Below are positions 1 to 32,000 of a stretch of 32,000 nt of DNA, one piece after another. The notes below the pieces were generated by a model. The model was given only the letters and a program-made list of their open reading frames with translations, was not told the origin of the DNA and did not search any database. How positions within the stretch are numbered: the stretch's first letter is position 1; every line of letters begins with the position of its first letter. A program made the position numbers and the translations under genes. Source of the DNA: Candidatus Nanosynbacter sp. BB002 (GTDB lineage: Bacteria > Patescibacteriota > Saccharimonadia > Saccharimonadales > Saccharimonadaceae); the NCBI RefSeq assembly GCF_037013405.1, contig NZ_CP146064.1, positions 240,001 through 272,000 of the forward strand. Reading direction: 5' to 3'.

Positions 1-759
1 GCGCTTAAAATCGCTGTCTTTGATGGCCTTGGCGATCTCTGAAAAGTGCATTGGTTTGCCGTTGTCGTCCAGGATGACAAAAATTTTGTCGCGAATATTT
101 TTCGGATTGACGGTTGGCCACTTGATGAGTCCCCAGTTCCCTTTCAGCTCAGCCAGCTTCTTGCTGATGGACGCCAGTGCTGCGATATTCTGTGGATGCT
201 CATAGTCCATGGACTCGTGAATTGCTTCAGCGGTGATTGGCTGGCCGTGTTTTTTGATGAATTTAACAATTTCTTCAACTTGTTTTTTCACTGACTTTTC
301 GTCACCGACGGATGAGATGACCGCGGACTGATAGAAATCGTCATTTTCATTGATAACAGTCAAGCCTGGCGCTAATTCTGCCAAGAAAGCGACAGCTGAG
401 CGCTCCAGGAGTGTCGCATCACGACCCAAAATGTGCGATGTCAAGTTTTGCATACGAGCACCACGGCCCATTTCTGACAGATGCGAAACGATGAGCTTTT
501 CGGCAGAATTAACAGATGGCAATTTGTCTTCTGCTACTGACGCACGCAGTTTGGTGAGGATGGCTTTTTCAAGTTGACGAACGCGCTCACGAGTAATGCC
601 CAGCATCTCACCGATCTGTTCCAATGTCTCTTTCCTGTCTTCCAGCCCAAAGCGACGTGAAATGATTTCACGCTCACGCTCTTGAGAAATGCTACCAAGA
701 ATATCCGCAACCGCTGTATTCAAACTCTCTGCCGCGTCAGCTATTTCTGGTTTGCTCAT
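1..759 (-). CDS. Sigma-70 region-4 (HTH) domain protein with winged-helix/HARE-HTH-like C-terminal part; its 3' end runs off the window
   Basis: It is absent from the ORF track because the frame is open to position 1. Translation from ATG (complement of 757-759) gives MSKPEIADAAESLNTAVADILGSISQEREREIISRRFGLEDRKETLEQIGEMLGITRERVRQLEKAILTKLR..., a classic region 4.2 signature. The frame stays open to ...KIFVILDDNGKPMHFSEIAKAIKDSDFKR at the window edge. Confidence 0.7.
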   Translation of the reverse strand, partial: MSKPEIADAAESLNTAVADILGSISQEREREIISRRFGLEDRKETLEQIGEMLGITRERVRQLEKAILTKLRASVAEDKLPSVNSAEKLIVSHLSEMGRGARMQNLTSHILGRDATLLERSAVAFLAELAPGLTVINENDDFYQSAVISSVGDEKSVKKQVEEIVKFIKKHGQPITAEAIHESMDYEHPQNIAALASISKKLAELKGNWGLIKWPTVNPKNIRDKIFVILDDNGKPMHFSEIAKAIKDSDFKR

Positions 760-822
760 GGTATATTCCAAGTATCCTCTCTGCCACACCCTGCATATAT
801 TTTTATCATCTCTATGTGCTTG

Positions 823-851
823 ATTATACAACAATATGTAACTCAAGTCAA
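823..851 (-). promoter_or_regulatory. Sigma-70-type promoter for the region-4 protein gene (TTGACT-17-TATAAT)
   Basis: On the minus strand, -35 TTGACT is the complement of 846-851 and -10 TATAAT is the complement of 823-828. The spacer is 17 nt, and the promoter lies about 60 nt upstream of the ATG at 759. Confidence 0.6.
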
Positions 852-1003
852 ATATTTGTGCTGCTTTTACAAATTATAGCACGTTCTTTACGATTTTTGC
901 AATGGGTTGTTTGATGTATATACAATAAGCGGTTTATATGGTATGGCACTAGTGATTACGGCTATGCTTTGTAAAATATGAGCTATATTATATAGTTATC
1001 ATT

Positions 1004-1654
1004 ATGAATGAATTAGGAAAAACCTCGATGGAAACAACAGCGTCTCTAGAAGACTTGAAAGCGGTGCAAAATTTCATCATTGACTGCTTGGCAGATGGGC
1101 AATCAATGACGGTGCCGCAGCTATCTCAGCAGTGGTGCGAAGCTCACGGCTCCAAGTCTCTCATTAAAGCTGGTCTGTTTAATGAAACAATTCGACAAGC
1201 ACTAAGTGAAATTGAAGCTGAGGAGGACGGGTCTTTTGAATGTTTGAAAAAAACGGTTGTTCAAGATACTAATACGACCGTCACGTACTACCACCTTAGT
1301 GGTGCGTCTGAAGGATATCAACCAGCCGTAATGGAGCCTGTTAATTCGGAGAGGTTTGTGCCTCCGCTTCAGGCTGCCATTAATGAGGTTGTTGGTAATC
1401 ATGATGCAGTAAATCCAGACTGGGATATGCGCAAACTATGTGCTAAGAGAGCGGTTGGTACATTTACTACTAAGCTGTGTGAAAAATGTCCAGTAAAGAC
1501 TGACTGCCTGAAGACTGCGCTTGCGGAAGAGGCTCGATTTAGTACTAAGGATGTTAAAACGTTAGGTGTCAAGGGTGGTTACGCTCCTCGTGATCGGTTA
1601 GGACTCTTAAAGGAAATCAAGGAAAAAATACACGAGACTGACCAAAAGTCATAG
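1004..1654 (+). CDS. WhiB-like (Wbl) 4Fe-4S transcription factor domain with a ~130-aa N-terminal extension
   Basis: The C-terminus reads C-x12-C-EK-C-PVKTD-C-L, then GVKGG and a basic tail (PRDRLGLLKEIKEK). This matches the Wbl pattern C-xn-C-x2-C-x5-C followed by the G[VI]WGG turn (compare WhiB1 CNRCPVTTECL...GVWGG). TATAGT at 991-996 lies 7 nt before the ATG. Confidence 0.7.
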   Translation: MNELGKTSMETTASLEDLKAVQNFIIDCLADGQSMTVPQLSQQWCEAHGSKSLIKAGLFNETIRQALSEIEAEEDGSFECLKKTVVQDTNTTVTYYHLSGASEGYQPAVMEPVNSERFVPPLQAAINEVVGNHDAVNPDWDMRKLCAKRAVGTFTTKLCEKCPVKTDCLKTALAEEARFSTKDVKTLGVKGGYAPRDRLGLLKEIKEKIHETDQKS

Positions 1655-1676
1655 TCATCCCTAAATGCGAATATCA

Positions 1677-3098
1677 TTACAATTGGCTAGCGATGCGGCT
1701 GAGGGTTTTGTCTTTGCCAAACAATGCCAGCGTGTCGTTGAGCTGTGGACTGAAAGGTGCCCATGTCGTGACGATGCGAATGAGACTGAACAGTACGCCA
1801 GGCTTTTGACCAGTGATTTCTAGTAGCTGGTTTAGCGTTTCTTGGATGGTTTCAGGGCTCCAGTCGGCCAACTCTGCCAGCTTGTCATGTGCGGTTTGCA
1901 GTAGCGCGTGAATTTCACCATCAGATAATTTTTTCAGCTGCTTATTACTGGTGATCAGTTCCCAGTTGACTTCTGGCTCTTCAAAGAAAAAGTGACTCAT
2001 CATGGGTAGCTCAGCCAGTGTTTTGAGCCGATCTTGCACTAGAGCCAAGACTTGGTGTTTGTATGACGCATCAAACTGGGCAGCTGATTGTGGCCAATAG
2101 CTCTCTACTCGTTGGTAGAGGTCGTCTAGGTTGATTTGGCGGATCCATTGTCCATTCATCCACAGCAAACGCTTCTCGTCAAAACGTGCGCCCGAACGCT
2201 GTACTCGGTCGAGACTGAATTTATCGATCAGCTCTTGCCTGCTGAAGATTTCCTGCTCAGTGCCATCGTTCCAGCCCATAGATGCCAAGAAATTCAGCAT
2301 GGCCTCTGGCAGGATTCCGTCAGTTCGGTAATCAGTCACGCTTTTGGCGCCGTCTCGTTTACCAAGTTTTTTCCTGCCATCTGGAGCCATGATGTGTGGT
2401 AAGCAAACCAAGGTTGGTGGTGTGATTTCCAGGGCTTCGTATAGACTCAAATATTTAGGAGTACTGGAGATATATTCCAGTCCGCGAATGACGTGAGTGA
2501 TGCCCATCTCAAAGTCGTCAATGATGTGCGCAAAATTGTAGGTTGGATAGCCATCGGCTTTGATGAGGATGAAATCGTCTAGAGCCTCAGGACCAGCTGA
2601 CAATTCGCCCATGACAGGGTCGTTCCACGTGTATCGTTTGAGAGAGGTCACTTTGAACCGGAGTGGCTGAGTGCCGTCCCACTCTGGGGGATTTTCTGGC
2701 CGATAGTCACGGTATAAGAAAGCTTTTTTCAAGGCGCGTGCTTCTTCTCGAAAGCCTTGTACCTCTTCAGGTGTGTACGGATCGGCATAGGCGAGCCCCT
2801 TTTCTACCAGCTTTTTTGCCCAGGTGTGGTAGATCTCTAGCCGTTCTGACTGGTGGTATGGTCCATGTGATCCACCTTTGCGTGGCCCTTCGTCCCAGTC
2901 GATGCCGAGCCATTCCAAGGTGTCCAATATCAAATCTTCAGCGCCAGGCACAAACCGCGATCGGTCAGTGTCCTCGATGCGTAAGATAAATGAGCCTCCC
3001 TGCTGGCGTGTCAGTAGCCACGGGAACAAAGCCGCTCGAACATTTCCAACATGAATATAGCCGGTTGGTGATGGCGCAAAACGAGTACGAATAGTCAT
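1677..3098 (-). CDS. gltX: Glutamyl-tRNA synthetase
   Basis: The N-terminus RFAPSPTGYIHVGNVRAAL carries the HIGH-type motif, and KLGKRDGAKS is a KMSKS-type loop. The 473-aa length is typical for bacterial GluRS. Confidence 0.93.
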   Translation of the reverse strand: MTIRTRFAPSPTGYIHVGNVRAALFPWLLTRQQGGSFILRIEDTDRSRFVPGAEDLILDTLEWLGIDWDEGPRKGGSHGPYHQSERLEIYHTWAKKLVEKGLAYADPYTPEEVQGFREEARALKKAFLYRDYRPENPPEWDGTQPLRFKVTSLKRYTWNDPVMGELSAGPEALDDFILIKADGYPTYNFAHIIDDFEMGITHVIRGLEYISSTPKYLSLYEALEITPPTLVCLPHIMAPDGRKKLGKRDGAKSVTDYRTDGILPEAMLNFLASMGWNDGTEQEIFSRQELIDKFSLDRVQRSGARFDEKRLLWMNGQWIRQINLDDLYQRVESYWPQSAAQFDASYKHQVLALVQDRLKTLAELPMMSHFFFEEPEVNWELITSNKQLKKLSDGEIHALLQTAHDKLAELADWSPETIQETLNQLLEITGQKPGVLFSLIRIVTTWAPFSPQLNDTLALFGKDKTLSRIASQL

Positions 3099-3110
3099 GA
3101 TGACATTATA

Positions 3111-4109
3111 CTACATGCTGGTAGCTATTTTGCGAATCTGTTCGCTGGAGAGTGGAGCGTGGCTGTTGATTTGGTACAAGATGCCACCATTGACCCAAGC
3201 GACATTTTCTCCTGCTGCAAAAATAGTCAGGCCATCGACGATGGTTGTAGCTGGCGCACCTGATTTTCCTGAGATGTATTCTTTGACAGCGGCTGAATCC
3301 CAGTTGCTCTTGCTCTGAGAAATTGTGTAGTTAGCAGTGCCGTCAGCGTATGCAAATTTCATACTAACCTCTCCCTGCTTGAAGGAAATTGGGCCGTTGA
3401 GCGCATAGCCATTTGGTTTGTAACCAGGATAAGTGGCGTTGATACCAGACTGCAGGGCGGCGACACGAATGGAAATGTTTGGCATGCTGAGATAGGTGAA
3501 ATAGCCACCGAGTAGCATGATGGCAAGCCCTGCAGAAGCCAGGCTGGTCCACCGCTTCAGTTTGCTTTGCTTGCGCTTGGCGCGGTGATGTTTGTCTGGT
3601 TTTGGCTCTTGAGCTTTAGCCAAGGCTTCGCTGATGGCCTCATTTTTGAGAATTGATGCTGGCTTTGGCTCGGCTTTCTGAATTGGCGCGACGGGCGCCT
3701 TGGTAATTTGTCGCTGCTTGGCGCGTTGTACAACTGGGTGCACTTCTGCCGGACGATCTATCTGAACAGGTTTTTTGAGCGCCTCTACTGCTGGTTTTTG
3801 AGCTATCTGAGGGGAGAATTTTTTCACGGCAACGTGTTGCTGTACGGCCGTATGTGGGGTCCTAACTGGACGAGTAGCGAGGGATTTTTGAGGGGGTCGT
3901 TTGATGTGTCGTCGGCTGAGGGTGGCTGATTTCTGTACTGGAACACGGTGAATAGTTGCAGTAGTTGTACCGCGTGCGGTTGATGCCTTGACGACGCGTT
4001 TGGGCTGCGTTGGCGCTACGGTTGGTGATGTTGCGACTGAGATTGGTAATGGCAGTCCTGTGACTGGGTCGTATGCCTTACCATTGACATTGATAAATTC
4101 TTGTTTCAT
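3111..4109 (-). CDS. Single-pass membrane protein with a basic/Pro-rich N-terminal region and a DUF4367-like C-terminal domain (possible anti-sigma-like)
   Basis: There is one TM segment (WTSLASAGLAIMLLGGYFTYL). The extracytoplasmic C-terminal domain ends ...GGILYQINSHAPLSSEQIRKIATSM, resembling DUF4367 ends. A Shine-Dalgarno AAGGGGA lies before the ATG at 4109. Confidence 0.55.
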   Translation of the reverse strand: MKQEFINVNGKAYDPVTGLPLPISVATSPTVAPTQPKRVVKASTARGTTTATIHRVPVQKSATLSRRHIKRPPQKSLATRPVRTPHTAVQQHVAVKKFSPQIAQKPAVEALKKPVQIDRPAEVHPVVQRAKQRQITKAPVAPIQKAEPKPASILKNEAISEALAKAQEPKPDKHHRAKRKQSKLKRWTSLASAGLAIMLLGGYFTYLSMPNISIRVAALQSGINATYPGYKPNGYALNGPISFKQGEVSMKFAYADGTANYTISQSKSNWDSAAVKEYISGKSGAPATTIVDGLTIFAAGENVAWVNGGILYQINSHAPLSSEQIRKIATSM

Positions 4110-4209
4110 TTCTTCCCCTTGTTACGATGTTCCCTCGCGAACTTCTATATATTATAGTACAAAGTGCCAGCGGTTTTTGCAAGGGCGAAAATGTGGTATA
4201 ATTCGTTTT

Positions 4210-5700
4210 ATGTACCACAACAATACCTCCGCAAAAGAAATCGTGCGTCGTACTTTGGTGTACACTACCATGACGCTGATGGTGATTGGTCTAATCATCG
4301 TTCTTTTGTGGCACAACTTTGGCTATCAATTCAATTCAAAAGATCTGAAAATCGAACAAAACAGCTTAGTGCAATACGATTCATTCCCGCGTGGCGCACA
4401 GGTGTCAATCGATGGCAACGCATTTAATCTGACTCAAACCAAGGGCCTGATCGTACCTGGGCAACACCAATTCACTATGAAACTGAACGGCTATGAGCCA
4501 TGGCAAAAGACTTTGGACATCAAGGCTGGTACGGTGACGCATTTGGTGTATGCTCGGATGATCCCCGAGAAGAAAGAGGTCACCAATTTGAAAGAATATC
4601 CAGTGCTAGAATCAGCTAAGTTTGCGCCTGGCGGGCGGTTCATGGCTGGTACTGGCGTGGTGAACGGAACACCGAAACTGTTTTGGGGTGATGTTCGGTC
4701 GTACAACAATCCTAAATTTACGGAAACTGACATTAGCACACAACATTTGGCGCAGTATGATGTGGCAACGACCAAGCATCAATTTGCCATCGCTGAGTGG
4801 GACTTTGCGGGCCGCTACGTACTATTCAAGCATACTTACACCCCAGAGGGCTCTGACAGCAAGATTCAGTGGCTGCGCTTTGACCGGGATAATCCAAAAG
4901 AAATGATTGATGTGACGAATATCGCCAGCGTGGATATTTTGGACGCGCATTTCATCGGTACGAATGGTAATGAGCTATACGTCTTGCAAAATGGTGGTCA
5001 TGTACGCCAGATGAATGTGGGCGGTGCTTCCCTGTCGCGTCCAGTGTTATCTGGTGTTCAGTCGTTTGTGTTGTATGGCAGTGAGACGATCGCTTATGTC
5101 GGTACTGAAGCAAATGTCAAAGTGGCTGGTGTGTGGAAAAAAGGCTGGGAACAGTCGCGCATCATGTATCGAGCTGCGTCAGCGCAGACTGATGATATAG
5201 TCAAAATCAAGGCTTCAAAGTATTTCAATAAAGACACCGTGGTTGTGACGGTCAATGACACAGCGCAGATCTATCGCGGTGATTTGCGTCCACCAACCGA
5301 GGACTCAGAAGCGGTAAAAAAGTTTTTGAATTCCGTGAAAAAGGTAGCGTTTGGACGGACCATCAAAGATCTGACGCTAAACAGTGACGGTCGAATGGTG
5401 ATCGTCAAAGATGAGACAGGCTTTGTTAATTATGACATCGAGCGAGAGACTATTTCGCCAGTCATCGCGCTTGATGCAGCGAGTGAGCTCAAATGGCTGG
5501 ATGAGTTCTATGTCTGGCGACGTAACGCGAGTGGCAACTTGGTGATCCAGGAGTTTGATGGCACCAATGCGCACACACTGACTCCCGTGGCTACTGGTTA
5601 CGACGCAGCGCTGTCCCCTGACGGTAAATATCTCTACTCGTTTGTCGGTGACGGTGACAAATTAGTTCTCAGTCGTTTGAAGATGACGACCGAATCATAA
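4210..5700 (+). CDS. PEGA domain-containing membrane-anchored protein
   Basis: I place the start at the internal ATG 4210 (MYHNNTSAKEIV...). TGgTATAAT ends at 4202, 7 nt upstream. The track start at 3988 would overlap the divergent gene. There is an N-terminal TM segment (TMTLMVIGLIIVLLW), then a PEGA-like block FPRGAQVSIDGN...GQHQFTMKLNGYEPWQKTLDIKAGTVTHL. Confidence 0.75.
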   Translation: MYHNNTSAKEIVRRTLVYTTMTLMVIGLIIVLLWHNFGYQFNSKDLKIEQNSLVQYDSFPRGAQVSIDGNAFNLTQTKGLIVPGQHQFTMKLNGYEPWQKTLDIKAGTVTHLVYARMIPEKKEVTNLKEYPVLESAKFAPGGRFMAGTGVVNGTPKLFWGDVRSYNNPKFTETDISTQHLAQYDVATTKHQFAIAEWDFAGRYVLFKHTYTPEGSDSKIQWLRFDRDNPKEMIDVTNIASVDILDAHFIGTNGNELYVLQNGGHVRQMNVGGASLSRPVLSGVQSFVLYGSETIAYVGTEANVKVAGVWKKGWEQSRIMYRAASAQTDDIVKIKASKYFNKDTVVVTVNDTAQIYRGDLRPPTEDSEAVKKFLNSVKKVAFGRTIKDLTLNSDGRMVIVKDETGFVNYDIERETISPVIALDAASELKWLDEFYVWRRNASGNLVIQEFDGTNAHTLTPVATGYDAALSPDGKYLYSFVGDGDKLVLSRLKMTTES

Positions 5701-5722
5701 ACTCAAGGAGGTGATTTTCCGG

Positions 5723-6988
5723 TTATCGAGCGCCAAAGATACGCTCCAAGACGGTTGGCGATGGATTGCCTGGTATTTGTCCTGTTGCGTTGTTTTCAGC
5801 AGCAGCAGAAGCGGTGTTGGGGTCTGGGCTGATTTGATCAGCATAGACCAACAGACGCTTGTCGGCAGTGCCAACAGGAACACAGCTGACCAGCGTGAGC
5901 ATTGGTTTTTGGGTGCCAGTTTGGATTTTGGTGACCTCGTTCGGTTTGACGACTTCTGAACCAGTGATTTTATAGGTGTATCGTTTGCCTTCGTAGTTAA
6001 GATATATGACGTCGTCTTTTTGAAGTTTTTCGTTTTGGGCGAAGATGAATTTATATCCTCCGGCGGCAAAGGCGTCATTGCTGGAGTGCCCAGCCAATAC
6101 AACATTTCCTGCCTGTCCTGGTAGCGCGCTTGCTCCAGAAACGGCAAAGTGCGCTACGCCTTTTTCCATGGCTTTGCGCTGTGATTGTACATCTGGTGCG
6201 GCGCCGTACACCACGGGTGCATCAACATTAATCTTCGGGATGATAATCTTTGGTTCAGCGCTGACTTTGGTGTCAATGCTTGGGTCGACGATGATGTTTT
6301 GTGGCTCAATATTGCCGGGGCTGGTATAGGCTGCGACAGTACCCAAAATGACTCGGTTGTATTGCAGGAAGACAAAGGCCAACATGACCATGGTTCCAGC
6401 AAGGGCTGGGATGAAATGTCGAGAATTGCGCACTTTTTTGGCGGAGTCGTTGACGGTATTGCGGATCTTGGAGCGCAGATCGCGAATGGCCTGCTGTTGT
6501 GGTGACAAGGTGTCTGCTGCCTCTGGAGTGCTGGTTTGCGGCCGCTGAGATGGAGACTGTTGAGCATTCAGGTGGTTGGCGTAATACCGTTCATAATACA
6601 TCTGATAATATTTTTGCCAGGCACTGTGGTATTGCTGCCACTGATCTGGCGTGGCTTGTGGTGTGCTGTTGGCTAGTTGAGTGGGCTGGCTGGTGGTTGC
6701 GGTGGTCGTGTCAGTAGGTGGCGTAGTATTAAGGCGGTGGCCCTGCGGCTCGGTCTGTGGAGCTGGTTTGGCTACTGGTGTAGCGGCTTGTGGCTGAGGT
6801 TGCGGTTGCAGTGCTGGCTCTTGTGGCGTTGTGCTGGCTGGCGCAGGCGTAGTGTGGGGTGCAGCATCAGATGAATTGCCAGTATAGATCGAGTTGATTT
6901 GCCCGCGGATAACATCAGCAGCAGCATTGCGCGTCGATGATTGGTCGCGCGCTGGCGGTTGGAATGGTCGTGGACTTCCGGGGTTCAT
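5723..6988 (-). CDS. Sortase family transpeptidase with a long Pro/Gln/Thr-rich N-terminal region
   Basis: The catalytic His context is VVLAGHSS, followed by the TLVSC active-site motif and a downstream Arg (ADKRLLVYA). A TM segment (ALAGTMVMLAFVFLQ) precedes the catalytic domain. Confidence 0.85.
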   Translation of the reverse strand: MNPGSPRPFQPPARDQSSTRNAAADVIRGQINSIYTGNSSDAAPHTTPAPASTTPQEPALQPQPQPQAATPVAKPAPQTEPQGHRLNTTPPTDTTTATTSQPTQLANSTPQATPDQWQQYHSAWQKYYQMYYERYYANHLNAQQSPSQRPQTSTPEAADTLSPQQQAIRDLRSKIRNTVNDSAKKVRNSRHFIPALAGTMVMLAFVFLQYNRVILGTVAAYTSPGNIEPQNIIVDPSIDTKVSAEPKIIIPKINVDAPVVYGAAPDVQSQRKAMEKGVAHFAVSGASALPGQAGNVVLAGHSSNDAFAAGGYKFIFAQNEKLQKDDVIYLNYEGKRYTYKITGSEVVKPNEVTKIQTGTQKPMLTLVSCVPVGTADKRLLVYADQISPDPNTASAAAENNATGQIPGNPSPTVLERIFGAR

Positions 6989-7096
6989 ACTTATGTTTAA
7001 TGATACAGGAAAATCACCAAAAAAACAAAAATATCCCCTTGTCGAGGGCGAGGATGACGTGATATAATAACCAGTAGTTTTGGAGCGCTCTCTCGT

Positions 7097-7183
7097 GCCG
7101 CGGTGGCGGAATTGGTAGACGCGCTAGACTCAAAATCTGGTGAGCAATAGCTCGTGCCGGTTCAAGTCCGGCCCGCGGTACCA
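7097..7183 (+). tRNA. tRNA-Leu (anticodon CAA), class II with long variable arm, CCA encoded
   Basis: The acceptor pairs GCCGCGG with CCGCGGU. The D loop is AATTGGTAG. The anticodon stem is CTAGA/TCTGG with loop CTCAAAA. The variable arm is GAGC-AAT-GCTC and the T arm is GCCGG-TTCAAGT-CCGGC. The discriminator is A, followed by CCA. Confidence 0.93.
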
Positions 7184-7202
7184 GAGGTCGCTCCAAGCAA
7201 CC

Positions 7203-7228
7203 ATCGCCCACTGACTGGGCGATTTTTA
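7203..7228 (+). terminator. Rho-independent terminator after tRNA-Leu
   Basis: The stem pairs ATCGCCCA (7203-7210) with TGGGCGAT (7216-7223) and is followed by TTTTT. Confidence 0.7.
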
Positions 7229-7333
7229 TATATGAGCAAAGAAAATAGCCCACCGAGAGGCTCCAGCCGAGACGTGAGGCCTCAAGGCGAGCTATTTTCT
7301 CAGCGGGCTTAGGATACCTCATAGGGTATCTTA

Positions 7334-7501
7334 TCACTTCAGCCGCCTTATACCGTGACAGGTAAAGGCGATGGAGCAGACCAGGCAGGCCATAATCCAC
7401 CACCAGGCTTCGGTGGTGAGAACGAGGCCGGCTGCTGTAATAGAACAGACTACAGCCAGGCCAAATGAGAGCGGGATTTCTGTCTCCCCCCATTTGAGCA
7501 T
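7334..7501 (-). CDS. Small (55 aa) two-TM hydrophobic protein, below the ORF-track length cut-off
   Basis: The ATG (complement of 7499-7501) lies 6 nt after GAGGAGG (complement of 7508-7514). The product is MLKWGETEIPLSFGLAVVCSITAAGLVLTTEAWWWIMACLVCSIAFTCHGIRRLK, ending at TGA (7334-7336). The overlapping 164-aa track ORF crosses the tRNA gene and is rejected. Confidence 0.5.
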   Translation of the reverse strand: MLKWGETEIPLSFGLAVVCSITAAGLVLTTEAWWWIMACLVCSIAFTCHGIRRLK

Positions 7502-7587
7502 AATACACCTCCTCTCAGGAGTGTATCGCTCAAAGCTAAAGGGCGACTTCCGCCCTTTGACGAAGCTTCGAGCGAAAGCTACCTTGC

Positions 7588-7616
7588 ATTATATCACTAA
7601 AAATATAAAATGTCAA
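7588..7616 (-). promoter_or_regulatory. Perfect-consensus sigma-70 promoter (TTGACA-17-TATAAT) driving the small-ORF transcript
   Basis: On the minus strand, TTGACA is the complement of 7611-7616 and TATAAT is the complement of 7588-7593, with a 17-nt spacer. A 46-nt extended hairpin (7528-7573) sits in the ~80-nt leader. Confidence 0.6.
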
Positions 7617-7632
7617 TGCTTGCTGCGAGTAA

Positions 7633-8424
7633 TTACCCTGTGCAGACAGCGGTGCTGGCAGCGGCTAGTGGTGAGCTGGGTGACCATACCAAGTAGCTGG
7701 CGATTTTTGTGCCAACGACTCCACGCCAGATGGCCATCGGCTCATGCCAGGCTTGGGTGACGACGGTACCGCCGTGGGCGATGACTACGTGTTCGGCGTG
7801 GAAGGTGCAGATGGTGACTGGATAGGTGATGGTGAATTTATGAAGTATGTCGACGAACTGTGCTAGTTGGATGCTGAACGTCAGCATTTTTGGATAGTAC
7901 ACTGAGCGAAATATTTTTTGTACTTGAGCAAAAGAAGCCACAAATACCACATGCTGATTGTCCAAAATCTCCGCAAAACTGTTTTGTAGTAGGTCGATGG
8001 CGTCACGAGTGATGACGACTGGTTGTTGTGAGTGCTTAACCAGTTCTTCGTGGATGATCGCGGTTTGACTATTTCTGCCAGAGTCGCCGATCAGTAAGAG
8101 TACGTCGGACCAGTCACGGAGCGATACGGCTTCCGTGAGTGCTGCTTGCGCTAGGCTGCCAGATGGATTGGTTGGCGCGAACAAAACATCAGTCATACTG
8201 GACGGTACGCTTTTTTTGAGAACGTCGGGCAGTAATACGCGAACCTGGCCAACACCAGTTGTTTGAGCGGTTGCGTAGGCCTCAGCGACAGACGAAAAGC
8301 CCAGTTTGTTACCACCGATGATGGCTAAGCGCCCAGACTGGTCAAGCCGTTCGGGACGATTCCACTCAACATCAGGAAACAGAGGCTTGCCTGGCTCCTG
8401 ACGCTGCCAGTATGACGAATTCAT
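7633..8424 (-). CDS. YjeF C-terminal / carbohydrate-kinase-fold-like protein (NAD(P)HX dehydratase-like, divergent)
   Basis: GRLAIIGGNKLGFSSVAEAYATAQTTGVGQVRVLLP resembles the YjeF_C N-terminal glycine-rich block. The later VVITRDAIDLL resembles the vlDADAL segment. The start overlaps the upstream stop (ATGA). The functional call is weak. Confidence 0.4.
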   Translation of the reverse strand: MNSSYWQRQEPGKPLFPDVEWNRPERLDQSGRLAIIGGNKLGFSSVAEAYATAQTTGVGQVRVLLPDVLKKSVPSSMTDVLFAPTNPSGSLAQAALTEAVSLRDWSDVLLLIGDSGRNSQTAIIHEELVKHSQQPVVITRDAIDLLQNSFAEILDNQHVVFVASFAQVQKIFRSVYYPKMLTFSIQLAQFVDILHKFTITYPVTICTFHAEHVVIAHGGTVVTQAWHEPMAIWRGVVGTKIASYLVWSPSSPLAAASTAVCTG

Positions 8425-9227
8425 GAGGCTTCACGAGCTTTCTTTAGCTGTGTCATCACTTCTTCGAGCGTGAGCTTGTTGCGGTGCATAAAGCCTGCTA
8501 GGTCCTTGCCGACATAGCGGAAGTGCCAGGATTCTGGTGCGACGCCAGTGATGGCCTGCTTGCCTTCTGGATAGCGCAGGATGAAGCCGTATTCGTGAGC
8601 ATGAGCCGCCAGCCACTCGGCGGAAGCCTTGTCGAGGCGGCAGGCGGTAAACTTCTCCATGCATTGTTCGGTGTATGATGAAAAGTCCACCGCCAGCCCC
8701 AGTTGATGCTCACTCTTGCCTGGTTCTGCCACGAATTCATCAGCGTACAATTGCCCGTTGGTGCGAGCTAGCTCTTTGCGGGTCTTTTCTTGGTCGGCGT
8801 AGGAGCGATAAGCGCTGGTGACCAATATGGGATGACCGGCTGCCTCCGCGGCTTTTGCGAATGGCTTGAGATTGTTCAGTGCTTGTGGGCGCAGGCGTTT
8901 GTCCTCGACCCATTTACCAACTTTCACCTCTTCAAGATTTGCCAGCTCTGGCTGATAGTTTGGATCAAGGCCGTGTTGTTTCCAAACGTGCGCCCAGATG
9001 TTGCCATCATCAAGTCGTCGCCAGCTTGGTATGGTCAACTTCTCGGTTGTATTATTATGAGTGAACTCCACGACAGCGTCTGGTTTCCAGACTGAGGTTG
9101 CTGCTAATTGATTAACTTCTTGGCTCTGTTGACTGGCCTGTAAGCCACCCCATATCAGCAGCCCGCTAAACGTTACCCATGCAGATAATACGAATGCCAG
9201 CCCTGCCCGCCCAGCTGATAGTTTCAT
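8421..9227 (-). CDS. VanY / peptidase M15B family D-Ala-D-Ala carboxypeptidase, membrane-anchored (paralog 2)
   Basis: The motifs are SAYRSYADQ, SEHQLGLAVDF and EYGFILRYPEGK...ESWHFRYVG, which include the zinc-ligand H-x6-D and H contexts of M15B. There is an N-terminal TM segment. The start overlaps the upstream gene by 4 nt. Confidence 0.85.
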   Translation of the reverse strand: MKLSAGRAGLAFVLSAWVTFSGLLIWGGLQASQQSQEVNQLAATSVWKPDAVVEFTHNNTTEKLTIPSWRRLDDGNIWAHVWKQHGLDPNYQPELANLEEVKVGKWVEDKRLRPQALNNLKPFAKAAEAAGHPILVTSAYRSYADQEKTRKELARTNGQLYADEFVAEPGKSEHQLGLAVDFSSYTEQCMEKFTACRLDKASAEWLAAHAHEYGFILRYPEGKQAITGVAPESWHFRYVGKDLAGFMHRNKLTLEEVMTQLKKAREAS

Positions 9228-10084
9228 GACGACGTCTCCTTTTGCTTCAGTTCATTTTGTGCTTTTTCTAGATATGGTAATGCTTCTTCCAGGGTTAAGC
9301 CGGACTGGTGCAGCGCGCCAGCGAGTTCACGGCCGACGTAACGGAAATGCCAGGCTTCGTATTGATAACCAACGATTGATTGTTTGCCTTCTGGATAGCG
9401 CAGGATGAAGCCGTATTCGTGAGCATGGGCCGCCAACCATTTCCCTGCTTTGGTGTTTTTGAAACAATCGTCCACCCAGCACCTGCCGTCTGGCGAGCCA
9501 AAGTCTAGAGCTAAGCCGGATTGATGTTCGCTATAGCCAGGTCGGGCACTAAATCGTGCTGCCTGTGCTTCACCAACTTGACGGGCGTATCGGTTAAATA
9601 GCCCGACTTGCGTCTGATAGCTGCGATATCCACTCCCCAGGCGTACTGGTGAGCCAGCGCTTTCGGCTGCTGCCATCAATGCTTTTAGATCTGGCATAAT
9701 CGCTGCTCGTAGAGATCGCTCTTCTGGCCCCCTACCTGGCAGGGTCGGTACATCTGCGGTTTGCAGGTCGCTCGGCACATAGGTTGGCTGCTTGAAGCCG
9801 CGCGTTTGGTTGACGATTTGCCAGATACTGCCGTCGGCTTGGTAGTCCTCTTGTCTGGCTGAAATTGGCGTAGCTCCAGGCAGCGCGACCTGGACCTCTT
9901 TTGGTGCTGGTGCCGGTGCTGATTCGACGGCGGGCTTTTCCTGGATTTGGCCTGGTGTGTTGTCTACTGGCTTCCTTTCGTATTGGTTATTGAGATACAG
10001 CAAATAAGCAACACCAAGACACGCCAAAACGGCGCTTCCCCATTTGATCAGTTCTTTCCAAGGAAATTGTCTTTGAATTTTCAT
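9224..10084 (-). CDS. VanY / peptidase M15B family D-Ala-D-Ala carboxypeptidase, membrane-anchored (paralog 1)
   Basis: The motifs are SGYRSYQTQ, SEHQSGLALDF and EYGFILRYPEGK...EAWHFRYVG. There is an N-terminal TM segment. A Shine-Dalgarno AGAGGT lies before the ATG at 10084. Confidence 0.85.
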   Translation of the reverse strand: MKIQRQFPWKELIKWGSAVLACLGVAYLLYLNNQYERKPVDNTPGQIQEKPAVESAPAPAPKEVQVALPGATPISARQEDYQADGSIWQIVNQTRGFKQPTYVPSDLQTADVPTLPGRGPEERSLRAAIMPDLKALMAAAESAGSPVRLGSGYRSYQTQVGLFNRYARQVGEAQAARFSARPGYSEHQSGLALDFGSPDGRCWVDDCFKNTKAGKWLAAHAHEYGFILRYPEGKQSIVGYQYEAWHFRYVGRELAGALHQSGLTLEEALPYLEKAQNELKQKETSS

Positions 10085-10155
10085 GCATTACCTCTAGATA
10101 TTTTCTATTATAGCAGACTTACGGAAACCATAAGCAATATATTTATACATTTTTA

Positions 10156-10184
10156 TTGACAAATACAAAAGTTTGTGCTAATAT
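10156..10184 (+). promoter_or_regulatory. Sigma-70-type promoter (TTGACA-17-TAATAT) for the LPXTG protein gene
   Basis: TTGACA is at 10156-10161 and TAATAT at 10179-10184, with a 17-nt spacer. The downstream Shine-Dalgarno is GAGGAGG. Confidence 0.6.
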
Positions 10185-10229
10185 GGACCGTAACAACCGG
10201 TGAGAAATAGTAAGGTTGAGGAGGAAACA

Positions 10230-11495
10230 ATGAATAAAATAGTAAAGAGAGTACTTTTGGCTGGCTCTATTACTGCCGCAATTATCGGTGGTATTTGGTA
10301 TGCTACGCCTTCTGATGCCGTCGGCTGTTCAGATATCAAGATCGTTCGTTGTGGTACTATGACTCATAGTGCCATGAAGTCGGCTTATCACAGCGACAGC
10401 GAAGTCCGTGGTATTTACAACTACTTCGGCATTACACAATCAATGGTTGAGGGCGCTGGTATGCACGAAGGTGTGGCAGACGCTTCAAACAACACCGTTA
10501 CAGTGAACGGTCGTGTCGTAGCAACGAATGCAAAAACCATTCAGCGCCGTCACGTTAACTACACCAACCCAATCAACTACCAGCAAATTGGTGGTAAATC
10601 ATACCCAAGCTACTTGATTCGTCACAGCTTTATGCCAGTGGCAAGTAAGAAGCCAGTGTTTGTATGGTTGGACGGTAATGGTAAATTCGTTCAGGCAGTT
10701 ATCAAGGACTGTGGTAACCCACTTTGGGGTGAACCAACACCTCCACCAACACCAGCTCCAAAGCCAGTATTGACGTGTGACGCATTGAGCGCGCAAAAAG
10801 TCGCTGGTACCCGCAACAAGTTCGCCTTTGCTGCGACTGCAACTGCAAAGAATGGTGCAAGCATTAGTAGCTATACTTTCGACTTTGGCGATGGCCAAAA
10901 GACAACTGGTAGCAGCAACAAGGCTGAGCACACCTACACAAAGGCTGGTACTTACACTGCAACTGTTACCATCAACAATGGCGTAACCAGCCAAAACTGT
11001 AAAGTTACCATCACGGTGACTGAAGAGCCAAAAATTCAAGTTTGTGACTTGAAGACTGACACAATTGTCACTATCAAAGAAAGTGAATACGACACAAGCA
11101 AACACTCAAAGAACTTTGCTGACTGTGAAAAAGTCAAGGTTTGTGACACCAAAACTGGTGAGATCATAACCGTACGCAAGAGTGAAGAAAACAAGGAAGG
11201 TTACTCAAAGAACGAAGAAGACTGTAAGGTTAAAGTCTGTGACATCAAGACCAAGCAGATCATCAGCGTCTGGACTAAGGACCAAAAGAACGAGGGATAC
11301 GCATCAGTGGACAGCGACGCATGTAAGCCAAGCACTCCTCCGACTACCCCTCCTGCTCCTAAGCAACCTACCCCACCAGCTCCAACAACAACTGAGTTGC
11401 CACGAACTGGTACGACTGACGCGCTCCTTTCAATCTTTGGTCTCGGCTCACTTGCTGCTTCTGCCGTTGCCTACATCGTAAGCCGCCGCCAATAA
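10230..11495 (+). CDS. LPXTG-anchored surface protein with a PKD-like domain and three Cys-bounded tandem repeats
   Basis: I place the start at ATG 10230, after GAGGAGG. It has a signal/TM N-terminus. The PKD-like block is YTFDFGDGQKTTGSSNKAEHTYTKAGTYTATVTINNG. The C-terminus LPRTG + hydrophobic stretch + SRRQ is a sortase sorting signal. Confidence 0.85.
   Translation: MNKIVKRVLLAGSITAAIIGGIWYATPSDAVGCSDIKIVRCGTMTHSAMKSAYHSDSEVRGIYNYFGITQSMVEGAGMHEGVADASNNTVTVNGRVVATNAKTIQRRHVNYTNPINYQQIGGKSYPSYLIRHSFMPVASKKPVFVWLDGNGKFVQAVIKDCGNPLWGEPTPPPTPAPKPVLTCDALSAQKVAGTRNKFAFAATATAKNGASISSYTFDFGDGQKTTGSSNKAEHTYTKAGTYTATVTINNGVTSQNCKVTITVTEEPKIQVCDLKTDTIVTIKESEYDTSKHSKNFADCEKVKVCDTKTGEIITVRKSEENKEGYSKNEEDCKVKVCDIKTKQIISVWTKDQKNEGYASVDSDACKPSTPPTTPPAPKQPTPPAPTTTELPRTGTTDALLSIFGLGSLAASAVAYIVSRRQ
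11035..11330 (+). repeat. Three tandem ~29-30 aa coding repeats (VCDxKTxxIxxx...SKNxxDC)
   Basis: The three units are VCDLKTDTIVTIKESEYDTSKHSKNFADCEKVK, VCDTKTGEIITVRKSEENKEGYSKNEEDCKVK and VCDIKTKQIISVWTKDQKNEGYASVDSDACK. Confidence 0.75.
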
Positions 11496-11515
11496 TCTGA
11501 GCGCTTACTAACACT

Positions 11516-11546
11516 AAAAGCACCCGGACAACTCGGGTGCTTTTTT
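11516..11546. terminator. Bidirectional rho-independent terminator between the LPXTG gene and xth
   Basis: The stem pairs GCACCCG (11520-11526) with CGGGTGC (11534-11540). It is flanked by AAAA on the 5' side and TTTTTT on the 3' side. Confidence 0.8.
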
Positions 11547-11551
11547 GTGGG

Positions 11552-12361
11552 CTAGAGTTCTATACTGACTGGACAGTGATCGGAACCCAGTTGCTCAGGG
11601 TGGATGCGTGCTTGTTTGATGGACGGTGCTAGTTCTTGGCTTACCAGCCAATAGTCAATGCGCCAACCAACGTTTCGGGCTCTGGCATTGGCCCAGTGTG
11701 TCCACCAAGTGTAAGCGTCTGCTGTTGTTGGATGGTGTGCGCGAAACACATCGACAAAACCAGCGTTCAGATACGCCTGAAAGCCGGCTCGTTCCTCGTC
11801 GGTAAAGCCGTGCTTACCGACGTTATCTTTGGGTCTGGCAAGGTCGATGTCTTGATGGGCCACGTTCATGTCGCCGCAGTACAGTACTGGCTTGGCGGCG
11901 CCGTAACGTCCCTGCTCCAGCCCTTTGAGATATTCTAGACAAGCTGGATCCCACCGGTCATGACGCAGGCTGAGGCGGCTGAGGTCGCCTTTGGAATTTG
12001 GCGTATAGCATGTAACTAGCCAAAACCCGTCAAACTCAGCAGCGATGATACGCCCCTCATCATTGGGGTTGCCATACTCGTCGGCGGATAGGTTGTATTT
12101 GTCGGCGATGTCCGCCGGGAAGCCGTCAAGATAGTTCAGCGCTGGTTGCTTTGAAAATATGGCGGTGCCAGAATAGCCCTTTTTGGCTGCCGAATAGAAA
12201 TGCTCATAAAATTGTGGCAGATCTAACTCGACTTGCCCGCGTTGGGCTTTGGTTTCTTGCAAACAAATAATATCCGGGCCGTAGGTTTCGATAAATGTGG
12301 CAAACTCGCCTTTGTTCAGGACTGCGCGGATGCCGTTGACGTTCCAGGAAAATAGCTTCAT
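11552..12361 (-). CDS. xth: Exodeoxyribonuclease III (AP endonuclease)
   Basis: I place the start at the internal ATG 12361 (MKLFSWNVNGIRAV...), giving 269 aa. The motifs are CLQETK, NVAH..DIDL and SDHCPV. TACAAT lies 6 nt upstream of this ATG. Confidence 0.9.
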   Translation of the reverse strand: MKLFSWNVNGIRAVLNKGEFATFIETYGPDIICLQETKAQRGQVELDLPQFYEHFYSAAKKGYSGTAIFSKQPALNYLDGFPADIADKYNLSADEYGNPNDEGRIIAAEFDGFWLVTCYTPNSKGDLSRLSLRHDRWDPACLEYLKGLEQGRYGAAKPVLYCGDMNVAHQDIDLARPKDNVGKHGFTDEERAGFQAYLNAGFVDVFRAHHPTTADAYTWWTHWANARARNVGWRIDYWLVSQELAPSIKQARIHPEQLGSDHCPVSIEL

Positions 12362-12451
12362 GTGGCTATTGTAGCGGGTTTTGTGAGCCGCGTATAGGCT
12401 TGGTATGGCGGGGTTTGTGCAAGAAGCGGCATAAATTGTTACAATGAAAGT

Positions 12452-13159
12452 ATGTATAACAGGATTCTTCTCAAGCTTTCGGGCGAACAACTACAAGGAC
12501 AATATGCTGGTGGATTTGATCACGCCAGAGCGCGGTGGATTGCCGAACAAATTAAGCCAGTGGTGGCGAGCGGAACGCAAGTCGTCATCATGGTTGGCGG
12601 TGGTAATTATGTGCGCGGTGCACAAATTGCTGGTAGTGGCATTGGTGACGTGACGGCGCACAACGCAGGTATGCTGGCGACGCTGATTAATGCCATTACG
12701 CTGGCTGATGTCTTTAATGATGACGGTTTGGCAACGCGTGCCCTGTCGACAGTGGAAGTGAATCAATTTGTCGATCAGTATACCTACCGACGAGCAGTCA
12801 GTCACTTAGAAAAAGGTCGTGTAGTGGTGGTTGGCTGCGGTACTGGAAGGCCGTTTTTGACCACTGACACGGCAGCCGTCAATTTGGCGCTAGAGATGCA
12901 GTGCGATGTGGTGATCAAAGCTACTAAGGTGGATGGTGTGTACGACAAGGACCCGGTCCAGTTTGCTGACGCTGTCAAATTTGACCAATTGACCTATGAC
13001 GAAGTTTTGGCAAATCCAGATATTGGCGTGATGGATAAAGCAGCTATTGGCTTGGCTGCTGAAGAGAAAAAGCCAATGATTATTTGCGACTTGCTGAGTG
13101 ACGGCAATATCGTGCGTGCTGCCAGGGGCGAAGCGGTTGGGACGCGACTTGTGGTATAA
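12452..13159 (+). CDS. pyrH: UMP kinase
   Basis: The motifs are ILLKLSGEQL, VVIMVGGGNYVRG and TKVDGVYDKDP. The length is 235 aa. Confidence 0.93.
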   Translation: MYNRILLKLSGEQLQGQYAGGFDHARARWIAEQIKPVVASGTQVVIMVGGGNYVRGAQIAGSGIGDVTAHNAGMLATLINAITLADVFNDDGLATRALSTVEVNQFVDQYTYRRAVSHLEKGRVVVVGCGTGRPFLTTDTAAVNLALEMQCDVVIKATKVDGVYDKDPVQFADAVKFDQLTYDEVLANPDIGVMDKAAIGLAAEEKKPMIICDLLSDGNIVRAARGEAVGTRLVV

Positions 13160-13167
13160 TAGGTAGT

Positions 13168-14196
13168 ATGACACGCAAGACTCGACTGAACGTCGATATG
13201 ATTTCCGAGAGTGAGTTTACTGTCCAAGGCCATGGTGTTCACACTGCTTTTGTAGAGATGACAAATGCGCTTAAGGCGAGAAAAGACACGTCCGTCGTGG
13301 TCAATCAAGCCCGCTCTGATGCAGACATCGTCCATGCCCAGACCATCGGCCTGTATTCAATGTGGATGCTCAAACGTTCGCGTGGTAAAAAGATTATCTC
13401 TGGTCATGTCATCCCTGCTTCCTTGGTTGGTAGCATCAAAGGTATGAGTAGAATGCAGTGGTTGGTGCGAGCGTATATGCGCTGGGTGTATAATCAAGCG
13501 GATTTGGTATTAGCATGTTCTAACATGGTTAAGGAAACTATGACTGGTCCGATGAAGCTGAAAACGCGCGTGGAGGTACTATACAATACGGTCGACATGA
13601 GTCGCTATGCGTCTACTCTAAAAACCAAACGAGCTGCTCGTAAAAAACTGAAACTGAAGCCGTCAGACTTTGTGGTGGTTGGTAATGGACAGGTTCAGCC
13701 GCGTAAGCGTCTGGACACGTTTTTTGAAACGGCACGAGCTTTGCCTGAGGCGACATTTATCTGGGTGGGCGGCATCCCTTTCAAACATTTGGGCGCAGAA
13801 TATGGCAAAATGCAAGACTTGATAGCATCGGCTCCTGACAATGTGATCATCACGGGCGTAGTTGAACATAAAGACGTCATGACCTATTTACATGCGGCTG
13901 ACGCCTTCTTCTTGCCTGCTGAACAAGAGAATCACCCAATGTGCGTGTTAGAAGCCGCGGGTGCTGGACTGCCAATCATCCTGAGAGATATTCATGAATA
14001 CGACGACACATTTCGCCCAGATGCTCAGTTTATTTCCTCAGCTCAAGATGCTGTTAAGGTGATAGATAAGTTGCGGAATGATGCTACATGGTATAAACAA
14101 CAAGTTGCTGCAGCTGGTCGGATTGCCAAACGGTTTGACAGTCGAGCTGGCGGCGAGCGATTAGTGGAATTTTACAGGAGCGTACTAGAATCATGA
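13168..14196 (+). CDS. Glycosyltransferase family 4 (GT-B, group 1)
   Basis: The C-terminal half has the GT4 pattern: FVVVGNGQ...RK, FFLPAEQENHPMCVLEAAGAGLPIILRDI (EX7E-like). It is tightly linked to the next GT4 gene. Confidence 0.8.
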   Translation: MTRKTRLNVDMISESEFTVQGHGVHTAFVEMTNALKARKDTSVVVNQARSDADIVHAQTIGLYSMWMLKRSRGKKIISGHVIPASLVGSIKGMSRMQWLVRAYMRWVYNQADLVLACSNMVKETMTGPMKLKTRVEVLYNTVDMSRYASTLKTKRAARKKLKLKPSDFVVVGNGQVQPRKRLDTFFETARALPEATFIWVGGIPFKHLGAEYGKMQDLIASAPDNVIITGVVEHKDVMTYLHAADAFFLPAEQENHPMCVLEAAGAGLPIILRDIHEYDDTFRPDAQFISSAQDAVKVIDKLRNDATWYKQQVAAAGRIAKRFDSRAGGERLVEFYRSVLES

Positions 14197-15518
14197 GAAT
14201 TGGACTGTTTACTGATACCTATCGACCATCAATCAATGGCATCGTTTTTGTGGTTGAATCGCTCAAGCGAGAGCTGGAGAACCTGGGGCATGAAGTCTAT
14301 GTGTTTTGCCCTGCCAAGTCAATGAGCCCGTCCAAACAAGCCGAATTGCTCAACGAAGACTCTGACTCACGTATCATCCGTTTCCCATCAATCAAAGGTG
14401 CGTTTTTTGATGATTATGACACATCAGTGTTCTTCCCGCCGGCAGTACAGCGTCGCATCAAAGAGATGGAACTCGACATGGTGCATGTGTTTACGCCGTC
14501 GCAGATTGGTTTGGTTGGCGTGAAGGCTGCCAAAAAGAATAATATTCCGTTGGTGATTCAGCACTGTACTGACATCTATGAGTTCGTCGATCACTATCCA
14601 GCAGTGCTGCCCGGTGCCTTGGCGCTGGCGGGAATTGTCTTCCCGGTGTCGGTGAGATTGCGCGGTCATGATCTACTAGAAATCGCCAAATTATACAAGC
14701 CGCGAGCGGGCGTCACTAAGTGGAACAAAGATATCATTGAAAGCGTCATCACCATTTTGTATAGCAAAGCAGACGCGGTCATTGCCTTGTGTCGAAAGAG
14801 CTGCAAGCAACTAAAGTCCTGGCAGTACGATGATTATCAATACGAATTGGTGCTAATGCCAAATGGCGTAAATGCGCTGCCTCGTCCAACAAAAACTGAG
14901 GTAAAAGCATTTCGTGAGCAGTGGAACTTGGCAGAAGATGATGAAATTTTTGGATTTGTTGGTCGGTTGGGTGAAGAAAAGAATTTGCCGCTGCTCATCA
15001 AATCGTTTGAGCGGCACATCGCTAAGAAGCGGCCCAAGGCAAAATTATTGTTTGTTGGTGATTTTGAATACCGAAAGACGCTGGAGGAAATGGCTGCCGC
15101 GACCAAATATGCTGACAGAATTATTTTCACTGGCGCTATGCCGCGCGAAAAGCTCGGCCTGGCGTACTCGGTGCTGGACGTGTTTGCCTTTCCATCTCTG
15201 AAAGACACGCAGGGTTGGGTGCTGCATGAAGCGGCTCACGCAGGGTTGCCGATCGTGCTAGTGGACAAAGAGCTGTCAGAAGTGGTCCAAGACGGCGTGA
15301 ATGGCTTCATCGCGAATGATAATCCGACCAGCTTTGGGCGAGCGATCATTACCTTGCTAGAGGACGCCAACAAGCGTCAAGAATTTGGGGCTATCAGTAA
15401 AAAATTGGCGGCCAAATTTACTGAGAATCGCCAAGTGAAGAAGCTGGAAAAATTGTATCAAGAGCTTATCGACCAGAAAGCTGCCGACGCGTCTCACGAT
15501 CTTGATCACGACGCTTGA
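14193..15518 (+). CDS. Glycosyltransferase family 4 (diacylglycerol glycosyltransferase-like)
   Basis: The N-terminus MRIGLFTDTYRPSINGIVFVV is typical of GT4 glycolipid or mannosyl-type transferases. The C-terminal part has FVGRLGEEKN and PSLKDTQGWVLHEAAHAGLPIV. The start overlaps the upstream stop (ATGA). Confidence 0.8.
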   Translation: MRIGLFTDTYRPSINGIVFVVESLKRELENLGHEVYVFCPAKSMSPSKQAELLNEDSDSRIIRFPSIKGAFFDDYDTSVFFPPAVQRRIKEMELDMVHVFTPSQIGLVGVKAAKKNNIPLVIQHCTDIYEFVDHYPAVLPGALALAGIVFPVSVRLRGHDLLEIAKLYKPRAGVTKWNKDIIESVITILYSKADAVIALCRKSCKQLKSWQYDDYQYELVLMPNGVNALPRPTKTEVKAFREQWNLAEDDEIFGFVGRLGEEKNLPLLIKSFERHIAKKRPKAKLLFVGDFEYRKTLEEMAAATKYADRIIFTGAMPREKLGLAYSVLDVFAFPSLKDTQGWVLHEAAHAGLPIVLVDKELSEVVQDGVNGFIANDNPTSFGRAIITLLEDANKRQEFGAISKKLAAKFTENRQVKKLEKLYQELIDQKAADASHDLDHDA

Positions 15519-15942
15519 TGGTCTCGCGTTTGTCGTAACGCTTTTTACCCCGCCCGAGTGCGATGATAATCTTAATGAAGCGGCCATTGGTCAATAATTT
15601 GGTCGGGACGATGGTAAGCCCCTGTTGTTTGGCGGCAGCAAATCGATCAATTTGTTTACGGCTAGCTAGTAGCTTTCGCGCTGAGGTATCGACGCTTTTT
15701 GTGTTTGCCTGACCACGAACATTCAGTCGCAACGAAAAACTCGCGTTATTGAGCCATAGTTCATCATTTCTCAGGCTGACAAAGGCACCTTTGAGCTGGA
15801 CATGCCCGTCGCGTGCAGCTCGTACTTCTGGTCCTGTTAGCACCAGTCCGGCCACGATTTCCTCACCCAACTCATAGTCAAACCGTGCTCGACGGTTAAC
15901 GACGACGTGGGTAGCTGGCTTTTTTGCTTTGGGCTTTGGCAT
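15466..15942 (-). CDS. smpB: SsrA-binding protein
   Basis: The motifs are VVNRRARFDYELGEEIVAGLVLTGPEV, LLASRKQI and LTIVPTKL, plus a basic C-terminal tail GKKRYDKRETIKRRD. Confidence 0.93.
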   Translation of the reverse strand: MPKPKAKKPATHVVVNRRARFDYELGEEIVAGLVLTGPEVRAARDGHVQLKGAFVSLRNDELWLNNASFSLRLNVRGQANTKSVDTSARKLLASRKQIDRFAAAKQQGLTIVPTKLLTNGRFIKIIIALGRGKKRYDKRETIKRRDQDRETRRQLSGR

Positions 15943-15960
15943 GGTCCCATTATAGCAGGT

Positions 15961-16602
15961 TTAGTGTTTCGGTGGTGTATAGGCACCAGTGTCAAAATCG
16001 TATTCACCTGGGGTGAGGCTTAGTACGAGAGTGGCTGTCCTAATTGCATCCCTTATTGGTCGATAGCTTGGATGCCGACTCCTTTCTTGAAAGTTAGGGT
16101 CATTTTGCATGTCAAGGGCAACGCCTAGGACCTTTACAAGGTTTGGGTGATGGACTATTGCTTTAGAGAGGTTTTCGTGGGACTCGCCCAGGACGCTGGT
16201 TAGCTTGATAGCGAGAGTTTTCTTCTGTTTGGCATCAAGCTCTTCATAGCAGTCCTCTAATTGATCATTGATAGTGTCTAGAAATCCTCCTAGGTCGCCG
16301 TTATATTTTGGCAGCGCCTCAAGGTTTGTCATGACATCGGCCAGCGCTTCTGCGATGGCTTCCTTTTCGCTATCCTGCTCCTCGGTAGCCATATCTTCGA
16401 TAGTGACTTCTGGAGTCGTGGGTTTTGGGAGACGACTGGAAATATCATAAACCCGGGCTAATGGTTCTGGCTGTGACTCCCCAGCGTCCGTATCAAGTCG
16501 TCGAAACACAATACGGCCAGCTTCTCGCATGGCCTTCTTGTTGAGGTACGGAGCAAGAGGGATAACTTTAGCTTCTTGGGTTGGATGAGAATCATTTTCC
16601 AT
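15961..16602 (-). CDS. Hypothetical acidic protein (no recognisable domain)
   Basis: I place the start at ATG 16602 (MENDSHPTQEAK...). On the minus strand TTGAAA-17-TGgTATAAT ends 7 nt before this ATG. It is co-oriented with smpB, 18 nt downstream. Confidence 0.55.
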   Translation of the reverse strand: MENDSHPTQEAKVIPLAPYLNKKAMREAGRIVFRRLDTDAGESQPEPLARVYDISSRLPKPTTPEVTIEDMATEEQDSEKEAIAEALADVMTNLEALPKYNGDLGGFLDTINDQLEDCYEELDAKQKKTLAIKLTSVLGESHENLSKAIVHHPNLVKVLGVALDMQNDPNFQERSRHPSYRPIRDAIRTATLVLSLTPGEYDFDTGAYTPPKH

Positions 16603-16673
16603 AACTCGTATTATACCACAAAAAATCATATATTTCAATACCTTTATGGTGTGGCGTGTGGTACAATAGCCTA

Positions 16674-18458
16674 ATGATAGCCGACATCCACATCACCGAG
16701 AAGAGTTTTGGCGACAAGACGTTGATGCGCGACGTCAAGTTTAGTGTGGATGACGGCGAAAAGGTCGGCGTGGTCGGCCGCAATGGCGTCGGCAAGTCGA
16801 CGTTGTTTGGCATCTTGGCGGGCACGGACACCGACTACACCGGTGAGGTGATTTTTCGGCGCGGCATCACCGTGGCTAGTACGGCGCAGGAACACCACGG
16901 CTTGGGTGATCAGACGGTGCTTGCCTACATTTTGGCGGGGTTACCGGAATATGCGAGCTTAAAGAAAATTATCGATGAGTACCCCGAGACCATGGGCGAT
17001 AATATGCGAAAAATCGAGGAGTATACCCAGGCGCTGGAGCGATTTGACCAGAAAGGGTTTTATCAGGTTGAGGAGAAGATTGCCCGAGAGCTTGATAATT
17101 TTCAGCTGAGCGGGTGCGGCAAGCGGCCGCTTGGTTCCCTATCGGGCGGGCAGAAGCGGCTGGTAGAGATTGTTAAGATTATGCACGCGGAGGCGCATTT
17201 GGCGCTGATTGACGAGCCGACCAACCACATGGATTATGTGGCCAAGCAGCAATTCATCGACTGGATGAGTTCGCAGCCGCGCCAGGCGATGTTGATCATC
17301 ACGCACGACCGCGATGTGCTGGGCCGGGTGGATCGAATTGTTGAGCTCAAAGATGGTCGAGCGGTTAGCTACCGCGGTAATTATGATGCTTACCTCAAGC
17401 AAAATGCTCAGGCGACGGCGGCGGGTATGAATAATTTTGAGCAAATTGAGAAGCGGATGACTAATCTTCGACAAAAGGTGTTGGATTATCAGCGGCTAAA
17501 GGAAAAGTCGCGAAACCCCGGCACTATCCAAAAGTTCAAGCGGCTGGAACATGAGGCGCGGGCCGAGCTGGCGGAATTATCAGAGATGGACAAGCCGACG
17601 TTTTGGATTGACAAGGAGTCAGCTGAGCAGCTTGATTATAAGTCGGCTGAGCACTACGGCAAGTTCAAGGCGCGCAATATTCGGCTATCGATGAAGGATG
17701 CGGCTAGCCGTAGCCAGCATGTGCTGGTGCGAGTTGAGGATGCGGCAGTTGGGGTTGGCGAGCGGATACTGTTTGAGGGGGTGGATATTGATTTGCGTGA
17801 GGGTGAGGCGATGGAGCTGCGTGGTCGTAATGGCGCTGGTAAGACGACGCTGATTCGGATGTTGTTAAATAGTAGGGCGGCAGTCACTCCACCGTCCTCC
17901 GCCAGAGCACACTCTTCGCTCAAATCTCCATCGGAGATTTTTCGCGAGCGTTCGGCTGAAACGTCCGCTACTCGCGAACGTTCCACAGCCTCTGGCGTAG
18001 AAGGTGTCGCACCTGCCGCTCCTATCCTCTACTCCGGCAACCTCTTCCTCGATCCGCAGGTGCGGGTGGGTGTGTATGAGCAAGAGATCGATGAGCAGTA
18101 TTTGGCGGATCCGCTGGAGGTGGCGATCGAGAAATTGTATCTGAGCCGTGACCTGCCGATTTCTGAGACGAAAATCCGCCAATTGCTAGCTGATTATCTG
18201 TTTACCGAAGCGGATCGGATGACGGCAGTGGCGCGCCTGTCGGGTGGGCAAAAAGCCCGCTTTCAGATTATTGCCATGCTGGCGAATGACCCGCAGCTGC
18301 TGATTTTGGATGAGCCGACCAACCACCTTGATTTGCCGAGTATCGAGGAACTGGAGATGGCACTGGCGAAATATTCTGGCGCTATCCTGTACGTTAGCCA
18401 CGACAATTACTTCCGCCAAGCAATCGGCGGCGAAGTGGTGCAAATCGGCGCAGCATAA
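16674..18458 (+). CDS. ABC-F family ATPase (two NBDs, no TMD; translation-factor type) with an insertion in NBD2
   Basis: NBD1 has GRNGVGKST, LSGGQKRL and LALIDEPTNHMD. NBD2 has GRNGAGKTT, LSGGQKAR and LLILDEPTNHLD. I place the start at ATG 16674 (MIADIHITEK), with TGgTACAAT ending 6 nt upstream. Confidence 0.9.
   Translation: MIADIHITEKSFGDKTLMRDVKFSVDDGEKVGVVGRNGVGKSTLFGILAGTDTDYTGEVIFRRGITVASTAQEHHGLGDQTVLAYILAGLPEYASLKKIIDEYPETMGDNMRKIEEYTQALERFDQKGFYQVEEKIARELDNFQLSGCGKRPLGSLSGGQKRLVEIVKIMHAEAHLALIDEPTNHMDYVAKQQFIDWMSSQPRQAMLIITHDRDVLGRVDRIVELKDGRAVSYRGNYDAYLKQNAQATAAGMNNFEQIEKRMTNLRQKVLDYQRLKEKSRNPGTIQKFKRLEHEARAELAELSEMDKPTFWIDKESAEQLDYKSAEHYGKFKARNIRLSMKDAASRSQHVLVRVEDAAVGVGERILFEGVDIDLREGEAMELRGRNGAGKTTLIRMLLNSRAAVTPPSSARAHSSLKSPSEIFRERSAETSATRERSTASGVEGVAPAAPILYSGNLFLDPQVRVGVYEQEIDEQYLADPLEVAIEKLYLSRDLPISETKIRQLLADYLFTEADRMTAVARLSGGQKARFQIIAMLANDPQLLILDEPTNHLDLPSIEELEMALAKYSGAILYVSHDNYFRQAIGGEVVQIGAA
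17868..18023 (+). repeat. In-frame ~156-nt palindrome-containing insertion (copy A of a shared element) in ABC-F NBD2
   Basis: It encodes NSRAAVTPPSSARAHSSLKSPSEIFRERSAETSATRERSTASGVEGVAPAAP between Walker A and the beta-strand/Q-loop (ILYSGNLFLDPQVRVGVYEQ). ABC-F proteins normally have about 10 aa there. It contains hairpins AAATCTCC/GGAGATTT (17922-17940) and TTCGCGAG/CTCGCGAA (17941-17978). It shares nucleotide blocks with 29913-30083. Confidence 0.5.
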
Positions 18459-18483
18459 AAATCCCGCCACTGTTAGGCGGGAT
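18457..18483. terminator. Hairpin terminator between the convergent ABC-F and glutaredoxin-like genes
   Basis: The stem pairs ATCCCGCC (18461-18468) with GGCGGGAT (18476-18483). AAAA on the plus-strand 5' side gives a T-tract on the minus strand. Confidence 0.65.
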
Positions 18484-18506
18484 AATTCGTATTCAGACGC
18501 TTATTT

Positions 18507-18791
18507 TTAATCAGCCAACAAGCCGTTCTTGCGCAGCAAGTCTTGTAGTTTTGGTCGATCAAAACCAAGCACCAACTCGCCGTTAATGTCAGTCACTGGC
18601 ACGCCTTGGAAATTGCCGCCATTTTTTGCTAGTAGTTCTTCTTTGGCTGCAGGTTCTGCTTCAATGTCTTTCTTGATGAAGTCAATTCCCAGTTTTTCCA
18701 ACCATTCCATTTCAGTGTGACAAAATGCGCACCAACTGGTACTGTAGACGGTTACTTTGGCGCTGTGGTTGGTTGCTGTATCTTCGCTCAT
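18507..18791 (-). CDS. Glutaredoxin-like / NrdH-like thioredoxin-fold protein
   Basis: It has VTVYSTSWCAFCHTEMEWL (a CxxC motif after beta-1) and GVPVTDINGELVLGFD (the cis-Pro VP region). A Shine-Dalgarno GAGGGG lies before the ATG. Confidence 0.8.
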   Translation of the reverse strand: MSEDTATNHSAKVTVYSTSWCAFCHTEMEWLEKLGIDFIKKDIEAEPAAKEELLAKNGGNFQGVPVTDINGELVLGFDRPKLQDLLRKNGLLAD

Positions 18792-18873
18792 ATATTCCCC
18801 TCAACTTTCTTTACGTAAGTCTATTATAGCATATTGTACATGCTTATCGACAAGTGTATAATGATGAGTAATC

Positions 18874-21093
18874 ATGGGTGCGGACAGCAAAAAAACAGGA
18901 TTTACCTTGCCAACAGTTCTCATCACTTCAGTAATTATGCTGACCTTACTTTTGGTGGCCATGCAGCTGGCTGCTTCATATGCAGCGGCGTTACGGGACC
19001 GGTATTATAACCAATTGGCGCGCGAAGCTGCTGAAAGTGGTCTTGCATATGCTGTGTCTTGTTTGCGCAGCAACGGTATGATTTCGCCATGGGGATCAAA
19101 AAATCTAGCTCCAGAAACAAACTGTGCGGGTGATCCAGAGCCTGGTCAGTCAAATACTGTGATGCATGAGGGCAATATTCGAACGCGGTTTACTGTCCCT
19201 CCTCTTGGCTCAACCGGTGGTGAGGTCCAGCAGGCCTACGCTACCGGCTATGTTGAGTTATTGCGACCAAGCGGTGGCGTGTGGAAAACGTATACCCGAG
19301 TGTTGTCATTGGCCACTGGAGCGCAAACACGTGTCGACACCTTGGCGTTTGGATATGAGGGTGATATGCACGGCATACAGCACAAAGTATTCTTTGCGAC
19401 AATTGACTCTGCTGGACGTGTCCGGTCAGTTGGGGCGAACGACCGCGGTCAATTGGGTGCTGGATTGATTTCGACAGCTCAGCCAACGCCAGTGAGATTT
19501 AATATGTCCCAGCGCGCAGTTTCAGTGCACACCAACTTTGTCTCTGTCGGTGGAAACTTGATGATTCGAGATGAGAACGGTGCGGTGTATGGTGCGGGCA
19601 AAAATGATCGCGGTCAATTGGGTGCTGGCTATATGAGTCCGACCGTCTCAACACCAGTGAGGTTTGGCTTGCCGGTTGGAGTTAAAGCAGTTACTGTCAA
19701 CTCAGGTTGGGCAAACTTTGTACTGGGGAATGATAAAAATATCTATGCTGCTGGTGAATGTACCTACGGCCTATTGGGTACTGGTGATTATACCGTTGCT
19801 CCGGCGTATGCGACCGCCTGTAGTAATAGGTCTACTCCAAAGCGTGTTGCCTTGCCTTTCCCGAACCCTGGTAATCCAGGAACGATTCCGACTGCTCACT
19901 TGGTGCAGGACCGATATAACGCTTATGTCATCATGCAAAATGGTGCCGTGTATGGTTGGGGTGCGAATGACTACTATCAGTTGGGTCGCGCCAATATATC
20001 AAGTTCATCAACGCCAGTAAGAATTGGTGACTTTGGTAATCCCGGTAAACCACGCGCCATGCAGCTGGCCTTTGACGGAGGTACACTATATATTTTGGCG
20101 AATGATGGTAAGGTTTATGGCGTGGGTGGCTCAAACCATTTGGAGGTCGGTAAAGATAACCTAGTGTTCCGTTGGCGATTTTTAGAGGGTCGTTGCATGG
20201 AGGCGGTTGGTCCTACTACAGTAGCTCCTCGTAGTTGTAATGACAGCTCCCAGCAGCAGTTTGAATACACGCCGCAAGAGCAGATCAAGATAAACGGTAA
20301 ATGTGTGGAAAATACTGCCGGTGACTTGGTGAATATTCGTTTGGCGAATTGTAACCCTTCGGCTGCTATTCAGCGCTGGCGCATGGTATCATATGGCTCG
20401 GATCGTATTTTCCGTCGAGGTGCGAGTAATCACTGTTTAGCAGCTAACGCTTCTGGTACAGCAATGGCGATATCTGCTGGTTGCCCACCAACTAATAAGC
20501 ATATATTCTTCAGGCTTCAGACACCAAAAATTCGAGATCTTGGCGTCCCGGGTTTTGTACAGCAGATTTCTACGGACGAGTTATTTGCATCATATCGTAC
20601 ATCTGATGGAAATGTGTACAGTACTGGTAGTAATTATCATGGTGTGTTTGGTAATAGTGCCAACCATGCGAACGGGGCGACTAACTGGAGGAACCCAACC
20701 CCAGTAAAATTCATGCTACCAGCCGGCGTGAAAGCGGTTGACATCTGGTCAACAGCCTATGCAGGGCGTGTCAGTAACTTGTTTGTAGTGGGTGATGACG
20801 GTAAGGTTTACGGTGCTGGCTCTAATGAAAATGGTCAGTTGGGTACTGGTGATAAGGTAAGCCGCAATACACCAACACCAATGCAGTTGTTTGGCAGTAG
20901 CCCAACTGCCCCTCGTGCTAAGCACGTGGAAAGTGGTGGGGGTACGACTGTGATCTTTACGACTGATAACCGTGTGTATACAGTCGGTAACAATAACCGA
21001 GGACAACTTGGTGACGGTACGACCACTGATTCAACGGTGCCAATTTTGGGTCGTTACACGAATGTGCCAATCCAAGAACATCTCGTATTCTAG
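18874..21093 (+). CDS. Type IV minor-pilin-like (PilX-N type) protein fused to an RCC1-repeat beta-propeller with an embedded ricin-B-type lectin domain
   Basis: The N-terminus KKTGFTLPTVLITSVIMLTLLLVAMQLAAS...LAREAAESGLAYAV has a prepilin-like G/FTL site plus a PilX_N-like AExGL motif. There are at least six RCC1 signatures (GANDRGQLGAG, GKNDRGQLGAG, GECTYGLLGTGD, GANDYYQLGR, GSNENGQLGTGD, GNNNRGQLGDGT). The central Cys-rich segment has QxW-like motifs (QQQF, IQRW) and resembles a beta-trefoil (about nt 20160-20520). Confidence 0.7.
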   Translation: MGADSKKTGFTLPTVLITSVIMLTLLLVAMQLAASYAAALRDRYYNQLAREAAESGLAYAVSCLRSNGMISPWGSKNLAPETNCAGDPEPGQSNTVMHEGNIRTRFTVPPLGSTGGEVQQAYATGYVELLRPSGGVWKTYTRVLSLATGAQTRVDTLAFGYEGDMHGIQHKVFFATIDSAGRVRSVGANDRGQLGAGLISTAQPTPVRFNMSQRAVSVHTNFVSVGGNLMIRDENGAVYGAGKNDRGQLGAGYMSPTVSTPVRFGLPVGVKAVTVNSGWANFVLGNDKNIYAAGECTYGLLGTGDYTVAPAYATACSNRSTPKRVALPFPNPGNPGTIPTAHLVQDRYNAYVIMQNGAVYGWGANDYYQLGRANISSSSTPVRIGDFGNPGKPRAMQLAFDGGTLYILANDGKVYGVGGSNHLEVGKDNLVFRWRFLEGRCMEAVGPTTVAPRSCNDSSQQQFEYTPQEQIKINGKCVENTAGDLVNIRLANCNPSAAIQRWRMVSYGSDRIFRRGASNHCLAANASGTAMAISAGCPPTNKHIFFRLQTPKIRDLGVPGFVQQISTDELFASYRTSDGNVYSTGSNYHGVFGNSANHANGATNWRNPTPVKFMLPAGVKAVDIWSTAYAGRVSNLFVVGDDGKVYGAGSNENGQLGTGDKVSRNTPTPMQLFGSSPTAPRAKHVESGGGTTVIFTTDNRVYTVGNNNRGQLGDGTTTDSTVPILGRYTNVPIQEHLVF

Positions 21094-21098
21094 TGGTT

Positions 21099-21317
21099 CT
21101 AGCGTGACGTGAGGTGCCAGCCGCCGCACCAATGGCATTTGTAGGTCGCCAGGAGCAGCTGCGGATCAGTTAGCTGACGGCTAGCTATTTCCCTTTCGGC
21201 TTGTTGTTGGGTTGAAAAGCGGCGTTTTTGATGGCAATTGTTGAGCTCATGTACAGTAGTTAGCGGCTGTCTATTTTTCTGGACTGGTTGAGATCTTGGA
21301 TAATTTTTCCTCGGCAT
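21099..21317 (-). CDS. Small basic zinc-ribbon-like protein
   Basis: It is 72 aa, with C-H...(32 aa)...C-HW-C-GGWH (NNCHQKRRF...YKCHWCGGWHLT). I recognise no family. Confidence 0.45.
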   Translation of the reverse strand: MPRKNYPRSQPVQKNRQPLTTVHELNNCHQKRRFSTQQQAEREIASRQLTDPQLLLATYKCHWCGGWHLTSR

Positions 21318-21355
21318 ATTGTCAAATAGTATAGCAGATTGATATAGTATAGGTA

Positions 21356-21616
21356 ATGGCTGAAAAACCTAAGGTTCAGAGCGACCAAAAAACAGACGTA
21401 GATGCCACTGCGGTTATGATGAAAACCATCATCGGGACGACGTGGCGCATGTTTGTGCCGAGTATCGGTCTGATGTTGGTGGGGCTGTGGGCCGATCTGA
21501 TTCTGCACACCAAACCCTGGCTGATGATTGCAGGGATTATCGTGGGTCTGGCGGCGTCAGCAGGATTGATTTATCAGCAAATACGTTTCATAAAACAGAG
21601 AGAGGCTAGTCAATGA
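21356..21616 (+). CDS. AtpZ/AtpI-like small membrane protein (ATP synthase operon gene 1)
   Basis: It has two TM helices with the GLWADLILHTKPWLMIAGIIVGLAAS pattern typical of the ATPase_gene1 family. It lies directly upstream of atpB and overlaps it (ATGA). Confidence 0.7.
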   Translation: MAEKPKVQSDQKTDVDATAVMMKTIIGTTWRMFVPSIGLMLVGLWADLILHTKPWLMIAGIIVGLAASAGLIYQQIRFIKQREASQ

Positions 21617-22455
21617 TACACCAGTTTGCAAGCAGTCTGCATATTTCAGTCAAAGCAGACGAGATAGTACAGGTTGGCGGCATTTCAGTCACCAACTCTC
21701 ACCTGTTGGGTGCTTTAGGCTTGTTAGTTTTGGTATGGATTATGCTGCGAACGCGTGCGGCAGCGCTGGGCAAAAAGAAGCCTAATTTTGTGACGCGGTT
21801 GGTTAACTGGACGTTTGATGGCTTGTACGGCACGGTCAAACAGGTCATTCAAGATGACGTTTGGGCGGCGCGAGTGGCGCCATTGACTATCACGATATTT
21901 TTCTTTGTAATAGCGCAGTACTGGCTGGGGCTGTTGCCTTTCGTTGGTCCTGTGACAGTTGGAGAGCACGACACTCCCCTGTTTCGTGGCGGCGTGGCTG
22001 ATTTAAACATGACGTTTGGGCTGGCTATCATCACCATCATTGCGGCGCAAATTTATGCGTTCCGCTACTTGGGATTCCGCGGCAACATGGGGCGATATTT
22101 CGTCAATCCACTGAAAGATCCAATCATGTCATTTGTTGGTATTTTGGAGTTGGTAGCAGAGTTCTCGCGCTTACTGGGACTGAGTTTCCGTTTGTTTGGT
22201 AATGTGCTGGCGGGCGAAGTACTGCTGATCATGATCGCCTATCTAACAAAGTACGCTTCACCGGCGATGCTACAGCCGTTCTATCTGTTCGAGTTATTTA
22301 TCGGCGGTATTCAAGCATATATTTTCTTTATGTTGTCAACGGTATTTATCTCCCTAGGACTCACTCCTCACGGTGACCACAACGAGTCCAGCCATGCGCA
22401 TGTTCATTCCCCTGTTGATATTTCAAAGAAAATGACAGAGAATGAAAATAAGTAG
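21613..22455 (+). CDS. atpB: F0F1 ATP synthase subunit a
   Basis: It is polytopic, with the conserved LSFRLFGNVLAGEVLL (essential Arg) and the C-terminal helix pair. Confidence 0.93.
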   Translation: MIHQFASSLHISVKADEIVQVGGISVTNSHLLGALGLLVLVWIMLRTRAAALGKKKPNFVTRLVNWTFDGLYGTVKQVIQDDVWAARVAPLTITIFFFVIAQYWLGLLPFVGPVTVGEHDTPLFRGGVADLNMTFGLAIITIIAAQIYAFRYLGFRGNMGRYFVNPLKDPIMSFVGILELVAEFSRLLGLSFRLFGNVLAGEVLLIMIAYLTKYASPAMLQPFYLFELFIGGIQAYIFFMLSTVFISLGLTPHGDHNESSHAHVHSPVDISKKMTENENK

Positions 22456-22486
22456 TTAAGTAATAATTATAAGGAGAATATCAATC

Positions 22487-22699
22487 ATGGAAGCATTAGC
22501 TTTTGCCTTAACTTACGCAATCCCAGCAGCCTTCGCAGCAATTGGTGCCGCAATGATCGGTGCTGCAGCGATGAACGCCGCAGGTCGCAACCCAGAGAAA
22601 ATTAACGACTTGCGTACCATGATGATTCTTGGTATTTCATTCATCGACGCCTTGGCAATTATCGGTTTCGTGGCTGCCATCGTCGGTAAGGTTATGTAA
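22487..22699 (+). CDS. atpE: F0F1 ATP synthase subunit c
   Basis: It is a 70-aa hairpin with an RNPE loop (GRNPEK) and the carboxylate in helix 2 (ISFIDALAIIG). A Shine-Dalgarno AAGGAG lies upstream. Confidence 0.93.
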   Translation: MEALAFALTYAIPAAFAAIGAAMIGAAAMNAAGRNPEKINDLRTMMILGISFIDALAIIGFVAAIVGKVM

Positions 22700-22713
22700 T
22701 TTAGAGGTAAATT

Positions 22714-23262
22714 GTGGAAAGATTGGTAACACAATTTGCGAGTGCTGAAGCTCACGCAGCTGATAAGGCTGATTTGTTTGGCTCTTTGGGAATCGATTGG
22801 AAGCTGTTGGCGCTGCAGTCGGTAGCATTTTTGATATTGCTGTTTGTGTTGAGCAAATGGGTATATCCGCCACTAGCAGCGATGCTGGACAAGCGTGATA
22901 AAGATCTTCGAACGGCTGAAAAAGCTGCCAAATCAGCGCGTGAAAATGCTGACAAGACGGAAAAAATGATCAACGCCTCGATGCGCAAGGCACGAGCAGA
23001 AGCGCGTGACATCGTTGCTTCAGCGAGGAACGAGGCGGCAGAAATCATTGAAGCTGCAGCCAAGAAAGCTGAAACGCGAGCGGACGGCATCATTGAAGCG
23101 GCCCGAACAGAAATTGCTGGCGAAGTTGCGGCTGCGCGCCAAGCTTTGCATAACGAAACATTGCAATTGGTGGCTGAAGCGACCGGCACCCTGGTGAACG
23201 AGAAATTGGACGCTAAAAAAGACGGCAAATTGATCGAGAAAGCTCTGAAGGAGGCGCGCTAA
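22714..23262 (+). CDS. atpF: F0F1 ATP synthase subunit b
   Basis: It starts at GTG. It has an N-terminal TM segment (LALQSVAFLILLFVLSKWVYPPL), then a long Ala/Glu/Lys/Arg-rich helix. Its position in the operon agrees. Confidence 0.88.
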   Translation: MERLVTQFASAEAHAADKADLFGSLGIDWKLLALQSVAFLILLFVLSKWVYPPLAAMLDKRDKDLRTAEKAAKSARENADKTEKMINASMRKARAEARDIVASARNEAAEIIEAAAKKAETRADGIIEAARTEIAGEVAAARQALHNETLQLVAEATGTLVNEKLDAKKDGKLIEKALKEAR

Positions 23263-23645
23263 TGCCTGCACGAACGTCGCGTCGCAAATTGGCTCGGTAT
23301 GTGGCTGAACGATTGATGAACAACGATGTGACGGTTGTGGATGAGGTGGCAGCGCTGCTAAGTCATGAAAAACGTCAGCGTGAAGTTGACTTGTTGGTGC
23401 GCGACATTCAAGCAGAACTAGCGGAGCGTGGCTTAACGGTGGCGACGGTTGAATCAGCGCGAGCATTGACGAATGAGGCGCGTTCGGCCATCATGACGCT
23501 ACTCAAGAAGCCTCAGACGGTTGTTCAATTGAGCGAAGTTGTTCGTCCAGAACTCATCGGTGGCTTCAAACTACGGACGCCAACCGCAACGCTGGATGCG
23601 ACGATTGCCAAGAAATTAAACGACTTGCGGGCGAAGAAAATCTAG
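23262..23645 (+). CDS. atpH: F0F1 ATP synthase subunit delta (OSCP), short 127-aa form
   Basis: The OSCP-like C-terminus is [28 protein letters not shown]. It lies between atpF and atpA, and the flanking genes leave no room for a longer N-terminus. Confidence 0.75.
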
Positions 23646-23653
23646 GAGGAAAA

Positions 23654-25180
23654 ATGAGCAAGATTGATGTGACAGAACTAGCCAAAAGCCTGCGGGAAAA
23701 AATCGCGCAGCTGGAGGCGACGGAAGGACTAGAGGACGCTGGTGTGGTCATCCGTGTCGGTGACGGCGTGGCGTGGGTGCACGGCCTCAGTAAAGCTGGC
23801 TATAGCGAAGTGCTAGAAATTGAAACTGATGGTGGCGTAGTGGAAGCATTCGCCCTGAACTTAATGGAAGACGAAATCGGTGCGGTGATCCTTGGCGGTG
23901 AAGAAAAAGTCAAGGCTGGTGCCAGCGTCCGCCGCAAGGGTGCGGTGCTGGATGTGCCAGTTGGCGAGGAGCTACTCGGCCGGGTGGTTGACCCGCTCGG
24001 TCGGCCGCTCGATGGCGGACCAGCCATCAAGACGAAGCAGCGAGGGCTGATTGAACGCCCAGCCATTGGCGTGATGGGTCGTAAGTCGGTGCACGAGCCG
24101 CTGATGACCGGTATCATGTCAATCGACGCCATGTTCCCAATCGGTCGCGGGCAGCGTGAGCTGATCATCGGCGACCGTCAGACGGGAAAAACGGCCATTG
24201 CCATCGACACCATGATCAACCAGGCGCGGCAAAAGACCGGCGTGGTCAACGTCTACGTGGCGATTGGACAGAAATTATCAAAGATTGCCAGGTTAGTTGA
24301 TCGCCTGAAAGAAGAAGGCGTGATGGAGCAAACCATCGTGGTGGCGACCAGCCCGTCGGATGCGGCTTCCCTCTTGTACTTGGCACCATATGCTGGTACG
24401 GCCATGGGTGAATATTTCCGCGACAACGGCGGCCATGCGCTGATGATTTATGACGATTTGACCAAGCATGCGGTGGCCTACCGCCAGATGTCATTGCTGC
24501 TCCGCCGTCCACCGGGACGCGAGGCGTATCCTGGTGATGTCTTCTACCTGCACTCTCGCCTGTTGGAGCGTTCAGCCAAGTTGTCGGACGAATTGGGTGC
24601 CGGCTCGTTGACTGCTCTGCCAATCATCGAGACGCAGGCTGGCGACATCTCGGCGTACATCCCGACCAACGTGATTTCCATCACCGACGGTCAGATTTTT
24701 CTGGAGACTGACTTGTTCTACCAAGGTATTCGCCCGGCTATCTCTGCTGGTCTATCGGTCTCCCGCGTCGGTGGTGCTGCCCAGACTAAGGCGGTTAAAT
24801 CAGTTGGTGGTAACCTGAAGCTCGGCCTTTCACAGTTCCGTGAGTTGGCTAGTTTCGCGCAATTTGGCTCAGACCTGGATGATGCGACTAAGGCGCAAAT
24901 TGACCGCGGCCAGCGCCTGACTGAACTCTTGAAGCAGCCGCAGTACCAGCCAATGAGCGTTTGGGAGCAATTTGTCAGCATCCACGCGGTGACTAGCGGT
25001 GCCTTTGACAATGTGCCAGTCGCTAAGATCAAGGAAGCGCAGGCTGGCCTATTGACGCAACTTTGGAATAACGCTAAAGACACCATGCGTGAATTGAACA
25101 AGGGCGCCAAGCCAACTGACGAGCAACTCCAGGTCATTGACGAGGCAACGCAGGTGGCAGCGAAAGGCTTTGAGGAGTAA
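23654..25180 (+). CDS. atpA: F0F1 ATP synthase subunit alpha
   Basis: It has the Walker A GDRQTGKT and the stretch [20 protein letters not shown]. The length is 508 aa. Confidence 0.97.
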
Positions 25181-25183
25181 TCC

Positions 25184-26061
25184 ATGCCGAGTACTCGTGC
25201 GCTGAAAAATCGCATTCGCTCGGTGGATTCGACCAAGCAAATCACTAAGGCGATGCAGTTGGTGGCGGCCAGCAAAATGCGCCGTTCGCAAGAGGCGGAC
25301 AAGGCGTCAGCTCCCTACACCATGGCAGCCGAGGAGTTGCTGAGCTACCTGGCCAGTCAAGGTGCAACTGATAACCACCCGCTGTTTAAGCGCCGCAAAA
25401 TCACTAAGCGCTTGATCATCGTCATTGCCAGCGACAAAGGCCTGGCTGGTGCGTATAATACCAATGTTCTGAAGAAATATCTGGAGCTGCTGAAACGCGA
25501 CGATGAGCGCGGCATTGAGAATCTTACCTTGACCGTCGGCCGCCGAGCTTCGCAGTTTGCATCACGCTTGAAGGATACCAAAGTGGTGGGTAATTATGAT
25601 AATTTGCCAGATCAGCCAACGGGACTTACTTTTCACACGATTTTGAACACTGCCATCAGCATGTTTGAGAATGGCGAGGTTGACGCGGTGACGTTGGTGT
25701 ATACACGATTTGTGAATAGCATGGTGCAAACAGCGGAACTGTCGCGTTTGCTACCGGCAGGTACCAAGGCCTTAGTTGATCCAAGCGAGGTCTCAAATAC
25801 GGTTTCTGATGCCAAGTATGAACCAAGTATTCCAGAGGTACTGGACGCCGTTGCCTACCGTTTGACGGGTGCGCGATTGTTTCAAGCGCTACTGGACGCT
25901 CGCGCCAGTGAGCACTCCATGCGGATGATGGCAATGAAAAATGCGACGGACAATGCTTCTGACCTAGTGGACGATTTGACGCTGGCGATGAACAAAGCTC
26001 GCCAAGGTGCAATTACCCAGGAGCTGGCAGAAATTTCCGGTGGTGTGGAGGCGATGGAACA

Positions 26062-26065
<4 letters not shown>
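25184..26065 (+). CDS. atpG: F0F1 ATP synthase subunit gamma
   Basis: The N-terminus is LKNRIRSVDSTKQITKAMQLVAASKMRR and the C-terminus is ARQGAITQELAEISGG. Confidence 0.95.
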
Positions 26066-27853
<1,788 letters not shown>

Positions 27854-27857
27854 CCTG

Positions 27858-28277
27858 ATGAATTTGAAGCTAGTAACGCTCGGTGGTGTCAAGCTGGATG
27901 AGATGGTCTACTCGGTGACCATTCCGACGATTGACGGCGAGATTTCGGTGCTGCCGAGTCACGAACCGCTGGTGACGGTGGCGAGGGACGGCGTCATCAC
28001 TGTCCGTCGCACCAAGGAGACGCAGGAAGAAGAATTTTTTGCTATCTCCGGCGGTGTGGTAGAAATTGATCAAACAGGCGTGCGAATTTTGGTTGATGAA
28101 GCCGACCATGGTGACGACATCATTGAGGCAGAAACCCAGGCGGCACTAGAGCGAGCCATCGCAGCACGTGACAACGCCGACGACCAAATAGAGCGCGAGA
28201 AAGCCAAGCAGCTTATCGACCGACACTTAGTGCGGCTAAAGGTAGCAGATTTGCAGCGGCATAAGCGGCGACGCTAG
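27858..28277 (+). CDS. atpC: F0F1 ATP synthase subunit epsilon
   Basis: It has an N-terminal beta-sandwich (GEISVLPSHEPLVT...GGVVEI) and a C-terminal helical hairpin. It is last in the operon. Confidence 0.9.
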   Translation: MNLKLVTLGGVKLDEMVYSVTIPTIDGEISVLPSHEPLVTVARDGVITVRRTKETQEEEFFAISGGVVEIDQTGVRILVDEADHGDDIIEAETQAALERAIAARDNADDQIEREKAKQLIDRHLVRLKVADLQRHKRRR

Positions 28278-29140
28278 TAGTGATCGTTCATCACATCATT
28301 AATATTGATAGCTAGGCAGGCGATGATTTTACGCATCGTCTGTCTTTTGCTGTGAGGAAATATATTGTCAATCTGATCATGATATGGCCGCAGGAATAGA
28401 TCTTCAACCTGCTCTTCTGTTGGGTAGGGTGTTTGCTTGCCATATCGTGATAACGAGCTTAGATATAACGACAAATCTTCGCCAAATTTATATGGGTCGT
28501 TTTGTTTCTTTACACTAGTCAGGTCGATAATACGTGGCTGCTGGGTTATATCATAGGCTGTGTTCTTGACTTGAAAATCACCATGATGCAATCCTCGGTC
28601 ATGGAGCATTATGAGGCTTTGTGCCGCTATACCGAGTGTTAGAGATATACTAGAATCAGCAGGTCTTTGGCGCTCGTTATTTCCCCATAGAATGTTATCA
28701 CAGCTTGTCACGCCTTGTTCAAACTTTGTTATAGTACAGATTTTATTCCTGCCCTGTCCATCTTCTTTTCGTAAAAAGCCGATTGGCTCGAATGTTACAT
28801 GTCCACCCTCATTGAGTTTTATGGCTGTACGATAATCACGCGTGGCTAGCCATTCGACATCAAAAGGCTTGATGGCAACTGGTTGAGTGCTGAGTATTTC
28901 ATTATCGCCTAATACAGACAGGTCTGCGAAATGTACTTTTTGTACGCTATTATCGCGTCCTGTTTCGTAATCTTCTCTTGGGTTAAGCATGGCGGCTGTC
29001 GTTGAAGAGTCTACGGTTTCATGATTGTCAGAAACTAATAACAGATGATCCATTGGTAGTTGCTGTAATCGGGGCGTTAAGCCCTTTGTTGTTTGCTCGG
29101 GATTGATAGATAATAATGGAACTCTGCTAATTTCACCCAT
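28274..29140 (-). CDS. Atypical protein-kinase-fold protein (ePK/Kdo-kinase-like)
   Basis: It has a VAIK-type lysine (QPVAIKPFD), a catalytic-loop-like LHHGDFQVKN (HxDxxxxN) and IIDLTS in the DFG position. I see no obvious Gly-rich loop. The gene is visibly more AT-rich than its neighbours. TGgTATAAT ends 6 nt before the ATG at 29140. Confidence 0.5.
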   Translation of the reverse strand: MGEISRVPLLSINPEQTTKGLTPRLQQLPMDHLLLVSDNHETVDSSTTAAMLNPREDYETGRDNSVQKVHFADLSVLGDNEILSTQPVAIKPFDVEWLATRDYRTAIKLNEGGHVTFEPIGFLRKEDGQGRNKICTITKFEQGVTSCDNILWGNNERQRPADSSISLTLGIAAQSLIMLHDRGLHHGDFQVKNTAYDITQQPRIIDLTSVKKQNDPYKFGEDLSLYLSSLSRYGKQTPYPTEEQVEDLFLRPYHDQIDNIFPHSKRQTMRKIIACLAININDVMNDHY

Positions 29141-29215
29141 ATTACTATTATACCATAAGCATTATATTTTATCAAGCAATTTGCGTATAGCGCTAAGACT
29201 CTAATTAATACTAAT

Positions 29216-29695
29216 CTAAATAGCGACGTCTTCCGTCGTCTCTTCTCTGTCTTCAGCGATGCCAAAAGTAACAGCCACGAATAGAGACAGAACTACTACA
29301 AACCCTGAGATAATGGCGATAGCTTTTGATGTTTCAAATGAAATAGCGTTATTTGTATACACGGATAATGTTGAAAAGGTCTCTATGTCGCTAAAATCAG
29401 GCATTGCAAGGCCGCAGATAAATAATGAGATTGACATGACGATAAAGGAAACACGTACTATTGTGGTGAGATAGTCTTTTGATGCATGGCGTTTTTTCAC
29501 TTGTCGGGAGATGATTGCAAGACAGATACAGCTAACGATAAGTGCCCACGGGCCAAGTAGTGCTAGTACCCAACCGCCGATGCCAGTAATGAATCCGCGT
29601 GCGAGCGAGAACCAGATAGCACTTGCCCATAATGCTATAACGATCCATGTGTCTATAGTCTGTTGTTTTTGCAGTTTTTGTTTTTTTGTTGTCAT
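29216..29695 (-). CDS. Hypothetical four-TM membrane protein
   Basis: I place the start at ATG 29695 (MTTKKQKLQKQQ...), 1 nt after the dus stop. It has four hydrophobic segments and an acidic C-terminal tail. The gene is AT-rich. Confidence 0.55.
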   Translation of the reverse strand: MTTKKQKLQKQQTIDTWIVIALWASAIWFSLARGFITGIGGWVLALLGPWALIVSCICLAIISRQVKKRHASKDYLTTIVRVSFIVMSISLFICGLAMPDFSDIETFSTLSVYTNNAISFETSKAIAIISGFVVVLSLFVAVTFGIAEDREETTEDVAI

Positions 29696-29696
29696 G

Positions 29697-30812
<1,116 letters not shown>

Positions 30813-30830
30813 CTCTGTTATTTTACCATA

Positions 30831-30872
30831 CAAAGGAGAAAACCCCTCACTCTCGCCATTGAGAATGAGGGG
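30831..30872 (-). terminator. Strong rho-independent terminator closing the noncoding locus upstream of the dus promoter
   Basis: The minus-strand RNA reads CCCCUCA-U-UCUC-AAUGGC-GAGA-G-UGAGGGG followed by UUUUCUCCUUU. The stem arms are at 30843-30849 and 30866-30872. Confidence 0.75.
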
Positions 30873-30988
30873 CGTTGGTGGGCTCAAGCGGTTCTGCTCG
30901 GAGTTGATCTCGACGGTGAGAAAAACTGCCACGAGTGAATCTCGCGAACCCGGGGAGGGAGAGATGACACTCCATTGTGCCATCTCAG

Positions 30989-31058
30989 TGGATGTGACGG
31001 GAGTCGAACCCGCGAGACGGTGGACTTCGATTGTCCTGTCTCCCTACTTGGCACACCC
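30989..31058 (-). ncRNA. tRNA-like element with an alanine-type acceptor stem but truncated D arm and non-canonical anticodon arm
   Basis: The minus strand reads GGGUGUG-CC-AAGUAGGGAGACA-GGAC-AAUCGAA-GUCC-ACCGUCUC-GCGGG-UUCGACU-CCCGU-CACAUCC-A. It has a 7-bp acceptor with G3:U70 and A73, and a canonical T arm/loop. Only about 15 nt occupy the D-arm region, the anticodon-like stem has 4 bp, and position 33 is A rather than U. Confidence 0.4.
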
Positions 31059-31260
31059 TGACCATTCTGTGTTGAAAACATTGGTCTTCTCGATGTAGCG
31101 GTATACACCTGCTTTGTTTTGTTGTACGTCATTGGACCACAAAACAAAGGTGAGAAGTCAATGAAACTCAGGCGGAGTGGTGAAACACCCAAGTTTTTTC
31201 GCTTACACACGGCTTTACACGGGTGATGAGTCCGTGTGGCTGCGCATGCAACCGCGACGG

Positions 31261-31349
31261 CGGACACAGCGGGACTCGAACCCGCAGCCTCCCGTTGCGT
31301 CGACACCGTTGTCGACGCGGGCGCTCTGCCATTTAAGAGCTATATGTCC
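31261..31349 (-). ncRNA. tRNA-shaped element with canonical acceptor, D and T arms but a 12-bp extended helix and hexaloop instead of an anticodon arm
   Basis: The minus strand reads GGACAUA-UA-GCUC-UUAAAUGGCA-GAGC-G-CCCG-C-GCGUCGAC-AACGGU-GUCGACGC-AA-CGGG-AGGCU-GCGGG-UUCGAGU-CCCGC-UGUGUCC-G. It has a 5-nt variable loop like class I tRNAs. The anticodon position holds 14 extra nt, and I could find no 7-nt loop with U33. Confidence 0.4.
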
Positions 31350-31673
31350 TGTGATTCTTTTCTGGGCTACCAGCTGGGCGAATCACCCCAGGGGCGGACA
31401 GACGCCCTTTACTGACCGTGGGGGTCAGTGGTTTCGGGGTCGCACAAACCCCGACTGTCAAACCTCTACCAGTGGAGCTTCCTGGGACGGTCGCTCCGAC
31501 CTGTGGCCGCGTTTTCTATGGCCTGCTTCTCGAGCAGGATCGCGTAGAGGCAGTTGAGAGTTTCTCGCGGCGCTTTATGTTTGCAGGCATACTCATAGTC
31601 TTCCTGCGCACGGCGTCGCTCATCGGTCTGGTTTCCAGCCAAGGGTCTCACCCCCTTTCCGCCGCAGTTGCGG

Positions 31674-31771
31674 CAAAAGAAAAAGAGCTAACCCTCTCTC
31701 GAACCACGCTTTTGTGCGAAGCATGGTCAGGATTTGACGCCATTTGCGGCGTCAAATCGAGAAGTTAGCTC
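31674..31771 (-). ncRNA. 5' three-way-junction module followed by a U-tract (riboswitch/attenuator-like, or a ~115-nt sRNA)
   Basis: In the minus-strand RNA the closing helix pairs GAGCUAAC (31764-31771) with GUUAGCUC (31685-31692). It encloses hairpin GAUUUGACGCC-GCAAAU-GGCGUCAAAUC (31731-31758) and hairpin CCAUGC...GCGUGG (31704-31726). UUUUUCUUUUG (31674-31684) follows. Confidence 0.4.
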
Positions 31772-31792
31772 CACGAACAAAAGCTAGTGAAT

Positions 31793-31821
31793 ATCATAAC
31801 ACGAACTGTAAAAAATAGCAA
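31793..31821 (-). promoter_or_regulatory. Sigma-70-type promoter (TTGCTA-17-TATGAT) at the 5' end of the noncoding locus
   Basis: On the minus strand, TTGCTA is the complement of 31816-31821 and TATGAT is the complement of 31793-31798, with a 17-nt spacer. The promoter lies just downstream of the stop of the flanking partial CDS. Confidence 0.5.
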
Positions 31822-31838
31822 CAATATATGGAAAATAA

Positions 31839-32000
31839 TTATATTTCTTCTGTCAATAAGTCATTTTCGAACTGCAGCATACCTTTGTAGTCTGCGGAAT
31901 ACCCAGAGATGTCTGGCAGATCCAGGGTGGTGATTTTACGCCAGACGACGCCGACAAGCCGAGCAAATTCAGCTAATTCCTCCTCGGAGAACGTATCCTC
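31839..32000 (-). CDS. C-terminal 53 codons of an unidentified protein; its 5' part lies outside the window
   Basis: An open frame runs from the window edge to TAA (complement of 31839-31841): EDTFSEEELAEFARLVGVVWRKITTLDLPDISGYSADYKGMLQFENDLLTEEI*. The composition is protein-like, but I recognise no family. Confidence 0.5.
   Translation of the reverse strand, partial: EDTFSEEELAEFARLVGVVWRKITTLDLPDISGYSADYKGMLQFENDLLTEEI

Follow-up and report, generated by a model that had tools for sequence, protein, structure and literature searches.

A stretch of about 1 kb that folds into dense helices lies between a helicase-nuclease gene and dus in the window (the whole stretch of DNA analysed here, 32,000 nucleotides long). 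A first-pass annotation had described it as a noncoding locus. We asked what this locus encodes and how its parts might work together. It is a single transcription unit on the minus strand of an oral, Nanosynbacter-like Saccharibacterium, in which a real, strain-variable gene for a 58-aa protein sits on a conserved RNA chassis. The RNA parts of the unit are a conserved, putatively regulatory leader, a 3' pseudoknot, two non-decoding tRNA look-alikes, and an additional conserved RNA rod. Some 80% of its length is structured RNA that is conserved and shows compensatory changes, and the noncoding interpretation was partly supported.

The locus is one minus-strand transcription unit

A consensus scan confirmed the sigma-70-like promoter proposed earlier, TTGCTA-17-TATGAT with an extended TG (positions 31821-31793, minus strand). 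Judged by eye, equivalent -35 and -10 boxes are present in homologs upstream of the conserved sequence GCUUUUGU, and the transcript probably starts at about 31784-31788. The strong terminator predicted at the end of the unit was recovered by scanning and by folding (30873-30832, minus strand). It consists of a 13-bp stem followed by UUUUCUCCUUU, with the stem and U-tract spanning 30873-30842, and is kept in homologs with variants of the stem. The dense helices noted between these boundaries are present, homologs show compensatory changes, and the minimum free energies were below those of shuffled sequences for the leader (z -6.7), the 3'UTR (z -3.1), the tRNA-like elements (z -3.1 and -2.1), and the 3' part (z -5.5). 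Transcription from the minus strand, previously argued from G-U pairs, agrees with our analysis: several conserved pairs are mostly G-U, and the promoter, Shine-Dalgarno (SD) sequence, ORF, tRNA-like elements, and terminator are all on this strand. The locus had also been called richer in GC than adjacent intergenic DNA. Its GC content of 0.51-0.62 equals that of the flanking coding DNA and exceeds only that of the ~100-nt promoter spacer.

Rfam was searched at the gathering threshold with the window and with 16 loci, and in E-value mode with the locus and locus L008; only tRNA and tmRNA-minihelix matches were returned. The locus could not be assigned to a known family by eye in the first-pass annotation and, indeed, no module is covered by any Rfam family. 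Conserved motifs with no Rfam counterpart are the junction of the leader, the pseudoknot, the rod, and a four-way junction that some lineages have as an alternative.

A variable small protein is encoded in a fixed slot

An extended SD sequence of 10-11 nt, GGAAAGGGGGUGA (31660-31648, minus strand), precedes at fixed spacing a 58-aa ORF (MAGNQTDERRRAQEDYEYACKHKAPRETLNCLYAILLEKQAIENAATGRSDRPRKLHW) with TTG as its start codon and TAG as its stop codon (31642-31466, minus strand). The previous statement that the interval holds no credible ORF and no ribosome-binding site is thus incorrect, and the ORF has a coding substitution pattern. More than 50 homologous Nanosynbacter-like loci have an ORF of 48-60 aa in the same slot, from at least seven unrelated families. 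Changes at third codon positions exceed those at first and second positions by 2-5 fold (for example 16, 7, and 30, or 6, 5, and 30, differences at the three positions). This third-position bias was seen in four ORF families, and frame and length survive 30-50 substitutions. The identical 58-aa protein has been predicted independently by gene callers elsewhere. The substitution pattern indicates that the 58-aa ORF is under coding selection. Because homologs preserve the ORF with 3-nt periodicity over 177 nt, the locus is not purely noncoding, and the suggested single RNA resembling GOLLD or ROOL is ruled out, since these 177 nt are coding. The first-pass annotation had suggested one large structured RNA or, alternatively, several small RNAs released by processing; the structural half of this idea survives for ~80% of the unit, in which both tRNA-shaped modules are real and non-decoding.

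The internal hairpins of the ORF segment are not conserved, and the whole segment is swapped for unrelated ORFs in other loci. The hairpin CCUGC-UCGAGAA-GCAGG, formerly listed as noncoding, lies within the 58-aa ORF. An 8-bp long-range pairing, GUGGAGCU/AGCUCCAC, does exist in the window but is lost in relatives with the same leader and a different ORF family; hence, we rejected it as coincidental.

The AlphaFold model of the window protein predicts a soluble helical hairpin (pLDDT 81). All ORF families are hydrophilic, with helical hairpins or zinc ribbons rather than membrane peptides, and their C-termini include KLHW, HFMV, LLPRK, RFGKR, LQGKK, and GGKNA. Nine of the small proteins had no significant family in Pfam or NCBIfam and showed weak resemblances only, to zinc-ribbon, DnaJ-CxxCxGxG, and anti-TRAP sequences. 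Protein searches with ORF families A and F retrieved near-identical relatives only, and the model of the helical hairpin had no structural match at E <0.5.

A three-way-junction leader overlaps the Shine-Dalgarno platform

The 5' leader (31784-31684, minus strand) comprises the conserved 5' end GCUUUUGU and a three-way junction with helices P1 (GGAGCUAAC/GUUAGCUCU), P2 (loop GCAAAU), and P3 (CAUGCUU-CGCACAA-AAGCGUG). When 32 homologs were aligned, 95.8% of the cells were paired, compared with ~47% for slid partners. Twenty-one pairs changed on both sides, and none of 500 shuffles reached as much. The three-way-junction module with its U/C tract, which had been recognized in the window, is therefore present and supported by covariation. 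A multi-helix leader domain backed by covariation is expected of a riboswitch-type riboregulator, and the leader matched no described class in Rfam at E up to 10. Riboswitches normally control functionally related genes; the ORFs downstream of this leader are unrelated, which counts against a riboswitch-like leader.

The expression platform (31687-31648, minus strand) contains the pyrimidine tract CUCUUUUUCUUUU, which can pair with the SD as an anti-SD, the hairpin GCCGC-AACU-GCGGC, and the extended SD. The hairpin, also reported earlier, is real and conserved, and it covaries. The helix between anti-SD and SD can form in 32 of 32 sequences, with changes that are one-sided or absent. This helix and the extension of P1 (GGAGC:GCUCU; 93% paired, one-sided changes only) overlap. 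The changes in the alternative 5' helix, too, are only invariant or one-sided.

The 3'UTR carries a putative kissing loop and a pseudoknot

Three hairpins follow the ORF (31454-31392, minus strand): H1 (31454-31434, loop UUGUGCG), H2 (31429-31411), and H3 (31407-31392). H1 and H3 covary, and variants of H2 are visible in homolog sequences; the helices UCGGGGU/ACCCCGA and ACUGACC/GGUCAGU of the first-pass annotation are real and conserved. The H1 loop is complementary to the P3 loop of the leader over 9 nt, with 31719-31711 pairing with 31448-31440. The P3 and H1 loops form 8-9 Watson-Crick pairs as UCGCACAAA/UUUGUGCGA in 26 loci and pair as UGCACG/CGUGCA in seven loci. Positions flanking both loops covary between locus types. 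The kissing-loop covariation amounts to about two independent sequence types, and the flanks could merely be co-inherited. In one exception, locus L065, a type I leader is paired with an H1 loop without GUGC.

An H-type pseudoknot (31391-31353, minus strand) combines stem S1 (CUGGG/CCCAG) and stem S2 (GAUUC/GAAUC), with an optional hairpin, CUGG-UAGC-CCAG, and an A-rich tract between them. Pairs have changed on both sides in S1 and in the inserted hairpin; S2 is 100% paired with wobble-only changes. The pairing GUGAUUC/GAAUCAC, once taken for a separate hairpin, is real but belongs to the pseudoknot as stem 2. The gap between the pseudoknot and the following tRNA-like element is always 2-3 nt (3 nt before element a).

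Two tRNA-like elements keep the minihelix and vary in the body

Both tRNA-shaped modules were confirmed, element a at 31349-31261 and element b at 31058-30986 (minus strand). Element a combines a 7-bp acceptor with D and T arms and has G as its discriminator. It scores 42.3 bits against the Rfam tRNA model RF00005 (gathering threshold 29), although 23 nt are inserted into its anticodon arm. This arm is replaced by a 12-bp rod with a tetraloop, which is also the minimum free energy structure. The rod, scored over 9 bp, is 97.9% paired versus 0-62% for the anticodon stem drawn by ARAGORN, and position 37 would be a C. We rejected the ARAGORN call of a decoding tRNA-Ser(CGA), as there is no 5-bp anticodon stem with a 7-nt loop (U33, purine at 37) and the identity is not conserved; the program called orthologous elements Ser, Val, Arg, SeC, Trp, Phe, Leu, or '???', or made no call. 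Element b has the acceptor GGGUGUG/CACAUCC, G3:U70, A73, and the trailer CUG. Its T arm is present, there is no proper D arm, and a long arm ends in the loop AAUCGAA. It did not match the Rfam tRNA model at E up to 10. The tmRNA model RF00023 gave 28.6 bits, below its gathering threshold of 47, with only the acceptor and T arm aligned. A tmRNA identity was rejected on this score, on the local closure of the tRNA domain, and on the ORF having an SD and a start codon. ARAGORN in tmRNA mode called no tmRNA in the window and 60 loci. The acceptor strands of each element are no more than 73-91 nt apart, and the ORF lies outside, upstream. Neither element encodes CCA, which the genuine tRNA-Leu of the window has, and CCA is usually not encoded among orthologous elements.

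Nearly all of the 66 distinct orthologous elements have 7/7 acceptor pairs and 5/5 T-stem pairs, as expected of a tRNA (T loop GTTCRANYC), and these stems covary. The bodies of these elements are of at least 12 kinds, and despite this diversity 59 loci retain the T loop GGUUCGAnUCC. G3:U70 occurs in element b and about a third of the orthologs, and not in element a or the remaining orthologs. Among orthologs, G-U, A-U, and G-C all occur as the 3:70 pair, and both A and G as the discriminator, so that aminoacylation identity is not conserved. Locus L024 joins the body of element a to the trailer of element b, and the module boundaries are the tRNA-like ends. Loci L008, L017, L018, and L058 carry a different structured RNA of ~190 nt in place of the tRNA-like element, showing that the tRNA shape is not indispensable.

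Spacer, rod, and distribution of the modules

The noncoding spacer RNA between the two elements (31260-31059, minus strand; ~200 nt) was defined from folds and an alignment of 14 loci. Its 5' half is conserved, and a long hairpin at 31149-31112 is variable. The 11-bp hairpin described between the tRNA-like modules is present, with 11-14 bp. Spacer and second tRNA-like element are confined to the window's clade. An antisense ORF of 21 codons with an RBS-like site in the spacer was discarded, as indels shift its frame among 14 relatives, and a 9-nt match between leader and spacer was coincidental when homolog sequences were compared. Downstream of element b, the fold and the homologs show a trailer hairpin, GAGAUGGCAC-AAUGGA-GUGUCAUCUC (30986-30961, minus strand), which in homologs follows elements with an 'A-CUGAG' trailer.

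The alignment and consensus fold revealed a conserved rod-like RNA of ~72 nt, GGGUUCGCGAG...CUCCGAGCAGAACCGCUUGAGCCC, with a variable apical hairpin (30951-30880, minus strand). The rod was found in 68 distinct loci, with nine pairs changed on both sides, and stays with the locus where other genes intervene before dus. What had been read as a weak terminator, the helix CGCGAG/CUCGUG, is part of this rod, and its U-run is missing in many lineages. We also considered a third tRNA-like element based on an NCCA-like tail after the rod. This tail is frequent and inconsistent, and RNAalifold and the both-side changes favour the rod.

The modules form a mosaic among relatives, and even close relatives do not share the same ORF families, tRNA-like bodies, and extra genes. 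The same architecture is present on 14 metagenome contigs; 14 of the 120 rows of the metagenome pattern scan were genuine, the rest being mostly chance tRNA matches. A blastn search of the whole locus against phage genomes gave no match, and the leader motif was not found in viral contigs. A 17-mer of the rod did not support a phage association either, as its 10 matches were due to chance and lacked the rod context. We found nothing relevant in the Saccharibacteria literature on tRNA-like or tmRNA elements.

Discussion

The leader, 3'UTR hairpins, pseudoknot, acceptor/T minihelix, and rod of this locus are conserved, with compensatory changes in all but stem 2 of the pseudoknot. We propose that the unit is a riboregulated, cassette-like mRNA for a small protein that is cut at its tRNA-like elements by tRNA-processing enzymes, and put the probability of this model as a whole at roughly one half. 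Translation would be gated by the leader switch: the CUC of the pyrimidine tract has two alternative partners, P1 (GGAGC:GCUCU) and the SD, and stabilisation of the junction would therefore free a very strong SD. Candidates for the stabiliser are a ligand, temperature, or the kissing contact between the 5' and 3' regions. An acceptor and T minihelix is what RNase P, RNase Z, and the CCA-adding enzyme recognise, and the non-decoding tRNA-like elements may serve as punctuation for RNase P and RNase Z. We deduce such processing from the position of the elements and from which of their features are conserved; the tRNA-shaped modules stand where processing signals would be expected. A cut 5' of element a would leave an mRNA whose 3' end is capped by the pseudoknot, and in the window's clade the cuts would also free the ~200-nt spacer RNA and a 3' fragment with rod and terminator. 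The protein slot may be exchanged through recombination between the conserved flanks. In its most specific form, the proposal is that CPR bacteria use dedicated non-decoding tRNA mimics as cutting marks for RNase P and RNase Z within an operon of structured RNAs on the chromosome, yielding a pseudoknot-capped mRNA with a hypervariable small-protein cassette, with translation gated by a new three-way-junction riboregulator and a 3'UTR kissing loop, and spacer and rod freed as small RNAs. We advance this version tentatively and rate it below even odds.

Parts of the unit resemble known systems. As in plant mitochondrial t-elements, mitochondrial tRNA punctuation, and the MALAT1/MEN-beta mascRNA, a non-decoding tRNA shape borders another RNA. 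The acceptor/T minihelix read by processing enzymes is the conserved part, as in t-elements and mascRNA. MALAT1 has a triple helix just upstream, where our locus has a pseudoknot with an A-rich tract. Unlike t-elements and mascRNA, the locus is on a bacterial chromosome, a small-protein mRNA lies upstream, and cleavage is putative; moreover, strains differ extremely in the bodies of their elements, and another RNA fills the slot in some lineages. With tmRNA (RF00023) the locus shares an ORF, a pseudoknot, and a tRNA-like domain on one RNA, and element b shares G3:U70, A73, the T arm, and the 3' strand. The tRNA domain of tmRNA, however, is formed from the 5' and 3' ends of an RNA of ~300-400 nt that encloses the ORF, whereas here it is closed locally, and the start-less tag with its conserved C-terminal degron contrasts with an ORF that has an SD and a start codon and no conserved tag. 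The succession of pseudoknot and tRNA-like fold in the 3' region of an mRNA is also seen in the 3' tRNA-like structures of TYMV, TMV, and BMV, and viral cap-independent translation elements use long-distance loop-loop matches between 5' and 3' UTRs. In contrast to these plant-virus RNAs, ours is a cellular bacterial gene in which more RNA and a terminator follow the tRNA-like element, which is not the 3' terminus and whose aminoacylation would be speculative. As in SD-sequestering riboregulators (translational riboswitches and fourU or ROSE thermometers), a conserved junction precedes a U/C tract whose pairing with the SD, rich in U-A and U-G pairs, would be incompatible with the helix that closes the junction. 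These riboregulators differ from our locus, which has no Rfam match, in that it precedes unrelated small proteins instead of a coherent regulon or heat-shock genes. The hok/sok, icaR, and hbs mRNAs resemble it in their small ORF, tight fold, communicating UTRs, and possible 3' processing, and differ from it in that the small proteins of our locus are hydrophilic, an antisense RNA is not apparent, and the UTRs would meet by loop-loop kissing and not by end pairing.

Several alternatives have to be weighed against this model. The tRNA-like elements could be functionless decaying tRNA genes, or scars of recombination or integration at a hotspot, with the locus as a small gene surrounded by folding junk. 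The region is indeed a hotspot where ORF families, tRNA-like bodies, and extra genes vary between close relatives, some lineages are without a tRNA-like element, and the window's clade looks as if it had acquired an insertion or duplication of ~270 nt (spacer and element b). Decay, however, should first destroy the acceptor and T stems, which are fully paired through many changes, with the T loop kept in 59 loci. Together with the constant 2-3 nt between the conserved pseudoknot and the element, and with module boundaries that match tRNA-like ends (body a with trailer b in L024), this makes scars an unlikely explanation. A locked mRNA as in the hok type I toxin system, inert at full length and activated by 3' processing to express a harmful protein, would account for a small ORF with an SD that is always paired, for the complementary 5'UTR and 3'UTR loops with putative processing signals downstream, and for a hypervariable, lineage-restricted locus whose variable ORFs would be toxins. 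We consider it quite unlikely, as every ORF family is hydrophilic rather than a small hydrophobic membrane toxin and the sole antisense ORF is not conserved; the consensus promoter scan was read as showing no antisense promoter, yet it contains one plus-strand promoter-like site at 31554-31581.

It is very unlikely that the tRNA-like elements are charged adaptors, either in a tmRNA-like rescue RNA or as aminoacyl carriers (for example of Ala via G3:U70) for non-ribosomal use. Features that recall tmRNA are G3:U70 with A73, seen in element b and in roughly one in three of its orthologs, the similarity of their 3' half to the tmRNA consensus, and the upstream pseudoknot and ORF. Against this, the acceptor strands are adjacent (73 nt) instead of lying at opposite ends of the RNA, the ORF comes with its own SD and start codon and with seven unrelated 'tags', ARAGORN found no tmRNA, the Rfam score of 28.6 compares with a gathering threshold of 47, aminoacylation identity is not conserved, and CCA is usually unencoded. 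The original view of a purely noncoding large structured RNA with an incidental ORF would fit the ~80% of structured RNA without an Rfam match, and we regard it as highly improbable given the third-position bias in four ORF families, a frame and length that withstand 30-50 substitutions, an extended SD whose distance to the start codon is fixed, and an ORF segment that is replaced wholesale and has no conserved internal hairpins.

On the practical side, annotation pipelines will report false tRNA-Ser, tRNA-Val, or tRNA-Arg genes at such loci and overlook the small gene. If our model is true, the locus would add several new RNA motifs outside Rfam and a bacterial case of tRNA mimics used as RNA-processing punctuation, a counterpart of MALAT1-mascRNA and t-elements. 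It would also provide a natural kissing interaction between the 5' and 3' UTRs of a very short mRNA, and a recombining slot for orphan small proteins such as zinc ribbons and helical hairpins. Such small-protein diversity usually marks genes for conflict or host interaction. Saccharibacteria are ultrasmall epibionts, and with genomes of only ~0.7 Mb they are unlikely to keep an idle conserved unit of ~1 kb, four-fifths of it structured RNA.

A small ORF within a structured RNA locus

The host of the window is a Nanosynbacter-like member of Saccharibacteria, and the locus fills the gap between the stop codon of the upstream minus-strand gene (31839), which in relatives encodes a 958-aa UvrD/AddA-like helicase-nuclease, and the start codon of dus (30812). 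All features within the gap are oriented on the minus strand. Using the adjacent Dus protein as query, we recovered 80 homologous loci, each in an assembly of Saccharibacteria or Nanosynbacter, and comparison of the locus with them by blastn showed conserved blocks alternating with segments that had been replaced wholesale. Consensus scans recovered both the promoter TTGCTA-17-TATGAT (31821-31793) of the first-pass annotation and its strong terminator (30873-30842). That annotation had described a noncoding locus transcribed from the minus strand, plausibly one large structured RNA or a cluster of processed small RNAs. Its strand assignment and structural observations were largely right, the helices described below probably exist, and all sub-segments were more stable than their own dinucleotide shuffles (z -1.8 to -6.7), but the noncoding reading was wrong for the central 177 nt.

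This central part is a 58-aa ORF running on the minus strand from TTG at 31642 to TAG at 31468-31466, preceded by a Shine-Dalgarno (SD) box GGAAAGGGGGUGA (31660-31648, minus). More than 50 loci contain a purine-rich box, G(A/G)nGG(G/A)GGUGA, which is complementary to almost the whole of the 3' tail usual in 16S rRNA, followed 3-9 nt on by a start codon and an ORF of 48-60 codons. This slot is filled by ORFs of at least seven families that are unrelated to one another: three have CxxC motifs in pairs, arranged as in zinc ribbons or DnaJ, and the proteins of the remaining families are helical, by prediction or in appearance. Members of families A, B, C, and F keep reading frame and length, and their pairwise differences fall mostly at third codon positions (for example, counts of 16, 7, 30; 6, 5, 30; 5, 5, 17; and 7, 6, 18). 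Substitutions in homologs thus preserve the ORF, an outcome that the first-pass annotation itself had named as refuting its noncoding reading. The gene callers of other projects predicted the identical 58-aa protein, and we put the probability that the ORF is real at about 95%.

Pfam and NCBIfam scans of nine of the small proteins gave no significant family, and protein searches with families A and F found no relatives outside the Nanosynbacter-like clade. The model of the window protein is a two-helix hairpin (pLDDT 81), for which a structure search returned no significant neighbour. Family F (L034, L059, L062, L065) consists of 50-aa proteins with two CxxCxGxG motifs, whose resemblance to the DnaJ cysteine-rich domain and the anti-TRAP protein RtpA is weak and not significant (E 0.03-0.06). 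A plus-strand promoter-like site, TTGAGA-16-TATGTT (31554-31581), lies inside the small ORF and antisense to it.

Structures in the leader and 3'UTR

An alignment of 32 distinct leader sequences supports a predicted three-way junction of helices P1, P2, and P3: 95.8% of cells are paired, compared with 45-51% with slid partners, and two-sided changes occur at 21 pairs, which was matched by 0 of 500 shuffles. Invariant are the 5' GCUUUUGU, the GCAC of the P3 loop, and the SD. A C/U tract 3' of P1 pairs with the AAAGGGG portion of the SD in 32 of 32 sequences, mostly through U-A or U-G pairs. The CUC with which this tract begins can instead lengthen P1 (GGAGC:GCUCU; 93% paired). These pairings are mutually exclusive and so have the logic of a translational switch. 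Neither helix has decisive two-sided changes, and we infer, at about even odds, that the leader acts as one. The conserved 5' end (31777-31784) could also pair with ACAAAAGC (31708-31715, minus), the 3' half of P3, and this pairing is 96.5% paired in the 32 sequences, with no two-sided changes; such a helix in place of P3 would be compatible with the alignment but is unproven. Perfect 9-nt complementarity between the leader (31756-31764) and the spacer RNA (31086-31094) is not kept in relatives and is probably due to chance.

Three hairpins (H1, H2, H3) and an H-type pseudoknot lie 3' of the stop codon. H1 and H3 show covariation, and the stem of H2 is kept through variants of differing sequence. 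Stem 1 of the pseudoknot occurs as CUGGG/CCCAG, CUGGC/GCCAG, UCGGC/GCCGA, or CUGGU/ACCAG, with two-sided changes there and in an optional inserted hairpin; stem 2 (GAUUC/GAAUC) is paired in 26 of 26 sequences and its changes all preserve wobble pairing. The P3 loop of the leader, CGCACAA, and the H1 loop, UUGUGCG, both 7 nt long, are complementary at every position, and including neighbours the complementarity extends to 9 nt (31448-31440 with 31719-31711). The 26 loci with the window's leader type have 8-9 Watson-Crick pairs between these loops. In a second leader type (7 loci) the loops are UGCACG and CGUGCA, so that the GCAC/GUGC core is constant between types and both flanking positions covary. 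ORF family C is found with both matched loop sets, and a single locus, L065, is an exception to the matching. This covariation, based on about two independent types, argues for a putative kissing contact between the 5' and 3'UTR, which is as likely to be functional as not.

tRNA-like elements

In 59 loci, the pseudoknot is closed by a conserved GAAAAGAAUCA, and a tRNA-shaped element begins no more than 3 nt after it. Nearly all of the 66 distinct elements have 7/7 acceptor pairs, 5/5 T-stem pairs, and a GGUUCGAnUCC loop, and these stems covary (for example GGGUGUG/CACAUCC, GGACGCG/CGCGUCC, GGACAUA/UGUGUCC, GGGCGUG/CACGCUC, and GAGGG/CCCUC), while the remainder takes at least 12 unrelated forms. 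The window has two such elements, a (31349..31261) and b (31058..30986), both on the minus strand.

Could they be decoding RNAs? ARAGORN called a tRNA-Ser(CGA) at 31259-31349, and the sole Rfam match at the gathering threshold was tRNA at 31261-31349, aligned with 23 nt inserted into the anticodon arm. ARAGORN gave orthologous elements eight different identities or none. Its anticodon stem for element a is paired in 0-62% of cells; a 9-bp rod with a tetraloop cap is paired in 97.9% and is also the MFE structure. Element b carries the alanine signature G3:U70 and A73, and among all elements pair 3:70 is G-U, A-U, or G-C and the discriminator A or G, so that no aminoacylation identity is conserved. 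The elements are followed by CCG (a) and CUG (b), compared with the CCA encoded by tRNA-Leu(CAA) (7097-7183, plus), which has a long variable arm and is the sole genuine tRNA in the window. The one other notable Rfam match, in E-value mode, was to tmRNA: at 30986-31058 this model scored 28.6 bits (gathering score, 47), and its alignment covered no more than the acceptor stem and the T arm. ARAGORN found no tmRNA. We conclude that the locus is a member of neither decoding tRNA, tmRNA, nor any Rfam family, and that the elements very probably do not decode. Conserved in them are the parts read by RNase P, RNase Z, and the CCA-adding enzyme, in contrast to those read by aminoacyl-tRNA synthetases and the ribosome. 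On the basis of this contrast and of their position, we tentatively propose, at slightly less than even odds, that they would act as processing signals at which the transcript is cut.

A conserved chassis with exchangeable inserts

The 14 loci of the clade that includes the window have an additional spacer of ~200 nt, conserved in its 5' half, and the second tRNA-like element. An antisense 21-codon ORF in the spacer was rejected, as it is frame-shifted among relatives. A hairpin follows the last tRNA-like element, and then a ~72-nt element (30951..30880, minus) that is present in 68 distinct loci and whose consensus fold is rod-like and irregular, with an apical hairpin that varies. Two-sided changes in L040 (20-78) and L068 (30-70, 32-68) favour long-range rod pairs over the local hairpin CGCGAG/CUCGUG, formerly read as a weak terminator. 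The order pseudoknot, tRNA-like element, rod is also present in 14 further metagenome contigs. The rod adjoins the tRNA-like element even where a gene intervenes before dus, and hence is part of this unit and not of dus. Such genes encode a Fic-domain protein (HPFSDGNGRTGR motif; L012:3069-3989) or a 214-aa membrane protein (L026:3345-3989), and the site between rod/terminator and dus is a variable hotspot. Directly before the terminator stem (30872-30880, minus, and homologs), N-CCA (ACCA, GCCA, or UCCA) frequently, but not invariably, follows the rod.

Neither phage genomes searched by blastn nor viral contigs searched for the leader and rod motifs linked the locus to phages. In its presumed working, the locus would most closely resemble three known kinds of system: tRNA-like processing signals that adjoin a protective structure at the 3' side, riboregulators that sequester the SD, and mRNAs whose 5' and 3'UTR communicate. 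Among genomes with Dus identities of 70-99%, the type of leader, the family of ORF, the tRNA-like body, and the apex of the rod are for the most part combined independently of one another. In four lineages (L008, L017, L018, L058), the tRNA-like slot is occupied by a different RNA of ~190 nt (L008:3676-3862) without an Rfam match, a predicted four-way junction (MFE -73.3 kcal/mol, z -3.9). Hence, with its independently assorting modules and the alternative RNA in this slot, the locus is a conserved chassis that carries exchangeable inserts.

Follow-up and report, generated by a model that had tools for sequence, protein, structure and literature searches.

The 89-nt element at positions 31261 to 31349 on the minus strand of the 32,000-nt stretch of Candidatus Nanosynbacter DNA analysed here (the window) is a conserved non-decoding tRNA-like RNA domain, called module (a) below, and the 5′ end of its RNA lies at 31349. 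The reader behind the earlier note, which gave no strand for the element, could not see that module (a) is one of a set of interchangeable modules within a larger conserved RNA unit. This unit, of about 0.9 kb and lying between a UvrD/AddA-like helicase gene and dus, is specific to Saccharibacteria.

The description of the tRNA body first made from the letters alone holds in its parts: a 7-bp acceptor stem, GGACAUA/UGUGUCC, with G1:C72 and A3:U70; a D arm, GCUC/GAGC, with GG in its loop; a 5-nt variable loop, AGGCU; and a T arm, GCGGG-UUCGAGU-CCCGC. The discriminator is G. The element was also said to lack the alanine identity pair, and A3:U70 is indeed found in 16/16 aligned copies. Its tRNA features (the 7-bp acceptor, a D arm with G18G19 and a UUCRANY T loop) are columns that are invariant in 16 orthologues, and the nucleotides of the D-loop/T-loop elbow are kept. 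With the Rfam tRNA model (RF00005) module (a) reaches 42.3 bits, where the gathering score is 29, with E = 6.8e-6 for the window, and in the alignment a 23-nt insertion replaces the 9 central positions of the anticodon arm. Its minimum free energy fold is exactly a cloverleaf plus a rod (-42.8 kcal/mol, z = -3.3) and none of 200 shuffles folds as well. Among its 26 distinct orthologues are copies 86-97% identical in genomes whose Dus proteins are 72-99% identical, and it is also found in metagenomes.

The rod (31291 to 31321, minus strand) stands where a tRNA has its anticodon arm. Its length had been correctly given as 31 nt, but the layout then proposed, CCCG-C-GCGUCGAC-AACGGU-GUCGACGC-AA-CGGG, sums to 33 nt; the corrected layout is CCC-GCGUCGAC-AACGGU-GUCGACGC-AAC-GGG. 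This amounts to helices of 3 and 8 bp, a 3-nt bulge on the 3′ side and a hexaloop, or to 12 bp and an ACGG tetraloop if A40:U45 closes, so that the bulged rod of module (a) is 11-12 bp long, the range given for the hairpin being 11-14 bp. Pairing is kept in 26 distinct copies, with the core 8 bp paired in 206 of 208 cells, and is preserved through wobble changes among orthologues. Three independent 3-nt insertions (GCC, AUU and GUU) each pair with the former bulge, which argues that the rod is a selected RNA helix, and in L086 CCA/UGG replaces CCC/GGG, a C:G to A:U swap. Covariation within the (a)-type alignment is no better than in shuffles, and as these statistics are uninformative the evidence for the rod is taken from the indels and the wider family. 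The element is thus present in relatives with its rod maintained by wobble changes and compensated indels, and the proposal that it is a tRNA mimic, a tRNA body with a long helix replacing the anticodon arm, is upheld by the fold and by the conservation of the rod. The sequence of rod and hexaloop (C-AACGRU-G) is conserved in 26 (a)-type copies. Copies bearing the hexaloop are closely related to one another.

Since a rigid hairpin stands in for the anticodon arm, module (a) is unable to read codons. That no 14-nt removal restores an anticodon loop had been noted before, and the same is now found for every contiguous deletion length: none yields a 5-bp stem and 7-nt loop with U33 and R37, and the best candidate, CCCGC-GUCGACA-ACGGG, has C37 and a C.A mismatch. 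An intron-containing tRNA is rejected because the loop is unrecoverable by any excision, and a class-II tRNA because the stem pairs at only 3/5 positions. Infernal places module (a) above the gathering score as a tRNA, but without aligning an anticodon loop. ARAGORN also calls a tRNA, with an anticodon that flips among close orthologues between Ser-cga, Val-gac and no call; the tRNA-Ser(cga) call can be discounted, as its anticodon stem has 3/5 pairs and the call itself breaks the perfect 8-bp helix and is unstable among orthologues. The claim that this is neither a normal nor an intron-containing tRNA therefore stands. With canonical tRNA (RF00005) it shares the 7-bp acceptor, the GG of the D arm, the variable loop (AGGYU) and the T arm, whereas it has no 5-bp stem with 7-nt anticodon loop, no stable anticodon, no recoverable intron and no encoded CCA, and it lies inside a non-tRNA transcription unit.

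The family to which module (a) belongs has at least 85 distinct members (56 in one set), which share a 7-bp acceptor stem that covaries, the T arm and a near-invariant R73-C74-Y75 and have unrelated bodies. Covariation in the acceptor and T stems is extensive across the family, and because these stems covary while the bodies are unrelated, the acceptor/T-arm ‘top half’ is the part under common selection; RNase P, RNase Z and the CCA-adding enzyme all read this half of a tRNA. C74 and Y75 are each present in 85/85 modules and R73 in 84/85, G1:C72 is present in 54/56, and pair 3:70 is A:U in 36 modules, G.U in 37 and G:C in 12. The nucleotide preceding G1 (N-1) is A in 69/85. CCA is not encoded by the modules; the genuine tRNA-Leu of the window does encode it. 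There are one, two or three modules per unit, placed at segment boundaries, and their number and type vary freely among strains; in L049 a canonical-size cloverleaf occupies the slot of module (a). Module (b) of the window (30989 to 31058, minus strand) is a tRNA-like element of 70 nt that has G3:U70, discriminator A and an arm of 5 + 4 bp with a 7-nt loop but no D arm, and its orthologues bear differing ‘anticodons’. Module (b) matches the Rfam tmRNA model at the model's two ends only, and its 28.6 bits fall short of the gathering score, which is 47. ARAGORN and Infernal label modules as tRNA-Ser, Val, Arg, Trp, Phe or SeC, and inventories of tRNAs in the candidate phyla radiation (CPR) are inflated and distorted as a result.

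The order within the unit, all of it on the minus strand, is promoter, 5′ hairpin, small ORF, three hairpins, pseudoknot, one to three modules, a 73-nt element and a terminator, and across strains the module locus occupies 0.6-2 kb that is non-coding or contains a small ORF. Rfam searches at permissive thresholds of the window and seven diverged loci returned only tRNA, tmRNA-end and tRNA-Sec-like matches, and these fell on modules; BLAST of the 1-kb region against phages and E. coli genomes gave no match. The promoter-like site, TTGCTA-17-TATGAT with an extended TG (31793 to 31821), is conserved in all aligned loci. Next is a three-way-junction hairpin, GAGCUAAC...GUUAGCUC then UUUUUCUUUU (31675 to 31771), that looks like a terminator or attenuator and whose arms covary between strains (UUUGACGCC/GGCGUCAAA versus UGAGAUAUC/GAUAUCAAA). 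The small ORF, of 58 aa (31466 to 31642), lies in a strain-variable cassette and starts with TTG 7 nt after an SD-like GGGGGUGA at 31648-31655. Differences at its three codon positions number 346/295/660, synonymous and nonsynonymous changes are roughly equal in frequency and the C-terminus, ENAATGRSDRPRKLHW, is invariant; by this pattern of substitution it evolves as a coding sequence and is a real gene. Other strains have non-homologous small ORFs at the same location, and a Pfam search with six of the small ORFs gave only sub-threshold similarities to zinc ribbons and to DnaJ-CXXCXGXG.

From the stop codon of the ORF to the terminator there is an unbroken series of conserved hairpins. The first three, GUCGGGGU..ACCCCGA, CUGACC..GGUCAG and GGGCGUCUGUCCGCCC (31392 to 31455), are conserved in close and diverged loci alike. 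They lead to a pseudoknot and A-rich tract immediately 5′ of module (a) (31351 to 31391), with 70 distinct contexts available for comparison. The pseudoknot is made up of hairpin CUGGG-[GUGAUUCG]-CCCAG, hairpin CUGGUAGCCCAG and then AAAA-GAAUCAC, with GUGAUUC pairing to GAAUCAC and ending 1 nt before G1 of module (a); in about 70 contexts the pseudoknot and its AAAAGAAUC tract end 1-4 nt before G1 of the module in the first slot. The flanking pair of the pseudoknot covaries (U:A in about 29, C:G in 6), L011 and L044 have UGAUC/GAUCA, and GGUUC variants stay paired through wobble.

Beyond the last module is a hairpin, GAGAUGGCAC-[AAUGGA]-GUGUCAUCUC (30961 to 30986), and by inspection its loop is a C-[ARYGNN]-G hexaloop, the type also found in the rod of (a) and in the central arm of the 73-nt terminal element, E3 (30879 to 30951). 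E3 is present in at least 63 of 81 sequences, in 50 distinct forms, and consists of a closing stem (GGGYUCG/UGAGYCC), a central hairpin that varies and CUCCGAGCAGAACCGCU, which is invariant; compensatory changes in closing stem and central arm fit a rod and a cloverleaf fold equally. A CCA encoded at its end is not conserved, the variants being CCA, CGA, CCC and CCG. Kissing between the hexaloop of (a) (ACGGU) and the loop of the E3 hairpin (ACCGU), which are complementary in the window, is rejected as inspection reveals no covariation in strains with AACGAU. The last 154 nt of the unit fold strongly (z = -4.8). The hairpin resembling an intrinsic terminator, 13 bp followed by UUUUCUCCUUU (30842 to 30873), ends the unit ahead of the dus promoter and is conserved in all loci, with compensatory variants. 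A Dus leader or autoregulatory tRNA mimic is set aside, as the unit is cut off from dus by this strong terminator and by the promoter that dus has for itself, and as another gene intervenes between unit and dus in L011, L014, L024, L034, L037, L044 and L051 while the conserved 3′ element stays with the unit.

We hold, tentatively and at somewhat less than an even chance, that module (a), a tRNA mimic, is recognized by RNase P and RNase Z and punctuates its transcript as a 3′-end-forming signal. The whole unit would be transcribed as a single precursor and RNase P would cut at G1 of the module, whereupon the small-ORF mRNA upstream would have its 3′ end locked in the neighboring pseudoknot; after R73 either RNase Z or a 3′ exonuclease would act, and the CCA-adding enzyme would follow. 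The products would be a tRNA-like RNA of about 89 nt, possibly with a further role of its own, and the downstream segments. In favor are the retention by the module of the 7-bp acceptor with G1:C72, the elbow, the T arm and R73-C74-Y75 that tRNA-maturation enzymes read, the acceptor, G1:C72 and R73-C74-Y75 giving indirect support for cleavage by RNase P and RNase Z and for CCA addition; the covarying, A-rich pseudoknot 1-4 nt before G1; the promoter-like site and terminator-like hairpins that bracket the unit; the coding-like upstream ORF; and the presence at segment boundaries of one to three modules that do not encode CCA. There is precedent in that a 7-bp acceptor stem is a major determinant for RNase P, and the tRNA-like YrlA of M. 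smegmatis, with such a stem, is a substrate of RNase P and has CCA added to it (PMC4201824), while at the MALAT1 3′ end RNase P cleaves mascRNA beside an A-rich structured end (PMC8457004). Several features count against processing. Stem 2 of the pseudoknot in the window is only 1 nt from G1 and could be an obstacle to RNase P, not an aid. At N-1 the E. coli enzyme prefers U, whereas most modules have A there. Rod and hexaloop are conserved beyond what a pure processing signal needs, if only in closely related copies; the unit has two further hairpins with this hexaloop type, a hint of some specific partner that binds it and for which punctuation by itself would not account; and covariation among the (a)-type copies does not exceed that of shuffles.

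The closest match for the probable working mode of module (a) is, by analogy, mascRNA, or its counterpart menRNA (MALAT1 and MEN-beta; RF01684). These too are cloverleaf-like mimics without a functional anticodon loop, lying directly 3′ of an A-rich tract with which a longer RNA ends and which is engaged in higher-order structure, and in MALAT1 the RNase P cut is followed by RNase Z and then CCA addition (PMC8457004). They are, however, eukaryotic and non-homologous, and with RF01684 module (a) reaches 17 bits where the gathering score is 42.5 (E = 2.6). Upstream of mascRNA is a U-rich triple helix, in contrast to the H-type pseudoknot here; the RNA upstream of module (a) is, unlike that of mascRNA, the mRNA of a small protein; and the full D arm and elongated arm of module (a) contrast with the reduced one of mascRNA.

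Compatible with processing, and an explanation to which we give perhaps half as much credence, is that the freed tRNA-like RNA is itself functional, a stable mimic whose rod and C-AACGRU-G hexaloop are a candidate binding site. It may sequester or recruit a protein that binds tRNAs or hairpins, or act as a non-ribosomal aminoacyl carrier. The conservation of rod and hexaloop in the 26 (a)-type copies, the hexaloop type shared with the post-module hairpin and the E3 central arm, the retained elbow nucleotides and the G3:U70 alanine identity pair of many sister modules are all consistent with it, and there are functional tRNA mimics already in YrlA and mascRNA. However, unrelated hairpins replace the body family-wide, which leaves no room for a universal partner binding the body; with A:U, G.U and G:C alternating at 3:70, the modules have no single aminoacylation identity in common; and no gene for a partner protein is linked, the neighbors being the helicase and dus. 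The comparison with tmRNA and YrlA made earlier stands as far as a tRNA mimic with a long helix is concerned; kinship does not follow, as module (a) fails the defining features of both and the likeness is one of analogy. YrlA is a non-coding RNA of bacteria, and enzymes that act on tRNA recognize its tRNA-like domain. It lies next to the Ro60 gene (rsr) and its ends form the Ro-binding stem at the position of the anticodon arm (PMC4201824), its acceptor-like stem is loop-closed and it has a GNCGAAN0-1G motif (Chen et al. 2014, PMC4201824). The topology of module (a) is the opposite, with acceptor stem open and rod closed; no GNCGAA motif is present in its 89 nt, and no TROVE/Ro60 domain in the 25 window ORFs scanned.

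Less probable, though worth keeping in mind, is that the module is left uncut as a structural domain in the 3′ region of the small-ORF mRNA, where it would stabilize the RNA or enhance translation as a bacterial counterpart of the upstream pseudoknot domain and tRNA-like structure of plant viruses. The pseudoknot abuts the acceptor stem with a spacer of 1-4 nt, the conserved hairpins are continuous from ORF stop to terminator with the strong fold (z = -4.8) of the last 154 nt, and the small ORF upstream is a real gene; all of this would suit such a domain. Yet a 7-bp acceptor with T arm and R73-C74-Y75 is a target for RNase P and RNase Z, so that escape needs active protection, and the freely varying number and type of modules fit detachable cassettes better than a fixed tertiary architecture. 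In E. coli secG-leuU is an mRNA-tRNA co-transcript that RNase P separates. Co-transcripts of this type, the 3′ tRNA-like structures of plant viruses and the present unit are alike in having a tRNA-shaped element after protein-coding RNA, and in each the factors that process or bind tRNA act, or here would act, on the 3′ part of an mRNA. The secG-leuU type uses genuine decoding tRNAs, whereas the modules are dedicated, non-decoding and have exchangeable bodies in a bacterial chromosome; the viral structures, unlike the chromosomal modules, are aminoacylated 3′ termini of RNA genomes.

Much more doubtful is a relationship to tmRNA, in which the modules, as tRNA-like domains, would join SmpB in rescuing ribosomes or the unit would be a highly divergent ssrA. 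A SmpB gene is encoded in the window (15466-15942, minus strand; PF01668, E = 7.6e-40) and implies that the genome has a tmRNA, though not that the tmRNA is this locus. Searching the 32-kb window finds no canonical tmRNA, and the real ssrA may sit outside it. Both tmRNA (RF00023) and module (a) have a tRNA-like top half and a long helix at the position of the anticodon arm, the order ORF, then pseudoknot and hairpins, then tRNA-like end is reminiscent, and module (b) and several sister modules have G3:U70 and match both ends of the tmRNA model. Nevertheless, sister modules score 24.8-36.8 bits with that model and the matches in question, at 28.6-36.8 bits, are below the gathering score of 47; for module (a) the model gives no match. 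Module (a) has A3:U70, a genuine D arm and a closed 31-nt rod hairpin, and many units are without any G3:U70 module. Because the acceptor stems close locally, the tRNA-like domain contains no mRNA-like domain, and the ORF nearby lies 5′ of the whole of module (a) with its own SD and start codon. Across the units the ORFs, with Shine-Dalgarno sequence and start codon, belong to unrelated small-protein families and have no end resembling a degradation tag.

No more credible is a decaying or interrupted tRNA gene, either a pseudogene with a palindromic insertion or a tRNA with an unrecognized short intron: the Rfam score above threshold, the tRNA reported by ARAGORN and the canonical-size cloverleaf of L049 in the same slot are as it would predict, but no excision restores the anticodon loop, inspection of the fold finds a single bulge and so no bulge-helix-bulge intron motif, the element is 86-97% conserved across species and also occurs in metagenomes, and the compensated rod indels lengthen the helix, which is the opposite of decay. 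That the feature acts as DNA, its 8-N6-8 inverted repeat GCGTCGAC-N6-GTCGACGC being an operator or recombination (att) site, is highly improbable despite the perfect 8-bp repeat with two SalI-type palindromes, the strain-variable cassette nearby and the common use of the 3′ halves of tRNA and tmRNA genes as integration sites, since A to G and C to U changes break the DNA palindrome while RNA pairing survives via G.U, the insertions pair with the bulge only when read as RNA, and no integrase gene is adjacent; an att site or phage origin is further countered by the absence of module, pseudoknot and E3 from the viral contigs searched.

Our search of the literature on tRNA-like RNAs and tmRNA in Saccharibacteria, Patescibacteria and Nanosynbacter found no description of the module locus. 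To our knowledge bacterial tRNA mimics are rare, tmRNA, YrlA and a few leaders being those known, and each has exposed distinct biology. The bacteria that carry the modules are ultra-small and episymbiotic, with genomes of about 0.7 Mb and little dispensable DNA, and it is inside such reduced genomes that a whole family of non-decoding tRNA-shaped modules is found. As Nanosynbacter-host co-cultures can be cultivated, the locus is open to direct testing. A bolder reading, which we consider a long shot, is that the unit is an undescribed modular RNA, a small-protein mRNA with a pseudoknot and exchangeable tRNA-shaped domains that are not mere cutting signals, the G3:U70 types being charged and the rod type (a) serving as a protein-binding mimic. 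If so, charging of the G3:U70 types would follow 3′ processing and CCA addition, the charged modules would be ‘TLD-only’ mini-tmRNAs working with SmpB or else non-ribosomal aminoacyl carriers, and viral tRNA-like 3′ ends would have a bacterial counterpart in the unit, which would add to the CPR a new class of functional RNA derived from tRNA. If instead the modules are punctuation for RNase P and RNase Z that leaves an mRNA with a pseudoknot-capped 3′ end, they would be a bacterial equivalent of MALAT1-mascRNA, and if they are charged, or bound by SmpB or EF-Tu, they would represent a new tRNA-derived function.

Module (a), the tRNA-shaped element, lies on the minus strand at 31261-31349, with its RNA 5′ end at 31349, and reads GGACAUA-UA-GCUC-UUAAAUGGCA-GAGC-G-[CCC-GCGUCGAC-AACGGU-GUCGACGC-AAC-GGG]-AGGCU-GCGGG-UUCGAGU-CCCGC-UGUGUCC-G. 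It scores 42.3 bits on the Rfam tRNA model (gathering score 29; E = 6.8e-6 for the window), and the alignment has a 23-nt insertion in place of nine central anticodon-arm positions. Its minimum free energy structure, at -42.8 kcal/mol, is a cloverleaf with a rod, a long hairpin of 3 bp, a 3-nt bulge and 9 bp that replaces the anticodon arm; the fold has z = -3.3 and none of 200 shuffles folds equally well. The acceptor stem, D arm, variable loop, T arm and A3:U70 pair had all been described correctly in an earlier note. The rod that it reported is also present, though its breakdown counted two bases twice (33 nt written against 31 nt real), and the helix has either 11 bp and a hexaloop or 12 bp and a tetraloop. 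That no 14-nt excision yields an anticodon loop was a further point of that note, and the same holds for deletions of every length, with no solution giving a 5-bp stem and a 7-nt loop with U33 and R37. The closest, CCCGC-GUCGACA-ACGGG, has C37 and a C.A mismatch and is the tRNA-Ser(cga) of ARAGORN. On orthologues that program calls Ser-cga, Val-gac or nothing, and because its calls vary in this way the anticodon arm that it assigns to module (a) is an artefact. A class-II tRNA reading was rejected as only 3/5 of the stem pairs form, and tests of membership placed module (a) outside decoding tRNAs, tmRNA and YrlA alike.

The gene downstream of the unit, on the same strand, encodes dihydrouridine synthase (dus, PF01207), and through it 80 loci were found, all in Candidatus Saccharibacteria / Nanosynbacter genomes. 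The search of related genomes suggested by the earlier note finds module (a) 86-97% identical in at least 20 of the 80, and it is kept also in genomes whose Dus is only ~72% identical to that of the window. Among 16 aligned copies 98.9% of cells are paired, but nearly every substitution touches one side of a pair only (G:C to G.U, U:A to U.G) and the pairing is no better than in shuffles; this set alone agrees with the structure rather than proving it. A metagenome scan enlarged the (a)-type set to 26 distinct sequences, in which the eight loop-proximal rod pairs are paired in 206 of 208 cells. In eight of these the 5′ strand of the rod has a 3-nt insertion, in three forms, GCC, AUU (L193) and GUU (L119), each of which pairs with the former AAC/AGU/AAU bulge to give a 14-position helix. 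In these lengthened rods pair 10 is C:G or U:A and pair 11 is G.U, A:U or G:C; at another locus, L086, A:U takes the place of an outer rod C:G. Judged from these alignments, the rod is a selected RNA helix.

Most relatives have one to three tRNA-like modules upstream of dus, where they were sought by T-arm and acceptor signatures. The modules have in common a 7-bp acceptor stem and the T arm GCGGG-UUCGANU-CCCGC, and the body between the two is wholly different among lineages: 55-nt mini-helices, 70-nt modules with perfect 10-bp hairpins, 80-nt modules with long interrupted rods, modules that lack the D arm and retain an anticodon-like loop of 7 nt with a variable 'anticodon', a cloverleaf of canonical size whose loop is C33/AAA, and the (a)-type. 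Covariation is strong in the acceptor and T stems; pair 3:70 is A:U, G.U or G:C, and 4:69, 5:68, 6:67 and 7:66 each take several pair types, with G1:C72 near-invariant (54/56 modules). Among 85 distinct modules C74 and Y75 are both present in all 85 and R73 in 84, with a background C frequency of 0.26. CCA is mostly not encoded by the modules; the genuine tRNA-Leu of the window encodes A-CCA. Module (b), the second tRNA-like element of the unit (30989-31058, minus strand), is 70 nt long and without a D arm, and has G3:U70, discriminator A, a 5 + 4 bp arm and a 7-nt loop; only its two ends match the Rfam tmRNA model, at 28.6 bits, under the gathering score. The loops of its orthologues, mostly with U33 and A37, read as UCG, UUG, UCA, UAA, CCA or UGC 'anticodons'. 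In some genomes its slot holds an (a)-type module, and the modules are therefore positionally interchangeable.

One relative (L049, 3255-3655, plus strand) has three tRNA-like elements in tandem: one has a tRNA score of 65 bits and encodes CCA, yet has the anticodon loop CCAAAAG (C33, 'AAA'), the next is of 68 nt, and the third, of 93 nt, scores 43 bits on the tRNA-Sec model. Three IMG/VR viral contigs (L215, L251, L262) have tRNA-like elements that are odd or unusually short (47, 58 and 78 nt), with full 7-bp acceptor stems and T arms and truncated or non-canonical bodies; no pseudoknot or E3 accompanies them, and they are not related to the unit of Saccharibacteria, whose modules, pseudoknot and E3 were not found in viral contigs.

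That unit, defined from alignments of close and diverged loci, fills the helicase-dus spacer, which at 625-2029 nt is unusually long for genomes of ~0.7 Mb. On the minus strand it runs from a promoter-like site (31821-31793) through a covarying three-way-junction hairpin with a U-tract (31771-31675), the SD-like GGGGGUGA (31655-31648), a small ORF of 58 aa (31642-31466), three conserved hairpins (31455-31392), a pseudoknot (31391-31351), module (a) (31349-31261), a spacer of about 200 nt (31260-31059), module (b) and the hairpin after this last module (30986-30961) to the 73-nt terminal element E3 (30951-30879) and a strong terminator-like hairpin (30873-30842). The dus start codon, with its own extended -10, is at 30812. 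Outside the modules, neither the unit of the window nor those of seven diverged loci had a match to any Rfam family. A dus-leader reading was rejected, as a terminator and a separate promoter lie between the unit and dus; it is also countered by several genomes with another gene in between, E3 staying with the unit. In some lineages (L011, L014, L034, L037 and related loci) an extra protein-coding gene is present between unit terminator and dus, at about -1000 to -40 relative to dus, and unit and dus are thus separable. The dus start codon is only about 8 nt past the extended -10-like TGGTAAAAT (30812-30835, minus strand), which suggests a leaderless dus mRNA or one with a very short leader. 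The longest-frame dus ORF reaches upstream to 30983, over E3 and the terminator, and this extension is almost certainly not translated.

The pseudoknot is H-type with an A-rich linker, its loop (N)GAUUC pairing with a downstream GAAUC(N). In the window GUGAUUC pairs with GAAUCAC, and the 7-bp second stem stops 1 nt short of G1 of module (a). Covariation among about 70 contexts supports it, the flanking pair being U:A in about 29 and C:G in 6; in L011 and L044 both strands are changed (UGAUC/GAUCA), and GGUUC variants pair by wobble. The 5′ three-way junction lies between a consensus-like promoter, directly upstream, and its U-tract; it has covarying arms and the conserved loops GCAAAU and CGCACAAA, takes a simpler two-helix form in diverged lineages, and may act as terminator or attenuator or be an RNA of ~100 nt in its own right. 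E3 is the size of a tRNA and occurs in at least 63 of 81 sequences. Its closing stem covaries, its central hairpin is specific to the lineage, and CUCCGAGCAGAACCGCU is invariant in it; the fold is ambiguous between interrupted rod and cloverleaf, and no Rfam family matched it. A hexaloop type, C-[A-R-Y-G-N-N]-G, recurs on three different long hairpins of the unit (minus strand), the rod of module (a) (approx. 31301-31311), the post-module hairpin (approx. 30971-30976) and, in many strains, the E3 central arm (approx. 30911-30916), and could be a shared motif for protein binding or tertiary contacts.

Between these conserved RNA segments the small-ORF cassette is strain-variable. ORFs of the window type differ by codon position as 346/295/660 and have an invariant C-terminus, the pattern of a sequence evolving as coding; the 58-aa protein of the window ends ENAATGRSDRPRKLHW. 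In other strains (slots compared in L003, L008, L023, L028, L047, L055 and L073) unrelated, non-homologous proteins of 31-58 aa occupy the slot, among them CxxC zinc-ribbon-like, DnaJ-like CxxCxGxG and GFFxDRSAAAYRRAAEAVQ-family types. None of the small ORFs has a match at Pfam threshold.

What all modules have in common is exactly what tRNA-maturation enzymes read: an acceptor stem of seven bp, G1:C72, the T arm with the elbow, and R73-C74-Y75. The part that meets the mRNA on the ribosome, and also many aminoacyl-tRNA synthetases, can be dispensed with. The modules stand at borders of conserved RNA segments, the first always 1-4 nt past the A-rich pseudoknot. From these shared features and this placement comes the favoured proposal, tentative and given a little under an even chance, that the modules are RNase P / RNase Z punctuation of one precursor. 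The unit would be transcribed as a single RNA, with RNase P cutting at module G1 and RNase Z or 3′ trimming, and putatively CCA addition, acting after R73; the small-ORF mRNA would be left with a pseudoknot-capped, presumably stabilised 3′ end, and the module and downstream pieces would be set free. [quoted passage not shown] Against processing, the pseudoknot is very near G1 and N-1 is mostly A. Against processing as the whole function stand the conserved rod and C-AACGRU-G hexaloop, of the same type as in the post-module hairpin and E3 arm; a loop type so conserved and recurrent suggests an additional specific partner.

That the released tRNA mimic is itself functional, which is compatible with processing, is unlikely though a serious possibility; that the module stays uncut and forms a structural domain at the 3′ end, much as viral tRNA-like structures do, is less probable still. 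A relation to tmRNA is tempting, as SmpB is encoded in the window (15466-15942, minus strand; PF01668, E = 7.6e-40) and the 32 kb contain no canonical tmRNA by ARAGORN or by Rfam at gathering threshold; however, module (a) has A3:U70, and in many units no module has G3:U70. The acceptor stems are each closed locally and enclose no mRNA-like domain, and the ORFs, with their SD and start codon, are genes of the ordinary kind. The tmRNA relation is very improbable, and a real ssrA is probably elsewhere in the genome. A pseudogene or intron-containing tRNA, and equally a DNA-level palindrome as the conserved feature, are hardly credible given the compensated indels and wobble pattern, changes that keep or lengthen the RNA helix while breaking the palindrome and so argue against both a DNA-level site and gene decay.

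By analogy, module (a) may be classed as a tRNA mimic or tRNA-like processing element, nearest in proposed mode of action to mascRNA-type elements, with which it has no homology. No description of the locus was found in the literature searched, and one PGAP-annotated complete Nanosynbacter genome lists two ncRNAs only (PMC8830319). The locus housing module (a) seems to be a modular RNA locus of Saccharibacteria that has not been described before. Aminoacylation of its modules and a mini-tmRNA function are more exotic readings of low probability; the structural and evolutionary evidence for it is solid, and the mechanism is testable.
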